A stretch of DNA of 64,000 bases from a virus (lineage: Duplodnaviria; Caudoviricetes). The position numbers and the translations under genes were made by a program. The notes beneath the pieces were generated by a model that saw only the letters and a program-made list of their open reading frames with translations, was not told where the DNA came from and searched no databases. Location of the stretch: positions 1-64,000 of IMG/VR virus record IMGVR_UViG_3300048060_000061. The stretch is one strand, 5' to 3'. Within the stretch, counting starts at the first letter, position 1, and each line of letters begins with the position of its first letter. Positions 1 through 64,000 of this stretch are shown here, piece after piece.

Positions 1-181
1 GGAATATCCCATCAAACTCTTGTGACGACACTTCATCCACTGTTTCCAACACTGTCTTTGTATTTATCATCCAGCCATCTTGAGTTCTTATAATCATTTT
101 CGTTTCTCCTTTTCGCTAGGTCCTGCTTCTCAAATCTGTATTTATTATACCACGAAGTATATAGTTCTGTCAACCCCCAAT
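1..181. repeat. Near-identical direct repeat of 62187-62366 (5' part of a small minus-strand gene plus its RBS and promoter)
   Basis: Sequences match apart from a 1-nt indel (cctgcttctc vs cctgctctc) and one substitution (gttctgtcaa vs gttttgtcaa). Confidence 0.95.
144..173 (-). promoter_or_regulatory. sigma70-type promoter, conserved motif (copies at 52456-52485 and 62329-62358)
   Basis: Minus strand reads TTGACA-GAACTATATACTTCGTGG-TATAAT (18-nt spacer, TGn extended -10). Confidence 0.8.
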
Positions 182-314
182 CTAACGTTTTTACATTAAA
201 GTTTCTAATAGATACTCCATTTGATATAGACTGATCCTATATTAGACTTTGTACATTGTGAAAATTTTGCTATAATAAACTCGATTAGTGTAGAAGTAAA
301 ACAGAGGTGAGTGG

Positions 315-767
315 ATGATTAACGGTGTACAGGTAAAGAGATTAGAAAAACACGTAGATTCCCGTGGTTATTTTATGGAGCTGTTACGGGAATCCGATCC
401 ATTCTTTAATGGCTTTGGTCAGTGGTCAGAAAGCAAAATGGTTACCGGCACGATCAAAGCTTGGCACCTTCATCAGATACAATCAGACTACTGGCGAGTG
501 CCGATAGGTATAATTCGTGCTGTCCTTTGTGATATGAGGAAAGATAGCTCAACTCAGTTTCAGATATGTAAGTACATTCTTGGTGACGATCAAGAACCGA
601 TTATCATAAAGATCCCGCCAGGCGTGGCGCATGGGTGCAAAGTTATGCAGGGACCTGCATTGCTTACCTATATTACCAGTCATACCTATAACCCGGAGGA
701 TGAGGGACGCATTGCTTTTGATGACACTTTGATAGGCTATGATTGGGAGACTGAGGAGATTAAGTGA
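315..767 (+). CDS. rmlC: dTDP-4-dehydrorhamnose 3,5-epimerase family (cupin)
   Basis: Motifs DSRGYFME, AWHLH, IPPGVAHG, YNPEDE; RBS GAGGTG. Confidence 0.85.
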   Translation: MINGVQVKRLEKHVDSRGYFMELLRESDPFFNGFGQWSESKMVTGTIKAWHLHQIQSDYWRVPIGIIRAVLCDMRKDSSTQFQICKYILGDDQEPIIIKIPPGVAHGCKVMQGPALLTYITSHTYNPEDEGRIAFDDTLIGYDWETEEIK

Positions 768-919
768 CCGAACACCCCAAAAAAACAACTTCACCATATG
801 ATAAACTTTTTGAAAATCATCCCTGGTTGGCTCATTTTCTGGTTACGGTTATCAAGCGAATTTTAGGCATTTTCAATCGGTGGATAGATGATGAGGCTAA
901 ACCACGATTGAAAGAATGA
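764..919 (+). CDS. Small hypothetical protein (51 aa, not in ORF track)
   Basis: GTG start overlapping the rmlC stop, GAGGAG RBS; MTEHPKKTTSPYDKLFENHPWLAHFLVTVIKRILGIFNRW... Confidence 0.5.
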   Translation: MTEHPKKTTSPYDKLFENHPWLAHFLVTVIKRILGIFNRWIDDEAKPRLKE

Positions 920-922
920 TTA

Positions 923-1032
923 TTGACATAGTATAGCCTTGGCTTTATACTATCTATCAATTGATTATGTCCGCAAGTCCATTATCAACTAGCCCCGCTC
1001 TGCTCGGCGGCAGTTGCATAATGGACTTTTTT
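923..1032 (+). promoter_or_regulatory. Portal-operon promoter plus long leader hairpin with U-tract
   Basis: TTGACA(923)-17-TATACT(946); hairpin AAGTCCATTAT-CAACT...AGTTG-C-ATAATGGACTT (975-1028) with T run ending just before ATG 1034. Confidence 0.65.
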
Positions 1033-1033
1033 A

Positions 1034-2605
1034 ATGTCTGATCAAGTTGCCATAATCCAAAACGGACAGGTTGAATACGCAACCATAAAACAGACGAATA
1101 GTAACGGTGATTTAGCGGATTTGTCAATTCAAAGACGCGCTTTACCTGTTGGCGATCAACAAAGTGTGGCCAGTGTTTTTCCTAGTTCTATCCATTTCGG
1201 ACACCACCTTCACCATGATGAGAGCTTGCTTCCTGCCTGGTGGTCTCAATCGCGTGATGTCGCTTTGCGTCATTTTTGGATGCGTTCGAATAATGATATT
1301 TTGCAAGGCGCTATTTCCTCAATGGTCAAAAAATTCAAGGCAATGAACTGGGTTATCGAGGGGCCGCAGAGGGTTGTTAATAGATACCAAAAGCTGTTGA
1401 CTACATCAGAATTTTGGAAGGGTTGGAGTTATCTTCTGGGCAAAATGTTGACTGATTACCTAACTCAAGACAAGGGTGGTTTTTGGGAGATTATAGGTTC
1501 GGGTAACCTTAATGGACCAATCGAGGGACCTGTCCTGGGCCTGGCTCATTTAGATGCAACTTTGTGTCAGCTAACCGGTGATATAGAATTTCCTGTTATT
1601 TTTAATAATCCGAAAACAGAAACAGCACATAGGTTACATACTACTCGCGTTGCGCATTTTGTGGATATGCCATCGCCGGCAGAGGGCATGAACGATACAG
1701 GTTTTTGTGCGGTTAGTCGGGTCGTTGGTAGCAGTGAAATCCTGCTAAAAGTCAACCGATATAAAAATGAAAAGTTAGACGATCTTCCAGAAGCCGGGTT
1801 ATTACTTTTCAACAATGTTTTGCCTGATAAATGGGATGACGCCAAAGGTGATTTTAATAGAGAAACACGTCGGCTGGGCCAAGAACATTGGCGAAATATT
1901 ATGACCCTATTTGGTCTCGATCCTGCCCAGGCTGCAACTGCGGATTTCATTTCATTCGCAGACCTACCCGACGCATTCAACGAACTCGAAACAACAAATA
2001 TTTATTTGAATATTATAGCGTTAAGTTTTGGCGTTGACACCAGGGAATTTTGGCCGATTACAAGCGGAGCGTTAGGTAGTGCTACGGAAAGTGAGGTGAT
2101 GCACCAAAAGGCGCGTGGCAAGGGTGTCGGTGAAATTATCTCAATGGTGGAGCGGATTATTAATTGGAAAGTTTTACCGCCATCAGCTACTTTCGGTTTT
2201 GATTTTAAAGACGACCAGGAAGATCTCTTGGCCGCTGACATTGACGAAAAAAAGACGAGCACCATTATGTCTATGTGGCAAGACGACGGATTGGGGCCGG
2301 TCAACCGTTTTGAAATTAGACAGATGTTGGCTGATAATACAAGTTATTTCAAGGATGATTTTCTTGAATTTGATGCGACATTAGAAGAAACAGCAAGTGA
2401 TACTGAGGTAGCGAAATGGTATGGGCCTCTTTGTCAGATAGACTATAAGGGCGATATTAAGCGATTACCTCGACGTACCAGGATCAAGCCATTAATGAAT
2501 GATGCGGTTGAATTGGCGGCTGAGAACTATAGAAAAGGGATGTTAACAGCCTCGACGGTAGCGGAGTTCGCCTTGGGCGAATTGATAGGGGAAAGGTTGG
2601 AATGA
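1034..2605 (+). CDS. Phage portal protein
   Basis: 523 aa at the start of the head module; portal-like segments (IALSFGVD, FGFDFKD, EIRQML). Confidence 0.75.
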   Translation: MSDQVAIIQNGQVEYATIKQTNSNGDLADLSIQRRALPVGDQQSVASVFPSSIHFGHHLHHDESLLPAWWSQSRDVALRHFWMRSNNDILQGAISSMVKKFKAMNWVIEGPQRVVNRYQKLLTTSEFWKGWSYLLGKMLTDYLTQDKGGFWEIIGSGNLNGPIEGPVLGLAHLDATLCQLTGDIEFPVIFNNPKTETAHRLHTTRVAHFVDMPSPAEGMNDTGFCAVSRVVGSSEILLKVNRYKNEKLDDLPEAGLLLFNNVLPDKWDDAKGDFNRETRRLGQEHWRNIMTLFGLDPAQAATADFISFADLPDAFNELETTNIYLNIIALSFGVDTREFWPITSGALGSATESEVMHQKARGKGVGEIISMVERIINWKVLPPSATFGFDFKDDQEDLLAADIDEKKTSTIMSMWQDDGLGPVNRFEIRQMLADNTSYFKDDFLEFDATLEETASDTEVAKWYGPLCQIDYKGDIKRLPRRTRIKPLMNDAVELAAENYRKGMLTASTVAEFALGELIGERLE

Positions 2606-3015
2606 CAGATAGTTTAGAAATTTTAAGACAAGCAAATCAAGAGAATGAAGACAACAGAAAAAAAGCTATTCATAATTTTGACTGTGATTTATCTGAATTA
2701 CAACCTTATGATAATACTGCTTTCCTTGCGATGATAAAGCGTATAAATTTACTAATTGCCAATGCTTTTAAAATACCAAAGGAGTAATCAAGAGATGGGA
2801 GAAATAAAGACAAAAGAAGCCAAAACAAATGGTAGCTATGGATCATCATCCAAAGTCAGACAGTTTCAATATAAACCATATCCTGATATCACGGTCTATG
2901 AATTGGCGTTATTGTTACCAGTATTCTCAATAGCAATGAACGGCGGCAATATTATAGATTTCATTGAAAGTTTACCAGATGAAGCCAAGCGGCATTTTAG
3001 AGATTTGATAGACTG

Positions 3016-3642
3016 ATGTTTGATTGGAGAAGCAGAGTAAGATTTCTAAGGGACAATCCTGGTTTTAATAATGCTGGTGCGTTTAATGTAGTTATTAAGG
3101 CGAAAGAAAACGCCAATTGGATAGCATCGATTTATCATTTATCACCAGATGAAAATCAAGGTCAAAGCTTAATTCATATTGAAGTTCTCTGTAAACAAAA
3201 TGAACGTCAAAAATTCCGGGCAGTCTTGTGGGGTAGCGAGGAAATGACCCCCGAACAATTAAATCAAATCGGTGCCATTTTTGCAGATAAACCGGATTAT
3301 GAAATCAAAAACCATCCAATCGCTGAGGGACAACGAATTTGGCTTGAAATAAGCGGAGGGGACCGGATTGTTAATCTAAATGCAATGCCGGATAGACCGG
3401 ATAGACCGGCAAGTGACGGGAGTATAGGTAATGCCCGTCATCATCATTCATATTTAGTATTGTTTCAGGAAGCAAATAAGGGGTTACCCAATCCTAATCC
3501 AGAGCCGCCAATACCTGATCCTGAACCTACTGATCCTGACCCAGAGCCGCCAACGGAGGAAGCGGTGATATTAATAGATAAAGAATGGATTGATAGTCTT
3601 GGACCGGGGAGCGATGGGTTTATTAGAATTTACAGAAGGTAA
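3016..3642 (+). CDS. Hypothetical protein with Pro/Asp/Glu-rich linker
   Basis: PNPNPEPPIPDPEPTDPDPEPP linker after a HHHSYLVLFQ-ending domain. Confidence 0.5.
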   Translation: MFDWRSRVRFLRDNPGFNNAGAFNVVIKAKENANWIASIYHLSPDENQGQSLIHIEVLCKQNERQKFRAVLWGSEEMTPEQLNQIGAIFADKPDYEIKNHPIAEGQRIWLEISGGDRIVNLNAMPDRPDRPASDGSIGNARHHHSYLVLFQEANKGLPNPNPEPPIPDPEPTDPDPEPPTEEAVILIDKEWIDSLGPGSDGFIRIYRR

Positions 3643-4255
3643 AGCAAAGCCTGTCAATACCATCGCCGGCAGTGGCGGTATCGTAACTTTCCGTCGCAAC
3701 CTTCGAGCCAGTGTCCGCGGTCTATGGACAGGAGCATTAACTAAAGCACAGGCACTCAGGACATTTCGGGCAGCAATAGAACGTGGAATTGACCAAGCCT
3801 GGAATGAAGGCGCTCAGGAGTGCGGTATTCAACCGAACGAGTTGACAGTAGACGAGTTGACAGCGCGGGATGAGTTTATCTTTGAACAGAATGATTTAGC
3901 TCCGAATTTTATTGATGTTGTGGCAGCGAATTCGAAGGCGAATGGAGGGCAGCTTCAGCCGCTTATGCAGAGGAATGAGATGTGGGTTAATCAGTATGAA
4001 AGCGCAAAGCAGCAAAGTACAGCATTGGCGTGTAAGAACGAAAAAAGAAAATGGATTCTTGGTCCAGTTGAGAAATCATGTAGGACGTGTCCCCGTTTGG
4101 CTGGACAAGTTCGAAGGCTTAGTTTTTGGAATAACAATGTCCTCCCCAGGAATGCTCCAAATTCTAAAATTGAATGCGGTGGCTACAATTGCCAATGCCG
4201 TTTAATTAAGACAAATGAACCTATTACAAGAGGCCCATTACCTAAACTTCCTTAG
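3614..4255 (+). CDS. Minor head protein (SPP1 gp7 / Mu gpF-like)
   Basis: Follows portal; CRTC and CGGYNCQC motifs typical of the family. Confidence 0.7.
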   Translation: MGLLEFTEGKAKPVNTIAGSGGIVTFRRNLRASVRGLWTGALTKAQALRTFRAAIERGIDQAWNEGAQECGIQPNELTVDELTARDEFIFEQNDLAPNFIDVVAANSKANGGQLQPLMQRNEMWVNQYESAKQQSTALACKNEKRKWILGPVEKSCRTCPRLAGQVRRLSFWNNNVLPRNAPNSKIECGGYNCQCRLIKTNEPITRGPLPKLP

Positions 4256-4770
4256 GTAATGGGCAAGGAATTTTACCAATCTCAATGTATGATGCTGAAA
4301 TCCTTGAAGAAATGGTAAGCAACGAAATAATAATTAATATGCTTCCAAAGAAACGATTTCCAATTAAATTGAAAGTAAAAACAGATGGTAGGGGCAAGCC
4401 TGCTTTCAGAAATTTAGAAACCGAAATTGATTGTAAATTACCACGGTTACCCAAGCAAAACAAGAACGTGCGAGACATGAACAGATGAGATTATTTTGAA
4501 TGTTTAACATAATAGGAGAGACCTATGGGTAATATAACAAAGCAAGAGGTGTGCAAGACTTGTAAATTTTGGACTAAGAGAGACGGAGAACTGAACTTAA
4601 ATTTTGGCAAATGTATCCACCCTGGCACACACAGCTGGGTACGTGGTCAATCCTTTGAGCCACCGGATTATTTTGGATGCATTAATTGGTTTGGCAATAA
4701 TAAATTATTTATTGAACCTTCAGATGAAAAGGTACAAAGTGTAACTGAATAGGAGAAACCTATAAGCAAT

Positions 4771-5313
4771 ATGAATACTAATGAATTAGCCCAAAAAGTT
4801 CGAGATAGGGATTATTATGGTGTCCCTGGTGAAATAGCAGAGAAGTATATTAAAACGCTTCAGGACCATATTAAATACGTTGCTAAGGCAGGATATAAAT
4901 TAGATGTTCCTGAAGAATTGATACTTATCCATGATAATAGCAAATGGTCCGAAACTGAATTTCCCGGCTATGCTATGCATTTCCAAGGCGGCGGCGCTCC
5001 TGATTTATTCTCTAAAGCCTGGCTAAATCATATCCATAAAAATCCTCACCATTGGCAACATTGGATTTTTCCAGATAGCTATACGCCAAAAGGAAGCAAA
5101 GTCGAAAATGGCATAGTAGAAATGCCTTACCATTATGTCCTGGAAATGATCGCTGATTGGATGGGCGCCTCAAAGGCTTATACCGGAATCGAAGATATGA
5201 CTGATTGGCTTATCAATAATCTTCCAAAAATTAGAGTTCATTCAAAGACAGATGAGGCGTTGAGAAAAACTTTAGATTTTTTGGGTTATGCCGATATTGT
5301 TTGGGTTGAATAA
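4771..5313 (+). CDS. HD-like phosphohydrolase (DUF5662-like)
   Basis: HDNSK, HIHKNPHHWQHW, EMIADW motifs. Confidence 0.65.
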   Translation: MNTNELAQKVRDRDYYGVPGEIAEKYIKTLQDHIKYVAKAGYKLDVPEELILIHDNSKWSETEFPGYAMHFQGGGAPDLFSKAWLNHIHKNPHHWQHWIFPDSYTPKGSKVENGIVEMPYHYVLEMIADWMGASKAYTGIEDMTDWLINNLPKIRVHSKTDEALRKTLDFLGYADIVWVE

Positions 5314-5885
<572 letters not shown>

Positions 5886-5886
<1 letters not shown>

Positions 5887-6059
5887 TGAAATTGTTAACA
5901 AGCAAGAAAGTTCAAGCAGCATTAGCAGGTATTATTATAGTCGTCGTCACCAGTTTCATTCCAGAGATTGATGAAGCTGAATTGACCAAGATCGTCGCGC
6001 TGATTATCGCCTATATATTTGGACAAGGATTAGCCGATTTTGGAAAAGAGGCCAAATAA
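5886..6059 (+). CDS. Holin-like small membrane protein (57 aa, not in ORF track)
   Basis: MKLLTSKKVQAALAGIIIVVVTSF...IVALIIAYIFGQGLADFGKEAK: two TM helices and charged ends; stop/start coupled to neighbours. Confidence 0.6.
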
Positions 6060-6398
6060 ATGGGAATACCACAAATATCACCAGAGCGTGAGGTAGCTCA
6101 TGCTACCTATCCGGCAGAACTCAGGACAGTTGGTGATCATACTGTCCTGGATGTTGCTCCTGGCGGCGATTGGATAGCCAAGCCGCCAGGGGTCAACGTG
6201 TCTGAAGTCGCGACACATATTCAGATGCAAGCATTGGTACAAAATATTCGTTATCGTATAGATGGGAGTGGGGCCGATGCTGATACTGGTTTTCAATTAG
6301 CAGCCGGTGCAATCTCCCTTATTCCGGTGCCAAATTCAGGTATCAGTGTTTTTGAAGAAGCGGCCGGCGCTATTATTCAGTATCAATTTGTAAGGTGA
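6060..6398 (+). CDS. Putative virion accessory protein
   Basis: Beta-rich 112 aa in the head module (NIRYRIDGS motif). Confidence 0.4.
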   Translation: MGIPQISPEREVAHATYPAELRTVGDHTVLDVAPGGDWIAKPPGVNVSEVATHIQMQALVQNIRYRIDGSGADADTGFQLAAGAISLIPVPNSGISVFEEAAGAIIQYQFVR

Positions 6399-6412
6399 TC
6401 TAAGGTGATCTT

Positions 6413-7000
6413 ATGAACTGGGAACATGGTGCTCAAACTGCGCGGTGTACAGAAGATGGTGAACTCTGGACTACTGTTACAGAGCGAGAAGATGATGTAT
6501 TTTCACAATACTCAGAGGTTGGAGTAGGTGCGTCAAAATATGTGATTATGGTTGATAAAGATCATGCGTCATTTCCTCACATATTACAAGAACAGCCAAT
6601 CAATAGGATTGATGTTACTTCTCTATATATTGCGCTTGACGCTGCGGTTAACACGAATGGAGTTCTAAGGATCGGAGTAGTAAGGCGGATTGACGGGACT
6701 GATGCCGATATCTGGTATGTAATGGGAATTCCGTTCTTGGCAACTACAAACCAATTTATTGTATCGCTGCGGGGTGTTCCATCTCAGGTAAAATTTGATT
6801 TGAACGGTACGCAACTGTTACATGGCATTACGAACAGCGAAGAAACTAATGTTGCCGCAGTTAATACGCTAACGACATTAGATAGTCCATTAGGTGTAAA
6901 TACCGTAATTCCAGACGTAGGGGACGTAATTGCAAAGTTAGAGCATGTATCTGGTGGCAGTTTCAATATTGGAATGTTCATTTTTTATCACGGGCATTAG
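6413..7000 (+). CDS. Putative virion accessory protein
   Basis: Beta-rich 195 aa, AAGGTG RBS, head-module position. Confidence 0.4.
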   Translation: MNWEHGAQTARCTEDGELWTTVTEREDDVFSQYSEVGVGASKYVIMVDKDHASFPHILQEQPINRIDVTSLYIALDAAVNTNGVLRIGVVRRIDGTDADIWYVMGIPFLATTNQFIVSLRGVPSQVKFDLNGTQLLHGITNSEETNVAAVNTLTTLDSPLGVNTVIPDVGDVIAKLEHVSGGSFNIGMFIFYHGH

Positions 7001-7007
7001 GTGATTT

Positions 7008-7829
7008 ATGTCTATTTGGCAACATAGCAGCGGACTGGCTCAAATAAAATCTGGGGAAACACTTAACGATTTCTTTGCAGAAGCGGCATTGGGAAATGTC
7101 AGTGATACAGTGACAGTTAACAAGTTTGGCCGTAATACCGAAATTGATTCAGGTGTTACAGCTGATATTTGGGATGGGGGAAATACTGGGGATGTATCAT
7201 TAGTCTGGGTAGCTCCTACTCAAGCTCGCACTCACACAATTGCCAGCGATAGCGCCAGTGATACAGATGGGGGAGCGGGAGCAAGGCGGCTAAGGGTTTT
7301 TGGGTTAACAAGCTGGGACACAGCAGAAATCAGCGAAGAAATTATAATGAATACTGGCAGCCCTCCAGTTACCGTTAATTCTTATGTGATTATTCATAGG
7401 ATGAAGGTTTTAACAAAAGGAGCAACTAGTGTAAATGTAGGAACTATAACGGCTACTGCTACAGGAGATGCAACTATTACTGCTCAAATTTCACCTGGGC
7501 AAGGTCAAACCCAAATGGCTATTTATGGCGTCCCGTCAATTCAAACCGCATTAATAGGTCGGTTTTATGGCAATGTAAATAAATCTGGAGGGGCGGCTGG
7601 ATTGATTGATGTTAATTTGCAAGTCAATCCAGAGCCGCAAGATGAATTGCTTAATTTTCTTGTAAAGCACACCTTTGGGCTTCAAACGGTTGGGACATCG
7701 GCTTTAACTATCAATTATTATGTTCCAAAAGTTTTCCCAGGTCCAATAATTATCAAGGTTCAGGCCCTAAGTGGAACTGACAATATGGATTTATCCGCTG
7801 GCTTTGACGGGATAATAGTAGACAATTAA
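7008..7829 (+). CDS. Putative head decoration/fibre protein
   Basis: Gly/Thr/Ala-rich beta protein with VNKFGRN motif in the head module. Confidence 0.45.
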   Translation: MSIWQHSSGLAQIKSGETLNDFFAEAALGNVSDTVTVNKFGRNTEIDSGVTADIWDGGNTGDVSLVWVAPTQARTHTIASDSASDTDGGAGARRLRVFGLTSWDTAEISEEIIMNTGSPPVTVNSYVIIHRMKVLTKGATSVNVGTITATATGDATITAQISPGQGQTQMAIYGVPSIQTALIGRFYGNVNKSGGAAGLIDVNLQVNPEPQDELLNFLVKHTFGLQTVGTSALTINYYVPKVFPGPIIIKVQALSGTDNMDLSAGFDGIIVDN

Positions 7830-7840
7830 TAGGTAATATT

Positions 7841-10663
7841 ATGACTGAAAATTTCGAAAGACTTGAGACCGGACAGCTTGAATTAATGCACCAGCAAACA
7901 CATGATAAGGTTGACGGCGGTGAAGATTGTCTTCCGGTTCGTAATCAGCATGACAACCTGGCTGCCGAACTTATCAGGCGCGGCGTCACTCATGATACTG
8001 CTATTGTTTGTCCTGAACCGGTGACCAATGCACCAAATTATCAACGTGGTTTTACCGATGACATTTGTATTAATTGTGCTTTTGGACAGTTATTTTTTCA
8101 CTGTAATCTGTACAATTTTCAGTACGTAAAGGATTTTGTTTGCGATAGTTTTAGATACTTCGAAGTATTGGAATTGGAGCCGCCACACGGCTTTTTAATG
8201 GCTCAGGAAAAGCAAACTGCTCTGGCCAGTGTCGAAAAACGAGATATTACCAAGCCAGTCCTGATTATCTCAAATGGTGAAGTTTTTGGTATTGCAGAAT
8301 TTGAGCAACCAGCCCAAATGAGTATCAAGGATTTTGATAGCGAGGAATGGCAGAGCCAGCACAGAATTACCCAGCGCGAGCGTCGGCAATGGTGGCCTGA
8401 TGAGAAAGTGTTTTATGTTTATCCGATCAAAAAGTGGCTTCCATACGACGGCATAAAACTCTACAAGAACGGTCATGTAGTTGATGAACCTAAATTGTCA
8501 GCCAGGCAGTGGCGGATTGTCAGCAAAAGCAAAGATTTACCGAAGCAAATTATCCTCGATCCCTCGGCCGTATCAATTACGGAGCAACAAGAATTTATTA
8601 TTCATGATGGTGTAGATAGTTACAAATTGAATGATGTTTTATCAGCTACCTATGAAACTGAAGTCAGGGCCGCCAAAACTGCCCAAGAGATAATTCCTAT
8701 CTATTCCTTGGCGCTAGTTCGCAATCCGCGCATGCGTGTATCAAAAAAAAATATAATCGCAGAGGCGACGACTAAAGAAATAAGAGACAAAGTGGAAGAC
8801 AAACAAGAGGATGACGATATGCCATTTAGGATTGCATTGAGAGATGAGGAATACTGTGTCATTAATACCGATACAAACGAATCGTTAGGCTGCCATGAAA
8901 CTGAGGCAGAAGCAGAAGCTCAATTGGCGGCACTCAGGATAAATGTTGAGGCTGAGGAGGACGAGAGTGCAGTTCACAGCGACAGAGACAAGCCAAAACG
9001 AAAGCCTAGATCAAGACATCCGAAGAAAGATTTTTCAGATAGTACTATTGAAGAAATTATTGAAACTAAAAATCAACCAACTTTTGATTTAGAAGAAACC
9101 GAAATTAAACAATTTGACGATTCCGAATGGGATGGCAGCGCCGCCCGATGGGATACTGCTGAGGCTTTTTGCAATGATAGCTTGATAGACGTAAATCCAA
9201 GTGGCGAAGAAAAAATCAAAGAGCTTTGTAAACTTCCTTTCCGTAATCCCGGCGCCACCAATCCCAATCTGGCAGCCCTTCGAGCTATTGCTGGTGGACG
9301 TGGGATAACAGCAGTTAAGAAGCCGGCTGATGTTTCGGAAAGCGAATGGAACACCAAAATGAAAACGGCAGCAAACCGACTTATAGGCTGGTGGCCTGAC
9401 GCATTTGATCAACCGGCTCCTGAAAGCATTTTTAGAATTGCAGGCAAGACACGACCAAAGGAGAAAAAGGGATTCGTAGACAACCTGCGTGGAATGTACA
9501 AAAGCATAGCTGAATTTTTAAATATCATTGACAATGAACAAGAAGAAGATACTAAACTGTTTGTTGAAGAAACCGGTATAGCTCAAAAGATAGTCGATGG
9601 TGAGCTATGGCATTTTACCTGGTCAACAAACGCTTTTGAGGATAGAGACGGTGAAATCTTCAGTACCAAGGGCCTTGAAGAATATGTAAACGCCAACGAA
9701 AAAAATAAAGATCGCGGTCATTTCAACCTATGGCATATCAATGAGGAAGATGGTAATTTTAACAGCGATTTTGCTAAAAAGGAATGGCAGGGTGTTGTAG
9801 GTCGTATTCTCATTGAAGCAGGCCCGTATCTACGGAATGAAAAAGGTCGGGCTGCCCGAAAATTTTTTAAGAAATTCTACGCAAGACATCCTCAGATTGC
9901 TCCAGAGGGTTGGGGATGTTCGCCGGAATATAAATACCTGCCAGAGGAGCGGGCCACAGGAATTTATAAAAATATCTGGATTACCAGAACCAGTACGCTT
10001 CCCAAGATGGCGGCGGCTAATATCTGGACAGATACGCAACAAATGAAAATAAAGCGAGGTACAATAATGGCTTTATCAGAAGATCAACGTAAAGCGGCTG
10101 TCGAAATGTTCGGAAGCGAATTCGTGGACACAATGATTAGAGATGCTCAGACCCGATCAACCGAACTCGAAAAGGCCGGTGTTGCCCATAAAGGGACGGC
10201 GGAAGTAGAAACAGAGGTGGAAACAGTAGAGACAGAAATAGTACAATCCGAAACGGAAGTAACACAAGAGACAAACCAAGAAGCGGCGGCAGAAGTAGAA
10301 GAAAAGCAACCAACACAGCCTCCTGATGAAGTCACTATGACTCAAGATCAATTTGAATCGTTGGCTAATATGGTAGCTGGACGTTTCCAGGTCAACAATG
10401 AGTCACTAGTTGAGGCGATGGGTACTATAGCCCAAAGCCTTAGCGAGGTAGGTGACCGGGTAGCGACATTAGAATCGAAAGGGAACGCTAAAGAAAAAGC
10501 AGAGACACCGACATATACATTTGAATTAAAGAGAGCGAGCGAGGATCAAGAAACCGTAGTCACAGATGATGACGCCTTGAAGGGCAAAACGCCGGTAGAA
10601 ATCAGTGAGGCCCCAAAGAGCCAAACTGAAATCACACCGGATGCTTTTTTCACGAAGAAGTAA
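7841..10663 (+). CDS. Multidomain prohead protease/scaffold protein
   Basis: Directly upstream of capsid; STNAFEDRDGE...LWH protease-like motif; acidic C-terminal scaffold region. Confidence 0.65.
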   Translation: MTENFERLETGQLELMHQQTHDKVDGGEDCLPVRNQHDNLAAELIRRGVTHDTAIVCPEPVTNAPNYQRGFTDDICINCAFGQLFFHCNLYNFQYVKDFVCDSFRYFEVLELEPPHGFLMAQEKQTALASVEKRDITKPVLIISNGEVFGIAEFEQPAQMSIKDFDSEEWQSQHRITQRERRQWWPDEKVFYVYPIKKWLPYDGIKLYKNGHVVDEPKLSARQWRIVSKSKDLPKQIILDPSAVSITEQQEFIIHDGVDSYKLNDVLSATYETEVRAAKTAQEIIPIYSLALVRNPRMRVSKKNIIAEATTKEIRDKVEDKQEDDDMPFRIALRDEEYCVINTDTNESLGCHETEAEAEAQLAALRINVEAEEDESAVHSDRDKPKRKPRSRHPKKDFSDSTIEEIIETKNQPTFDLEETEIKQFDDSEWDGSAARWDTAEAFCNDSLIDVNPSGEEKIKELCKLPFRNPGATNPNLAALRAIAGGRGITAVKKPADVSESEWNTKMKTAANRLIGWWPDAFDQPAPESIFRIAGKTRPKEKKGFVDNLRGMYKSIAEFLNIIDNEQEEDTKLFVEETGIAQKIVDGELWHFTWSTNAFEDRDGEIFSTKGLEEYVNANEKNKDRGHFNLWHINEEDGNFNSDFAKKEWQGVVGRILIEAGPYLRNEKGRAARKFFKKFYARHPQIAPEGWGCSPEYKYLPEERATGIYKNIWITRTSTLPKMAAANIWTDTQQMKIKRGTIMALSEDQRKAAVEMFGSEFVDTMIRDAQTRSTELEKAGVAHKGTAEVETEVETVETEIVQSETEVTQETNQEAAAEVEEKQPTQPPDEVTMTQDQFESLANMVAGRFQVNNESLVEAMGTIAQSLSEVGDRVATLESKGNAKEKAETPTYTFELKRASEDQETVVTDDDALKGKTPVEISEAPKSQTEITPDAFFTKK

Positions 10664-10675
10664 GGAGTCATCATC

Positions 10676-12190
10676 ATGTCTGAATTAAAACAGAATGTGT
10701 TTACGCAAGATTTAATCAAAACTATGTCTGCTGTGCAGGCACAAGAGTTAGCCAAAGCGCTAGGTCCACTTATTACAGGTGAGCGGCAAATAGCAAATCC
10801 AGCCGCGAATCTTCCGCACGGGATGGGACACTATCAGAATTATAAGGCTTCCGGCAACCCGGCAAGTGATGCGTATCTTTATGTCAATGGCGGCCTGTTT
10901 GGTCGTTGTGACAGTAGTCCAACACTCATTAACGCTCTTGTTGGCCCGATTGGTTTCGAAGCAGTTCTTGATTGGGTAGGTACAAATACCGAACACGAAT
11001 TTGTTGAGGCCGTAACTGGTGTTCCTGTAAGCGGTTCTGAATCGACTACACCCTGCGGCGACTGTCCAACGGTTGACCTGCAAGCCTGTGAACAGTTATA
11101 CTGTTTCGGTCGTTTCTGTCGGCAAACCCAGGAATTACAGTTCGACAGGATCGGGTTGCATGGCAATGGCCAAGTGCCAACCAAAATTCTATTCGGAAAC
11201 ATCGTTGATGCATCTGGTAATGTTCTGGCCCGTCAAGGTGATGCTGTTGAAAATATCTGGTGGGCTCAGTCTCGCCTGGCCGGCTATCACCTGGCATTGA
11301 AAAATTCTCAGTTGTTGTGGAATGGCGACCCGTGCAATAACAGTGGGTCATACCAAGAGTATAAAGGATTCCAGAACATTATAAACACCGGTAAATTCGA
11401 TGCTAAAACAGAGATTCCTTGTTCAGCGATGGACAGTTTTTTGATGAATATGAATTTCGCGAACTTTACCAGTGACGGCGCTAATGCTATACGTCGGTGG
11501 TTCAAACGGATGGTTGATCAGTTTGAGTTCCGCGCATCTCGCGCTGGCTTTGATTGGAATAGCGCCGAAATGCATATCGTGATGCACCCGAACATGTGGG
11601 ACTGCGTTGCGCGTGTTTACGCCTGCGCTGGAATTGATCTGTGTTCAATCTCTGCGAATAATAACCGCTTTACGGCCAACGCCGATCAAGCCCAAACGCG
11701 GCACGAAGAATTCATAACGCGCCGGGCGTTGCCGATTGGTGGCCGTTTTTATCCGGTTGTACTTGACAGTGAAATTCCCGACACAACTGGACAGGCTAAC
11801 GGTGTCTGTTCAGACATTTATTTTATCACTACCCGGATTTCAGGGCAGACTGTCACCTGGGGTCAGTACCAAGACTTCAACCAGACTTTCGGGTCAGTCC
11901 ATCGTGATTTGGTTAGTTTGTTTGGCTCCGATCACATCCATATTACGGACAATGGTCGCTTTGCGATGGTGTTTGATAATTCGCGTGGCTGCTTCGATGT
12001 CCAAATCTTGACCAAACCAAGGGTTATTTCATCTATGCCCTGGTTAAGCGGACGTATCCAAAATGTGTGCTGTGACATCTTACAGCAACCGTTCCCTGAT
12101 ACCAGCGGGACGAGTGGGGTCTACGAAGTTGACGGAGGCAGAAGTACGACTCCGATCCCCACACTTTATTCCGATTGTATAAACTGTTAG
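10676..12190 (+). CDS. Major capsid protein
   Basis: 504 aa after scaffold, strong RBS TAAGGAG, LLWNGD...YKGFQ and IVMHP segments typical of HK97-fold capsids. Confidence 0.75.
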   Translation: MSELKQNVFTQDLIKTMSAVQAQELAKALGPLITGERQIANPAANLPHGMGHYQNYKASGNPASDAYLYVNGGLFGRCDSSPTLINALVGPIGFEAVLDWVGTNTEHEFVEAVTGVPVSGSESTTPCGDCPTVDLQACEQLYCFGRFCRQTQELQFDRIGLHGNGQVPTKILFGNIVDASGNVLARQGDAVENIWWAQSRLAGYHLALKNSQLLWNGDPCNNSGSYQEYKGFQNIINTGKFDAKTEIPCSAMDSFLMNMNFANFTSDGANAIRRWFKRMVDQFEFRASRAGFDWNSAEMHIVMHPNMWDCVARVYACAGIDLCSISANNNRFTANADQAQTRHEEFITRRALPIGGRFYPVVLDSEIPDTTGQANGVCSDIYFITTRISGQTVTWGQYQDFNQTFGSVHRDLVSLFGSDHIHITDNGRFAMVFDNSRGCFDVQILTKPRVISSMPWLSGRIQNVCCDILQQPFPDTSGTSGVYEVDGGRSTTPIPTLYSDCINC

Positions 12191-12302
12191 GTGTAATATA
12201 ACACAAAATAGTGTAGGGCAATTTCAAAGTGTCGGAATTGCTTAAATAGGTATCCTCTGGTATAATGATAATAGTAAATCTTATATCAGAGGATATTTTT
12301 TT

Positions 12303-13250
12303 ATGAGCAAAGAAGTTTATATTTATGGATTGTATGATCCAGAAAGTAGGGAGTTAAGATATATAGGTAAGACAGTTAACCTTAATAACCGATTGTGGTA
12401 TCATCTTAGAGATGCCAAAGGAGGTCAAAGAACACACAAGGCAGCGTGGATAAGAAAATTATTGCGTCAAGGATTAGAGCCTATTATATCACCAATTTGG
12501 GAGACAACAGAAGAAGGATGGCAGGAAGATGAAAAAGCCTGTATTGCTCAGGCGTTAAGCGAAGGGGCTAATCTGACAAATTTAACAAAGGGTGGCGACG
12601 GGATTATAGGTTATAGCCATTCTGACGAGACTAAAGAAAAGATCAGAAAATACAATCTTGATTCTGGTAGAATCCCTCCTAATTGGAAAGGGCGAAAACA
12701 ATCACCTGAACATATCGCCAAGCGGGTTGAGACACGCCGAAAAAACGATACTTATGCACATACTGCTGAGACTAAAGAAAAAATAAGTGCCAATCGCAAG
12801 GGTAAGGCAATGGGCAATACTAATACTTTGGGTATGAAACATACTGATAAGTGGAAGAAGGCTCAAAGTAAAAGATCGTCAGGTGAGAATAATGCATTTT
12901 ATGGCAAGAAACATTCTGATGAAACTAAGAGAAAAATCAGTGCTGCTAAAAAGGGGACCAAGGCTTCAGAAGAAACCAAGGCAAAGTTAAGCGCAGCGCA
13001 GCAAAAGCGCATACGAGATAAGCAGGCAAAACATATAGCCCAAATCGCTATCCCTTACGATGAACTGATTACCATGTCGGATGATCCGCAGATAAACGAG
13101 ATACGCCGTCTATATGTGGAAGGAATGACCAAAAAAGAGATAACTGAGCATCTTGGTTATAAGAGTTATGGCGGCGGTAGGTTTTATACGAAGATGAGTA
13201 AAGCGATAAAGAGTATACCTATTACAGGGAAGGGGAATGATGAAACTTAA
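12303..13250 (+). CDS. GIY-YIG homing endonuclease with NUMOD3 repeats
   Basis: VYIYGL...RYIGKT, NLTKGGDG, repeated HSDETKEKI/HTAETKEKI/HSDETKRKI. Confidence 0.9.
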   Translation: MSKEVYIYGLYDPESRELRYIGKTVNLNNRLWYHLRDAKGGQRTHKAAWIRKLLRQGLEPIISPIWETTEEGWQEDEKACIAQALSEGANLTNLTKGGDGIIGYSHSDETKEKIRKYNLDSGRIPPNWKGRKQSPEHIAKRVETRRKNDTYAHTAETKEKISANRKGKAMGNTNTLGMKHTDKWKKAQSKRSSGENNAFYGKKHSDETKRKISAAKKGTKASEETKAKLSAAQQKRIRDKQAKHIAQIAIPYDELITMSDDPQINEIRRLYVEGMTKKEITEHLGYKSYGGGRFYTKMSKAIKSIPITGKGNDET

Positions 13251-13809
13251 AACGCAAAAACAGATAAAAACTAAAGATGATATTTTTGAATTAGGCATTA
13301 TTGATTTCAACCGACTTAATGGGGTTTTTCAAAATCCAAATGATGCCTTGAATACTATATTTAGCTGGTACGAATTAGGTGCAATTGTATCGATAATTGA
13401 TTGCTCTGATATCTGGGGGGAAGTCAAGACACGTAATGACTTTCCAGGATGGAAACATGTTGGAACCCATGTAGAAGTGGGAAAAAAATATTGGGACTTT
13501 TTTTGGGCAAATTTTGAAGGTTTAGAGAATACATGGCTACAATTTTCTGATAGTCCAGACTTTCAAGGGGCTATTGAAGGAAAAACGTTTTGGGGTGATA
13601 TAGGTCAAGTTTCTGCAAGCGCTTTTGCTATATCTCAAAAGCAAATGGATAAAGGTTCATTATGGATAACTATAATAGATAATGGCAATACACATGTATT
13701 GATTGAATCACTGGTTAATATAGTAGATATATTTGGTAATATGTGTTTTGGAGAAGATAAGCCCATACGGTATTCATATCAATTATCTATGTTCGGAGAT
13801 ATAGAATGA
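13237..13809 (+). CDS. Hypothetical protein
   Basis: 190-aa ORF coupled to both neighbours; no recognised motif. Confidence 0.5.
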   Translation: MMKLKTQKQIKTKDDIFELGIIDFNRLNGVFQNPNDALNTIFSWYELGAIVSIIDCSDIWGEVKTRNDFPGWKHVGTHVEVGKKYWDFFWANFEGLENTWLQFSDSPDFQGAIEGKTFWGDIGQVSASAFAISQKQMDKGSLWITIIDNGNTHVLIESLVNIVDIFGNMCFGEDKPIRYSYQLSMFGDIE

Positions 13810-14639
13810 CCCCTTACTATGACCACAACGGGATCGCCATCTATTTGGGAGATTGCCTGGAGATTATGCCTCAGTTGGGCTTGGTAGATATGGTTTTTAC
13901 TGATCCACCTTATGGTCATAATAATAACAATAATGGTGATTTAATATCTCGCCGGGAAGCTGCTTTAGGTACAGGGGATTATATAGCGGAAAGAGATGAT
14001 AGGCCGATTAAAAATGATGGTATTGAAGCTAATAAACTATTCAAGGATTTTCTGAATGGGGCAAAAAAGCTATTAAAACCTGGCGCTTGTTGTTGTTGTG
14101 GTGGTGGTGGTGGCCCTGATCCGCAATTTGCAAGATGGTCTTTATGGATAGATGAAATGTTAGAATTCAAGCAAATGATAGTTTGGGATAAAGGACCTAT
14201 AGGAATGGGCTGGCATTATCGCCGTAGCTATGAGACTGTTTTGGTAGGACAAAAACCAGGAGCAAAATGCTATTGGTTTGATAATAGTAAAACCATAGAA
14301 AATATTATTCGACCAGGAAACGGTATAGCCAAGATTATACCTAATAAAGAGCAACATCCTACCCAAAAGCCTGTGGAATTAGCCTCTTATTTTATCAGGC
14401 TTCATACACAAAAAGGAATGATTGTCCTTGATCCGTTTATGGGTTCCGGCACAACCCTAGTTGCCGCCCAAAACGAAGGCCGCCGAGCAGTCGGTATAGA
14501 ACTCTCCGAAGAATATGTAAAAATGGCTATAGACCGCCTTCGCCAACCCAGCTTCTTCTCAATCCCCAACAGTCCCAAGGTGAAAGCAGCGATAGAACAG
14601 CCAACCCTCTTTGACACCGACCAAGGCGGTGACGAATGA
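13806..14639 (+). CDS. DNA N6-adenine/N4-cytosine methyltransferase (beta class)
   Basis: GDCLE, TDPPY, HPTQKP, DPFMGSGTT, GIELS in beta-class order. Confidence 0.9.
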   Translation: MTPYYDHNGIAIYLGDCLEIMPQLGLVDMVFTDPPYGHNNNNNGDLISRREAALGTGDYIAERDDRPIKNDGIEANKLFKDFLNGAKKLLKPGACCCCGGGGGPDPQFARWSLWIDEMLEFKQMIVWDKGPIGMGWHYRRSYETVLVGQKPGAKCYWFDNSKTIENIIRPGNGIAKIIPNKEQHPTQKPVELASYFIRLHTQKGMIVLDPFMGSGTTLVAAQNEGRRAVGIELSEEYVKMAIDRLRQPSFFSIPNSPKVKAAIEQPTLFDTDQGGDE

Positions 14640-14696
14640 ACGATCTTCCTTTAAATAATATTGAAGTATGTTTTGTTGACTGGTTTGTAAAATTCA

Positions 14697-15137
14697 TTGA
14701 AAACACTTAGAATATTATTTAAAAGAAAGGGCAGAGGCTCTACTATGGCAAAAAGACCATTTTTTCTTTACGATGATGATTTTATTACACAGCAAGATTT
14801 GCAAGACAGACTGTCAGACCTCGAAAATTCTCTTTGCCATAAAATGAATGAACTTCGTGACAGATTTTTTATAAAAATCACTTCCCTAGAAGAAGAAAAC
14901 AAAATATTCAAGAAGCGTATTCATAGCCTTGAAAATATTATCGAACCTGATGAAACAGATGTCTATAACATCAACAGACGACTTGAATTATTAGCGCAAA
15001 AAATTGCAAACTTGGAGAGTAAGCAGAATAAACGATGGCAGAGAATGTCTTCCAAACCTGATGTAATCGTTCTTTTCGTAATTGCAGCCATTATAATATT
15101 AGGAAGGATAGCTTTTCTTTGGCTTGGGATATCATAG
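14697..15137 (+). CDS. Coiled-coil protein with C-terminal TM anchor
   Basis: Heptad pattern followed by VIVLFVIAAIIILG. Confidence 0.5.
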   Translation: MKTLRILFKRKGRGSTMAKRPFFLYDDDFITQQDLQDRLSDLENSLCHKMNELRDRFFIKITSLEEENKIFKKRIHSLENIIEPDETDVYNINRRLELLAQKIANLESKQNKRWQRMSSKPDVIVLFVIAAIIILGRIAFLWLGIS

Positions 15138-15786
15138 GATTTGTAATCAAAATGGAAATAAGTATTAAGTCAGAAAAGTTCAGAGGTGACGAATGAAAAT
15201 AAAACCCCGGCCCGAAAAGAATTTCACAGATTTTGATGATTGGTTAAAATCGCACAGAAAAAGAGATGAAAATGTAATAAAAGGCGAAAAAATACGTGAA
15301 GAAATACGTGAAGAAATCAAAGATAAACTCTCTCGACATTTTGGAGAGACGGAAGATCAAACTTGGTGTAAGTGTGACACTTGCACCTTAATAAGACTAA
15401 AAGCAGAAGGTGAAGGTACAATTAACAGCTTGGCACTTATTGGACTTCAGTTTTTACTTGGTCAGAATTTTAATGGAGCGGCGGCACTATATTATCACAC
15501 ATTCTATAAGGAAAGACAAGGTGATATAGACCAAGGTGGTGACGAATGACCCCTTTCGAAATATGGCAACAATCAGAGTGCGATATTCTTGGCATCACGA
15601 TAGACGAACATAACAAAATGATCGAAATAGCCAGTCAGATGGAGGCCGTAGGTTTCCCTGATGCGTATGACAAAATGAAATCTGCAACGAATGTGTTTTC
15701 ACCAAATAAATCTGTAAAGCAAGCCGGCCACGCCTGCTCTGCGAGGCAAAAAATACGGCAGACGTAACGCCTCCTAACTAGATATA

Positions 15787-15822
15787 GGGGCGGCCCATAT
15801 TAACTTGGCCGCCCCGCTTTTA
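15787..15822. terminator. Intrinsic terminator between converging units
   Basis: GGGGCGGCC...GGCCGCCCC hairpin followed by TTTT. Confidence 0.7.
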
Positions 15823-15854
15823 TTTGACACATAATTATTTTGCAGTACACTAAT

Positions 15855-15979
15855 CGGTCCACCCCCACGCCTGTGGGGAAAACTGGTAAAGCTAAGATGT
15901 CAGGTGGTCTAACAACGGTCCACCCCCACGCTTGTGGGGAAAACGAAAGCTGCCATCTGTTCGGTCCACTCCCATACGC
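15855..15979 (-). CRISPR. Mini-array 1 (type I-E-like repeat) downstream of tnpB
   Basis: Two 29-nt repeats GTTTTCCCCACA(A/G)GCGTGGGGGTGGACCG (15855-15883, 15916-15944), a 32-nt spacer, and a half-repeat (15962-15979) with a 17-nt spacer. Confidence 0.9.
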
Positions 15980-16070
15980 TATAATATTAAATTGTGAAGG
16001 TTTCGCTGTCAACCGAGCCAATGCAAGAAGGTTATCGACAGCGCAGTCACCCGCGAACCTACGGGCGATT
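15962..16070 (-). ncRNA. omegaRNA/tracr-like scaffold copy 1, overlapping the tnpB stop codon
   Basis: Homologous to 17804-17924 and 23670-23790 with compensatory stem changes; overlap with the tnpB 3' end is typical of omegaRNA. Confidence 0.8.
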
Positions 16071-17333
16071 ATAATCAGGATTTACGAAAAGTCGTATCCC
16101 CTCGTTTCTCAGGTTAATAGCTGCGTTCAGATCACGTTCATTCTGTTGTCCGCAGCCTTCGCAAGTCCATATCCTGTCACTCAAAGTTAGGTCAAGTTTT
16201 TTTTCTCCACATCCTGAACACAACTTAGATGAGGGGAACCACTGATCTACTATACCAATAGTACCATTATAAAAATCAGCTTTATATTCAAATTGCCGTT
16301 TCATTTCGTAAAAGCCAGCATCAGAAATAGCTTTGGCTAATTTATGGTTTTTTAGCATCCCGCCAACATTTAAGTCTTCGAGAATGATAAGGCCATAATT
16401 CTTTGTGACGTTTGCTGTCAATTGATGTTGAGCGTTGCGCCGTAGATTTTTAATCCTGGTATGTAGATTTTTAATTTTGTGCTCAGTTCGTAGCATCTGG
16501 TTAGACTGATTTTTCGGACGTTTGCCTTTTTTCACTGTGCCATCTTCATTGTAGCATCCTGGATTATTAGACCGGCGTTGTCGGTCTAATTTCCGTTGCA
16601 ATCGCCTTAACTGAGCCTGTGCTTTATAATATGCTTTAGGATTTTCAATAGTTTCGCTATCGCTAGTAACGGCAAGATATTTAATCCCCAAGTCGACTCC
16701 TACGATTTCAGAACTTGGAATAATATCAGGCTTTTCAAACTTAACCTGAATTGAGGCCCAAAACCATTGACCGTCATAAGAGAAGGTAGCGTTCATTATC
16801 TTGCCCTGAAAACGCAATTCTTCGCACATTCTGATATAACCAACTTTGGTATTATAGCGAATATGTTGACCGTCTAATTTCAGACAGATATTAGTAGCCC
16901 GGAAGCTATTATGGTTTCGTTTGCTGCGCCAATTTAACCAGCCTGATTGACGGTAATCCTTGCGAGGTTTGTCATTATGACTATTGATTTTGACCTTACC
17001 CTTACGAATGTCAAAGTATCGTTGCAATCCCTTTTGCAAGTCACCAAAAGCCTCTTGAGTAGCACTGGCAGTTTTATCCTTCACCCAATCTGGTTTAATT
17101 TTATTGTACAGGGCTTTGAGGCTCTTTTGCTCGGTCACTTTATCATTAACAGTAATTGATGTGAATTTGTAATTTTCACCAGTTTCACGATAGGTTATTC
17201 GGTTTAGATCATACTCAAAATCGAGTATCTCTTTGCCGAAATTCCAGGCATTACGGGCGGCTGCAAAGGCCCTCATTAGGTGTTGCTTTTGCTTTTCGGT
17301 TGGTCTAAGTCTAATTTTGTGTGATCTTATCAT
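16059..17333 (-). CDS. tnpB: TnpB-family RNA-guided nuclease, CRISPR-flanked, no transposase partner
   Basis: N-terminal HKIRLRPT...ARNAWN; RuvC I GVDLG, RuvC II LEDL, Zn finger CSGC/CEGC, Ruv[13 protein letters not shown]. Confidence 0.92.
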
Positions 17334-17369
17334 TTTATTAGAATGTAAAGTAATTTCAGTCGGTTTATT

Positions 17370-17803
17370 CGGTCCACTCCTACGCTTGTAAGAAAAACGG
17401 ACAAACTTGTGTTTTAAGAAAAGGGCGGTCCACCCTCACGCTTGTGGGGAAAACCGTTACGCCTATTGCTACCACAGATGCCACTCCGGTCCACCCCCAC
17501 GCTTGTGGGGAAAACCCAAACACAGCGCAAGCTGCCACAAGTTGATCCGGTCCACCCCCACGCCTGTGGGGAAAACAAACATTATGACGGTCCACCCCCA
17601 CGCTTGTGGGGAAAACTCATCACAACGTTTGCAATCGGTCATATCGCACCGGTCCACCCCCACGCTTGTGGGGAAAACGTTGCCCTGAGATTTGTTGTTT
17701 TGAATAGGCGTACGGTCCACCCCCACGCTTGTGGGGAAAACTCATCACAACGTTTGCAATCGGTCATATCGCACCGGTCCACCCCCACGCTTGTGGGGAA
17801 AAC
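17370..17803 (-). CRISPR. Mini-array 2 (8 repeats, 7 spacers) upstream of tnpB
   Basis: Repeats start at 17370 (degenerate), 17426, 17487, 17548, 17588, 17650, 17713, 17775; spacers 27, 32, 32, 11, 33, 34, 33 nt. Confidence 0.97.
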
Positions 17804-17924
17804 ACTACTAACGTGTAACATTCACCCACACGCTATAATATTAAATTGTGAAGGTTTGACAGACAACCAAGCCAACGCTCTAGGGTTCACGTCTGTCCAG
17901 TCACCGGCGGACCTGCCGGCGATT
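17804..17924 (-). ncRNA. Scaffold copy 2 / array leader
   Basis: Hairpin CGCCGGC-AGGTCC-GCCGGTG, stem GACAGAC..AACC/GGTT..GTCTGTC, anti-repeat ACCTTCAC. Confidence 0.8.
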
Positions 17925-18063
17925 TGTTTTCTAATTCCAATCGGTTTAACTCAGCAACGACCAGCCGGTGAACTATTAACACCTGCGGTTCCTTGGTGAG
18001 TTTTTTGATTTGTCTGATTACTTCTAGGGTATCAACCCATAATTTTGTTGATTCTCGATCCAT
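17887..18063 (-). CDS. Small ribbon-helix-helix-like regulator (58 aa, not in ORF track)
   Basis: MDRESTKLWVDTLEVIRQIKKLTKEPQVLIVHRLVVAELNRLELE...: strand-helix-helix pattern; follows promoter at 18095-18122. Confidence 0.6.
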   Translation of the reverse strand: MDRESTKLWVDTLEVIRQIKKLTKEPQVLIVHRLVVAELNRLELENKSPAGPPVTGQT

Positions 18064-18094
18064 AAATCATATTTATCACAAACTGTTTTCTGCC

Positions 18095-18122
18095 ATTGTA
18101 CCACTTTTGTACCCTTTGTCAA
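18095..18122 (-). promoter_or_regulatory. Promoter of the RHH-scaffold-array-tnpB unit
   Basis: TTGACA-16-TACAAT with TGn extension; contains GGTACAA twice. Confidence 0.65.
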
Positions 18123-18207
18123 ACTTAGAGATGTTTAAAGAATTAGTACAGGCAGCCTATGTTATGGTATAATATTAGCAGTTATATCTGGTTTCTCCTT
18201 TTATCGG

Positions 18208-18244
18208 AAAGACCGCCCGGTGTTTTAACCGGGCGGTCTTTTTA
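18208..18244. terminator. Bidirectional terminator after Ro60
   Basis: AAAGACCGCCCGG-loop-CCGGGCGGTCTTT. Confidence 0.8.
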
Positions 18245-18288
18245 TATTAATGGTAAGACTATCTCAACTGACATTTTAGCGACGATTA

Positions 18289-19890
18289 CTATTCTATCCT
18301 GTCAGCCTTTACAAAATCGCTTATCACTTGCGGCGTAGATGTATCAAACCCTATAACATCCAGCATACCACTATCTTCAGGGTCAGCAACACTAAATCCA
18401 CTGGGAGTCATCCCCACTACAACAAGCTTGGATGGAATTTCCATTTGATGGCGATATTGTTGCAGCGCTTGTACAGGATGGATATTACCAGCCCAGGTTT
18501 CATTATCCGTATAGACAATAAAAGTATCTATTTCAATTCCGTTTTGTAGCGCATACAACATTGGTAAAGCGCAATCGGTCCGCCCCCACGGAATATCATA
18601 TATCTGTTGGATAACATCATCTAATCGTTGTCGGGCGGATAAAGTGACCGGGATCATTTGATGACTAAAAGCCGTAATTATATGATGTGGTTCCATTCTG
18701 GCTGTAATCATAGCCATTGCTCCAGTAGCTTCGCGAGGTGTAATAGGCATCCCGGCGATAGTATTCCAACTCATTGAAGCCGAAACATCAAGAGCTAGCA
18801 TTGTCCGTTTATTAGTTATTTCGGTATTACCAAATGACAAATAGAAAGCCTCATCTAATGCGTTAATAATTTCAGTAATCGGTGACCAAGATAATCTGCC
18901 TTTCATTCCGTGACCCTGGGCGTAAATTTTTAGAGCTACCAAGATAGCCAAGGGATGAAGTCGCGACTTTTTGATATAGGCTTGATCAGTTAATTTACCG
19001 ATAATAAGGCTTGTTTCGTTCCCCATCGGTTTTAATAATCCCACCCGTGTCATTTTCCCTAAGTTTCGTATTAACGCCGTAAGAGGCATTTTTTGTAGAA
19101 GGGCGCTCCAAATGGCAGGCTCGTTAAGCCATTTGGTCGGGATCATTTCGCGAGTAAGACCTTCATCTAAAATAAGGGAAACTATAGCCAATTTGTTTGT
19201 GGCAACCTTGGCATGCTCAAAGGCGGCAATTAAATCTATATCGCCATATTTTGCTTCTGGGTTACCGACAATCCATTTATATAGGTCATTTCGCATATCT
19301 GCGTCCTTAGAATTATCCGGTATTGGATGGCTGAGGCGTAAAGCATCTCGATGACTCCATCCGTCGCGTTGCTGGTACTTAATTACTTGATAGGCCAGTT
19401 TATCGACAGGCATATAATTGTACCAATTAGCTACAGCCCGGCGTAAGCCTCGTCCCCAACCCCGAAAGCCCTCAACGTATTCAAGGAAATGGAAAAGGTG
19501 AGTACCAATGCGGGCCACTTGCGGAAGTACATCAAAGGCCGCCCGGCGCGTTTCAATATCTCCTATTCCAGCACATATAGCTAACGTAAACAAAGCTGGA
19601 TCGTTCTTGGGCGCTCGACCACCTTTACTGACTTCAACGACTTTAGCAACAACTTGTGGACCGTTATTTTTGATACAGCGTACCACTGCCTGCGCGTTAT
19701 CAATTGTTAATTTTCGTTCATTGGCATAGTAGGTCCCCCCCTCAGATCCCAGGACAAGAAAACGGTCCAGGCGTATCCAGTCATCGACTGCAAAGACATA
19801 CCCCCCGGCCGAATTTTTGACCATTTGTTTATCTGGAATTGCTTGGGTTTGTGGAGTTTGTCTGATTGAAAAATGCTGTCTGTATTTCAT
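18289..19890 (-). CDS. rsr: Ro60 / TROVE-vWA RNA-binding protein
   Basis: NSAGGYVF, RFLVLGSEGGTYY, GWGRGLRRAV, KYQQRDGWSHRD, MPLTALIRNLGKMT, vWA DVSASM, YTDNET, GFD; start placed at ATG 19890 after GGAG RBS. Confidence 0.95.
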   Translation of the reverse strand: MKYRQHFSIRQTPQTQAIPDKQMVKNSAGGYVFAVDDWIRLDRFLVLGSEGGTYYANERKLTIDNAQAVVRCIKNNGPQVVAKVVEVSKGGRAPKNDPALFTLAICAGIGDIETRRAAFDVLPQVARIGTHLFHFLEYVEGFRGWGRGLRRAVANWYNYMPVDKLAYQVIKYQQRDGWSHRDALRLSHPIPDNSKDADMRNDLYKWIVGNPEAKYGDIDLIAAFEHAKVATNKLAIVSLILDEGLTREMIPTKWLNEPAIWSALLQKMPLTALIRNLGKMTRVGLLKPMGNETSLIIGKLTDQAYIKKSRLHPLAILVALKIYAQGHGMKGRLSWSPITEIINALDEAFYLSFGNTEITNKRTMLALDVSASMSWNTIAGMPITPREATGAMAMITARMEPHHIITAFSHQMIPVTLSARQRLDDVIQQIYDIPWGRTDCALPMLYALQNGIEIDTFIVYTDNETWAGNIHPVQALQQYRHQMEIPSKLVVVGMTPSGFSVADPEDSGMLDVIGFDTSTPQVISDFVKADRIE

Positions 19891-19926
19891 AAATATCTCC
19901 TCTGGATAGTAATAAATTTGAACAAC

Positions 19927-19958
19927 AAAAAGAAGCCGGGAAATCCCGGCTTCTTTTT
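19927..19958. terminator. Bidirectional hairpin between Y RNAs and Ro60
   Basis: AAAAAGAAGCCGGG-AAAT-CCCGGCTTCTTTTT. Confidence 0.75.
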
Positions 19959-19964
19959 GTAATA

Positions 19965-20089
19965 TAGGCAAATTATTGAAATTGGGGCTTTTAGTGCTCT
20001 ACCACTGAGCTACCCGCCTTGGTAGGCGGGGCTGGATTTGAACCAACGACCACTCTCTTTCAAGGAGATAACCCAACATCGTCCGGCCC
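19965..20089 (-). ncRNA. yrlA: YrlA-like Y RNA with circularly permuted tRNA-like domain
   Basis: 5' GGGCCGGA and 3' AATTTGCC Ro-binding stem; T arm GTTGG-TTCAAAT-CCAGC, closed acceptor CCCGCC/GGCGGG, D arm GCTC-AGTGGTA-GAGC; adjacent to Ro60. Confidence 0.85.
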
Positions 20090-20110
20090 ATATCGTATTC
20101 TTAAAGAAAC

Positions 20111-20168
20111 CGGGCAAATTTGCTGTTGTGGAATTCTATTTTAAGAATAATCCATAACATCCGGCCCG
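20111..20168 (-). ncRNA. Second, short Y RNA without tRNA-like domain
   Basis: Same termini (GGGCCGGATG...AATTTGCCCG) enclosing only a simple hairpin. Confidence 0.65.
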
Positions 20169-20273
20169 ATAAAATTATTTTAGCATGCTTTGGAAATCTG
20201 TCAAATTTGTAAAATTCTTCCAGGTCAGATAGAATACTATTAAATACTGAACGAAGAAAGCAGAGGCTTTGGT

Positions 20274-21038
20274 ATGAAAGTTCATTCATTGACTATATTG
20301 CACTACGGCGCGGATTATCTATCCTACGCCTTAAGATCAGTTTACCACAACGTAGACCAACTCCACATATTTTACACACCAACCCCCTCACATGGTCACA
20401 GTACAAATACCCCTCCGATAGAAACCAAAGAACAATTACTTCAGGCAGCTTATGCCTATAACCCTGATGAAAAGGTCAGATGGTATGATATGCTTGGAGT
20501 TACGCAAGAGGGCCCTCAGCGCGATCTTGCCTTGCGGACGGTTCAGGCGGCCGGCGCTGAATTGGTTGTGGTTGTAGATTATGATGAAATTTGGGGAAAT
20601 GGTGTTTTGGAGGAAGTATTATATCAAATTTACAATGATGGGACTGCAAGAAATAACTTAGTAAACATGGTACATCTCTGGCGCTCATTTAATTGGTGTT
20701 GCAGAGATGAAGGCTGGCCAGTTCGGATTATTGATTTGCGTCAGAATAATGATAATGTTTTATATATTCCCAAAGAATTTGACATTTATCATTTTGGTTA
20801 TGCTGTAACTAATCAAATCATTAATTATAAGTGGCAAATCCACGGTCATAAAAATGAAATGCGTCCAGGATGGTTAGAAGATGTTTGGGCTATATGGCCG
20901 CCAATAGATAATTGCCATCCGACGAACGGCCGCAACGATGAAGGTAAGGCGTTTTGGTCGCCTGAACCATTCGACAAAACGCAGTTTCCGGAGTTTATGC
21001 GGGAGCATCCATTTTGGGATTTAGAGATGATAAGATGA
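20274..21038 (+). CDS. Glycosyltransferase (GT-A fold)
   Basis: YLSYALRSV, QRDLAL, VVDYDE (DxD), YHFGYA. Confidence 0.75.
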   Translation: MKVHSLTILHYGADYLSYALRSVYHNVDQLHIFYTPTPSHGHSTNTPPIETKEQLLQAAYAYNPDEKVRWYDMLGVTQEGPQRDLALRTVQAAGAELVVVVDYDEIWGNGVLEEVLYQIYNDGTARNNLVNMVHLWRSFNWCCRDEGWPVRIIDLRQNNDNVLYIPKEFDIYHFGYAVTNQIINYKWQIHGHKNEMRPGWLEDVWAIWPPIDNCHPTNGRNDEGKAFWSPEPFDKTQFPEFMREHPFWDLEMIR

Positions 21039-21925
21039 GTGAAATTGTTTTTGCCAAGCCTGTGCATCAGTATGATTCATACAGAGACTTTTGGACTTTG
21101 GTAACTCTATCGGGGTTTTCCACAGTATCAGTGAGTGATATAGACCTGACCAAAGATATTATCTATATCACTGCTCCAATGAATGGAGATTATAAGGAAC
21201 ATTTCTATGGTGATCTTAAACACTATGAGGAAACCGGGGAAATGATTGGTGGAGAACTTCAAAGACGGAAAATATCTGGTCAACAACGTTTGGCTCATTT
21301 AATTGTCTGGAATCTTGAAAGACCAGCCGGCAGTGGCAGCACCGGAAATTATGCTAAAGATTGTTTCAAATGGATGGAAACTAGAATTGCTGACGAAGTT
21401 TGGATTAGCGATCCGATGCTGGCTGATGAGACGCAAACACGCTTCGTTTTGCTTGGCTCTCATCCGGGATTAGGTGAATTATCAGACAAAAAGTCTTATG
21501 ACTTTTGCCATATGAGCTTGGTGAATCCCAGGCGAACGACAATATACAAACACTTTAAAGACAAATTTCGGATAGGCCCCAACTGCTGGCCACCTGAACG
21601 TGATGAAGTACTGGCCAGCAGCAGGTTTGCTTTGAATGTTCATCAAGATAACTATCCATTCTGCGAACCACTTCGCTTCGCGCTTTTTGCAGCCTATGGA
21701 TTGCCGATTATTTCAGAGATTTTGGCAACCGGTCATCCGTATAATGATGTGGTTACTTTTTCTTATCATGATCTGGTAGCCGGCCTTAAAGTTGCTTTGA
21801 ATGATGATTATGATCAGTGGAAAGCACGCGGAGCGGCACTGCATCAAAGGCTATGTTATGATTTTCAGTTTGGCGATATAGTAAGGAAGGCGGTTAGCGA
21901 GAGCGCAGGAATAAGATGGAGATAG
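21035..21925 (+). CDS. Putative glycosyltransferase (GT-B-like C-terminus)
   Basis: ERDEVLASSRFALNVH...EPLRF...PIISE. Confidence 0.65.
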   Translation: MSEIVFAKPVHQYDSYRDFWTLVTLSGFSTVSVSDIDLTKDIIYITAPMNGDYKEHFYGDLKHYEETGEMIGGELQRRKISGQQRLAHLIVWNLERPAGSGSTGNYAKDCFKWMETRIADEVWISDPMLADETQTRFVLLGSHPGLGELSDKKSYDFCHMSLVNPRRTTIYKHFKDKFRIGPNCWPPERDEVLASSRFALNVHQDNYPFCEPLRFALFAAYGLPIISEILATGHPYNDVVTFSYHDLVAGLKVALNDDYDQWKARGAALHQRLCYDFQFGDIVRKAVSESAGIRWR

Positions 21926-22836
21926 AGAAAGTAGCTGATATGAGCATACTAAAACTATGTTATATTGAAAATAATAAAGCATACTTTACTACTCAAAAAT
22001 TATCCCAACAATGGGGAACAAATTGGGATGAAATTGATTATCAACATAACGCAGGGGAACCATATAAACCTATCCTTTATAAACATTTTAACGAAGATGG
22101 GACGCCTAAATGGATAATTGAAAAAGTGTTCTTTTATGGGACGTTTAAGCGGGCTGGTACCGACTTATGGGATAATCCATATTCAGTTGAGATGATAAAT
22201 AAGGGTAGGGTTCCTTGGTTAACTCCTTATAAAGAGCAAGGAATTCCGCCTATAATGGCGGGTATTACTTTGGAAGAATTTATCAAATTTATAAAGATAC
22301 TTTGTCCAAGATGCATGCAAGAAACAAACAATGATTTCGGAGAGGATTGCAATTTATATGTTGAAGTAATGGGCAATACAGAAAGTCTGCGTTTTATGTG
22401 TAATGACTGCGCTATTTGGGCCTGGAATAGATTGGAAGGGTTATTAAAGAAATCGGGAGAATAATGACCAAGAAAGAAATTATCATAACAGAGGAGATAT
22501 ATATTGACGGGAAATTTGCAGGAAAAACAGCCAAATGTATCAGGGATGGGCGCGGCTTTTTGGGTTATATGTTGCCGATATTTGTAGGTATCATTACATA
22601 TATGCAGATTGTAGTTTGGTCATAGGAAAAATGACCAATGGAGAACAAGGAATTGAGTACGGAATTAATACTCAGCAGGAATTTCTCAAAATTAAAGAAA
22701 TTAGAAATTTCCGAACCTGATATAGATGATGTTATATATAATCTAAATTGTTTGATAGGTTATTTCAATGCTATTGAACACTATGGGGCGTCAAATACAG
22801 CTCTATGTGCAAAGCAAATAATAAAGAGTTTGAAAA

Positions 22837-23646
22837 ATGACATCAATTAGCGGCTTTACCTTTGGACATAATTTGATAGACAGCGGCTATCCAATCGTCG
22901 AGGCAATCCGGGCCATACAATCTTACGTTGATGAGATCGTTTTTGTTGATATGCAGTCAACGGATAATACGCGAGAAGTTTTGGATCAATTGGCTGAAGA
23001 CAATGCTTCCAGGGGTTCATATATGGACATTCTTGGTTTACCTCGTCATTATCCTCCTATCAAAATTCTTGAAGGCTTCTGGGGAAACCAAGCCGGTGAG
23101 ACCTTACGCCAGGCCCATTCAAAACACATCGAATGTTCAGGAGATATAATTGTCCACTTTGAAGCAGATGAAGTATTTGATTATGAGCTTATTCAGGGGG
23201 TTATTGAATTGATTGAAAATGGGCAGACTGATATTGCCGTCTATCGGTTGCAGATTGAAACAAACTTTCAGCGATGCCGTTGGTATCCTGAGCCTGTACA
23301 TAGAGTTTTTCCGCGTTTAAGCAACACACGGAAAGAAGGACATACGACAAATCGACATGCGCAAGCGTTTGTCATTGGGCCAGAAAATGGCTATTTGTGG
23401 GACATCACGAATAGCTTTAGGGATAATTGGATAAACCGAGTAAATAAGCAAGCTGAATTACGAAATACTAATCCGCAATATTTAATGACACCGATCCATG
23501 CACTTCATAAAGTTGAGTTGACAGAAGCTGAGGCGCATCAATGGCTTTTTAGTGGACGGCACTGGACTTGGACAGAGACACCATTTAATATCCCTGAGAT
23601 TTTAAGGCCGCTTGTGGGAGTTACTCGATATGAACCAAAAGTATGA
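22837..23646 (+). CDS. Glycosyltransferase family 2
   Basis: YVDEIVFVDMQSTDNTREVL; FEADE. Confidence 0.8.
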   Translation: MTSISGFTFGHNLIDSGYPIVEAIRAIQSYVDEIVFVDMQSTDNTREVLDQLAEDNASRGSYMDILGLPRHYPPIKILEGFWGNQAGETLRQAHSKHIECSGDIIVHFEADEVFDYELIQGVIELIENGQTDIAVYRLQIETNFQRCRWYPEPVHRVFPRLSNTRKEGHTTNRHAQAFVIGPENGYLWDITNSFRDNWINRVNKQAELRNTNPQYLMTPIHALHKVELTEAEAHQWLFSGRHWTWTETPFNIPEILRPLVGVTRYEPKV

Positions 23647-23669
23647 AGGATCAGAAGAAATTAAAAGAA

Positions 23670-23790
23670 AATCGCCCGTAGGTTCGCGGGTGACTGGACA
23701 GACGTGAACCTTCTCGCATTAGCTCGGTTGTCTGTCAAACTTTCACAATTTAATATTTAAGCGTGTGGGTGAATGTTACACGTTAGTAGT
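23670..23790 (+). ncRNA. Scaffold copy 3 (orphan, no adjacent nuclease)
   Basis: CGCCCGT-AGGTTC-GCGGGTG hairpin, GACAGAC/GTCTGTC stem, ACTTTCAC anti-repeat; homologous to copies 1 and 2. Confidence 0.8.
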
Positions 23791-23944
23791 GTTTTCCCCA
23801 CAGGCGTGGGGGTGGACCGCGTTTGTCAAGGACTGCTACCAATTGGGACGTCAGTTTTCCCCACAGGCGTGGGGGTGGACCGACATTGCCGACGTGTACG
23901 GGATTAGTTTTATTGGTTTTCCCCACAGGCGTGGGGGTGGACCG
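23791..23944 (+). CRISPR. Mini-array 3 (3 repeats, 2 spacers)
   Basis: GTTTTCCCCACAGGCGTGGGGGTGGACCG at 23791, 23854, 23916; spacers 34 and 33 nt. Confidence 0.95.
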
Positions 23945-23970
23945 TAATTTTCCAGGATGTTCGTGATTTA

Positions 23971-24886
23971 ATTGTGAAATTATTGGGCGTTGGAGCAAAT
24001 GAAATGCAAAATACCTAAACTTAAAATTATGAGACCTGATTTGTGTAAAAGGATTATTTATGAACGACCACTCCAGAGGAAGTAAATGGGAGAATTAAAA
24101 TGTCGATGAGTACACATGTGATTTTTCTTAGAGATAAAACCGATTTGCAGTATCAAAAGTTCCTCAAGGTACTGTTGGCTTGCAAAGAAGCTGGCATTGA
24201 TCTACCCAAGGAAGTAGATGATTATTTTGGCGGGGACGGACTTGATAATGACCCAGAAGAACCTTTACAAATGTCATTTGAACCTCGCGAGTGGATCAGT
24301 GATATGTCCGAAGGATTTGAAATTGATATTAATGAAATACCACCAGGCGTGAAAACAATACGGTTTTATAATTCATGGTAGATAATGGACAGAGTTACTT
24401 TATAAGGCAAGAATGTAAATGTGAGGAATGTAAAAATAGTTGCGCTTATAAACCTGGTTGGTTTTTGCCGGGAGAAATTGAAAAAGCTGCACAGTATCTA
24501 ATGATGTCTGAGCAAGAATTTTTCGATCAATATTTAGGAGTTGATTGGTATGAAGATTTTAATGACATATTTGTACTTGCTCCAGCTATAACGAGTATGT
24601 ATCCGGGAGAAGAATATCCTGCTAACCCAAAGGGGCAATGCGTTTTTTTTCATAATGGATTATGTAATATTCATTCTGTTAAACCGTATGAATGTATAGA
24701 AAGTTATCATGCGGATACTTATGATATAAGTCAAAAAAGACATTCTTTTGTAGCACAAACATGGATAGATAAACAAGACTATATTTGCACATTATTAGGA
24801 CGCGATCCTGAAAAAGAGGGATATGCTTTTTTTGATGCATTTTTATGGTGATTATTGTGAAATTATTGGGCGTTGGAGCAAATGAA
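23971..24886 (+). repeat. 33-bp direct repeats (23971-24003, 24854-24886) flanking two small genes
   Basis: ATTGTGAAATTATTGGGCGTTGGAGCAAATGAA occurs identically twice. Confidence 0.9.
24375..24851 (+). CDS. YkgJ-like cysteine-cluster (Zn/Fe-S) protein
   Basis: CKCEECKNSC and CVFF..GLCNIHSVKPYEC. Confidence 0.75.
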   Translation: MVDNGQSYFIRQECKCEECKNSCAYKPGWFLPGEIEKAAQYLMMSEQEFFDQYLGVDWYEDFNDIFVLAPAITSMYPGEEYPANPKGQCVFFHNGLCNIHSVKPYECIESYHADTYDISQKRHSFVAQTWIDKQDYICTLLGRDPEKEGYAFFDAFLW

Positions 24887-25668
24887 TGAACATTGACTTT
24901 ATCACGTTTTGCCATCCAGGTGACTACCACCGACTTTACGCCAACACCTGGCTTATAGATATGATAGCCAGCCACGAAATATACTTTGACACAGTTCGCA
25001 TAGTACATCAGAGATGCGCGGGTTTAGATATTCCCAAGCCCCCCATTATCTGCGATTTGAATTGTGGGGCTTTGAATATTATTCCAAGCGAAACACACCC
25101 GAATATCCTAACTGAATTTGGCTATCCTGAAGAAGATCCAATAGCCAGTCGATGGACACATGGACCAACCGGCCCTCATTTCTATGTATATCATAATATA
25201 AATCACTTGATCGGTCTCAAAGTATCCGATGCCGATTACATCGTTTTCTCTGACTCCGACTGTACAATCAAGTCCCATGATCCCGGTCAAAACTGGATCA
25301 GAAAAGGCATTGATATTTTGCAAAGGTATCCAGAAATATTGATAGTCTCCCCCGGCGATGGCGCGACAATGGCAGAGGCCCTTACTGCCGAAGGCTATCG
25401 ACTTACCCAAAATGTTTCGCAACAACTTTTTTTGTGTAGCAGGCAGAGGCTTAAAAATGTAGATTTTAATATTCCTTGGAATTGGGAATTTTTGGCGCCG
25501 GGGGGACCATTTCAAGAATTCTATTATCTTCTGGAGGGGCGGATCTGGCGCTATATGCACAAACACGGGTTGTGGCGTTGTGTTCTACCTGATCATGTGG
25601 CAAGGTATTGGCATTTCAATAAATTGACTGATAATGGATTATTTGAAACTGATTACGAAAAATACTAA
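24886..25668 (+). CDS. Putative glycosyltransferase (GT-A fold)
   Basis: ADYIVFSDSDC DxD motif; cluster context. Confidence 0.65.
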   Translation: MNIDFITFCHPGDYHRLYANTWLIDMIASHEIYFDTVRIVHQRCAGLDIPKPPIICDLNCGALNIIPSETHPNILTEFGYPEEDPIASRWTHGPTGPHFYVYHNINHLIGLKVSDADYIVFSDSDCTIKSHDPGQNWIRKGIDILQRYPEILIVSPGDGATMAEALTAEGYRLTQNVSQQLFLCSRQRLKNVDFNIPWNWEFLAPGGPFQEFYYLLEGRIWRYMHKHGLWRCVLPDHVARYWHFNKLTDNGLFETDYEKY

Positions 25669-25973
25669 TACTACTTTACAAGAAAGAGAGGACGAGAAAA
25701 ATGACCGAATCAGAAGCTAGAGAAACACAAGTATCTCTACAAATGGAAAATCTAAAAGACAGATTGTCTGAATTAGAAAAAAGTATAGCTAGTATGAAAA
25801 CTCGACTTAGTTCTGTTCTTAGAAGTGATATATTTGAAAATGATGAAAAAGCCCCAAAAGATCAAGAAGCTTTAGTTCCCTTGGCTAATGATATAAGATC
25901 ATCAGCCAATCGAATTAACAGGTTAAATGTTGAAGTTATCACACTGTTAAAAGAACTTGAATTATGAAAACAA

Positions 25974-26046
25974 ACTCCCGTAGCTCAGAGGTTAGAGCGG
26001 AGTTCTTATAAAGCTCAGGCCGCTGGTTCAATTCCAGCCGGGAGTA
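25974..26046 (+). tRNA. tRNA-Ile (anticodon TAT)
   Basis: ACTCCCG/CGGGAGT acceptor, GCTC/GAGC D stem, GAGTT-CTTATAA-AGCTC anticodon arm, GCTGG-TTCAATT-CCAGC T arm. Confidence 0.92.
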
Positions 26047-26097
26047 CTGAAGTAAATCGTCCTAATTTTAGGGCAATATCTAAGAGAGGATAGAATT

Positions 26098-27036
26098 ATG
26101 ATTTTTACAATTATAGCTGTAGTACTTTTTGTGATATCTTTGGTCACGGTAATTTTTGCTTTAATCGCTTTAGTTGAAAACGAAAATGATCATGCTGTTA
26201 CATTGGGAGTAGTTTCCCTTATTGCCCTTATAATAGGTGTATGGTTCCAAATGCACCGTATTATCCCAACACAGCATGTAGGTGTTAGTAGGTCTACTTT
26301 TTCTCAAAAATTATACGGATTGCATCAAGCAGGCTTGATAACAAAACCATTCTTTGGATCAGTCTATGAATATCCAGCATCATCAAGTTTCCAGCGATGC
26401 GAGAAATACACGCCCGCCATTAAAGGTAGTTACGGAATTACTATTGACTTATGTTTCTACTACGATACTGGACATGTTGATTGGCTTGCAGAGATAAATA
26501 AAACAGGAAATCTTAAAGATGATAGTATTATGAGTGTTTGGCGGAATAGTGTCGTGGGCAATGTAGCAAAATCTGTTAAAGAATATACGCCGGAGGCGTT
26601 AAGTGATAATAGAGCCGAAGTCGAACAAACTATATTTGAAAATGTTGAACCTTGGTTTACAGAGCGTAATATACCCTTGGTTCGTGTATCGTTCAAAAAT
26701 TGGGAATTCACTTCTCCCCAAGTTGCCGAAAATTTTGACGCAAGCATTGTCAGCCAGCGCAAAATCACGGAACAAATGGCACTATTTGAGGCGGCAAAGA
26801 TTTCTCGTGATCGCGAAAAATACGAAGCGGAAACAGCCAAGCTGGTCGCAGAATGGCAAAGAGTCGCTTTAGATGAACTGGGCCTCGAGGGCCAAACTGC
26901 TATTGACTATCTTTGGATCAAAATGCTCACTGAACAAGGCAAATCGCCTGATGTTTTAATTTTGGGAACATCTAATATTCCAGTGTCTATTCCGCTGAAG
27001 GAATCTGCGGTAAGCAGTGAGATATCTAATAAGTAA
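26098..27036 (+). CDS. SPFH/band-7/prohibitin-domain membrane protein
   Basis: Two N-terminal TM helices, IPTQHVGV, C-terminal coiled coil. Confidence 0.8.
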   Translation: MIFTIIAVVLFVISLVTVIFALIALVENENDHAVTLGVVSLIALIIGVWFQMHRIIPTQHVGVSRSTFSQKLYGLHQAGLITKPFFGSVYEYPASSSFQRCEKYTPAIKGSYGITIDLCFYYDTGHVDWLAEINKTGNLKDDSIMSVWRNSVVGNVAKSVKEYTPEALSDNRAEVEQTIFENVEPWFTERNIPLVRVSFKNWEFTSPQVAENFDASIVSQRKITEQMALFEAAKISRDREKYEAETAKLVAEWQRVALDELGLEGQTAIDYLWIKMLTEQGKSPDVLILGTSNIPVSIPLKESAVSSEISNK

Positions 27037-27107
27037 AATTAGAGCAAAATGATGATTATTGTATATACAATATATTACTATAATACAGAAGCAGCAGGAA
27101 TAAGCGA

Positions 27108-28019
27108 ATGAAAATTCTAATCACCGGTGGCTCTGGTCTGCTTGGCAAGAGCTTGCTCGAAACCAAACCGTCCGATGTCAGCCTTGTTTTGACTTGGTTC
27201 AAAAACATATATGGTATCTCGTTACTTGATACTTGGTATAAATTAGATATCCGCAACAAAGCTGACATCTATGAACTTTTTCATATGGTTCAGCCCGACG
27301 CAGTCATTCATTGTGCGGCTATCGGTTCTGTCGATTATGCCGAAATTAATTACAGTCAAGTTGCGGGCGTAAACGTAAATGGAACTAGCAATATAGTTGA
27401 TGCGGCTAATGATTTTAATGCAAAAGTTGTCTATATTTCGACTAATGCGGTTTTTTCTGGAAATTTGCCGCCATACAATGAACTATCTCCACTTGAACCC
27501 ATAAATGCTTACGGTAAGATCAAATTACGTGCGGAGCAATACGTCCAAGCTGTTGCAAAGAGTTGGCTCATTATCAGGCCGTTTCTACTTTATGGATGGC
27601 CGTACCAAGGGGGGCGTACCAATTGGGGGGATACTATCATTAGAAGATTGAGAAACGGCAAAGATAGTTTTAGAATGGTACATGATTGTACTTGGATGCC
27701 CACGTATGCGCCTGACTGCGGAAAGGTTATTTGGAAATTATTATTCCAAGATGATAATCAGATATTTAATGTAGCCGGCCCGGAGCGAGCTACACTGTAT
27801 GAATTCGCATTAAAGGTCTGTGAGGTTTTCGAATTAGAAAAAAACCTTATCAGACCAGTTGGAAGTGATTATTTTGAAAATTTAAGTAATCCTTTAGGCA
27901 CTACGGCCTGCCGGCCAAAGGATACAACTTATGATTTGATTAAGTTAACAAAGGCTGGTATCCAGATGTTGGACATAAAAACCGGCTTAGAGAAGATGAG
28001 GGATGAGCATGAATTATAA
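27108..28019 (+). CDS. rmlD: dTDP-4-dehydrorhamnose reductase family SDR
   Basis: ITGGSGLLG, VIHCAA, YISTNAVF, YGKIK, PTYAPD. Confidence 0.88.
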   Translation: MKILITGGSGLLGKSLLETKPSDVSLVLTWFKNIYGISLLDTWYKLDIRNKADIYELFHMVQPDAVIHCAAIGSVDYAEINYSQVAGVNVNGTSNIVDAANDFNAKVVYISTNAVFSGNLPPYNELSPLEPINAYGKIKLRAEQYVQAVAKSWLIIRPFLLYGWPYQGGRTNWGDTIIRRLRNGKDSFRMVHDCTWMPTYAPDCGKVIWKLLFQDDNQIFNVAGPERATLYEFALKVCEVFELEKNLIRPVGSDYFENLSNPLGTTACRPKDTTYDLIKLTKAGIQMLDIKTGLEKMRDEHEL

Positions 28020-28890
28020 TCTTAGTGGTTGTGTCTTTATCAAAAACTGTTTCAAAGGCGCTTTTTGTCTGTTTGAATCAATGTATCAATTGCTACCGTT
28101 ATGTGATGAGTTTATCGTAATGGATTTGGGTAGTGACGACGGAACCCTGGAAATCTTGAAAGAGATTGAAAACCATAATCCGAAAGTTCATATAGTACAT
28201 AGTACGTTTTATGAACAAGACGCAGCGATATTTGCGAAGCTAGCCAATGATCTTGTTGGAATGTGCAACTATTCGAATGTGCTCTATTACCAAGCTGATG
28301 AGGTATGGCATGAGGATTTGATAGGGCTGACTAAGGAGAGGTTAGATTATCAGACACAATATTTACAGATAACCGAATGTGATTTTTCTTTCTGGCGTGT
28401 ACAGCTTAAATATAATTTCCAAAAAATCAAATGGTTTCCACATCCTGTTCACCGAATAGCCCCCAAGAATAATTTTAATTTTGTCAATGACGGGATGAAT
28501 ACAGAGCGAACTTTTGGAACTCATATGGTGAGTAATTGGGACCTTGGTCATTTTACTCAGTGGGGAGATAAATACAAAAATAAACCCGTTGCTTTACCTA
28601 CGAATGAAATGATTTTGGATGTATCTCTGACTGGTGGATTCCTTGATAATATTCCAGATCGGCGACGGATGCATCTGCCATTCTGGGGTGAGGGCGATGT
28701 AATGCCGGTTGATGAGAACGGATTATCTATTGACGAATGGTACAAGCAACAATATCACAATCCGATCTGGGATCTTCACCAAACAAAATTCAATGTCCCT
28801 GAAATTATGAAGTTCCACTTGGGTCGAAGAAAATACACACTGCGGCCTATGTTGCTTGAGGCTCTAAAGGTAGGTGAAGGATGGCGTTAG
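28003..28890 (+). CDS. Glycosyltransferase family 2 (paralogue of 22837)
   Basis: LCDEFIVMDLGSDDGTLEIL; YQADE; shared WFPHPVHR / WYPEPVHR. Confidence 0.8.
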   Translation: MSMNYNLSGCVFIKNCFKGAFCLFESMYQLLPLCDEFIVMDLGSDDGTLEILKEIENHNPKVHIVHSTFYEQDAAIFAKLANDLVGMCNYSNVLYYQADEVWHEDLIGLTKERLDYQTQYLQITECDFSFWRVQLKYNFQKIKWFPHPVHRIAPKNNFNFVNDGMNTERTFGTHMVSNWDLGHFTQWGDKYKNKPVALPTNEMILDVSLTGGFLDNIPDRRRMHLPFWGEGDVMPVDENGLSIDEWYKQQYHNPIWDLHQTKFNVPEIMKFHLGRRKYTLRPMLLEALKVGEGWR

Positions 28891-28952
28891 TATTAAAGAA
28901 GTTAAAGCATTTTTTCTTAGGACATCCACGAAACGAATGGAATTTTAAGTAA

Positions 28953-29315
28953 ATGACATTGATACGATTTGTAATAGCAATCTTGGCAACCTATCGCCTG
29001 GCTCGCCTTCTTCCAGAAGATGAAGGGCCATTTTTTATTTTTACCAGAATTCGTTCATATGTATTTACTCAGTACGGTAATGAAGCAGCTTTAAGTAATA
29101 AAGAAGAATTAACTTGTTTGAACAAGCTCCAGTTGAACTTGAGATTTTGGGAAAGCATAAATTCAGGTATGAATTGTCCATATTGTTGCGGTTTGTATGC
29201 AGCAATATTAACCGCTATACTATCTAAAAAACGAAGTAAGATTGGAGATTTATTTTTGCTTATTTTTGCGGTTGCGGGTGGTCAAAGTTTGATTCAGAAG
29301 TTAGGTGGAGAATAG
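28953..29315 (+). CDS. DUF1360-like membrane protein
   Basis: LATYRLARLL..DEGPF and CPYC motifs with TM segments. Confidence 0.7.
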   Translation: MTLIRFVIAILATYRLARLLPEDEGPFFIFTRIRSYVFTQYGNEAALSNKEELTCLNKLQLNLRFWESINSGMNCPYCCGLYAAILTAILSKKRSKIGDLFLLIFAVAGGQSLIQKLGGE

Positions 29316-30228
29316 TGGAAAATATACCAGAAATTTGGTGTGACGGTTGGGCAAAAGAAGATTTACCCAATGAAAGGTATAAAATTACCGTACCGATTAC
29401 TTATATAGACATGATAATTTCTGGTCAATTACTACTAAAAACTGGATGGGCATTTGAATCAGGTGATATTATCAAAGTCAATGACATTGAAGCTATGATA
29501 ACAAATTGCGAGACTGCTTGGGATTTTCCTAATCATACTTGGATATTAACTATTGAATGTGATCAGACGCAACAGTTGAAAGAAATGTTGACTTATTCTA
29601 TAGAACCTGGATATGCTTATGGTAACGAAAATGAAGAATAGGAATTTTACTACAATAGTGGCAAAGAAAAGAACATTAGACGAGATGCTGCAACCGGGAC
29701 AAAAGATCAAGGTGTTCTATAGTGAACGAAATCCTAACAATCAAATTCGGCATATTCGCGCTATAGTAGATAATGAATTTATAGCCTATCGTGTTTGGTC
29801 AAAGCGTAAACGACTTTGGATGTATAATATTCAACATAGATATAACTTTGAATTAGGATACGAGAGAGGAGTTCTATCTTGAGAAATTTTTTACTCTATA
29901 GAATAGAAGATGAAACTAACATTTCTGGAACGGGAATTGTAGCCGAGGATGTAGAATTTCTTAATAAACAATGTGTTTTACGATGGGCTACTCAGCCTGG
30001 TTCTATTGGGATTTACAAAGATATTGACAGTTTATTAGCTATACATGGTCACAACGGAAAAACTGTAATTATTTGGCGTGATTATGAAGCTGCTATGAGG
30101 GCAGCAAGATCAACAGTCAATAATTTTTGGGAATTTGGACTAAAGGCTGATTTTGAACAACAAATTGATGGATTATCAAATGCACTTGATACATTAGAGA
30201 GCCTTGATAAAAAATTGGGAGATTTCAA

Positions 30229-30939
30229 ATGAAAGATTTTGATCTTAATACTATTGAATTCATGGCAGCACGATTTAACCCAATGCTCCCGACCGGTGAT
30301 AAATTTTTGGATAGTCGCTATGATTGGCAGGCAACAGTCAACGGCGTGGCTTGGCCCTATTATCGCTTTTTTTGCCATCTCAGCGGCATGCTGCGGCCGA
30401 AGTTAATTGTTGAACTTGGCGGCTATCAAGGGACCGCAGCGGCGCATTTTGCTAAAGGTTGGTCCGATTCATTAGTGGTTACTATTGACCACCATACCGA
30501 TCCTGGTGACGAAGGGAACAAAATAAAAATGGAGGAGGCTGTAGATCGCTATTCAAATCTAATGTATGTTCAGGGTTGGACCACTCAGAATCTAGCAGAT
30601 AGTCAGGCTGGCAATCACATGTTAGGAGATGCACCAAGCGCGTTTCCGCAGGTACTAAAAGTTGAGCGGAAAATCGACATTCTCTTTATTGATAGCTGGC
30701 ATAATTATGAATATGCCAGAGAAGATTGGGAAACATATAAGATATTACTCAATAATCCTGCGCTTGTAATCTGTGATGATATCCAAGCAGGCGGCGGCCC
30801 AGAAAATCCTATCAGTGGGATGTTGCAATTTTGGAATGAATTACCAGAACCTAAATTTCTGAATAGCAACCTGCATCCTGGAACAAATTTGGGGTTTATA
30901 AAAGTATCAACGACTACCCCCAGTAGACTTGGCGAATAG
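30229..30939 (+). CDS. Class I SAM methyltransferase (Methyltransf_24-like)
   Basis: VELGGYQG, IDILFIDSWHNY, ICDD. Confidence 0.85.
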   Translation: MKDFDLNTIEFMAARFNPMLPTGDKFLDSRYDWQATVNGVAWPYYRFFCHLSGMLRPKLIVELGGYQGTAAAHFAKGWSDSLVVTIDHHTDPGDEGNKIKMEEAVDRYSNLMYVQGWTTQNLADSQAGNHMLGDAPSAFPQVLKVERKIDILFIDSWHNYEYAREDWETYKILLNNPALVICDDIQAGGGPENPISGMLQFWNELPEPKFLNSNLHPGTNLGFIKVSTTTPSRLGE

Positions 30940-31389
30940 GAGTTAAAATATAAATTGGTGTATATTTTTTGGACATACTAAAATCCTGGAAACTAATAGA
31001 GACAAAGGCCCAATTGGTTACTTTGTCTTCAGAAATCGAGTAATTTTGCCCAAAAAAATAATGACCAGAAAAGTCTGGCGTTGTAGAAGGTGTCATAAGC
31101 CTATTATCAAAGAACCTTGGATTAACGCGAAAACATAAAAGGAAATTTAATAATTTATGAAACTAGAAGAAATCGAAGCCTTAAGACAAGAATTAGTTCA
31201 GAAAATAATGGAAATCACCGGATTAACAGCGGATGATTTTGATGTTAATATAAGCTTCTCATCAGATAACGATCTAATAGTAGAGGCCCAAAAATTAGAA
31301 TGGTATAAAATTGAATACGGCGATTCTATCTGGTATACATCTATAAAACCATCTGGTGGCGAAGTTACTGTTTTCGAAGGTGATGACAA

Positions 31390-31926
31390 ATGAACTTGCC
31401 AAAATTAGCCTATCTAATTGATAAAGCAATCTATGATTATCCGCCAGCCAAGATCGTTAATATGTGTCAAAAATATTATCAACCATATTATTATCTGATG
31501 TATCTATTGGCCGGTGAAGTAGAGATAGGTGATATTGTAGAGCTTGGTGTAGCTAAAGGCTATGGAGTTTCATCGTTCGCTTACGGTAATCCCGATGTTA
31601 AAGTTGTGGGACTTGATCTTAACGTTTCTCCAATCATGACGCCGCCAAATGTGAATTTCCACTTACAGTCTGCGCTACCCGTTCCCGATTTTATTGGTGA
31701 TATTGCTATACTTCATATTGATACTGAGCATAGCTACGACAATGCTTGTAACGAATTTGGTCAGTATAAGCCTTACCTGTTACCTGGCGCAGTGGTCCTG
31801 TTTGACGATCTTCATGCAATGGATAACGGAGTATTGAGGTGTTTTTATGAGTTACCTTATACTAAAATCCAAGAGGATAAATTACATCCTGGGAATGGAT
31901 ATGGGGCTTTGATTTATAATGACTGA
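31390..31926 (+). CDS. Class I SAM methyltransferase (Methyltransf_24-like)
   Basis: VELGVAKG, LHIDTEHSY, LFDD. Confidence 0.85.
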   Translation: MNLPKLAYLIDKAIYDYPPAKIVNMCQKYYQPYYYLMYLLAGEVEIGDIVELGVAKGYGVSSFAYGNPDVKVVGLDLNVSPIMTPPNVNFHLQSALPVPDFIGDIAILHIDTEHSYDNACNEFGQYKPYLLPGAVVLFDDLHAMDNGVLRCFYELPYTKIQEDKLHPGNGYGALIYND

Positions 31927-32492
31927 AAAAATCAAAACAATAACAGATAATGAAGTATCAACTTGGCAAGATAAGGCTGAATGGCTGAGAATACATGGCT
32001 ATTTTTTGTCCATTGATGCTCTTGATACCGCTGATATAGATGGAAATAAGTGGATGGCTGCCATAGAAGGCCAAGGGCGGCGATACACTTCGACTATTGA
32101 AGAAGCAGTAGAACAAGTGTACGAGTGGGTTATTTCTGAATATGAGGCTATTATGTCACATCAAAATTTTTTAATATGTGATTTTTGTAATATTCGTGTA
32201 AATGAAACAGAAGCAGATTCTTGGTTATCAGTCAAATATTTAGGTAATGGAACATATATGCCGAACTTTAATAGTATAACACCCTTTTCGCCACCTGGAG
32301 ACTATTGTTCTATTTTATGTCTGAGAAATCATTTAACAAGAGCAGAGAAAGCAGAGAAAGCAGAGAAAAAAGAGGGAGGGTAAAAATTATATTTATACGG
32401 CATTCGATGACTTGCATGCGATAGACAATGGAGTATTGAGGTGTTTTTATGAGTTGCCTTTGGGAGGGTTCGTTTGCTAAAGGAGTTTAAAA

Positions 32493-32660
32493 ATGACTAA
32501 AACACAAATAATGAAATGTACTTGCAAGCATAAGTACCAAGATAGTCAATATAGTTCAGGAAAACGAGTTCATAATTATGGACTCAAGGCACATCAAGGT
32601 TATCCGGGATGGCGTTGTACTGTCTGCTCTGATACAAAGAAAGCGGGAGTTAAAGAATAG
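32493..32660 (+). CDS. Small Zn-binding phage protein (55 aa, not in ORF track)
   Basis: AAGGAG RBS; CTCKHKYQD...GKRVHN...WRCTVC. Confidence 0.65.
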   Translation: MTKTQIMKCTCKHKYQDSQYSSGKRVHNYGLKAHQGYPGWRCTVCSDTKKAGVKE

Positions 32661-32916
32661 ATTACATATATGGAGAAACCATTCATTTTATTTTCAGGAC
32701 AAACTTATTATTCAGTTCCGGGTTGGTATGGATATGTCGGCGATTTCAAAACGTTAGAAGAAGCAATAGAAACTGGGAATTGGATAATAAATGACGATCC
32801 GCTTGCATGGTGGCAAGTGGTAGATTTTGATCAAAAAATTATCGTTGCGGGTAAAGGAGTAGCGCACACAGGACTGTTTGGTGAAATATCAGTAGGGCCT
32901 TTAGGAAAAGAGAAAA

Positions 32917-33501
32917 ATGAATGAACAAACCCTAACCCGTATCGCAAAGCAAGCCGCCCTTGTCGGGCCAATGGTAGATCATTATCCTGATCCAAGCAAC
33001 CCGAAAGTAACGTTCCCTCCATCTCCCTATTATCGTTTTTTGATGTTACTTGCTAAGGAAATAAATTCAAGACTATCAGTGGAGCTCGGGTTATGTGGTG
33101 GTGGTGGCTCACTCCATTTAGCTATGAGTAGTGCCGTAGTAATTGGGGTTGATATAGCATTGGATTATGAGGATAATATAAGATGGATCAAGAGAAATTA
33201 TTCTAATTTCAACTTCTTGCACGGTGACAGCGTGGACGTTGCGTTAATGATTTACAGTAAATTTGGGGAAGTGGATATACTATTTATTGACACGACGCAT
33301 ACATACAGTCGGACTATGGCTGAATATAATGCCTACTTACCATATTTAAGCGATAGTGCAATTGTATGCTTAGACGACCTGTTTAGACCCGGGATGGATA
33401 AAGCATGGGCCGAGATGCCAGATACTAAGGCGCGATTTGATTTCTTGCATCCGTCGGCAAGTCCTACTGATGGCGGATTTGGAGTGATATGGAAGAAATA
33501 A
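32917..33501 (+). CDS. Class I SAM methyltransferase (Methyltransf_24-like)
   Basis: VELGLCGGGGS, VDILFIDTTHTY, CLDD. Confidence 0.85.
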   Translation: MNEQTLTRIAKQAALVGPMVDHYPDPSNPKVTFPPSPYYRFLMLLAKEINSRLSVELGLCGGGGSLHLAMSSAVVIGVDIALDYEDNIRWIKRNYSNFNFLHGDSVDVALMIYSKFGEVDILFIDTTHTYSRTMAEYNAYLPYLSDSAIVCLDDLFRPGMDKAWAEMPDTKARFDFLHPSASPTDGGFGVIWKK

Positions 33502-34010
33502 GCCCAAAAAGGTTTGACTGGTTTTTCGAAAAACATTTCGGTATCGGTATCAGATGGGATAATTGGCTTTATCCTATCCATTTATCTATCGCGTTGCCAT
33601 TCGTGACTTTCACTTTGGGGATCGGGAAGTTTAGAGAAAGCGATGAGGCCCTACCAATAAGCATAACGGACCAACCCTGTGTATGTCCCAAGTGCGATTG
33701 GATCGGGATTGTTTGGGACTGTGAAGGTGATGTAGATGGTGATGGTAGTCTGGGCTGCCCAGAATGTTCAACGGCAGTTGTAATATGAATAATGACTTGT
33801 TTCCATCAGGGTCGGGACTAATATTAGGATGCCAAGCAGCATTAGTAATTATTCCAGTTTCAGCATTATTGATCTGTATCGGTATTTTCATTAGTTGGCT
33901 ACTATGGGCTTAGATTTTGTGTTTCTTGATACTATAGGTCGTCCATACTATTGCAGAAAATGGGGTAATGAATTATGGTTATTTTATTGGCATAAAAAGC
34001 AGGATTGCAG

Positions 34011-34961
34011 ATGAAGTTATTAAGAAAGCAAAGTATACTAAATGGCGAATGTATGAATCTGGCGAACGCCAACTTTTGTGGGGCCGATCTGCGTAACGCC
34101 AACCTTCGTGGGGCCGACCTGAGCGATGCCAAACTAAACAACGCCGACCTGACGAATGCCCACCTGAACAGGGCCAACTTGTTCAAGGCCGACCTGAGCG
34201 GGGCCAAACTGCGTGGGGCCAAACTGTACGATGCCAACCTGTGCAGGGCAAACCTGCGCGAGGCTGGCCTGACATATGTCAAGCTCAATAGGGCTAACTT
34301 GTGCCAGGCCGACCTGTACAGGGTTAACCTGTGTGACGCCGATCTAAGTGGGGCCGACCTGAGTGGGGCCGACCTACGTGACGCCGACCTGCGCAGGGCA
34401 AACCTGAGCGATGTCCAACTGATCAGGGCCAAACTGCACTTGGCCAACCTAATGAACGCCAAGCTGAACGGAGCTGATCTGAGTTGGACCGACCTGCGTT
34501 GGGCCGACCTACACGGAGCCGACCTACACAGGGCCGCCCTGCGCGACGCCAATCTGAATGGAGCCGACCTGCGTAGGGCCAAACTGCGTAGGGCCAACCT
34601 GTACAAGGCCAACCTGTACAAGGCCAACCTGTACAAGGCCGACCTGAGTAATGTCGACCTGCGCGAGGCCAACCTAAGTGGGGCCGACCTGTACAAGGTA
34701 AATCTGAGCGGGGCCAATCTGAACGGGGCCGACCTTAGCTTTGCAACCATCGAAAATTGCAAAGGAATAAAGGTTCTATTAAAGGATCCCCGTCGCAAAG
34801 AAGGTTACATCCTGATTAGATGGTATAAAGATGGGCAAGATTGGTATAATAGCGGTTGCCGATCATTCAAGAAATCTGTTGCCCTCGACCATTGGGGTGG
34901 GAGTAATTATGCCTGCCCCCCACGCGGGCAACTGTACGTCGATGCCATTTTAGGGAACTAA
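34011..34961 (+). CDS. Pentapeptide-repeat protein with conserved C-terminal domain
   Basis: Tandem A(D/N)Lxx repeats followed by YILIRWYKDGQDWYNSGCRSF. Confidence 0.92.
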   Translation: MKLLRKQSILNGECMNLANANFCGADLRNANLRGADLSDAKLNNADLTNAHLNRANLFKADLSGAKLRGAKLYDANLCRANLREAGLTYVKLNRANLCQADLYRVNLCDADLSGADLSGADLRDADLRRANLSDVQLIRAKLHLANLMNAKLNGADLSWTDLRWADLHGADLHRAALRDANLNGADLRRAKLRRANLYKANLYKANLYKADLSNVDLREANLSGADLYKVNLSGANLNGADLSFATIENCKGIKVLLKDPRRKEGYILIRWYKDGQDWYNSGCRSFKKSVALDHWGGSNYACPPRGQLYVDAILGN

Positions 34962-34986
34962 AGAAAATACTATAAAGGACTAACCA

Positions 34987-35517
34987 ATGAATACAGAGCA
35001 AAAGCAAAATCTGAGCAGGGCCAACCTAATGAACGCCAATCTGAACGGAGCTGATCTGAGTTGGACCGACCTGCGCTGGGCCGACCTACACGGGGCCGAC
35101 CTACACGGGGCCGACCTGCGCGAGGCCAACCTGAGTGGGGCCGACCTGCGTTGGGCCAAACTGTATAAGGCCAAACTGTACTGGGCTAACCTGCGCGGGG
35201 CCGACCTGCACGGGGCCGACCTGACCGACGCCAGCTTATGGGGAGCCAACCTGACCGACACCGACCTGACCGACACCGACCTGACCGACACCGACTTTAG
35301 CTTTGCAACAATCGAAAATTGCAAAGGGATAGAGGTTTTATTGCATGATCCCCGCGAGGGGAAAGGTTACATTCTTATTAGATGGTATAAAGATGGGCAA
35401 GATTGGTATAATAGCGGTTGCCGATCATTCAAGAAATCTGTTGCCCTCGACCATTGGGGTGGGAGTAATTATGCCTGCCCCCCACGCGGGCAACTGTATG
35501 TCAATGCCATTTGGTAG
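34987..35517 (+). CDS. Pentapeptide-repeat protein
   Basis: MNTEQKQNL start, A(D/N)Lxx repeats, same C-terminal domain. Confidence 0.92.
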   Translation: MNTEQKQNLSRANLMNANLNGADLSWTDLRWADLHGADLHGADLREANLSGADLRWAKLYKAKLYWANLRGADLHGADLTDASLWGANLTDTDLTDTDLTDTDFSFATIENCKGIEVLLHDPREGKGYILIRWYKDGQDWYNSGCRSFKKSVALDHWGGSNYACPPRGQLYVNAIW

Positions 35518-36062
35518 TTGAAGTAACAGCATGACTGAGGTAATACAAATGTCAATATTTGAAGGTTGGACAACTGATCATTATGCCAATCCGAACGAAG
35601 GAACAATTTCACCCTCACTTTTTTATCGTTTTCTTAGGCTAACAGAATCAATTGCTTATCGGTTTAAAATTTGGGGAGGTATATTAGGACCAAGGAGTAG
35701 CAGGGGGAAATATCCATATCCTTGGAAATTATATGATCCCTGGGAAGAATGGATTTGCCCAAGAATTCTTGATGCAGATGATAATATTCTATTATTTGTA
35801 AAACGAAAGGATATTAATCTATTGAAAGATTTTATTCATAGCATTAACGTGGCAAATCAATCTTGGGAGCTTTGGTATCACGACTGGAATTATGGTAAAA
35901 ATCCTGTTCTATGGTGTCTTAGAACTACACTAATCAAATTAGATGATATGGGAATGATCCGGTTGAAAATTGGACAGAGATATACTTTTAGCAGTCTACT
36001 TGCATTTAATGATTAAGATAAAAATGGCCCTGTTGATAATGGCTATAAGAGGTTTATGATAA

Positions 36063-37934
36063 TTGGATATTAGCATTGTTAGTGGTACTTTTAATAGAAT
36101 AAATTTTCTCCAACAAATGGTATCATCAGTCCGCACTTCTATAGCTCCCCCCGATACGCATGGCCTATCTTATGAGATCGTTTTGGTTGACGGCGGCTCC
36201 ACCGATGGTACTATTGAATGGTGCAAGGCGCAGCCTAATATCAAACTAATCGAACATGGCAAACTATTAGGCGGCGTCAAAGCATTTAATGACGGAGCCT
36301 ATGCAGCCACGGGTAAATACGTCATCATGGGTAATGATGACATAGAATTTGTTGGCGATTCTATCTTCATAGCCTACCTCTATATGGAGCTACATCCAGA
36401 GTGCGGTGGTGGATGTTTTAATCAGGATAGGGAACGAACACATATGGACTGGAATGATCCTAATCGTTGGTATGTATCGGATATGCCGGCTGTTACGAAG
36501 CACAAACAGCAGATACACGTTCCGTATGCTCAAGTCGGAATTTTCCATAAGTGGCTCGGGGACCAGGTAGGCTGGTGGTGTAAAGATGATAATTTTGCCA
36601 GGAATTTAACATCTGCGGATTATAGACAAATAAACGATGGAAGGATAGGGCTACATACCTATGGCGGCGACAATGAATTATCAGCATGCATTATTGATCT
36701 TGGATACAAAATAAGTCCTATCCCTGGTGCAAAAATTACAGATAAAGAAGCTGAGGATGATTTACGAAAAATCAATAATATTGATGGTGGCCACGATCCA
36801 AAAAGCGTGCGGGGTCATCATCCAGATAGCTGGAAATGGGGTAAACGGTGGTTTCGCCGCAACGCTAAATTAGGTTTTCGCGATTTGGCAGGTCCTATTA
36901 TTAAGGATAAAATTATGCTATCTAATCCTAATCCGCCAATAAAAAAAGAGAGGGTATTATACCTTCCATTATTTGAGCAAGGATGGGCAATTCAGAAGGC
37001 ACAAAAGAGCGGCCTTCGAGATGCGCTGGCCAAGATCGCTACGGTTATTGAATATGATTATATGCAACAGTTTGCATCTATCGGTAAGGGTCGAATGATG
37101 CAAGAGCTATATGATATATGCGATCAATTTAAGCCAACAATCTTTCTATCTCAACTTCATAACGCAGATCAGATTAACTCAGGTGACTTGAATAATATTA
37201 AAGCCAGGTGCGATAGTGCTACAAAATTTGCCAACTGGAATGGAGACTATTGGCCAAAGCAACTTCTTAGAGAAGATGGGCTCGACTTGGCAAGATTTTT
37301 TAATCTGGCGACCGTCGTTAATCGAGATATAGTAGAAGAACATCAAAAACGAGGGATAAATACACAGTATTGGCAAATCGGCTGGGAGCCAGAAGGAAGG
37401 GGCTATGAGCCGGAAGTTTATCACGATGTTGTTTTTCTAGCGTCTGGATACTCTCCCTCACGACAAAAATTAGGTCACTTTTTAAGTGATCAAAATTTCA
37501 ACCTTGGGCTTTATGGTTCAGGATGGCCCGAGGGAATGAGTAAAGGCGAAAATCTTTACAATTTCAAAGAAGCATGTAAAATTTACAGAGGAGCGAAGAT
37601 TGCAATAGGTGATAGCCAGTGGCCTGACAGCGGATTTGTTTCCAATCGTATAATGCAAATTTTAGCCGCTGGCGGCTGCGTGCTACTCCACCAATGGTTC
37701 AGGGGGATGGAGTTACTAGGGCTTGAAAATGGCAAAAATTGCGGTATCTGGACACATATCAATGAATTACCTGGCGAGATTTCTTGGTACTTGAATAATG
37801 AAGACGAAAGGCGAAAAATTGCAGCAGCAGGTGAGAAACTTGCATTAGATCGACACAGTTTTGACAGCCGGGTTGTAGAACTGTGGGAGATGTTGAATGT
37901 TAATAATGTTGAAAATGAGATATGGCGATGGTGA
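36063..37934 (+). CDS. Two-domain glycosyltransferase (GT2 + CgeB-like GT-B)
   Basis: ISIV...LVDGGSTDGT...NDDIE; C-terminal SNRIMQILAAGG, RRKIAAAG..HSFDSRV. Confidence 0.85.
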   Translation: MDISIVSGTFNRINFLQQMVSSVRTSIAPPDTHGLSYEIVLVDGGSTDGTIEWCKAQPNIKLIEHGKLLGGVKAFNDGAYAATGKYVIMGNDDIEFVGDSIFIAYLYMELHPECGGGCFNQDRERTHMDWNDPNRWYVSDMPAVTKHKQQIHVPYAQVGIFHKWLGDQVGWWCKDDNFARNLTSADYRQINDGRIGLHTYGGDNELSACIIDLGYKISPIPGAKITDKEAEDDLRKINNIDGGHDPKSVRGHHPDSWKWGKRWFRRNAKLGFRDLAGPIIKDKIMLSNPNPPIKKERVLYLPLFEQGWAIQKAQKSGLRDALAKIATVIEYDYMQQFASIGKGRMMQELYDICDQFKPTIFLSQLHNADQINSGDLNNIKARCDSATKFANWNGDYWPKQLLREDGLDLARFFNLATVVNRDIVEEHQKRGINTQYWQIGWEPEGRGYEPEVYHDVVFLASGYSPSRQKLGHFLSDQNFNLGLYGSGWPEGMSKGENLYNFKEACKIYRGAKIAIGDSQWPDSGFVSNRIMQILAAGGCVLLHQWFRGMELLGLENGKNCGIWTHINELPGEISWYLNNEDERRKIAAAGEKLALDRHSFDSRVVELWEMLNVNNVENEIWRW

Positions 37935-37940
37935 AAATAT

Positions 37941-39476
37941 ATGCCAAAAATAAGTGTGATTACGCCGGTCTATTGTGATACGGTTGAGAAAACCGATTGG
38001 TTACTTGAAACTATACAATCGGTAAGATCGCAATCGACAAAAGACTGGGAACAGATTTTAATTGATGATAAAAGTCCGGTTCATCCTGCTGAAGCAAGAT
38101 TCAAATATGCCGATGACCCACGAATTAGATGGTTTGATAATGCCGAAAATAGTGGGCCAGCAAAAACCAGAAATACAGCAGTCACACTATCTGAGAGCGA
38201 GTGTATAATTGCCTTAGATAGTGATGATTTATTTGCCAGCCCGGATGTATTGGAAGTAATGTATGATGTTTGGTCACAAGATAAAACAAAAATTATATAT
38301 GGTAACCTTCAAATGTATACCCTTGGAGGAAATAATACTTTCCAGCGGGGGAAAACGATAGAATTAGGCCAATATACTTTTGAGCTCTGCATGAACTTGA
38401 ATGGCCTCCTGCCGGTTACAGCTATGCATTCGAAAAGTTGTCATAATGATTCAGGTGGATGGAAACCTGAATTGGTTGAAGGTCTTGAAGATGTCGAAAA
38501 ATGGATTATGGCAGGTAAACGTGGCTACTGCGGGCAAAAAATTGATATGGTAACCCTGATTTATAGGAACCACGAACAGAGCCGGGCTTATAATCTAAAA
38601 TATAAAAGCAGAAAATTCGAAGCTATGCAACAACAAATCAAAGAAATGCATAGTGATATTTTTAGTGGGAGGTTTCCTATGGCATGTTGTGGAAAGGGCG
38701 CTACTGTTGCGCCATCATCAGATCCGATAAGAATGTCTCAACAGGCGGCGCAACAGGGCATGATTATACCGCTTGATGGCTATGATGAAAAAGATTTAGA
38801 GTGGGTTCTGTATGATGGACCCAAAGTGGCCCGCTCCGCCGATGTTTTAATACATGGTCCTGCCCATCTTCCACAAAGATATCCTATAATGGGAAAAGGG
38901 CAAATTTTCCAAATCCATAAACAGCATCATAAGTATTTTGAGGAGAGGCAACGATCAGGTTTCCACATGAATCAGCCTGATCCGCGCACCAGGGAACCTG
39001 AACCTGAACCTGTCATTGTTGAAAGACCTCCTGAAATTACAGAAGTCCCACCCCCAGAACTCAGTACCATATTACGGCTGGATTCTGTTGCGGCGAAAAG
39101 CCACACAGCAGATATACAACAGATGCCTGAAGGTTTTGAACCGCCTAAGCTGGAGCCTATTCCATCCATAATAGAAATCGAAGAAGATCATCTTCCAGAC
39201 TCAGATCAACCAGATTTTGCTCAGGCTGAACAGGATTATTTGGATAGAATGGAAAAAGCTGAAGCGTCCAGGATAGATAGAGAAACCAAGTTCGTATTGT
39301 CTCAATTGGAATTATCTCCCAGGATACACGAACTTTTAGCGAATGATAACATTCGACTTTGGACCGTCGAACGTTTAGCACGTGCGGAGCCTGAAACGTT
39401 AACAGGTTATTCAGGTATAGGAATAAAAACAGCAAATACTATTATTGCCAAAGCACAAAAATTAGTAGGTGAGTAA
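37941..39476 (+). CDS. GT2 glycosyltransferase fused to Pro-rich region and C-terminal helix-hairpin-helix
   Basis: ISVITPVY, IDDKS, GPAKTRN, LDSDD, ED; C-terminal YSGIGIKTANTII. Confidence 0.85.
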   Translation: MPKISVITPVYCDTVEKTDWLLETIQSVRSQSTKDWEQILIDDKSPVHPAEARFKYADDPRIRWFDNAENSGPAKTRNTAVTLSESECIIALDSDDLFASPDVLEVMYDVWSQDKTKIIYGNLQMYTLGGNNTFQRGKTIELGQYTFELCMNLNGLLPVTAMHSKSCHNDSGGWKPELVEGLEDVEKWIMAGKRGYCGQKIDMVTLIYRNHEQSRAYNLKYKSRKFEAMQQQIKEMHSDIFSGRFPMACCGKGATVAPSSDPIRMSQQAAQQGMIIPLDGYDEKDLEWVLYDGPKVARSADVLIHGPAHLPQRYPIMGKGQIFQIHKQHHKYFEERQRSGFHMNQPDPRTREPEPEPVIVERPPEITEVPPPELSTILRLDSVAAKSHTADIQQMPEGFEPPKLEPIPSIIEIEEDHLPDSDQPDFAQAEQDYLDRMEKAEASRIDRETKFVLSQLELSPRIHELLANDNIRLWTVERLARAEPETLTGYSGIGIKTANTIIAKAQKLVGE

Positions 39477-39495
39477 TTGGTATTTCAGAAAAATA

Positions 39496-39534
39496 AAAAG
39501 CCCCCTTCTTCTGGATTGAAGCAGGGGGCTTTTT
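39496..39534. terminator. Bidirectional terminator
   Basis: AAAAGCCCCCT...AGGGGGCTTTTT between converging genes. Confidence 0.8.
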
Positions 39535-39832
39535 GAATATATTATCTGCCAGCCGGACCAGACCAGTAGTTGCCTTGCAGACTACCTACCTTGTTCGTTC
39601 TGATTTCATGACATTCATAGTCTGGGGTGATTTGGTTCATCATTACTTCTTCGCCAATTAATTTCCCGTTTAAAGCATCAGTTATAAATCTTGCTGTTTC
39701 TTGATCTTCTATACCAGATGCTATAACTTTTTCGATTGGCCTATTGTCTATTCTAACAAAGATAAAGATACCAATTTTCATTTTTCACAGCACAGAACAC
39801 AGTTGATTTTTCGAGATATTTTACTGTCTGTT

Positions 39833-40396
39833 TCATAATGATTTCTCCAATCTCTCTATCGCATCGACATACAGTTGCCCGCGTGGGGGGCAGGCATAAT
39901 CACTGCCGCCCCAATGGTCGAGGGCATCAAATTTCTTGAACGATCGGCAACCGCTATTATACCAATCTTGCCCATCTTTATACCATCTAATAAGAATGTA
40001 ACCATCCTCGCGACGGGGATCCTTTAATAGAACCTCTATCCCTTTGCAATTTTCGATTGTTGCAAAATTAAGTTTGGCGTCGCGCAGGTTGGCCCCAATC
40101 AGATTGGCGTCGCTCAGGTTGGCCCAGCGCAGGTTGGCCCCGTTCAGGTTGGCCCCGCTCAGGTCGGCCCCGCTCAGGTCGGCCCCGCGCAGGTCGGCCC
40201 CAATCAGCTTGGCCCCGCGCAGGTCGGCTCCAATTAGCTTGGCCCCGCGCAGGTTGGCCTCGCGCAGGTCGGCCCCGCTCAGATTAGTGTTCGTCAAGTT
40301 AGCCCTGCTCAGGTTAGCGTCACGCAGATCGGCGGCGCGCAGGTCGCCGCCGGTCAGGTTGGCCCTACTCAGATTTTGCTTTTGCTCTGTATTCAT
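39833..40396 (-). CDS. Pentapeptide-repeat protein
   Basis: Same N- and C-terminal constant regions as 34987, different repeat tract. Confidence 0.92.
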   Translation of the reverse strand: MNTEQKQNLSRANLTGGDLRAADLRDANLSRANLTNTNLSGADLREANLRGAKLIGADLRGAKLIGADLRGADLSGADLSGANLNGANLRWANLSDANLIGANLRDAKLNFATIENCKGIEVLLKDPRREDGYILIRWYKDGQDWYNSGCRSFKKFDALDHWGGSDYACPPRGQLYVDAIERLEKSL

Positions 40397-40527
40397 TGGT
40401 TAGTCCTTTCTCGCTAGTTAAATTACTCAGTCTTAAATACAAGTATAACCGATTTTAACTAATTTCAATAATTTAAGGTAGTATTCTAATTTGTTCTATC
40501 TATCTCTTGCCTTAAGCCTTTGAAAAA

Positions 40528-40632
40528 TTGATAAACGTTCCATAATTCGCTATAATGTAAGAAACACATAAGCCCGGCGCAAGCCTCGCGTACATCAGGT
40601 TCGGAAACTCACCTTTACGGTGAGTTTTTTTT
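40528..40632 (+). promoter_or_regulatory. Structural-operon promoter + structured leader + terminator, copy A
   Basis: TTGATA-17-TATAAT; AGCCCGGCGCAAGCCTCGC..CATCAGGTTCGG; AAACTCACC-loop-GGTGAGTTTTTTT. Confidence 0.75.
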
Positions 40633-40642
40633 GTGAGAACCT

Positions 40643-41860
40643 ATGGCGAGATCTGATACTGTCACTTTACTTCCTCTTGATCGCTATGCACAGATTATGC
40701 AAATCCCTCTCCCACATTTTAATCAGATGAATGGTAATAAGGCTCCAAAAGTTGGAGCTAATTGTAATAGTTTGTGGGACCAAAACGCCAGAGATGCGTT
40801 AGCCTGGGTAATGGCACAGGCAGAGGAGATGATTGCAGAATATCTCAATTTCTGGCCTAGCCCAAAATTCATTACCGAAGAAGAAATTCAATTCAGTTTG
40901 CCGGGAATTCGGAGTGATTGGTGGCACGCAGAAGTTCCAACTCGGTGGTCTAAAATAGACTGTTTTGGAACTGAACAGTTAACGCTAAAAATGGCTGATG
41001 CTAATGTCATTTATACCAATTCAAATAATAATCCGAATGATCGAGAAAACTTGGCGACTATCTCAAGTACCGGTCTTTATGTTGACGAACTGGGCGCATG
41101 TGATGACAAGTGCGAGGTGGCCGTATTCTTTCGTGAGGCAGATGGGGCAGAAGACTCGGCAGATTGCCGATGGGAGATAAGACCACTCAAGGTGGATATT
41201 GATGGTTCAACTATGTCAATAACCGGTGATAGCGCAATGTTTGTAAAACCCGAGCTTTGGGAATTGACTGAACTTGAATCAGAAGGTTCTGTGGATAGTG
41301 AAGCATGGGAGATTAACTTCGATACCGCTAATCTTGTTTCACAAGTAGATGTCTATTGTAGAACAGTCAACCAGGCAACACCTGTTACCCTGCTCTGGGA
41401 AGGTATATGCGATTGCCCCGGCGTGTGTGAACATTCAACTCAAACAGCTTGCGCGTATAGGACTGATAAACGACGCGGTTTTTTCGTCCCAAGGTCGGCT
41501 ACCTGGAATGGCACAAGAAATATTTTTGCCAGTCCATTACATCGCCATATTGCACCCGAAAGTCTACAAGCAAATTATCGGGCGGGGATGCCTCTTGATA
41601 AATCTTGCAGGATGAACCAGTCAATGGAGCGGGCCATCGTAAAGCTGACAAATGCCCTGCTTCCTGAGCCGCCGTGTTCGTTTTGTGGTGATGTAGCCGT
41701 GAGAATTTGGCAAGACGACCGCAAGGCAGTCGATCCGTTGACTCCTGAAGCGGCCAGCATGCCGTTTGATATCTACAAACGCGGTGCGCTTGAAGCCTGG
41801 CGAATTATTAAATTGTTCGCTAGAGGTAGGGGCGGTAAAATGGGCAGAGGATATCGTTGA
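40643..41860 (+). CDS. Head-tail adaptor / head completion protein
   Basis: QAEEMIAEYLNF and ANYRAG...MERAIVKL adaptor-like motifs; lies between head and tail genes. Confidence 0.55.
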   Translation: MARSDTVTLLPLDRYAQIMQIPLPHFNQMNGNKAPKVGANCNSLWDQNARDALAWVMAQAEEMIAEYLNFWPSPKFITEEEIQFSLPGIRSDWWHAEVPTRWSKIDCFGTEQLTLKMADANVIYTNSNNNPNDRENLATISSTGLYVDELGACDDKCEVAVFFREADGAEDSADCRWEIRPLKVDIDGSTMSITGDSAMFVKPELWELTELESEGSVDSEAWEINFDTANLVSQVDVYCRTVNQATPVTLLWEGICDCPGVCEHSTQTACAYRTDKRRGFFVPRSATWNGTRNIFASPLHRHIAPESLQANYRAGMPLDKSCRMNQSMERAIVKLTNALLPEPPCSFCGDVAVRIWQDDRKAVDPLTPEAASMPFDIYKRGALEAWRIIKLFARGRGGKMGRGYR

Positions 41861-42034
41861 TACAATCTTCGCGTAAGACTGCGGCCCACCTGACGCTCTG
41901 ATTTCTCGCTGTAATTCGGTCTATTATTGCCTGCGGTAATGGAGCGGTTGCCATAAAAACAAAAACTCACCATTGGTTGATGAGTTTTTGACTAGTACTG
42001 GCAAATATATGGCAACAAATCTTTTTGCAATCAG

Positions 42035-42223
42035 CTAAGTATTCTGATCTAAAGCCATCCTAACCAGCATGCAAATGTATGTCGCCATTGGTATAAGGCC
42101 ACGTTCTTTCTGTAGGCGGTCGTACAATTCGGGCGGCATTGTTACCATGTGCCGCACGAACTTTTTTTCCCCCTTGCTTGCTTTGGTCTTTGGCCCTGTT
42201 TTGGATCGTGTATTGCTTTCCAT
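42035..42223 (-). CDS. Ribbon-helix-helix (CopG/Arc-like) protein
   Basis: RHMVTMPPELYDRLQKERGLIPMATYICMLV. Confidence 0.65.
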   Translation of the reverse strand: MESNTRSKTGPKTKASKGEKKFVRHMVTMPPELYDRLQKERGLIPMATYICMLVRMALDQNT

Positions 42224-42281
42224 AATCAGTTCCTTTCATAGTGCGAAAATTCAAATCATCCCAAAATATATTCCACTTTTG

Positions 42282-42719
42282 TCACGTTTTAGGCACGAAC
42301 CCTTTGCAATTTTCTAACCTGGCCTTGTTTAGGTTAGCCTCGTTCAAGTTGGCTCCGTTCAAGTTGGCTCCGTTTAAGTTGGCTCCGCGCAAGTCAGCCT
42401 CACTCAGGTTAGCGTCGGTCAGGTTGGCGTCGCGCAAGTCAGCCCAGCGCAAGTCAGCGCAGGTCAGGTTAGTATTTGTCAGGTTGGCCCCGATCAGGTC
42501 GGCTCTGATCAGTTTGGCATCGGTCAGATCGGCTCCGATCAACTTGGCTCCGATCAGCTTGGCTCCGATTAGTTTGGCGCTGTTCAAGTCGGCATCGCGT
42601 AAGTCGGCCCTGCACAGGTTGGCCCCGATTAGCTTGGCCCCGCACAGGATAACCCTGTTCAGATCGGCTCCGTATAGGTCAGCTCCGTATAGGTTGGCGT
42701 CGCGCAGATTTTTCTTCAT
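42282..42719 (-). CDS. Pentapeptide-repeat protein, C-terminal domain truncated
   Basis: Repeats ending ARLENCKG. Confidence 0.9.
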   Translation of the reverse strand: MKKNLRDANLYGADLYGADLNRVILCGAKLIGANLCRADLRDADLNSAKLIGAKLIGAKLIGADLTDAKLIRADLIGANLTNTNLTCADLRWADLRDANLTDANLSEADLRGANLNGANLNGANLNEANLNKARLENCKGFVPKT

Positions 42720-42746
42720 AATGTTTAGTCCTTTATAGTATTTTCT

Positions 42747-43325
42747 TTAGTTCCCTAAAATGGCATCAATGTATTGTTGACCCCGTTCTTTATCTGGGTA
42801 GTTCTTGCTACCCCAATGGTCGAGGGCAACAGATTTCTTGAATGATCGGCAACCGCTATTATACCAATCTTGCCCATCTTTATACCATCTAATCAGGATG
42901 TAACCATCCTCGCGGGGATCCTTTAATAGAACCTTTATTCCTTTGCAATTTTCGATTGTTGCAAAGTTAAAAGTAGCGTCGCGCAGATTGGCGTCGCGCA
43001 GTTTGGCTCCGATTATCTTGGCCCAACGCAGGTCGGCCCCACTCAGGTTAGCTCCGATCAGGTTGGCGTCGCGCAGGTAGGCCCCGTATAGGTTGGCCCC
43101 GCGCAGGTCGACATTACTCAGGTCGGCCCCGCGCAGGTTAGCCCCGCTCAGGTTGGCCCCACTCAGGTTGGCCTCGCGCAGGTCGGCCCCGTGTAGGTCA
43201 GCCCTGTGTAGGTCGGCTCCGTGTAGGTCGGCCCAGCGCAGGTCGGTCCAACTCAGATCAGCTCCGTTCAGATTGGCGTTCATTAGGTTGGCCCTGCTCA
43301 GATTTTGCTTTTGCTCTGTATTCAT
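42747..43325 (-). CDS. Pentapeptide-repeat protein
   Basis: First ~105 nt identical to 34987; shared C-terminal domain. Confidence 0.92.
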   Translation of the reverse strand: MNTEQKQNLSRANLMNANLNGADLSWTDLRWADLHGADLHRADLHGADLREANLSGANLSGANLRGADLSNVDLRGANLYGAYLRDANLIGANLSGADLRWAKIIGAKLRDANLRDATFNFATIENCKGIKVLLKDPREDGYILIRWYKDGQDWYNSGCRSFKKSVALDHWGSKNYPDKERGQQYIDAILGN

Positions 43326-43383
43326 TGGTTAGTCCTTTTCATTATTAGTATTGGATTGACAGATTTCTTCAGAACCGGAGGGC

Positions 43384-43893
43384 TTACGTATAATCTAGTT
43401 CTTTGATCATTTTCTTGACTTTTTCGATTTCTTCAGACGTATGAGCTATGCCTGAATTTAGGAAAATATACCATTCTAACACGCCTTTATTATCCAAATT
43501 GTTGACGTGAACGATAAAGGCATGAGTCAAGTGATGTAGTTTATCTTCATATTCATCAAAATAATGCCCGAAGGCTTTGACCTTATTTTCCAAAAAACAC
43601 AGAACTGCTGTGAGGCGTTGCTTGCCGTCTACCAAGGTTATCGGACCATCAAACGAAGTATCCCAGCCATAGCAGTTGAAATAAATATCACGGCCGCTGC
43701 GTCCACCTTGTAAAATGAATTCAATATAGGCAGATTGCTGGTCCGATGACCATACATGCCCCCGTTGGTACGGAGGATCTAAATCGACTGTAAAACATTC
43801 TGCCCATTCATTAAGCTGTGCTTGAATTCTTTCCCAGTGGATCGTTACAGCGTAACGATCGCTGGGTACTTGTTTAATGTCCTCAAATTTCAT
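43384..43893 (-). CDS. DUF262 (ParB/GmrS-like) domain protein
   Basis: PPYQRGHVW, VDGKQRLT, FLNSG. Confidence 0.85.
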   Translation of the reverse strand: MKFEDIKQVPSDRYAVTIHWERIQAQLNEWAECFTVDLDPPYQRGHVWSSDQQSAYIEFILQGGRSGRDIYFNCYGWDTSFDGPITLVDGKQRLTAVLCFLENKVKAFGHYFDEYEDKLHHLTHAFIVHVNNLDNKGVLEWYIFLNSGIAHTSEEIEKVKKMIKELDYT

Positions 43894-44042
43894 TTTAGTC
43901 ATCTCCTTTTTCGTTAATCTTTCTATCACTCAGTCTTGAATACAAGTATAACCGATTTTACCTATATTGTCAACTAATTTCAATAATTTAAGGTAGTATT
44001 CTAATTTGTTCTATCTATCTCTTGCCTTTTACCTTTGAAAAA

Positions 44043-44147
44043 TTGATAAACGTTCCATAATTCGCTATAATGTAAGAAACATATAAGCCCGGCGCAAGCC
44101 TCGCGTACATCAGGTTCGGAAACTCGCCTTTACGGTGAGTTTTTTTT
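44043..44147 (+). promoter_or_regulatory. Structural-operon promoter/leader/terminator, copy B
   Basis: Near identical to copy A; the A>G change in the terminator stem keeps a G-U pair. Confidence 0.75.
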
Positions 44148-44219
44148 GTTTGAAAATAGTCTGGAAGAGCGCAGACATAGTTAAAAGAAATAGTAGCAAT
44201 AACGCAAAAAGAGGTAATT

Positions 44220-45680
44220 ATGGCGACAATTGTCTATAATTCTGTTAAGAATGCGCTCTGGTTAGTACGCGAATGTACTGGGAACCTGGAATTTCTTGGC
44301 TGCCATGATTTAACAGATCTCACGCGTCCTTTGGGCGAAATAACGAACAGCTACCAGCGCAGTGACAAAAATAAATTTGATATAGTTGCAACCAAACGAG
44401 CCATTCCTGAGCCGGGAACCGCATCAGTAGCGCTATATCGTCAAGTCGTAAATTTACTTGATGAAATCCCTTGTCCATTTAGCCTATTGGTATTCAATTC
44501 GAATTGCGGATCTGATGAAGATCCGACTAACTATGATTTCATTGATGTCCTGGACTCGATCGACAAACTTGAAATCAGCCAGGCTAATGTTGTCAATGCA
44601 ATCGGTGCGGATGGCGCGACTGATGTAGGCGGTGATGTCCTTCAAGAAATCAGTATACAATTTCAAAATTTTTTCACTATGAAGCCTCTCCTTTCTACTG
44701 ATTTGACACTCGCATCATTAGCTGGTCGCATTGTCTCAGATATTTCAGTTTGTGATACTGATCCAGAATGTGGCGATTGCGATACTCCAACTATCGGATG
44801 TCAAACGCTCTGGATTATCACCAACGGGTCACCGGGCTTCTATGGTGATGCTCGTATCTTTAAATCAACAGATGGCGGTACAACCTGGACTGAACAAACC
44901 AACAGTATGACAATAGATAGTGACAACCTGAGTTCGGTTTCCTGTTCTGGAGATGTAGTTGTTGTCACAAACGGAACTACTGCTGAATATCAATTTACAA
45001 ATGATGGTGGTACAACCTGGACGTTAGTCACCACACCAGATCAAGTTATCAGCGATGTGTTCGTTTTATCAGATACGAAGATTTGGTTTGCTGCTGCCGG
45101 TGGGAATATCTATTTCAGCAGCGACAAGGGCGCCTCTATCGTCACTCAGGACGATGGAGTAGCTACTGCTCAAAATCTGAACAGTATCCATTTTGCTGAT
45201 AGCGAAAAAGGTTATGCAGTCGGGGCGGCTAATGCCTTTGTAACCACAATTGACGGCGGAACATCCTGGGCGGCTGGTACTGGTCCGGCAGCGGCTACTG
45301 TACTAAATATTGTCCGTGCCGTTCCAAACTCTAATATCGTTTTTGTTGGCGATGAGAATGGTGTGGTTTACAGGTCGGTTGATAAGGGTGTAACCTGGAC
45401 CACTTCACTACCCGCTATCACAGCATTTGCTGGCGGTATCACTGATATTGCAATCTGTGAATGTAACCGAATTCTGGTAAGCGGTAATGATAGTGATGGC
45501 CTGGGCTCAATTCGGGAAAGTATTGATGGCGGGAATACCTATACGGCAGTCACAACGCCAATTACTGGAGCGGAAAGTATCAATGCCCTGACTTGCTGCG
45601 ACGTCAACACTTATTATGGCAGCGGAGATAATGGAACGATCTTCAAGGTGGCTGGCGCTTCATTCCGTGACACTGATTAA
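44220..45680 (+). CDS. Major tail (tube) protein fused to BNR/YCF48-like beta-propeller
   Basis: ~150-aa N-terminal domain, then Asp-box repeats STDGGTTW, TNDGGTTW, TIDGGTSW, SVDKGVTW; upstream of chaperone and tape measure. Confidence 0.6.
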   Translation: MATIVYNSVKNALWLVRECTGNLEFLGCHDLTDLTRPLGEITNSYQRSDKNKFDIVATKRAIPEPGTASVALYRQVVNLLDEIPCPFSLLVFNSNCGSDEDPTNYDFIDVLDSIDKLEISQANVVNAIGADGATDVGGDVLQEISIQFQNFFTMKPLLSTDLTLASLAGRIVSDISVCDTDPECGDCDTPTIGCQTLWIITNGSPGFYGDARIFKSTDGGTTWTEQTNSMTIDSDNLSSVSCSGDVVVVTNGTTAEYQFTNDGGTTWTLVTTPDQVISDVFVLSDTKIWFAAAGGNIYFSSDKGASIVTQDDGVATAQNLNSIHFADSEKGYAVGAANAFVTTIDGGTSWAAGTGPAAATVLNIVRAVPNSNIVFVGDENGVVYRSVDKGVTWTTSLPAITAFAGGITDIAICECNRILVSGNDSDGLGSIRESIDGGNTYTAVTTPITGAESINALTCCDVNTYYGSGDNGTIFKVAGASFRDTD

Positions 45681-45707
45681 TAATTTTATAAAGTTATAAG
45701 GATATAT

Positions 45708-46109
45708 ATGAAAATAGGTTTAGACTATGGTGGTGTTATTTCATTCTCTCCTGACGGATGGGCCAAAACTATCAAAAAGTCAATAGGAAATGGGCATGAG
45801 ATATTTCTTATCTCGCATGTTAACCCTGGCCTTATTGAACATTTACAAATGAGAACTGACTTTGCAGAAAAAACCGGTGCAGTCAATTTAACTTTCTCTG
45901 ATCTTGAATGGCAGAGTCAAAAAAAACAAGTCGGTCAAAGAAAAGCAGATTTATGCATCCAACATGATATAGAAATTTTCATTGATGACGACTTATTTAT
46001 GGTTCAAGAAGTAGGCAGGATATGTAGCAGGTGTTCATCTCTTTATATTCCACAAAACTTATGGCAAGTTGGACAACGACTTATTGATGGACTGACAGAG
46101 GATTGGTAA
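45708..46109 (+). CDS. HAD-like protein
   Basis: IGLDYGGV, LIS, K...IFIDDD. Confidence 0.6.
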   Translation: MKIGLDYGGVISFSPDGWAKTIKKSIGNGHEIFLISHVNPGLIEHLQMRTDFAEKTGAVNLTFSDLEWQSQKKQVGQRKADLCIQHDIEIFIDDDLFMVQEVGRICSRCSSLYIPQNLWQVGQRLIDGLTEDW

Positions 46110-46113
46110 ACAA

Positions 46114-46853
46114 ATGACAGTAGATTTGATGGCCCTGGCCAAAACAGCAAACGAAACCTATATGGATGTTGATACATCTTTTGGCGAACTTCGTGTTTAT
46201 CATGTACCCGACGCCATGCTTTTATCGATCGGTCCTGACAGACCTGAGCCGGAAATACCTGTAATTAGAATGAGGACAGCTACAGGCTATCAGGATCGAC
46301 AGGCCAAACCGGGGGATGAGCAATACGAAGCCTGGCAGCAAGATAAGACAAATTACGAAACTGAATCGTATCAATTACGAGTAGCAATAGGCGCAGTAAG
46401 CGCCTTAAAGGATATTGATTGGTCAAAATACGATCTAACAAAAGCGCCGCCAATTGATGCTGCTCAAGAAATGTATGATGGTAAATGGCCTGAGCACGAA
46501 CTGCTACGTAAAAAGGCGTGGCTAGATTGGACCATCCTTTTTAAACGCGGTGATCAGACTGCCATTCTTGATGCAATGAATACAATGAATGGCGAGAATG
46601 AACCAACTGATGGAATGGTGGAAGAAGTTAAAAAAAATTCGGTATCGTCCTAAAAACGAAGCCGAAGAAAAAAACAACATCTGATAATAGTTTCTCTATT
46701 GTTTCTCAAAATCCTATGTGGTACAGAGGAGCATCAGCAGCTCTCAAAGCCGGAAAACTCGACATATGGCCATATCTTCCCGCGTGGCATAAGGCATTTA
46801 TTATAGCCGTTGTCGAGGAAGATATTTTGATACATAATATAATCAATGGGTAG
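46114..46853 (+). CDS. Tail assembly chaperone (46114-46653) with predicted -1 frameshift extension to 46853
   Basis: A8 run at 46630-46637 (A AAA AAT); the -1 frame is open 46632-46853, ending just before the next ATG at 46856. Confidence 0.75.
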
Positions 46854-46855
46854 TT

Positions 46856-47347
46856 ATGGTAGCTCAACTAACCAAAAACATAAAGCCAAGGAAGCTAAAA
46901 ATCGACAAGGTGCGGCTTCGAATTCTTAATGGACTACGTAAGGAAGGTCGGATCATTAAGAAAGAATTTGAAAAAACCACGGCTACTTGGAAAGGCGCGA
47001 AGCCAACATTTGAGATTGCTATCGGATTAACTGGGCAAGATGCGATTGTATTAGTAGGCCCGGCTGGTAATCCTGAAGGCGCACAAAAATGGCTATGGTT
47101 GAATGACGGAACTAAGCCTCATGTAATTCAGGCTAAAAATGTACCTAATCTTGTTTTTAGAACTAACTTTAAGCCAAAAACAAAAGTAAAAACATTTTCA
47201 TCAAAATCTGGTAGTATCTCTCCCCCCTGGAGAGCTACACCAAAGGTAAATCATCCTGGCATAGAGGCGCGAGATTGGACTGGTGAGATTGCCAAGAAGC
47301 GTAAGAAACCATTTACGAAAGCAATGATTAAAGCAGCACAGATATGA
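46856..47347 (+). CDS. HK97 gp10-like tail completion/neck protein
   Basis: WLNDGTKPHVI...VNHPGIEAR. Confidence 0.7.
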   Translation: MVAQLTKNIKPRKLKIDKVRLRILNGLRKEGRIIKKEFEKTTATWKGAKPTFEIAIGLTGQDAIVLVGPAGNPEGAQKWLWLNDGTKPHVIQAKNVPNLVFRTNFKPKTKVKTFSSKSGSISPPWRATPKVNHPGIEARDWTGEIAKKRKKPFTKAMIKAAQI

Positions 47348-47599
47348 CACTACTTAAAGATGATGGAACCGTTCCAACTCAACAAAACTCACGTAATATG
47401 AATATTACAGCTTGGCCTACCAGGCGTCTGTCGAACGGCATAGGCATAAGTATCAAAGACGGTTGGAATGTTGGTATAGGTTTTGGTTTAGCTATGGCTA
47501 TTGCTGTGCCACTAATTTTGTTACTTCTTGGCTGTATTATCGGGATCGGGATAGTAGCCCTGGGTGGCTCATTAGGAGCGTTGTTGTAAAGGTGGATAG

Positions 47600-50500
47600 A
47601 TGGCATTAGAACCTTCTGGAATATCACTACAAGCCAAAGGTTTCAAGGATTATGTTAAAAACCTTGATACCATAGAAAAGAAACAACGCGAAGCCTTTGA
47701 TACCGAATTTGAAGGAACCAGTAAATCATTTGCTCAGGTAACCAAAGCAGCTAAAGCCTACGAAAAGGAGCTAGCTGCCGTTGCTGCTGCCGAAAAAAAA
47801 GCACAACAAGAGGCAGAAAAATTAGCTCAGGCTCAGGTAAAAGCTGCCGAAACAGCCCGTACTGCACAGAAAAAACAGGCTAAAGAAGCTGAAAGAAGTA
47901 GACGGGCTGGGCGTACTCAGGTAGGTGAAGGTGTTAGAGCTATTGCGACCGGCGATATATCTGGCGGCTTAAAAAATGTCGTAGGCGGACTTAAAGCTAT
48001 CGGACCGGCGGCAGCGATTGCTACTGGCGGCCTTGCAGCAGTTGCAGCTGGCGCAGTCGTTGTTACTACTGCCGTAGGTGCGATTGGTGTAAGCGTTATT
48101 AATTTAGCTAAAGATACGGATACGGCAACAAGACAAATAGGAGCCGGTCTCGGAATTACAGCGGCGCAAGCAGCAGATAAATATAACAAATCAGTGCAGA
48201 ATATTTTCAAAGATAATCCACAAGCTCAGTTTGGGGAAATTGCGCAAGCAATCACGCTAACTGAGCGTGCGCTTGATGGTCTAACAGATAAACAATTAGA
48301 AAACATAGCAGGTCAGGCGATTAAAATTAGTGATCAGTTTGACCAAGATTTACCAAAAGTTATTGGAGCCTTTGAACAATCAATGGAACAATTAGGACTT
48401 ACTGGTGATCAAGCCGGTGACTTTATAACAGCATCTTTACAGAGACTTCCAGTTGATGATGCGATTGATAGTATTAACGAGTACAGTGGCACATTAGCAG
48501 ACATGGGATTCGCTGGTGATGAGGCATTTTCGCTTTTACTTGGTGGTGCGCAAGGAGCAATTCTAGGAACTGACCGTGCAATTGATGCAATAAACGAATT
48601 TAACATAAGATTTGTAGAGGGCGGTGATGATATAAAAGAAAGTTTTGCTACCCTCGGATTAAATTTTGATGAGTTTAGACAAGCAGCAGAACAAGGAACC
48701 GGAACGGCGGCGGATGCTTTTAAGGCTTTTATTCAACGAGCCGGAGAGGTTGATTTAAGTATTACTTCTAACAGAGCGGCTGTTAACGCGCTTGGTACTC
48801 AGTTTGAACAACTAAGTGCAGATACAATTAAAGCACTTGACCCTGACGCTATTGGCTTTGAAGATGTAGCAGGTGCGGCAGACAAACTTGATGAACGTTT
48901 TGATACATTAGGTGGAGCTTTTCAACAAATAAGAGCTGGTGCATTAGTAGCCTTGGCCCCCATTGGCAAAGTTGTCTTGGACCTTGCCAACTCAATCGTA
49001 CCAAAAATAAAAGCAGCCTTTGAGGCAGTAAGGCCAGCTATAGAAGCCTTTGCCGCCAGAGTTGTACCAGCATTTGAATTTGGCGCCGCTGCCCTCGGCA
49101 GATTAGGAGAAAGTCTCGGATTAGCCCGAGACGGAGCTTCAACATTTGAATCTGTGCTAAATGGAGTTGCCGTTGTAATCGAAGGTGTGGCAGGTGGTAT
49201 TGAAATCTTGGCCAGGGTTACCGAAACGTTCAGACAGATATTTGCATTTGCGCGCGCGGGCGCGGCGGCTTTTGGATCAATTATAAGCGATGTTTTTAGT
49301 ACTGCTATAAAAAGTATCGGCGCGTTAGGGGCGGCTTTTCTAAAACTCGTCAAACTTGATTTCGCCGGGGCAGGCGAAGCGCTAAAAGATTTTGAAATTA
49401 TTGGTATTGATGATGTTAATAAATCTTTAGATAAAGCTGGACAGGCGGCAATTAGTAAATTCAAGGAAATTGCTGTCGATGTAGAAGAAATACCGATCGA
49501 ACCAGTTATTGTACCGGAGGTTGAAATACCGGCAGGTATTGATACGGGATTAGCAAAACCATTTATTGAACAGACCCAGGCTATAAAACTTAGCGAAGAA
49601 GCCCTTGAATCCTATCAAGGTGCATTAAAACAGGCAGAAGATTTACAACGATCTTTCTCCCGTGAAGCTGAAGATAGTGCCTTAAAACTAATTCGCGCCA
49701 ATGAAGATATTGCCCGGTCGCAAGCCAAAGCGGAAAAAGATTTAGGTAGTAAACAGGCCAAGGATAGAGACAAACTTCTTGGTGATCAGATCCGAGAACT
49801 TGATGATTTTGAGAAAGATCGTAAGAAACAAATCGCTAAAGCCGAAGCGGATATTCGGCAAGCTCGAAAAGCGGCAGATGAGAAACGGAAACAAGATCAG
49901 GCGAAACTTCAAAGAGAATTAAAACAGGCGCAGGACAGTTTCAATTTATCTCAATTGCAATCTGAACGACGGTTCAAATTGCAGGAAACGAGGCTGATCG
50001 CAGAAGGCGATATTTTAGCCATACAGCAGCTTAGAGAAGATCAAGCCCTACAACGTCAAGAGGAAAAAGAAAACTTTGACGAGAGCCAAAAAGGGCGCAT
50101 ACAAAGTGCAGAGGAAACGCAGAAAGAGCAAGGCAAGGATTTAGAAAGCCAACTTAGTACGCTTAAGGCAAATCTTGAAGACCAAAAAGCGGAACTTTTA
50201 AGATCTTTTGATGAGCAGATAGAACAACAACGAATAGCACAAGCCGAAGAAAGAACATTACAGCAGCAAAAATTTGCGGAAGATGCCGCAGAACGACAAA
50301 TACAATTAGCCAGAGAAGAAGAAGATCGGCGTATCAGTCAACAAAGGCAGATTGAGGATCTGGGCCGGTCGTTGGCAGAACAAGCCGGGGTGACGGCTGA
50401 AGGGACTGCGGCTATAGCCGGCGAATTGGAAAAAGTCTTTGGTATTGATGGGGTAGCCGACAGTATCATGACCGGCTTTACCGAGAAAACTGAGAACGAA

Positions 50501-50929
50501 TTTACTGATTTGTTTGCGAATTTAGAGAAGACTGCTAGTGAAAGTAGCTTAAAGAAAATATTACAAGAAGTACAAGAAACAGCATTGCCAGGAACATTAA
50601 GGCCATCACCCAGTAGTGGAGGTGGAGGTTTCGGTTCTCGTATAGGCGGCATACCAGAATTTGGGGAGGGCGGTGTTGTCCCTGGCCCTGTCGGATCTCC
50701 CCAAATAATTCAGGCACATGGTGGAGAGACTATTTTTCCTACACAACAAAGATCATTTCAGATGATAGCGCCTGTGATTCCAAGTCAGAGCCTCGAGGTG
50801 CTCATGAGCGGTGGCTTTAATATAACTGGCGACGGGCAATCAAATGAGGCAATCCTACAGGCGGCAACTCAGGAGATGACAGAAAATTTCAGAATAGCAG
50901 TTCGTAGGTTAGCACGGAGAAATAACTAG
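47600..50929 (+). CDS. Tape measure protein
   Basis: 1109 aa Ala/Gly-rich helical protein, DSINEYS...DAINEF, long coiled coil, FGEGGVVPG..AHGGE. Confidence 0.9.
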   Translation: MALEPSGISLQAKGFKDYVKNLDTIEKKQREAFDTEFEGTSKSFAQVTKAAKAYEKELAAVAAAEKKAQQEAEKLAQAQVKAAETARTAQKKQAKEAERSRRAGRTQVGEGVRAIATGDISGGLKNVVGGLKAIGPAAAIATGGLAAVAAGAVVVTTAVGAIGVSVINLAKDTDTATRQIGAGLGITAAQAADKYNKSVQNIFKDNPQAQFGEIAQAITLTERALDGLTDKQLENIAGQAIKISDQFDQDLPKVIGAFEQSMEQLGLTGDQAGDFITASLQRLPVDDAIDSINEYSGTLADMGFAGDEAFSLLLGGAQGAILGTDRAIDAINEFNIRFVEGGDDIKESFATLGLNFDEFRQAAEQGTGTAADAFKAFIQRAGEVDLSITSNRAAVNALGTQFEQLSADTIKALDPDAIGFEDVAGAADKLDERFDTLGGAFQQIRAGALVALAPIGKVVLDLANSIVPKIKAAFEAVRPAIEAFAARVVPAFEFGAAALGRLGESLGLARDGASTFESVLNGVAVVIEGVAGGIEILARVTETFRQIFAFARAGAAAFGSIISDVFSTAIKSIGALGAAFLKLVKLDFAGAGEALKDFEIIGIDDVNKSLDKAGQAAISKFKEIAVDVEEIPIEPVIVPEVEIPAGIDTGLAKPFIEQTQAIKLSEEALESYQGALKQAEDLQRSFSREAEDSALKLIRANEDIARSQAKAEKDLGSKQAKDRDKLLGDQIRELDDFEKDRKKQIAKAEADIRQARKAADEKRKQDQAKLQRELKQAQDSFNLSQLQSERRFKLQETRLIAEGDILAIQQLREDQALQRQEEKENFDESQKGRIQSAEETQKEQGKDLESQLSTLKANLEDQKAELLRSFDEQIEQQRIAQAEERTLQQQKFAEDAAERQIQLAREEEDRRISQQRQIEDLGRSLAEQAGVTAEGTAAIAGELEKVFGIDGVADSIMTGFTEKTENEFTDLFANLEKTASESSLKKILQEVQETALPGTLRPSPSSGGGGFGSRIGGIPEFGEGGVVPGPVGSPQIIQAHGGETIFPTQQRSFQMIAPVIPSQSLEVLMSGGFNITGDGQSNEAILQAATQEMTENFRIAVRRLARRNN

Positions 50930-51024
50930 TGGATGAACTAATAATAGTAATAGTAATTATGATATTCATTCCTATTTTGATTATTGTTGGTCATGTTTTC
51001 CTGGGAAGAAATAGGGGGTAACTG

Positions 51025-51408
51025 ATGGCTAGTGGGGGGACGTATCGAATTGAATCAACGGCAATAAATAAGGAATTTTCAGCGCCGCCTACGACATCCT
51101 GGGACGAACAGCCAATTGGAGCAGGCTTAAACGGAATCTCGGTAAATTCAGGCTATAAATTACACGAATGGAGTTTTGAAAATATGCTTGGATCAGACTA
51201 TGAAGATCTTGCGTCATTGTTTGACAGCCAGCAATCTAACAATAGTCAATTATCGACATTGGAGACCGATCCGTATGAGGCCGATAAAAGCTGTGATAAG
51301 TATGGTACGAAAGAATATTCCGATTTTGTGATTTTGAATATTGCGCCTCGAACCAGGGGACTGCCATTATATCAAAGCGTAACTGTTCAGTTCGAAATTT
51401 TTGCATAA
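51025..51408 (+). CDS. Putative distal tail protein
   Basis: Small beta protein directly after tape measure. Confidence 0.5.
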   Translation: MASGGTYRIESTAINKEFSAPPTTSWDEQPIGAGLNGISVNSGYKLHEWSFENMLGSDYEDLASLFDSQQSNNSQLSTLETDPYEADKSCDKYGTKEYSDFVILNIAPRTRGLPLYQSVTVQFEIFA

Positions 51409-51522
51409 AAAAAAGAGCGGGCTTTTTTTCTCACTCTTATCCTTGTCTTACCCAACCTAGCTAAAACTCACCGTATCGGACCTAAATTGTAAATATGCTT
51501 CACGATTCATTGCCATAACTTG

Positions 51523-51714
51523 TTAACCTCTTTGCCTTTCTAGGATTTGATAACGCCGTTCGCGAATACTGCTGGTAATTGCCGTATGGCAGATTTCACA
51601 TAACGTTACAAGATCATTATTAACATTTTCTTTGGGTATTCTTCCGTAAGCTGATGGCTTATGATGTATTTGCAAGCCATCTTTACTACCACATGTCTTG
51701 CATTCGTATCGGTC
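51523..51714 (-). pseudogene. HNH endonuclease remnant
   Basis: Frame reads DRYECKTCGSKDGLQIHH...DLVTLCEICH; upstream in-frame stop and no ATG. Confidence 0.65.
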
Positions 51715-52455
51715 TATCTGCCCACCATCCGAACTTTTTGACTTGTTTGAGCCATTGTTTCTTGGTCATTACCAAACCATATGTAACCAATTCATACCGA
51801 ATGTCGGCCCTGATCGGCTGTGGTATAGTACCTAAGACAAATTATTTTTTTCATCATTTCAGTTTTCCTTTGGCGTCTTCTCAGGCTTCTATGAATAATG
51901 TATTAATTTCTTTGATTCTATCAAGATAGTTTTTGGTCATAGAAATACCATGCTCATCCTCTCCAAGACCATTTTCAACTAAATCTGAAGCGAACGATTG
52001 AATAGCTACCCGGACGGTCATAGCTTGACCAGTCGTTAATAATGTTCCGTTTACTATGATTTTTGGTTCATCAATTGAAAAAGTAGGCTTATTCATTTTA
52101 TTACCTTTGTTGTTTTCTGGTCAGTATGCCGTCTTATTTTGTTTACACACACCATCCGCAATGCCCAAAACTCAGTTTTACTTCTAGCATCCTGACTATC
52201 TTTTCGTATTCTTCTTCAGATATATTGTATTTTTCTAAAATGAACTGAGTAGATGGCTTGCCTTCGAAAATCATATTACCACACCCGTACATCCCGGGAT
52301 TGTTATCATGTTGATTTCCAAATTCCCTGCTATCGCCTTTCACTTGATTTATGATAAATTTAGATGTGCTACATAATGTATCGGGTACTTCTAATTCTAC
52401 TTTCATTTTCTAAGTCCTTTCATTTTCTAAGTCAGTCAATCCTTAACTCCCCTTT

Positions 52456-52485
52456 ACTATACCACGAAGTATATGGTTCTGTCAA
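52456..52485 (-). promoter_or_regulatory. Conserved promoter motif, copy 2
   Basis: TTGACA-GAACCATATACTTCGTGG-TATAGT. Confidence 0.75.
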
Positions 52486-52548
52486 CCCCCAATCTAATAT
52501 GTGCTGCGCAAGCACTTACGAGTTTCCATTACCGATACCATACAAAAA

Positions 52549-52621
52549 TACCCCCGGCAGGACTCGAACCTGCATCTTCTGGGCCTAAACCAGATGCCTC
52601 TACCAATTGCGCTACGGGGGC
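52549..52621 (-). tRNA. tRNA-Leu (TAG) with short variable loop
   Basis: GCCCCCG/CGGGGGT, TCTGG-TTTAGGC-CCAGA, V loop AGAT, GCAGG-TTCGAGT-CCTGC. Confidence 0.85.
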
Positions 52622-52627
52622 ATAAAG

Positions 52628-52711
52628 CGGAAGGGGCGGGACTCGAACCCGCAGACGTTTTACCGCTTACCTCATTAGCAGTGAGGCTCCTTACCATTCG
52701 GACACCCTTCC
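52628..52711 (-). tRNA. tRNA-Ser (GCT)
   Basis: GGAAGGG/CCCTTCC, CCTCA-CTGCTAA-TGAGG, long V arm, G73. Confidence 0.9.
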
Positions 52712-52718
52712 AAAATAG

Positions 52719-52806
52719 CGGATGGAGTGGGACTTGAACCCACACGGCTTTTACACCCAACTGTTTTCAAGACAGTGGCCCGTAGACCCACTTGGCTTAT
52801 CCATCC
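52719..52806 (-). tRNA. tRNA-Ser (TGA)
   Basis: GGATGGA/TCCATCC, ACTGT-CTTGAAA-ACAGT, long V arm, G73. Confidence 0.9.
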
Positions 52807-52809
52807 AAA

Positions 52810-52894
52810 AGGGGAATGATGGAATTGAACCATCTGCTAACCACCTGTCATATTTAAGCAAGTGTTTTACAGACACCCGACAGGAACATTCCCC
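52810..52894 (-). tRNA. tRNA-Tyr(GTA)-like RNA lacking a canonical D arm
   Basis: GGGGAAT/ATTCCCC acceptor, GGGTGT-CTGTAAA-ACACTT, GATGG-TTCAATT-CCATC; only 9 nt between acceptor and anticodon stems. Confidence 0.7.
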
Positions 52895-52898
52895 ATAA

Positions 52899-52973
52899 TG
52901 GCCCCTCCCGGATTCGAACCGGGACTGTCTGCATTTTAAGTGCAGTGCCTCATACCAATTGCGCTAAGGGGCC
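52899..52973 (-). tRNA. tRNA-Leu (TAA) with short variable loop
   Basis: GGCCCCT/AGGGGCC, CTGCA-CTTAAAA-TGCAG, V loop ACAGT, CCCGG-TTCGAAT-CCGGG. Confidence 0.85.
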
Positions 52974-53106
52974 AAATTATCTTACCTGAAAGTCTACTTA
53001 AATCGTCTCAACTTCAAACCTACCGTTTCTATTTTCATTTACTTCCCTTTTATCACTAGCCATCATTTGCGATTAAAGTGTACGGTATAGGTATACCAGT
53101 TTTCCA

Positions 53107-53143
53107 TCGAACCGGGACTGTCTGCATTTTAAGTGCAGTGCCT
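53107..53143 (-). repeat. Exact 37-nt copy of tRNA-Leu(TAA) segment 52914-52950
   Basis: TCGAACCGGGACTGTCTGCATTTTAAGTGCAGTGCCT occurs at both positions. Confidence 0.95.
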
Positions 53144-53152
53144 GTTCTTTTT

Positions 53153-53426
53153 ACTTACTCACAAACGCCCGTGGGGAAACCATGCAACACCGGGCCTGAT
53201 TTCGGTTTAAAATCACTGATCCTCCAAACGCCCGTGGGGAAACCGACCTCCACAACCCACGATAACCGTTGAACCCACTGATCCTCCAAACGCCCGTGGG
53301 GAAACCGAATTGATCCTTATCAAAACAAACATCCCTGATCCTCCAAACGCCCGTGGGGAAACCTGTGAAGTGGGTTCGCGCATGTTCAACCGCGAACCTG
53401 ATCCTCCAAACGCCCGTGGGGAAACC
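53153..53426 (-). CRISPR. Mini-array 4 (5 repeats, 4 spacers) downstream of the C2c9/Cas12n-like gene
   Basis: 29-nt GGTTTCCCCACGGGCGTTTGGAGGATCAG at 53398, 53335, 53278, 53216 and degenerate 53153; spacers 34, 28, 33, 34 nt. Confidence 0.95.
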
Positions 53427-53526
53427 CCTGAAAAGAGCAAATAAAAAGGTAATTCGCTCACTGTTAATATCAGCCGAATAATCTTGGCTGCACGTAACTA
53501 GTGTCTTGGTTGAGCAGTCCCAACCG
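53427..53526 (-). ncRNA. Predicted omega/tracr-like RNA overlapping the 3' end of the nuclease gene
   Basis: Hairpin GGTTGGG-ACTG-CTCAACC, stems CACT.GTTA/TAAC.AGTG and CAGCC/GGCTG, then CCTTT..TGCTC complementary to repeat GGGCG..GGAGG. Confidence 0.55.
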
Positions 53527-54849
53527 TGCAGACTTTTCCTCTAGCCTGCGTTCAAATTGCCCGGTTCGTGCTAATAAAATTACCTTAACATCTTTATAAG
53601 GCGTAAATAACCGTATCTCAGGATCATTCAGCCTGGCCAAGATATTCCGAGCAGCATTTGTATCCGCTTGCAATACCTTCCCGTCGAAACAGTAAAACCT
53701 ATCCCCATTACGATGCCCCAATAGGATACCGTGCCGGGAATCAGTTTGCGAGGTATATGCAGCATTAACTGTTTTAATCGTAGAACCTCTACGATTAGAT
53801 ACCGATTCTATTGCCTCAGCTATAGCACCCTTCGTCCAACCAGCAAGACGGCGGTTTTGATTCTTGCCGTATGACTTGCCATTTATCGGGTTCGTTAAAT
53901 CTTCGGTGACTATAATGTCGGCCTTGTCAACTACTGAATGAGCCGCCTTGAAAATCTTGTCTCTTACATTGGCTGTATGTATACGCTTGCGCTCATCCAG
54001 CTTTTTACGCCCCAAGTTGTTTTTTAGAATATTATCACACTTATGGGGCTTCGCTTCCGCTATTGCCTTTAGCTTGTTTCTACGTTGATACTTGGTTTTA
54101 AGATAGTCTGATTCCTTACTTAACAATTCTCCTAGTCCTTCACCGTGGTGTTTCCCATCTGAATCTACAAAGACCTCAGTATAACCTTTATCAATTCCTA
54201 TAGTCCCATCACCACTGGGTCGAGTAACGCAAACCTTTTCCTCATCAATAGCATAATGTACTTCAATACGTCCATTACGTAGGATCAACCGAAGTGTTCC
54301 CGATGGAGTATTGTTGCTATTCAAAGGGATAGCTATGCGCTTCCCAGATTCCAAGCTCATTACCTTAAGCCAAATCTTACCACCCTTTTCAAAAGTCGTA
54401 TAGCATTGGGAATCCAGTACAATCTGATTATCAACCTTGGTTTTACCGTGCTTAAAATATTTACGCATCATACGACGCAAATAACTATCTTTCAACCAAT
54501 TGTCATATTTAAGCAGAGTATAAAGGCGTTTACGCTCGTCATTATCATCAGTCCTTTGGCGTATTGCCTTTCGCACTTTGACTTTGGCAGCTTCACGGTA
54601 AGTAACTATATCTGCGAAAGTATCTCTTAAGGTTTCATTCCGAAGACGGGCGGCAATATTAAAGTGCCTACCTTCGGCGGTCCATTGATTTCTTATTTGA
54701 CGGTGTGTTAATTCTACACCTTGGACTGAACCAAAGCGTTGCCAGACTTCAGCCCGTAGTTTGCCCAATCGACTAGCCATTTCAGTTAATTGAGCTAACT
54801 TTCCTTCATTAAGATTTTGGCTGTAGATAATCCGAGTAACTTTACTCAT
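53470..54849 (-). CDS. cas12n: C2c9/Cas12n (type V-U4)-like TnpB-lineage RNA-guided nuclease
   Basis: N-terminus KVTRIIYS..LNEGK...EVWQRFGS as I recall for the C2c9 clade; RuvC GIDKGY, TEDL, ADTNAARN; degenerate Zn finger; adjacent array. Confidence 0.7.
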   Translation of the reverse strand: MSKVTRIIYSQNLNEGKLAQLTEMASRLGKLRAEVWQRFGSVQGVELTHRQIRNQWTAEGRHFNIAARLRNETLRDTFADIVTYREAAKVKVRKAIRQRTDDNDERKRLYTLLKYDNWLKDSYLRRMMRKYFKHGKTKVDNQIVLDSQCYTTFEKGGKIWLKVMSLESGKRIAIPLNSNNTPSGTLRLILRNGRIEVHYAIDEEKVCVTRPSGDGTIGIDKGYTEVFVDSDGKHHGEGLGELLSKESDYLKTKYQRRNKLKAIAEAKPHKCDNILKNNLGRKKLDERKRIHTANVRDKIFKAAHSVVDKADIIVTEDLTNPINGKSYGKNQNRRLAGWTKGAIAEAIESVSNRRGSTIKTVNAAYTSQTDSRHGILLGHRNGDRFYCFDGKVLQADTNAARNILARLNDPEIRLFTPYKDVKVILLARTGQFERRLEEKSARLGLLNQDTSYVQPRLFG

Positions 54850-54856
54850 CAGATAC

Positions 54857-55048
54857 TTATACTACCTTGTCTTTCTTTTTTACCGTAGGTGGATTGACCT
54901 GAATATCACCGCTAATTCCCAACAGAATCAGAGCTTCAACATATGATTGCCAGCGAATAAAGCCAGATTTTTTAGCAATATCTATAAGTTTTTCTTTGAA
55001 ATCTTTTTCAATCCACATTTGGAGGTTGATTTGATTTTCACGGGTCAT
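54857..55048 (-). CDS. Ribbon-helix-helix-like regulator
   Basis: INLQMWIEKDFKEKLIDIAKKSGFIRWQSYVEALI; GAGGAG RBS; promoter TTGACA-17-TATATT at 55100-55072. Confidence 0.6.
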   Translation of the reverse strand: MTRENQINLQMWIEKDFKEKLIDIAKKSGFIRWQSYVEALILLGISGDIQVNPPTVKKKDKVV

Positions 55049-55133
55049 ATTTTTGCTCCTCAATCATATTCAATATACACCTCCTATACAGAATTGTCAA
55101 CTCTGGAATAGATATACTATAATTAAGCAAGAA

Positions 55134-55243
55134 TTGATAACTCTTGCTTAATTAGTTATAATGTAGACAAGCAAATATAGCCCGGCGCAAGCCTCGCACA
55201 CATCAGGTCCGGAAACTCACCTTCACGGTGAGTTTTTGTTTTT
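55134..55243 (+). promoter_or_regulatory. Structural-operon promoter/leader/terminator, copy C
   Basis: TTGATA-17-TATAAT with a different spacer but the same leader (AGCCCGGCGCAAGCCTCGC..CATCAGGTCCGG) and terminator. Confidence 0.75.
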
Positions 55244-55720
55244 ATGGCAACCGCTCCACTACCACAGGCAATAATAGATAGGATTACAGCGAGAAATCAG
55301 AGCGTCAGGTGGGCCGCAGTCTTACGCGAAGTAAGAGAATTTCGTGCCTACTGCTGCAATATTGATAGCGACGACATTATGAACGTCTCAAAAGAGCCGG
55401 TCGTCATTTTAACTCTGAGTCCAAATCCAATCTGCTTGGGTAGCGCAATGGCCTGGGATTTCACAGGCTCCTATGCTCCCGGCAGTACGGTAACTGGACG
55501 CGATATAAATTTTGGCGATACCAATACAGACAGCGGCGTATCTGGCAATCACACTTATGCAAGTGCAGGAACTTTCACAGTGACCGCTACGGTTACTGAG
55601 GGCGGAGGGACAACGCAAACAGTAACCGAAGAAGTAAATGTTATTGACTGTAGTGATTCACTTTTATTAAATAATATCTATGCCTCGACCGATGGGTCAG
55701 GTGTTTTTTATTGGGAGTGA
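55244..55720 (+). CDS. PKD (Ig-like) domain tail protein
   Basis: INFGD...HTYASAGTFTVTATV. Confidence 0.75.
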   Translation: MATAPLPQAIIDRITARNQSVRWAAVLREVREFRAYCCNIDSDDIMNVSKEPVVILTLSPNPICLGSAMAWDFTGSYAPGSTVTGRDINFGDTNTDSGVSGNHTYASAGTFTVTATVTEGGGTTQTVTEEVNVIDCSDSLLLNNIYASTDGSGVFYWE

Positions 55721-55904
55721 TCAGTGAACATAGATGTAACCGAAAAAGACAAAACGAAGGCTATTAACCTGAACCTATCCAATCTATCCGATAGGGTTTA
55801 TGTTGACGAAAAAATATGGATAGCCACGACCTATGGTGAGATTAAAATAGGCATAGTAGATGGTCCGATTTACAAATTAGTAGGCAAGAAGTTGGTAGAA
55901 AATA

Positions 55905-56264
55905 ATGACCTGGACTGCACGAAATAACGGTCTAACCGGCACGGCATTAAACGTTAATTACATAGTGCAGCATCCTTCATCCAGACATCGAAATAATACC
56001 AGCCACGAACTTTTAATTACTACAGATGACGGATTATACCATTCGACTAATGGCGGCCGCTCCTGGGCAAAAATTACGTTACCTGATCCGACTGGTGGCG
56101 GCGCAACGGTCGATGAACTAACGTTTCATTGGGTAGATTATGATCCTACAGATAGCAACATTATTTATGCGCTGGGAATAAAAGTGAGTGCAGATCAACA
56201 GTGGCTTTATAAGTCAAGTGACGGTTTAGCAAGCTGGATTAGTAGATTGGTGGCGACGGCATAA
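55905..56264 (+). CDS. BNR/Asp-box tail tip protein
   Basis: STNGGRSW, SSDGLASW. Confidence 0.65.
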   Translation: MTWTARNNGLTGTALNVNYIVQHPSSRHRNNTSHELLITTDDGLYHSTNGGRSWAKITLPDPTGGGATVDELTFHWVDYDPTDSNIIYALGIKVSADQQWLYKSSDGLASWISRLVATA

Positions 56265-57547
56265 TGGCAACACTAGAAAATATTACCCATGAAAGCGGAC
56301 CTCCTGTTTCAGCACATTGGAACACTGTCACTGATCCTGGTGGTAGATTGTCAATTACGAACGCAGCAGCACTAAATGGAACTACGAATGGGTTACAGTG
56401 TGATTTTTCTACAACCAATAATGCTGATGTAATTGAACCATATACACCACCAGGTAGCGACGAGTTACGGTTAAGGTTTTTTTTTGATCCTAATAGTGCT
56501 GGCACACCTACAGTTACGTCCAGGAATTTGATACAAGTAACGCTAAGTGAGGATGGTACTGTATTTGGCGATCTTTTGGGTAGAATTCGCGTAACCAAAA
56601 TTATTACAACAGGCGAATCCAGAACTTTCTTTATACATGGCACTGATGCTAATCCTAGCGGTATTACAAGCGCGACAACTTTTGACATAACTGACGAATC
56701 ACATTGCTTTGAGATAAGGGTTAAACGGGCTTCGTCAGCAGTGGCGAATGATGGAGAGGTGGAATTTTTTGTTGATGAAGTTTCTAAGGTTAATCTTGCT
56801 TCTATTGATAATTTCGACCTGTTTCCGACAATTGATAATATTTGGGTACGGCATAATGTATTAGAAGCTGCAATGGCTGGAACTGATGTATATTCTGATG
56901 AATATCTTCTAACCGATGTCGAAGGAACTGGTTTATGCGTAGCCGTTCCAGCTTTGGGCCTCGCTGCAATGACTAAACCAGCGGATATAGACGCTGCCGG
57001 TGAGTTTGTCTATTTAGCATTATTAGATAGTGGAACCCCAATCCTCACCAAAATTTCAACAGTCCTGGATGCTGACGGCACAACCGTTTTTGATCCCGGT
57101 GCAGGTGATAATATTGGTGTAGAATGTGGGCGTTTTTCATCTGATACCGTTTGGGTAGCTGGCAATTTTGACGGTACAAATGTGGTTGAAAAATCAGAAG
57201 ATGGGGGCAGCAGTTTTACGGTGAAAGACGATGGGACTATTGGCGATGTGCGCTCATTTGTTATGGGACCTGATAGTGATGAAAGGATATTAGTTTTCGA
57301 TGAAACGAATGGCGATATTCTGGAGACCAGAGACGACGGCGCAAGTTGGGATAGTATCAATGCGAGTGTGACTCCAGAAATTAATGCCATCGCCCGGCTT
57401 GGGGAGAATGTACAGGAAAGCGTTTTCGGGAATGATGGGGCGGCGAATGATAGCGTAAATTATAGCGTAAATAGCGGTGACGATTTGGAAGATTTTCAGA
57501 CAGGTGTATATCCGAACGCCAACGCAACACGGGTAATTGTTAACTAA
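56264..57547 (+). CDS. Tail tip protein (beta-sandwich plus Asp-box propeller)
   Basis: SEDGGSSF, TRDDGASW; tail-module position. Confidence 0.6.
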   Translation: MATLENITHESGPPVSAHWNTVTDPGGRLSITNAAALNGTTNGLQCDFSTTNNADVIEPYTPPGSDELRLRFFFDPNSAGTPTVTSRNLIQVTLSEDGTVFGDLLGRIRVTKIITTGESRTFFIHGTDANPSGITSATTFDITDESHCFEIRVKRASSAVANDGEVEFFVDEVSKVNLASIDNFDLFPTIDNIWVRHNVLEAAMAGTDVYSDEYLLTDVEGTGLCVAVPALGLAAMTKPADIDAAGEFVYLALLDSGTPILTKISTVLDADGTTVFDPGAGDNIGVECGRFSSDTVWVAGNFDGTNVVEKSEDGGSSFTVKDDGTIGDVRSFVMGPDSDERILVFDETNGDILETRDDGASWDSINASVTPEINAIARLGENVQESVFGNDGAANDSVNYSVNSGDDLEDFQTGVYPNANATRVIVN

Positions 57548-58659
57548 TGGCAATTGAAAACAGCACAAGTCTAATCGTGCAATCAATTGAAGGCGATGGA
57601 GACCGGGGCGGCTGGCAGGCCACCGCGTCTTTCGCTAATGATCAAGATGAAGCCGCATATGGCCGGCGCACTGATCTTTATTGGACTCCAGAAGGTGATG
57701 GCGTTTGGGCCGATGAGCCAATCCTGGCAATGACCGGCAGTATCTTGCCTCAGTCAGTTAGATTTGACATCAGACAATCAGGGACACCGCTGACGATTGT
57801 TACTACCGACGCCTTTATGACAAGCGCTGGTCTACAAGGAATTTATTTTACTGATGTGGATCCGCCAACAAATCCTCACCAGTATACAGATCTTCGACTT
57901 GGTACTACTGTCAAGCACATAATAGAGCAACATACCAACATTTCATCTACAGCTAATGTTCAAAATACCGATGGAACTGATAGCGGAAATCCTATCGGGG
58001 GGTGGGTTGATACATCCAATATTGATGTGATTTTCACAACCAAAATTGATGTCATCACAGTTCGTCAAGCTAATGCATTATGGCAAGCCATTAAGGATAT
58101 TGGTCGTAATGAATTCTATGTAGCCTATATGTCGAAAGATGATAAATTCAACTATGAACCACATCCAGTATTCAAATCCGTACTTGATCCATTTACGTTG
58201 GCCATAGATGACACCATGATAGTTGGGCAACCTGAGATACAATTCCGTGATCGGGTTGACATGGATCAGGTAGTTTTGGCGGCCCTGACAGATGATGGAG
58301 AGATACTAAGAGCGGAATTTCCAACGGATATTACAGCCCAAGGCCGGCGCAAAAATATTACTAATTTGCGATGTAACGATCAGAACAGACTTGATAACCT
58401 GGCACAACGGGCATTTAGCTTTGAAAGCCGATTATACAATCTCAGGATACAATTGCCCGGCGCGAGTGGATTATATTTTGAATTATTTGATCGTGTTTCT
58501 TTTACCTATTCGGGCACGGCAAGGAACGGTGTTTCTTTATCATTTTCGGCAGAACCATTTTTCATTAACAAGATCAGAGTAAATCGTGTCGGTAATTTTG
58601 GAGCGATAACAGATCTTGAATTAGAACAAGAAAATTTAGTAGGAGCGATCTATGCCTGA
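57547..58659 (+). CDS. Baseplate hub / Tal-like protein
   Basis: LWQAIKDIG and FELFDRVSF...INKIRV hub-like pattern. Confidence 0.55.
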   Translation: MAIENSTSLIVQSIEGDGDRGGWQATASFANDQDEAAYGRRTDLYWTPEGDGVWADEPILAMTGSILPQSVRFDIRQSGTPLTIVTTDAFMTSAGLQGIYFTDVDPPTNPHQYTDLRLGTTVKHIIEQHTNISSTANVQNTDGTDSGNPIGGWVDTSNIDVIFTTKIDVITVRQANALWQAIKDIGRNEFYVAYMSKDDKFNYEPHPVFKSVLDPFTLAIDDTMIVGQPEIQFRDRVDMDQVVLAALTDDGEILRAEFPTDITAQGRRKNITNLRCNDQNRLDNLAQRAFSFESRLYNLRIQLPGASGLYFELFDRVSFTYSGTARNGVSLSFSAEPFFINKIRVNRVGNFGAITDLELEQENLVGAIYA

Positions 58660-60616
58660 TGAAGCATTAATTACACAGATGGAAAATATATTAGCTGATG
58701 TAATAACTCTTGGTGGGCAAAATGAACGATCCAGTGTCGTACCAAATTTAACTGTTCAGGATGCTAATCCTACAGGGTTAAGTGGGTTTGTAATTATTTC
58801 TGATGATCGAGATGGTGATAACATTGTAGCCAAAAAGGTTGGAAGTGTTATCTATACTGACAATGATTTAGTCAATGTCCTTTTCCCGAAAGGTGGTGAG
58901 GCTATCGCTTTTCAGCAGGGATCACAATCTGCTAATAGTGGTATCTGGGAAATTGTACCAAGTACAACAACTGACATTTTTTATGACAAGGGAAATGTTG
59001 GAATAGGTAAATCGGTTGCGCCTGATGCGGCACTTGAAATTTTAGATGCAAGCCAGGCACAATTAAGACTGACATTTGAAGAAGACGTAAAATTTGTTGA
59101 TTTCACCCTGGATACGAACCATGATCTAACTATTACTCCCAGCTCAAATGGTCAAATTATCCTACAGCCTACAACGGATTCAGTAGATTTTTTCCAAGTA
59201 TTAGATGCAGATGGGGGAGATCCGGTTTTTAATGTCGATGTTGTTAATGAGAGAGTAGCGATTGGATCAGCTGCGCCAAACAGGGCATTATTGGTAGAGA
59301 AAGATACTACCGCCGTTACCGTCAGCGCCGTTCCGCTGATAACTACAAGAAACATAAATACTAGTGGAAATTCGTTAGCTGGCTATGAGATGGCGGCTGA
59401 CAATGGAGCTATAACAGGTCAATTCTTCGCCGATGGAAACGATTTATTCGGGTTTGGCACGGATAGCATATATTTCCGTGTGTTTACAAATCACCCCCTT
59501 GTATTTGGCACAAATAATACGGCACGCGCCATATTTGAAGCAGATGGCGATTTTGGACTAGGTACTTTAACTGTACCTCATGGGGGTGTTGGTGCGGCAA
59601 AATTTGCTATTGACGGGGCAAATAACAGTTTAGCTGGTCCCCACATTCAGATTACTACAGATGCTGATGATTTTCCGATATTACAACATTTTAATTGGGG
59701 ACATGATAATATTGGTTTTGCATTTGACCTTTATTTTGATGGGCAATTTAGGAGCGCCGATGCTGGTACGAACTGCCTGATGAGAAAGTTAAATGATGTT
59801 TTTCTCATAGCATACGATTCGGGAATTGCTCAGGGAAACGCTGTGGTACTTAATACCGCTCTGAGTATTGATCTTGCTACAGGTGCTATAAGCGTTCAAG
59901 ATGAGATAAACCATCTTGGCGATACGGATACTAAATTAGTTTTTGGCACTGATTCCCTAGAAGCTACTATAGGTAATCTGTCAATGTTGAAATTGACGGA
60001 AACGGCACAGGATTTGGTAGAAATTGGTGATGTAGCTGGAACTGGCGATGTTGATGTCAGCGTTAATGATGAGCAAATATTTTTACGTGGCAGTGACGGT
60101 ACATTAGGGATAGGGATAGCCTCTGGTTCGTTAGAGGCGAACACAATAGTCGAGATTGAAGAAGGTGGTGTCAAAATTGCCGGCGGTGGGTTTGGCGATT
60201 TTGTTAATGCTAGCAATTATGAAATTTTCTTTACCTCGAATGGTTGGTTTGGCAGAAATACTTGGAATGTGCAGGATATTGATTTTGGCGGTTGGTGGAT
60301 TGACCTGTTAAATAATGTTACTGATACTGTAGACAGATTTAGTATTAAATATCGCGCTCAAAGTGCAGCGGCTGGCACATTTACAACACATTTATCTATG
60401 AATAAAGATGGACTACTTGGAATAAATGGAATAACATCACCATCAACCGAACTTGACATAGGCGCTGGCGCTATGGAATTTGAAGAAATGACAGCGCCGG
60501 GAGCAGGGGCAGTAAATACGGCGCGGTTATTTGCACAAGACAATGGAGCGGGAAAAACTCAATTAGCAGTTCGTTTCAACACAGGAGCAATTCAGATTTT
60601 AGCTACGGAGCCATAA
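58652..60616 (+). CDS. Tail fibre / receptor-binding protein
   Basis: Repeated GNVGIG / VAIG / FGLGT / LGIN fibre motifs. Confidence 0.75.
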   Translation: MPDEALITQMENILADVITLGGQNERSSVVPNLTVQDANPTGLSGFVIISDDRDGDNIVAKKVGSVIYTDNDLVNVLFPKGGEAIAFQQGSQSANSGIWEIVPSTTTDIFYDKGNVGIGKSVAPDAALEILDASQAQLRLTFEEDVKFVDFTLDTNHDLTITPSSNGQIILQPTTDSVDFFQVLDADGGDPVFNVDVVNERVAIGSAAPNRALLVEKDTTAVTVSAVPLITTRNINTSGNSLAGYEMAADNGAITGQFFADGNDLFGFGTDSIYFRVFTNHPLVFGTNNTARAIFEADGDFGLGTLTVPHGGVGAAKFAIDGANNSLAGPHIQITTDADDFPILQHFNWGHDNIGFAFDLYFDGQFRSADAGTNCLMRKLNDVFLIAYDSGIAQGNAVVLNTALSIDLATGAISVQDEINHLGDTDTKLVFGTDSLEATIGNLSMLKLTETAQDLVEIGDVAGTGDVDVSVNDEQIFLRGSDGTLGIGIASGSLEANTIVEIEEGGVKIAGGGFGDFVNASNYEIFFTSNGWFGRNTWNVQDIDFGGWWIDLLNNVTDTVDRFSIKYRAQSAAAGTFTTHLSMNKDGLLGINGITSPSTELDIGAGAMEFEEMTAPGAGAVNTARLFAQDNGAGKTQLAVRFNTGAIQILATEP

Positions 60617-61327
60617 TATGAATCCGAGAGTTTATCAAGCGGCAGATGATCGCTGGTTAGTTTTTCATAATGAAATAAAATCAGATTATTTCACTTTAGA
60701 AAGTGAGGCGCAAGACATGGCAACAAAACTAACGTGGGCTGGGCAGGCTCAAGCGCAGGCCACTACATTAGCTCAAATAGGTGATCAATTGGCAAATCTG
60801 GAAACGGTTTATTTTGACCGGGGATATGATGGGGGGGGCTCTAACCCGATTACCAATGACGATGTGGTATCGTTAAATATCACGGCGGCTGATTTGGCGG
60901 CATTAATTACACTAATCCAGCAATTAAATAATTTCCTTGGCAATTCTGCCGTGACAACAGGCGATTATGACGCTACTTTGAATACAGTCAGGACTGATGT
61001 TTAATGGAGGAGAACCAACAAACACAAACTGGTTTAACATTTTCCGAAATTCGGAGCGCACTTCAAAATATATTTTCAGAAGTTATCAGTGGTCAGGCGC
61101 TGCAAATCGCCGCACTGAATAAACAAATCGAAGTATACCTTCAAACTATTCAAGATATGACCATAAAAGAAAAAGGTCTTATAGATCATATCCAAGATCT
61201 TCAAGTTGAAATTTTTGAACTTCAACGAATGGATGCTATAGTTGAGGAAACTGAGGAGCTATCTCCAGGACTGGCAGAGATAGCAGGGCGGGGGAGTGCC
61301 ATACTAGATGAAAATGCAAAAGAAAGA

Positions 61328-61353
61328 GCCGCCTCAGTTTGAGGCGGCCTTTT
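61328..61353 (+). terminator. Terminator ending the tail operon
   Basis: GCCGCCTCA-GTT-TGAGGCGGC-CTTTT. Confidence 0.7.
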
Positions 61354-61995
61354 AAGAGGAAAAGTGAGCTTTGCAAGCGTATTCACTTGTAACTTGCAAG
61401 ATATTGTAATTCTACCGCTCCATCCTCCCACGATCTTACCGCCTTGGTCTCTATGTGAGTAGCCCATCCAAGGACTACTCTAGCTGTCCATCCAGACGGA
61501 CACGTGTTAATGATCAACCGGGGTCGTTCGTTAGGTTTACCCACAATGGCCTCTTTGCCAGAAGATGTAAGTTTTATTCCCTGTTGATTTAGAAAGGCTA
61601 ATGCCTTTCTATTTGAAAGCATTTTTCTGGTAGTAGGACCATACCTATTCTCGCCTGGACAGTCTGGCCTATCCGCCATTCTTGTTTCCAGCACGAACAC
61701 GCGCTTGCTCTTGTCTCTTTCTTCATATTCTGCATACAGTGTTTCAAAATTTCCATTCACCGTGATTCTGCCTAATCCTTGCTTAAACATTAAACTCTCC
61801 TTTCTTGCTAGGTCCTGCTGAATTTCGTTTGTTTATCCTGGCTATTATCGAAGCCGCCAGTCCTGAGTATCTATGTTCCGGTTTATTTTACCCGTCAGTT
61901 TTTCAGGCGTTTGGGATTTTAGTATAGCGGTCCTCACGTCCGCTTGGTGATTTAATCTCACCCCTTAGCCCCCCGTAAGGGGCTAAAGGTTGGGG

Positions 61996-62283
61996 TTAAA
62001 TTATCTGATACCAACCGTTACCGGTTCTACTAAGACGGCTATCACTATAGCGAGCTTCTGTATTTAAGATTGCTCTGATTTGATTTAGTCCGATAGTGTT
62101 TTTGTTTATTCGACGAGTATTACTATCAACTTTCTCTTTAACGTCTGCACCATCTTCTATTAACTGTTGTGCGACATGCTTACAATGGAATATCCCATCA
62201 AACTCTTGTGACGACACTTCATCCACTGTTTCCAACACTGTCTTTGTATTTATCATCCAGCCATCTTGAGTTCTTATAATCAT
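61996..62283 (-). CDS. Small hypothetical protein (duplicated 5' end at <1-97)
   Basis: AAGGAG RBS and conserved promoter upstream. Confidence 0.7.
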   Translation of the reverse strand: MIIRTQDGWMINTKTVLETVDEVSSQEFDGIFHCKHVAQQLIEDGADVKEKVDSNTRRINKNTIGLNQIRAILNTEARYSDSRLSRTGNGWYQII

Positions 62284-62366
62284 TTTCGTTTCTCCTTTTC
62301 GCTAGGTCCTGCTCTCAAATCTGTATTTATTATACCACGAAGTATATAGTTTTGTCAACCCCCAAT
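62187..62366. repeat. Second copy of the 1-181 repeat (includes promoter 62329-62358)
   Basis: Direct comparison shows two differences. Confidence 0.95.
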
Positions 62367-62437
62367 ATGCTAAAAAGGAGCAGTATTCTATACATATTTT
62401 TTTAGCGTGTATTTTTAAGGTAGGGGTATTACTTAAG

Positions 62438-63331
62438 TTATCTTTTCCACGCCGTATTGAAAAATGTAGCAAGGTCTTTCAAATCGCACTTCGGTAATTC
62501 ATAGCACGGTGCTTTTCTTGATCCACGTCCAGCAAAAAAACCATCTTGGTGGCGAAACCAAAGTGTTAATTCTTTAGCAACCGGCGAAGAAGATAAGACC
62601 AAATCGACTAATTTTCCAAGATGAGGTTCTTTCCATTCGGGAGCCCGTGAAGCTCCCATTGGGTAAGAGATTCCTTCTGGCGTCTTAATAGGCTCCCCTT
62701 CAAATACAACTATACGAGCCCCCTTATCATATGCGGAGAAGGTAACAGAGGGTGTTCCCCCACGAATTGCCCAAATTAACTTGTCATCTGATTTCCAGAT
62801 AACTTTCTCGTCTAACTCTGCTTTTGTTTCTACTTTATGCTTTAACCAAGCTGCCGCCCGATCAAGCAAATCAAAACCGACCGCTACCATTTCCATATCG
62901 GTTAGGCGTTGACCAGTTAGTAAATTTTTTTGCAACCCTCCCCCCCAGAGGATAGAGTGAATCCCAACTGGTTCGGTTCGTGCTAAATCTCCCTGCCAAA
63001 TAACTTTGATCAGGGGAGAAAGATAGGAAACATCAATACCTAAGTATAAAAGATATTCCCAAAGCATTTTTGCTGCACAAGTATTGGTACTTTGCGATCC
63101 TTCAAGATGGTGGTGGTCAAAGCGCCATGTTTCAGGGCGGTATACTCCCCCCATATCACCGACTGATATAGCCGCTTCCAAAACATCCTGATCAATCCGA
63201 CTAAGAGACATCAAATTGATTTCGGCATCTTTGAAGGTCGGAACCACTTGACTTGCAAATCGTTTGACAAGCCAAAGGTAACAAATGGCATCAAAGTCTG
63301 GACTCTGATGGGTTACTATATGTTCTCTCAT
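62438..63331 (-). CDS. DHH-superfamily (MYG1-like) phosphoesterase
   Basis: IVTHQSPDFDA, GD.GG, FDHH motifs. Confidence 0.7.
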   Translation of the reverse strand: MREHIVTHQSPDFDAICYLWLVKRFASQVVPTFKDAEINLMSLSRIDQDVLEAAISVGDMGGVYRPETWRFDHHHLEGSQSTNTCAAKMLWEYLLYLGIDVSYLSPLIKVIWQGDLARTEPVGIHSILWGGGLQKNLLTGQRLTDMEMVAVGFDLLDRAAAWLKHKVETKAELDEKVIWKSDDKLIWAIRGGTPSVTFSAYDKGARIVVFEGEPIKTPEGISYPMGASRAPEWKEPHLGKLVDLVLSSSPVAKELTLWFRHQDGFFAGRGSRKAPCYELPKCDLKDLATFFNTAWKR

Positions 63332-63568
63332 TTTAGCTTTCCTTTATCTGTATTTTGTGGTGGCGGGTCGTAAATTTCCTCACCATATGTATCATCATAG
63401 TGCGAGAAAGTCCAACCTGCCTTTTCCATCTTACTAGCCGCTTTGCTGGCTAATGAATGATTAAGGTCTAGAGCGGATTGTCCGTATAGATAGACAGCAA
63501 CTTGCCACGCATCCATTGGGTATTGAGGAATTTCTTCAATAGTCTTTAATTGTATCATTTGTATCCTG

Positions 63569-64000
63569 TTATTCAAGGTAATCTTTGTCATCGTCCTCAT
63601 CATCATCCCAGGCCCCGTAATCGCCAGGGTGGGCTTGCCTTGTAGGCAACGGCAGTATCGGTTCAGGCTTGTGTCCAGTCCATTCGTAGAATTTGGACCG
63701 GGGCCACGGGTCTGTCATCCAAGAGGTATCGGGCTCGACCAGCATCATTGCCTCCTTAACTGTCAGCCACTCGGAACATTCCCACGAATTTGGGTTTCCA
63801 CTGCGAGCAGTCCAATCGAGACGGCCAACAGCGTCTACAGCCTGCGCCAGGTCCAAAGTGTTCCGGACATCCCAAGACACATAATCCAAAACCTTATGAT
63901 ACTCACCTTTGGCCCAAAGCTCCGGAGCCTTAGCGCCTGTCATTCCTTCCGGCTTGCCCGGCAACTCCATACCCTTGGCGGCGTCGTCGAGGCCCAGACG
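63569..64000 (-). CDS. RNase H-like 3'-5' exonuclease, C-terminal part
   Basis: GAKAPELW...VLDYVSWDVRNT (ExoIII-like YxxxD); ORF runs off the window. Confidence 0.6.
   Translation of the reverse strand, partial: RLGLDDAAKGMELPGKPEGMTGAKAPELWAKGEYHKVLDYVSWDVRNTLDLAQAVDAVGRLDWTARSGNPNSWECSEWLTVKEAMMLVEPDTSWMTDPWPRSKFYEWTGHKPEPILPLPTRQAHPGDYGAWDDDEDDDKDYLE

Follow-up and report, generated by a model that had tools for sequence, protein, structure and literature searches.

We identified, in a phage genome, a gene for an IS607-associated TnpB whose predicted guide RNA carries a short CRISPR-like array in the loop of its terminal hairpin. We interpret this locus, with a probability of about 0.6, as an immobilised IS607-lineage TnpB module that has turned into a miniature CRISPR-like system, a transposon-CRISPR intermediate of the TranC type. 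The source is the virus record IMGVR_UViG_3300048060_000061 (103,196 bp with direct terminal repeats). Positions given below are those of the analysed stretch of 64,000 nucleotides (the window), in which all features of the locus lie on the minus strand.

Layout of the locus

The sequence-only reading of this DNA had proposed a promoter followed by an RHH gene, a 459-aa nuclease gene, a structured RNA and a five-repeat array, and each of these elements was found on the minus strand where it had been placed. The promoter-like site (TTGACA-17-TATATT; 55072..55100, minus strand), which lies upstream of the small ORF, has 11/12 consensus matches. Since shuffled sequence is expected to contain as many such sites as the region does, the promoter call amounts to a consensus match only. 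The phage had also been said to lack adaptation genes, and the genome-wide search agrees: neither Cas1 nor Cas6e was found, and no adaptation gene is linked to any of the arrays. Exactly two TNB-domain genes are present in the genome. The 459-aa protein and the TnpB located near 16 kb, which belongs to a second TnpB-array unit, share no BLASTP similarity, as expected from the earlier proposal that they represent distinct lineages; relatives of the 16-kb TnpB were absent from IMG/VR. The base composition of the cassette bears no mark of foreign origin, and a search for insert-free related phages by way of the neighbouring 427-aa protein found none.

An IS607-associated TnpB without its transposase

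The 459-aa protein (53470..54849, minus strand) was recognized by the NCBIfam model NF040570, guided_TnpB (105.8 bits vs. a cut-off of 100), and by the Pfam TNB domain PF07282 (39.8 vs. a cut-off of 26.3); the NCBIfam IS607_TnpB model gave no match to it. The homologues retrieved number more than 1,760, and for many of them the name given at deposition is IS605 OrfB family transposase. Those close to the phage protein (58-84% identity) are IS607 TnpBs that match it in length, and compared with them it shows no REC or WED expansion (459 aa vs. 439-475 aa in relatives). An IS607 transposase gene lies directly upstream of tnpB in 11 of the related loci, L006 and L013 among them, and the TnpA of L006 scores 214 bits on NF033518. 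On these sequence comparisons, the protein is an IS607-associated TnpB placed inside a large clade of IS607 TnpBs, and is not a Cas12n.

The RuvC residues D220, E316 and D396 are invariant in an alignment of 25 family members, which bears out the proposed retention of the D/E/D triad. Their positions in the AF2 model, at the ends of strands and the start of a helix, are those that the fold would predict. The zinc finger had been described as degenerate; the CxxC pairs are indeed absent, leaving no zinc-finger cysteines, and are replaced by YTSQxDSRxG...FYCFDG throughout the family. With the loss common to 25/25 aligned members, the alignment identifies it as a family trait and not as decay of the phage copy. 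The AF2 model displays the TnpB/Cas12f fold, and the Foldseek matches listed include Cas12f, the IS607 TnpB of ISFba1 (PDB 8iaz; E 6.5e-9), the ISDra2 TnpB and LaTranC (9jfq), the last being only mid-ranking. Sequence searches of the PDB with the single protein and with the family profile returned nothing usable, the best match (9kln, E 0.013) being confined to the stretch from RuvC-II to YTSxxDSR.

The sequence-only reading had labelled the protein C2c9/Cas12n-like. Like type V-U4 systems (Cas12n/C2c9), the locus combines a miniature type V-like RuvC effector with a downstream array, a scaffold overlapping the end of the ORF and no adaptation module. The label is nonetheless unsupported, and we consider membership in this family scarcely credible. 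The C2c9 model in NCBIfam has no match at E 0.01, Cas12n is absent among the 50 Foldseek matches listed, the nearest relatives by sequence are the IS607 TnpBs of equal length described above, and the repeat is 29 nt long. There is neither a sequence-model match nor a preferential match of fold; the protein belongs to a different lineage. The NCBIfam Cas12b and C2c8 models likewise score far under their cut-offs.

In the phylogenetic tree, a single clade nested among array-less IS607 TnpBs unites the array-bearing loci (99/99 support). The array is present in 4/4 sequenced members of this clade and in 0/~27 loci outside it. The three nearest sequenced relatives of the phage protein (L006, L012 and L013) share 78-80% protein identity with it, and L006 and L013 retain the IS607 TnpA. 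Grouping with array-less, IS-borne TnpBs, together with a failure to use the array spacers, had been named beforehand as an outcome that would speak against an RNA-guided array locus. On the grouping the result is divided: the protein does fall within a mostly array-less, IS-borne family, but its immediate clade has the nested array in every sequenced member. The earlier suggestion that the two TnpBs of this phage were "separately domesticated" is only partly right: the phage copy has no transposase, but the array was probably gained while the element was still an IS607 transposon, as the two array-bearing relatives with TnpA indicate.

A serine-recombinase TnpA is absent beside the phage tnpB, and the place that it holds in relatives is occupied by a small RHH-like ORF (54857..55048, minus strand). 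This ORF encodes 63 aa from an ATG preceded at 8 nt by GAGGAG, or 68 aa from an upstream TTG. The AF2 model of the 63-aa protein shows an extended N-terminus followed by two helices, an RHH-like topology, and RHH proteins (Arc, CopG, NikR, MazE9) make up nearly all of the best Foldseek matches, every one of which has E above 0.6. The protein has no match in Pfam, PHROG or NCBIfam. A word index yielded no relatives and full HMMER yielded three; in the two contigs that were looked up, these adjoin unrelated genes and are not next to a TnpB. RHH-like small genes also lie upstream of the immobilised TnpB relatives L009/L014, L021 and L033, and an RHH/MazE-TnpB toxin-antitoxin module has been proposed in archaea (PMC10691335). 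The two phage proteins could accordingly be read as a toxin-antitoxin-like pair to which the array is secondary, a reading that is not exclusive with ours. We regard it as very improbable, given that the archaeal clade carries a change of the RuvC-III Asp to His where D396 is kept here, that the two relatives of the small protein whose contigs were looked up have unrelated neighbours, and that the nested array would be left unexplained.

An array inside the terminal hairpin of the omega RNA

The predicted omega-RNA scaffold (53427..53529, minus strand) overlaps the last 60 nt of the tnpB ORF and comprises the helices P1 and P2, a GCGAAUUA linker and the 5' strand of the terminal hairpin, ACCUUUUU. 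P1/P2 covary among 19 array-less relatives (alignment A2), with compensatory changes in 8/13 consensus pairs. A covariance model built from array-less relatives matches the phage at 53529-53414 with 59.6 bits (E 9e-13). Searches of Rfam detected neither RAGATH-18 nor any other guide-RNA family, at E up to 1 for the 64-kb window and at E up to 0.1 for six relatives.

In the ~27 array-less relatives, the omega RNA ends in a CC...GG hairpin, followed by AACAG and then by the guide. In 21/21 array-less loci folded, the terminal hairpin was flanked by unpaired nucleotides, 3-5 on its 5' side and 4-5 (AACAG) on its 3' side. The apical loop of this hairpin is the position of the array in the phage, L006, L012 and L013, where the scaffold is followed by TTTCAGG and then by the repeats (in L006, by the first repeat). 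Beyond the repeats, L012 and L013 continue with ...AAAAAAGGAACAG and then with flanking DNA. In these two loci the match to the covariance model stops precisely where repeat 1 does, and second, weaker matches end at the ancestral tail.

The phage array (53153..53426, minus strand) consists of five 29-nt repeats, of which R1 (53426-53398), R2 (53363-53335), R3 (53306-53278) and R4 (53244-53216) are identical and the terminal R5 (53181-53153) is degenerate in its last 9 nt. Its spacers S1-S4 are 34, 28, 33 and 34 nt long and mutually unrelated; those of L012 and L013 are 32 nt. With 1-4 spacers, all arrays in the clade are very short. Beyond the last repeat of the phage (53142..53165, minus strand), the omega terminal hairpin still has its ancestral 3' strand and tail, which overlap the end of R5 and end in AAAAAGAACAG. 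This end is homologous to the ...AAAAAAGGAACAG ends found after the L012 and L013 arrays and at the omega end of all array-less relatives, and the phage copy has one G missing. At the ancestral guide position, genome BLAST detected a 35-nt exact copy of the phage's own tRNA-Leu(UAA), running from the anticodon arm through the T loop (53107..53141, minus strand); the intact tRNA-Leu gene occupies 52898-52974.

Every repeat ends in GGAGG-AUCAG, a copy of the hairpin 3' strand and tail. This end is invariant across the clade, at 78-80% protein identity, while the remaining repeat drifts. The first repeat-spacer units of the phage, L006 and L013 fold with ACCUUU:GGAGG paired and with AUCAG and the spacer free; in L012, the hairpin of the repeat itself is the lower-energy fold. 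Consecutive scaffold-repeat pairs number 5, 5, 7 and 7, G:U pairs included; a U:G pair has become C:G in L006, and L013 has gained A:U and C:G pairs. This 5-7-bp pairing between the 5' strand of the scaffold and the end of the repeat is the only anti-repeat visible. A longer candidate, located in the ORF codons for QTDSRHGILLGH (duplex of -25.4 kcal/mol), was rejected because 18.6% of 624 random 330-nt genome windows do as well and because the motif is a conserved coding element that is also present in array-less relatives.

The locus could alternatively be a decaying or purely selfish IS607 remnant, its array a passenger or a scar of recombination with a type I-E array, and its TnpB limited at most to the cis guide adjoining the scaffold or the guide at the ancestral right end. 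In favour of this, the great majority of the family is carried by transposons, the phage copy lacks TnpA, the arrays are tiny and have no known targets, and the ancestral end has been kept in L012 and L013, which still look mobile. We find this unlikely in view of the intact ORF with all of its catalytic residues, the four repeats identical over 29 nt with mutually unrelated spacers, the GGAGG-AUCAG end kept while the rest of the repeat drifts, and the larger number of spacers in the phage copy than in the transposon-borne copies. The known array-bearing loci are only four and are mutually related, so their shared layout counts as one evolutionary event.

Chimeric repeats and spacer targets

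The 5' half of the repeat resembles a type I-E repeat. Compared in register with the I-E-style repeat that the phage carries elsewhere, it is identical at 20/29 positions and at 15/17 of the first 17 nt, an identity reached by 0/200,000 shuffles. Over the last 12 nt, the stretch that contains the I-E 5' handle, the array repeat departs from the I-E repeat at 7/12 positions and copies the omega 3' strand and tail instead. The Cas6e-type hairpin is weakened to -5.6 kcal/mol in the array repeat, vs. -13.1 kcal/mol in the I-E-style repeat. Repeats of the I-E-style type form arrays with a 61-nt period in 5/401 Chloroflexota genomes; one of these five contains 227 copies together with a gene for Cas6e. 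Judged as a type I-E array, the phage array fits in repeat length and spacer size and departs in its weak hairpin, its 3' divergence and the absence of Cas6e and Cas1 from the phage. Searches for the chimeric repeat in the rest of IMG/VR, in genomes of three relatives and in 151 sampled genomes of the Caldilineales class found no further copy. One JGI metagenome contig matched it within a coding region that has no array, and we dismissed this as a chance match. No CRISPR-DR family of Rfam matched the other arrays.

It is established that some viruses carry mini-arrays which depend on the Cas proteins of the host (PMC11656645), and the locus shares with these mini-arrays a short phage array, a host-type 5' part of the repeat and the lack of phage cas genes. 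The array might then be an ordinary mini-array of host I-E repeats used by the host Cascade, with a TnpB that merely adjoins it and uses its own single omega guide only; the 29-nt repeats, the spacers of ~32 nt and the near identity of the first 17 nt to repeats of the phage and of Chloroflexota would all fit. Unlike in such mini-arrays, the 3' end of the repeat has been remodelled to the end of a TnpB guide RNA, with weakening of the Cas6e-type hairpin, and the array is part of the guide-RNA gene. Moreover, four loci that differ in sample and context, bacterial IS607 copies included, have it at one and the same nucleotide within the omega hairpin, which would not be expected of a chance neighbour of tnpB. 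We thus judge this reading to be distinctly improbable.

A spacer search against phages and plasmids from the same sample had been proposed. In the collections searched here, protospacers were absent from the phage's own genome, from 50,697 phage records, from 72,556 plasmids and, for S1 and S3, from IMG/VR. A search with the L012 array produced a chance-level match only (E 0.6). As no protospacer was found, the TAM is not readable.

Proposed mechanism and comparison with known systems

By analogy with TranC-like intermediates, we infer that each repeat may let the spacer that follows it act as a putative TnpB guide. The RHH-tnpB-array unit would be transcribed from the promoter-like site at 55100 and the scaffold bound by TnpB. 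The next step would be pairing of the single 5' strand (ACCUUU) with GGAGG from one repeat. It could take place in cis, the part of the array upstream of that repeat forming a loop, or between two RNAs separated by cleavage, one tracr-like and the other cr-like. Such pairing would restore the hairpin-plus-AUCAG geometry and present the following spacer as the guide, and RuvC would cleave matching DNA beside a TAM. Capture from a type I-E array probably took place at a time when the element was still a transposon, and the Cas1-Cas2 of a host I-E system would supply new spacers. In the phage, the transposase would have been replaced by the small RHH-like regulator, and the array would have expanded to four spacers, whose most likely targets would be competing mobile elements.

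A bolder version of this mechanism, which we offer as a tentative and rather doubtful possibility, dispenses with a true tracrRNA/crRNA split. The entire array would be housed in the last hairpin loop of one scaffold, and that hairpin could be closed in cis by the end of any repeat or by the ancestral end, making the transcript a multi-guide omega RNA. The chimeric repeats, with a 5' half from I-E and a 3' end from the omega RNA, would let the Cas1-Cas2 of a host class 1 system load spacers for a class 2 transposon nuclease. This would already have been the case inside mobile IS607 copies, so that the transposon itself would carry adaptive guides.

TranC systems have been described as transposon-CRISPR intermediates (Jin et al., Cell 2025;188:6283, doi 10.1016/j.cell.2025.09.004, as related in PMC13565253, PMC13639567 and bioRxiv 10.64898/2026.03.27.714800), and the last three sources include phage-borne examples such as CauTranC9. 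The likenesses of TranC to the present locus are a TnpB-sized effector nested among IS605/IS607 TnpBs, a short downstream array without cas1/cas2 that is conserved in the clade, and guide RNA parts derived from the right-end RNA of the transposon. TranC repeats measure 32-38 bp in the clades covered by bioRxiv 10.64898/2026.03.27.714800, whereas those found here are 29 nt long and chimeric with a type I-E repeat. Two further differences are that the array sits inside the terminal hairpin loop, with the ancestral 3' strand and guide position kept, and that no anti-repeat is visible apart from the 5' strand of this hairpin, 5-7 nt long. With the IS607 TnpB of ISFba1 (PMC11061315), the phage locus shares the fold, the RuvC triad, an omega scaffold that overlaps the 3' end of the ORF and, in its relatives, an IS607 serine recombinase directly upstream. 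Unlike ISFba1, it lacks TnpA and the zinc finger, its RNA does not belong to RAGATH-18, and its terminal hairpin is interrupted by an array.

Whether type V arrays arose from single-guide transposon RNAs by duplication of omega segments or by capture of an existing array is debated (PMC10691335). The array-bearing TnpB clade offers a base-by-base picture that favours capture, in which an I-E-style repeat appears grafted onto the omega 3' strand, an insertion-tolerant hairpin loop houses the array, and the original guide position of the transposon is still in place. Successive stages are visible, the active IS607 copies holding 1-2 spacers and the phage copy, which has no transposase, holding four. 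The compact predicted nuclease, with 459 aa, no zinc finger and a defined scaffold, lends itself to testing. The same phage holds two unrelated TnpBs, and the repeats of the 16-kb TnpB-array unit have the same I-E-style 5' half as those described here.

Genome setting and locus layout

The virus record (103,196 bp) has direct terminal repeats and is rated complete. The locus lies on its minus strand, where all elements of the order promoter, small ORF, 459-aa protein and array, proposed in an earlier sequence-only reading, could be located. A promoter-like TTGACA-17-TATATT (55100-55072; a consensus match only) precedes a 63-aa ORF (55048-54857) with a GAGGAG ribosome-binding site. The 459-aa TnpB ORF (54849-53470) starts seven bases past this ORF and is separated by a 43-nt gap from the array (53426-53153), which consists of four identical 29-nt repeats and a fifth whose own 3′ end is degenerate, with spacers of 34, 28, 33 and 34 nt. 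Of the five repeats, the degenerate one lies at the greatest distance from the gene, consistent with transcription coming from the gene side. A tape-measure gene (47600-50929) lies on one side of the locus and same-strand genes with weak or no family matches on the other; the locus runs in the same direction as four clustered tRNA genes (52548-52974).

The 63-aa protein has a predicted RHH-like topology, and its best structural neighbours are nearly all RHH repressors, none of them significant. It most likely regulates the operon, and it has relatives that adjoin unrelated genes. Small RHH-like ORFs also occupy the place of TnpA in array-less IMG/VR copies of the family (L009 and L014, which are the same locus, L021 and L033), so that an RHH-type gene repeatedly replaces the transposase in immobilised copies. 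A 29-nt palindrome (55123-55151; 10-nt arms, 9-nt centre) lies between two divergent promoter-like sites, one belonging to the small ORF and the other to a plus-strand gene at 55244. It could be a candidate operator for the RHH-like protein or part of a leader element preceding structural operons.

The TnpB protein and its family

The TNB domain was the sole Pfam match of the 459-aa protein, which scored slightly over the guided_TnpB cut-off of NCBIfam and far under those of Cas12b and C2c8. More than 1,760 homologues were retrieved (E up to 0.001), many of them 58-84% identical; many lie on 1.5-2.5-kb contigs, and some are named IS605 OrfB family transposase by their sources. In a 25-sequence alignment, D220 (GIDKGY), E316 (VTEDL) and D396 (ADxNAA) are invariant, and the catalytic site is intact, as had been read from the sequence. 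The degenerate zinc finger noted in the same reading is a family-wide trait, with YTSQxDSRxG...FYCFDG in place of the two CxxC pairs. The first of these motifs, seen in the family alignment A1, resembles YTSRQDSRTG of a 1,496-aa C2c1-like protein (PDB 9kln; hmmsearch E 0.013).

The AlphaFold model (pLDDT 81.7) matched Cas12f, the IS607 ISFba1 TnpB (8iaz), the ISDra2 TnpB, Fanzor2 and LaTranC. We do not retain the C2c9/Cas12n label given earlier, since the C2c9 model of NCBIfam did not match the protein and Cas12n was absent among the best 50 structural matches listed. The view that the protein belongs to a different lineage from the other TnpB of this phage (17333-16059), which is of the IS200/IS605 type, agrees with a BLASTP comparison that found no similarity between the two. 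These are the only two TNB-domain genes in the phage genome, in which neither Cas1 nor Cas6e was found; adaptation genes are lacking, as previously stated.

An array nested in the terminal hairpin of the omega RNA

We compared the DNA of 30 related loci. An IS607 serine recombinase gene lies upstream of, and overlaps, the start of tnpB in L001, L002, L003, L006, L013, L022, L028, L030, L032, L039 and L040 (214 bits to the IS607 transposase model in L006), and further relatives hold remnants of it. All array-less relatives have an omega RNA downstream of tnpB, composed of P1 (GGUUG...CAACC), P2 around a variable hairpin, a GCGAAUUA linker, a CC...GG-closed terminal hairpin and an AACAG tail, directly followed by flanking DNA. 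P1 and P2 together have 13 consensus pairs, 8 of which show compensatory changes. The stem sequence of the terminal hairpin varies, and in all 21 folded loci it leaves 3-5 nt unpaired on the 5′ side and 4-5 nt (AACAG) on the 3′ side.

In the window and its three nearest sequenced relatives, L012 (80% identity), L006 (78%) and L013 (78%), the scaffold is normal as far as the 5′ strand of the terminal hairpin (ACCUUU...), after which TTTCAGG leads into 29-nt repeats. Besides a TnpA remnant, L012 carries two complete repeats, one degenerate repeat and two 32-nt spacers; in L013, where the TnpA gene is cut solely by the contig start, the array comprises two repeats and a single 32-nt spacer; and L006 has an intact TnpA gene on a contig that ends one base past the first repeat. 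Beyond the arrays of L012 and L013 comes the ancestral 3′ strand ending AAAAAAGGAACAG, then flanking DNA, and the window keeps a remnant of this strand, TGAGUAAGUAAAAAGAACAG (53161-53142), with one G missing. A covariance model built from array-less relatives alone matches the window (E 9e-13); in L012 and L013 its match stops exactly at the end of repeat 1, and second matches end at the ancestral tail.

Every repeat ends in GGAGG-AUCAG, versus AAAGG-AACAG in the canonical RNA. When the first unit is folded in the window, L006 and L013, ACCUUU pairs with GGAGG, so that AUCAG and the spacer stay free and the canonical geometry is reproduced. The four loci have 5, 5, 7 and 7 consecutive pairs here; L006 shows a U:G to C:G change, and L013 has two additional pairs. 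In L013 the first repeat (L013:1845-1868) is 5 nt short in the 5′ arm of the hairpin but retains GGAGGAUCAG, which suggests that constraint acts on its 3′ end.

In a maximum-likelihood tree, the array-bearing loci and the related protein P0002 form one clade (99/99 support) nested within array-less IS607 TnpBs. P0002 (84% identity; a 227-nt gap after the gene) is placed by protein only. At 71-73% identity, L039 and L040 already lack the array. The four array-bearing loci count as a single evolutionary event. The Logan contigs L004 and L005, which encode an identical protein, start about 408 nt upstream of tnpB and stop within or at a repeat end; their ends may reflect heterogeneity of spacers or flanks in the sampled population.

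Origin of the repeats

In four other units of the phage, a conserved structured leader/scaffold (about 115-125 nt) precedes an array whose 29-nt repeats are type I-E-style; these units lie at about 15.9 kb (window 15855-15950, minus strand), 17.6 kb (window 17360-17930, minus) and 23.8 kb (window 23690-23945, plus), and at 88.4 kb (genome 88340-88680, plus). The phage itself lacks cas genes. One 33-nt spacer is present twice in the 17-kb array (17618-17650 and 17742-17774). Among 401 sampled Chloroflexota genomes, five have chromosomal arrays of this repeat type (at most 3 mismatches to the repeat, 61-nt period); one of the five holds 227 copies together with a Cas6e gene (178 bits), indicating that the repeat is genuinely type I-E-style. 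Chloroflexota is a plausible host phylum, the search having covered genomes of that phylum only.

The TnpB-linked repeat is identical in register to the I-E-style repeat at 20 of 29 positions, with 15 matches in the first 17 but just 5 in the last 12; neither the 20/29 nor the 15/17 identity was attained in any of 200,000 shuffles. Its last ten bases match the omega end at seven positions. The repeat thus combines the 5′ part of an I-E repeat with the 3′ strand and tail of the omega RNA. Such a chimera speaks more for capture of a pre-existing array than for de novo duplication of omega segments, and the 32-nt spacers suggest a type I-E adaptation complex as supplier. The I-E-type hairpin of the chimeric repeat is weakened in the window (−5.6 versus −13.1 kcal/mol for the I-E-style repeat) but strong in L012. 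The chimeric repeat was not found elsewhere in IMG/VR, JGI metagenome contigs or 151 sampled genomes of the Caldilineales class.

Proposed working of the locus and minor observations

The analysis shows the anatomy of the locus, its conservation and an intact catalytic site; all aspects of use are inferred. In the proposed scheme, the single 5′ strand could pair with any repeat end to form the terminal hairpin, and the spacer after that repeat would take the guide position. Transposon-borne relatives retain the ancestral guide past an array of 130-190 nt; if they are still homing, large insertions must be tolerated in the hairpin loop, and a cis-acting, giant-loop, multi-guide RNA then becomes plausible. 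Alternatively, the RNA could work as a split tracr-like/cr-like pair, as in TranC, the published transposon-CRISPR intermediates. The TranC clades of the preprint have repeats of 32-38 bp (bioRxiv 10.64898/2026.03.27.714800), whereas those of the present locus are 29 nt and I-E-chimeric; the locus also differs from TranC in that its array is nested in a hairpin loop, with the ancestral end retained, and in that some array-bearing copies still have a transposase. A search with the spacers yielded no protospacer in the phage genome, phage and plasmid collections or IMG/VR (S1 and S3), and the L012 array gave a chance-level match. A long anti-repeat candidate within the ORF failed its control and was rejected.

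The phage also carries a Ro60/TROVE gene (18289-19971, minus strand; Pfam E 4e-68), directly upstream of which is a match to the Y RNA-like Rfam family YrlA (19963-20089, minus; 47.5 bits, below the gathering score of 69). A weak tRNA-like match (52810-52895, minus; 28.6 bits to the tRNA-Sec model, threshold 47; no ARAGORN call) takes up the interval separating tRNA-Ser from tRNA-Leu. A 35-nt exact copy of the phage tRNA-Leu(UAA), spanning the anticodon arm to the T loop (53107-53141, identical to 52914-52948), occupies precisely the ancestral guide position, following ...AAAAAGAACAG. No 5′ tRNA half was seen at the opposite end of the locus, and the intact tRNA-Leu(UAA) gene is 193 nt downstream of the copy. 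Should the ancestral end remain functional, the phage would encode a guide matching its own tRNA-Leu gene.

Follow-up and report, generated by a model that had tools for sequence, protein, structure and literature searches.

A CRISPR array of hybrid repeats nested in the guide RNA of a TnpB-family nuclease locus in a phage

We analysed a 64,000-nt stretch of phage DNA (the window), which comprises the first 64 kb of a 103,196-bp IMG/VR record with direct terminal repeats. A short array on its minus strand, made up of four identical 29-nt repeats and one degenerate repeat (53153–53426), sits inside the terminal hairpin loop of an ancestral transposon omegaRNA, directly behind the gene of a predicted TnpB-family nuclease. 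Each full repeat is truly chimeric, its 5′ half being I-E-like and its 3′ end that of the omegaRNA. We read the locus as a domesticated IS607-type TnpB element whose guide RNA gained a CRISPR array within its last hairpin, and assign this reading a probability of about 70%. It draws on the observed anatomy of the locus, the homology of the repeat 3′ end to the omegaRNA, the covariation of the pairings between scaffold and repeat, and the inheritance of the whole arrangement within one clade of nucleases.

The array lies within an ancestral omegaRNA

The nuclease (P0001, 459 aa; 53470–54849, minus strand) has relatives whose guide RNA we surveyed in 13 metagenome loci, 12 copies in the Anaerolineae genome OZ241372.1 (G001) and 20 viral relatives. 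The RNA is conserved over the 3′ end of the gene and the next 40–80 nt, up to an invariant AGGAACAG. Because flanks are unrelated immediately past this octamer (in about 12 copies in G001), we take AGGAACAG to be the right end of the transposon. The family RNA is ordered as a 7-bp hairpin, P1, with the loop ACTG; a long helix, P2, around a variable hairpin; a single-stranded GCGAATTA; and a terminal hairpin, closed by a stem in which CC(U)n is bound to (A)nGG, and followed by five unpaired bases, AACAG, and then by the guide. In 15 array-less relatives, CC(U)n stands right behind GCGAAUUA and pairs with the (A)nGG right before AACAG.

The tracr-like scaffold of the phage (53427–53525, minus strand) overlaps the last 56 nt of the nuclease ORF and aligns with 28 family scaffolds. 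It consists of P1 (53508–53525, loop ACTG), the P2 and P3 helices, the single-stranded GCGAATTA and an anti-repeat formed by CCTTT (53445–53449) and TGCTC (53435–53439), and it is intact up to CCTTT, the 5′ strand of the terminal hairpin, after which comes the array. The missing parts of the omegaRNA reappear on the far side of the array: the ancestral 3′ strand and right end, AAAAAGAACAG (53142–53152, minus strand), one G short of the invariant octamer, and, in the place of the ancestral guide or flank, 37 nt identical to the phage's own tRNA-Leu(TAA) over its anticodon and T arms, shared AG included (53107–53143, minus strand). The old 3′ strand, right end and guide-position copy behind the array thus place it within the terminal hairpin loop of the ancestral omegaRNA.

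In order of transcription, repeat 1 (53398–53426), which abuts the scaffold, is followed by spacer 1 (53364–53397, 34 nt), repeat 2 (53335–53363), spacer 2 (53307–53334, 28 nt), repeat 3 (53278–53306), spacer 3 (53245–53277, 33 nt), repeat 4 (53216–53244), spacer 4 (53182–53215, 34 nt) and the degenerate terminal repeat (53153–53181), all on the minus strand, with repeats 2–4 identical copies of repeat 1. The terminal repeat is repeat-like in its first 20 nt only, beyond which it passes into the ancestral omegaRNA loop on the 3′ side; its tail, GAGTAAG, is found at the same place in array-less relatives, for example L020.

The intact tRNA-Leu(TAA) gene (52898–52974) lies 133 nt beyond the 37-nt copy. 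A relic unit of right end and tRNA-Leu copy would, if active, aim at this gene, and, given that match, loss of the G in the relic right end may have disarmed the unit.

The repeat joins an I-E-like half to the omegaRNA end

The phage record holds five repeat arrays. Four carry a canonical I-E-type 29-nt repeat (15855–15944, 17370–17803, 23791–23944 and, outside the window, 88394–88672), and the fifth, nested array carries a variant of it. A first-pass annotation of the segment from the first scaffold hairpin through the end of repeat 1 (53398–53526) had found these two 29-nt repeats identical at 15/17 positions of the 5′ part and at 5/12 of the 3′ part, and we obtained the same counts position by position. 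The chance of 15/17 at a fixed register is about 1e-7, and a 15-nt core pattern matches the phage genome 22 times, each time in a CRISPR repeat, with no match for the reversed control; the chimeric-repeat observation is therefore real and well past chance.

The 3′ half, which the annotation had taken for remodelled I-E sequence, is instead the end of the omegaRNA itself. Over its last 8 nt, the repeat agrees with the family octamer at 7/8 positions and with the I-E handle at only 3/8, and MAFFT placed GGAGGATCAG on AAAGGAACAG in one column block. Nor is the terminal CAG new, as had been proposed: it is part of the 3′ end of the ancestral omegaRNA (AGGAACAG in the family, AGGATCAG in the phage). 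Two A-to-G changes in the repeat still pair with scaffold U's. The suggested weakening of the Cas6e hairpin holds for the phage, whose repeat lacks two of the stem pairs in the I-E hairpin and folds with a minimum free energy (MFE) of −5.6 kcal/mol versus −13.1 kcal/mol for the I-E repeat, but not for the clade as a whole, the related repeats of L032 and L033 reaching −12.8 and −11.9 kcal/mol.

The nested array thus resembles a type I-E array in its 29-nt repeat length, in the nearly identical first 17 nt and in spacers of about 32–34 nt. It differs in lying within a TnpB guide RNA and in lacking both the stable Cas6e hairpin and the 8-nt handle ending in ACCG that mark type I-E arrays, its own hairpin being weaker and its handle, the omegaRNA end, identical at 3/8 positions. 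It also differs in being without cas genes: we found no I-E cas genes in the phage record, and no cas1, cas2, cas6 or Cascade gene among the ORFs near the variant array.

Covariation supports the scaffold–repeat pairings

The 3′ part of the repeat fits the RNA scaffold of the adjacent nuclease through pairings that are features of the whole family. When the structure set out above was scored on an alignment of 29 scaffolds, 96.2% of cells were paired and 13 pairs were doubly changed; none of 500 shuffles attained these values, and slid controls reached only 22–48% paired. Compensatory changes occur in P1, P2, the P4 closing stem and the pseudoknot.

The first-pass annotation had proposed that the CAG end complements the ACTG loop of P1 and that GGGCG..GGAGG of the repeat pairs with the upstream CCTTT..TGCTC, and had named covariation of loop and repeat end across homologous loci as a check. 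That covariation is present. The three-pair pseudoknot between loop CUG and tail CAG is 100% paired across the 29 scaffolds, its middle U:A being replaced by C:G in one relative (L058) and by A:U in another (L063). The second pairing, likewise family-wide and with compensatory changes, is present when scaffold tail and repeat 1 are folded together at MFE; this fold consists of 8 unpaired nt, the CCUUU/GGAGG stem, the UGCUC/GGGCG helix and 5 unpaired nt, these last being the ATCAG that ends repeat 1 ahead of the guide. Positions 12–24 of repeat 1 are those paired with the anti-repeat. MFE folds of scaffold tail and repeat 1 from the phage, L033 and L009 all show the shape typical of the family, and both proposed pairings are therefore correct.

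When scaffold and repeat are taken as separate strands, the duplex is short (10 bp including G–U pairs, −10.3 kcal/mol), and a scaffold-by-repeat energy matrix gave no cognate preference among the four array-bearing loci. Rfam yielded no family for the scaffold at gathering thresholds or at E-values up to 10, RAGATH-18 included.

The arrangement is inherited by a clade

Three further loci on metagenome contigs (L032, L033 and L009) have the same layout with different spacers and encode nucleases 78–80% identical to P0001. The right end is intact both in L032, where it follows two full repeats with 32-nt spacers, a third repeat that is degenerate and the ancestral side of the loop, and in L033, where it follows two repeats and a single 32-nt spacer; L009 has one repeat before its contig ends. 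TnpA is kept in L009 and L033, is reduced to its last 30 codons in L032 and is absent from the phage. The repeats of all four loci are 29 nt long, start with GGT, contain a pyrimidine run followed by AC and end in GGAGGATCA(G/A), and their 5′ halves depart from the I-E repeat at 2–6 of 17 positions.

The array-bearing proteins form one clade (SH-aLRT 99 in a quick IQ-TREE run) nested among array-less TnpBs and known so far from metagenome contigs only; a pattern scan of 185,579 species genomes and of IMG/VR found no further example of two consecutive chimeric repeats. The chimera was thus not formed against the I-E repeats of this phage, as the first-pass annotation had implied, but was inherited by the clade. 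That annotation had also named an observation that would speak against a repeat kept integrable by host I-E Cas1–Cas2, namely a repeat typical of Cas12n loci regardless of host I-E repeats. The repeat is indeed typical of the nuclease's clade, so that this objection applies in part, but the functional idea is untouched because the I-E-like half is kept clade-wide. The 5′ halves of the four loci diverge about as much as their nucleases do; plain descent therefore fits, and tracking of host repeats is not required.

Alternative origins of the array

The better of the alternatives to a gained I-E-like repeat is that the array arose by serial duplication of the omegaRNA 3′ segment alone, without any part for the I-E machinery, its I-E likeness being fortuitous or convergent. 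Duplication of an omegaRNA segment is the origin of type V arrays favoured by Altae-Tran et al. 2023 (PMC10691335), and it would account for the 3′ 10–14 nt of the repeat, which are omegaRNA-derived. It sits poorly, however, with the remainder of the repeat: the I-E repeat that it matches at 15/17 positions is found in this very genome and in I-E systems of Chloroflexota, the sister loci combine repeats of exactly 29 nt with 32-nt spacers, L032 retains the I-E hairpin strand GTGGGG in its terminal repeat, and array-less relatives have nothing I-E-like in that loop. We regard this origin as unlikely.

Marginally less probable again is a decaying I-E array next to which a TnpB element was inserted, with spacers that the nuclease would not use and that, if used at all, would serve host Cascade. 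That tnpB can insert close to an array already present is accepted as a scenario (PMC10691335), and the phage does carry four other I-E arrays devoid of cas genes. Yet the nested array is internal to the element, with the scaffold on one side and the right end of the element on the other, and its four full repeats are mutually identical, with no decay. Its 8-nt handle region agrees better with the omegaRNA end (7/8) than with the I-E handle (3/8), the layout is conserved over four loci with nucleases of one clade, and in the phage, processing by Cas6e is improbable given so weak a hairpin.

P0001 belongs to an IS607-type TnpB family

By sequence, P0001 is a member of a large IS607-type TnpB family. 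It scores 105.8 bits against NCBIfam NF040570 guided_TnpB (cut-off 100) and matches Pfam PF07282 (Cas12f1-like_TNB), and the predicted RuvC residues D220, E316 and D396 are invariant across the 27 sequences of our protein alignment (A1). Zinc-finger cysteines are absent. To the D-E-D RuvC site and the family profile that define a TnpB can be added a structured RNA that covers the 3′ end of the gene and ends at the right end, of which the phage keeps the scaffold and the right-end relic. An AF2 model (pLDDT 82) has the TnpB/Cas12f fold, with a disordered C-terminal tail (pLDDT below 50 for residues 445–459), and Foldseek found this model to resemble Cas12f, ISFba1 TnpB and ISDra2 TnpB at 14–16% identity.

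P0001 has more than 1760 homologues, the closest being P0003 at 84% identity. Homologues 69–78% identical adjoin, on its downstream side, a TnpA gene for a serine recombinase with MerR and Resolvase domains, as carried by L009, L011 and L033; serine-recombinase TnpA is the hallmark of IS607. About 20 intact family copies, 62–64% identical to P0001, occur in G001, where some of the TnpA genes beside TnpB copies contain stop codons (L129, G001:C1:492000–506000; L037–L048). The pairing of TnpA with several genomic copies that characterizes IS607 elements is thus found in the relatives but not in the phage, where the gene is single-copy and where no TnpA or remnant was found upstream in three frames. 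We conclude that the phage locus is a domesticated derivative.

The first-pass annotation had taken the nuclease for a Cas12n (type V-N, formerly V-U4), a group with a 5′-AAN PAM. PDB chains, Cas12n 9J09 among them, gave no sequence match to P0001 alone (E up to 0.01) or to the family profile (E up to 1), and Cas12n is absent from the best 49 Foldseek matches, so that the label is unsupported. A Cas12n system (V-U4/V-N) with its usual repeat is accordingly very improbable: the nuclease is small, the array is immediately downstream and the scaffold lies partly within the disordered C-terminal tail (residues 445–459, pLDDT <50), much as the Cas12n scaffold is partly encoded in the C-terminal tail of its gene (10.64898/2026.03.27.714800), but to the missing structural kinship is added that the nearest relatives (60–80% identity) are TnpBs of transposons, accompanied by TnpA and present in many copies in a genome.

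Predicted transcript and spacers

A promoter-like site (TTGACA, 17 nt, TATATT; 55072–55100, minus strand), which rests on a consensus match only, at 11/12 positions, lies upstream of a small ORF, the nuclease gene and the array. This near-consensus promoter, together with the lack of a terminator between gene and array, suggests that nuclease gene and array share one transcript. Its minus-strand order would be small ORF, nuclease, scaffold, array, old right end and tRNA genes. The small ORF (54857–55048, minus strand; 63 aa from its ATG) stands directly upstream of the nuclease, where relatives carry TnpA; it was considered as an RHH regulator and rejected as such, having no Pfam family.

Spacers 1–4 have no target in the phage itself, the homologous loci or INPHARED, and spacers 1–3 have none in IMG/VR. 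The first 20 nt of spacer 4 match exactly an IMG/VR contig, 3300035109_000100 (L128:14418–14437), with about 0.15 chance matches expected per 20-mer, and we do not count this match as a target since it is within chance expectation. The contig is viral and GC-rich, and the match, immediately 3′ of a tRNA gene, ends at 20 nt, a length that would suit a TnpB-type guide.

Source of the I-E-like half and possible uptake of spacers

The canonical repeat of the phage occurs letter for letter in an array of at least 35 repeats in a Chloroflexi MAG, directly behind a complete operon, cas3-cse1-cse2-cas7-cas5-cas6e-cas1e-cas2e, with each gene above its NCBIfam cut-off. G001 carries a 73-repeat array with a two-position variant of the I-E repeat near a Cas1e gene, and so unites copies of the TnpB family, a near-identical I-E repeat and Cas1e in one genome; an orphan I-E repeat lies at L034:6183–6213. 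With the same repeat adjoining a genuine I-E operon in Chloroflexota and a near-identical one in Anaerolineae, the host is probably a member of Chloroflexota. The 34 and 72 Chloroflexota I-E spacers that we compared with the phage had no target in it.

Uptake of spacers by the host's I-E Cas1–Cas2 is plausible, being suggested by the 29-nt repeat, the 32-nt spacers of the sister loci, the specificity of spacers to each locus and the occurrence of Cas1e, I-E repeat and TnpB in a single Anaerolineae genome. As Goren et al. 2016 reportedly found, the I-E repeat hairpin anchors the integration rulers in E. coli. With two stem pairs lost from its repeat and with spacers of irregular length (28–34 nt), the phage may integrate spacers less well today.

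In seven G001 copies the flank at the left end finishes with RG, in most cases AG, and the tRNA-Leu copy and the right end of the phage have AG in common; the TAM or crossover core therefore probably ends in AG. Such a core could conceivably suit spacers picked by an I-E module with an AAG PAM.

Other features of the phage genome

The large I-E array contains one spacer twice (17617–17649 and 17742–17774), as part of a 92-nt duplication, and one ‘spacer’ of just 11 nt (17577–17587), so that both irregularities fall within 17577–17774. A second, ordinary-looking TnpB (424 aa; 16059–17333, minus strand) is flanked on both sides by canonical I-E arrays (region 15855–17924). Ahead of each of the four I-E arrays of the phage is a conserved stretch of about 90–100 nt (also at 23700–23790 and, in the full record, 88300–88393), which is unlike the leader of the host I-E array; together with the second TnpB, it may represent a parallel scaffold-plus-array arrangement.

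Elsewhere in the window, a 560-aa Ro60/TROVE protein with a vWA domain is encoded at 18289–19971 on the minus strand (Pfam E-values 4e-68 and 1e-49), and no Y-RNA-like Rfam match was seen at gathering thresholds. An exact 127-nt repeat occurs at 1–127 and 62187–62313, followed each time by a 54-nt motif (regions 1–181 and 62187–62366), of which a third copy, 80% identical, lies beside the tRNA cluster (52440–52493). Runs with a 15-nt period, encoding five-residue protein repeats, are present in two gene regions (34068–35334 and 39969–43301), and near-identical segments of 180 nt and 65 nt that end in terminator-like hairpins lie at 40457–40639, 43972–44154 and 55179–55243.

Comparison with known systems

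Three kinds of known system resemble the locus. First, TranC systems (Jin et al., Cell 2025, as presented in PMC13565253, PMC13639567 and 10.64898/2026.03.27.714800) are described in these accounts as nucleases of TnpB lineage with arrays and a split right-end RNA; tracrRNA and crRNA are separate parts of the guide RNA, both crRNA and reRNA give activity, and a phage-borne member, CauTranC9, is known. The phage locus agrees with these accounts in having a TnpB-sized nuclease of IS605/IS607 descent, a short array immediately downstream, no cas1 or cas2 and a right-end RNA that is split, here as judged from sequence. It thus shares the combination of TnpB-lineage nuclease, adjacent array and missing adaptation genes, and its scaffold has the potential to pair with each repeat, as seen in duplex energies, fold and covariation. 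It differs from TranC as there described in its repeat, which is 29 nt long with a type I-E 5′ half, the published clades having repeats reported as 32–38 bp and of subtype unknown (10.64898/2026.03.27.714800), in an array whose nesting within the terminal hairpin is still visible, the old right end and guide having been kept, and in sisters that carry TnpA.

Second, Cas12r from Thermus Lalka phages (Trofimova et al., 10.64898/2026.04.20.719267) is the closest precedent for the I-E idea. It too is a phage-encoded TnpB-like nuclease with a short array of 29-bp repeats right behind it; the repeats share elements with the host I-E repeat, the spacers are 31–33 nt long, adaptation genes are missing, and the authors propose that spacers come from the host I-E module. 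The Lalka27a repeat (L050:3525–3614) equals the variant repeat at 18/29 positions, TGGAGG included. This motif stands equally far from the repeat end in both, the nucleases being remotely alike, and may reflect either convergence on I-E-compatible repeats or a deeper shared origin. The homology over the whole protein that would place P0001 in Cas12r is lacking: BLASTP aligned P0001 and LalCas12r at 37% identity over 92 aa only, hhalign gave a probability of 82% over 84 columns around RuvC-II, and tblastn against a phage collection containing Lalka27a found no match at E 1e-5. Cas12r is also larger (564 aa), reportedly needs no tracrRNA and comes from phages of thermophiles, whereas the locus described here has a conserved, covarying omegaRNA scaffold and probably a Chloroflexota host; nesting in an omegaRNA and TnpA-bearing relatives are undescribed for Cas12r (10.64898/2026.04.20.719267).

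Third, IS607 TnpB as represented by ISFba1 (PDB 8iaz, PMC11061315) is matched by TnpA upstream in relatives, by a scaffold over the 3′ end of tnpB, by a guide that is the DNA flanking the right end and by a TnpB fold that is among the best structural matches. P0001 differs in having no sequence match to solved TnpBs and no zinc-finger cysteines, and TnpA is lost from the phage copy, which has acquired an array.

Discussion

In the mechanism that we propose for the domesticated element, the phage scaffold (P1, P2, P3 and anti-repeat) is the family omegaRNA without its final strand, and each repeat supplies the missing strand: repeat positions 12–24 (GGGCG..GGAGG) pair with the anti-repeat, the terminal CAG forms the pseudoknot with CUG of the P1 loop, and the spacer occupies the place of the transposon's flank-derived guide. 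The nuclease would then use the spacers. Repeat 1 with spacer 1 would amount to a natural single guide in cis, and later units would have to use a scaffold in trans, as a tracrRNA is used with crRNAs. The 5′ half of the repeat would derive from a type I-E repeat, with its length retained, most likely to let the host's I-E Cas1–Cas2 insert spacers.

How the hybrid came about is more tentative. An I-E repeat may have been grafted onto the omegaRNA 3′ strand in a still-mobile element, after which host Cas1–Cas2 would write guides into the guide RNA, a sequence of events that we put slightly below even odds. Type V arrays have been proposed to originate from single-guide transposon RNAs by duplication of an omegaRNA segment, by insertion beside an array and by functional splitting of the RNA. 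If the grafting proposal is true, a hybrid of a type I repeat and an omegaRNA end would be a third route to such arrays, neither duplication nor insertion beside an array; the element would have been a mobile one with an adaptively reprogrammable TnpB; and a right-end or TAM core ending in AG would have made spacers from an I-E module (AAG PAM) usable at once.

The locus is a rare natural intermediate between a transposon guide and type V CRISPR. Together with its three sisters, it preserves scaffold, nested array, hybrid repeat, old right end and guide and, in the sisters, transposase; with these layers kept in one stretch of DNA, the order of events and the RNA contacts needed become directly testable with a 459-aa nuclease. 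Beside Cas12r, it would be a second, independent case of a phage nuclease array seemingly built to borrow host I-E adaptation.
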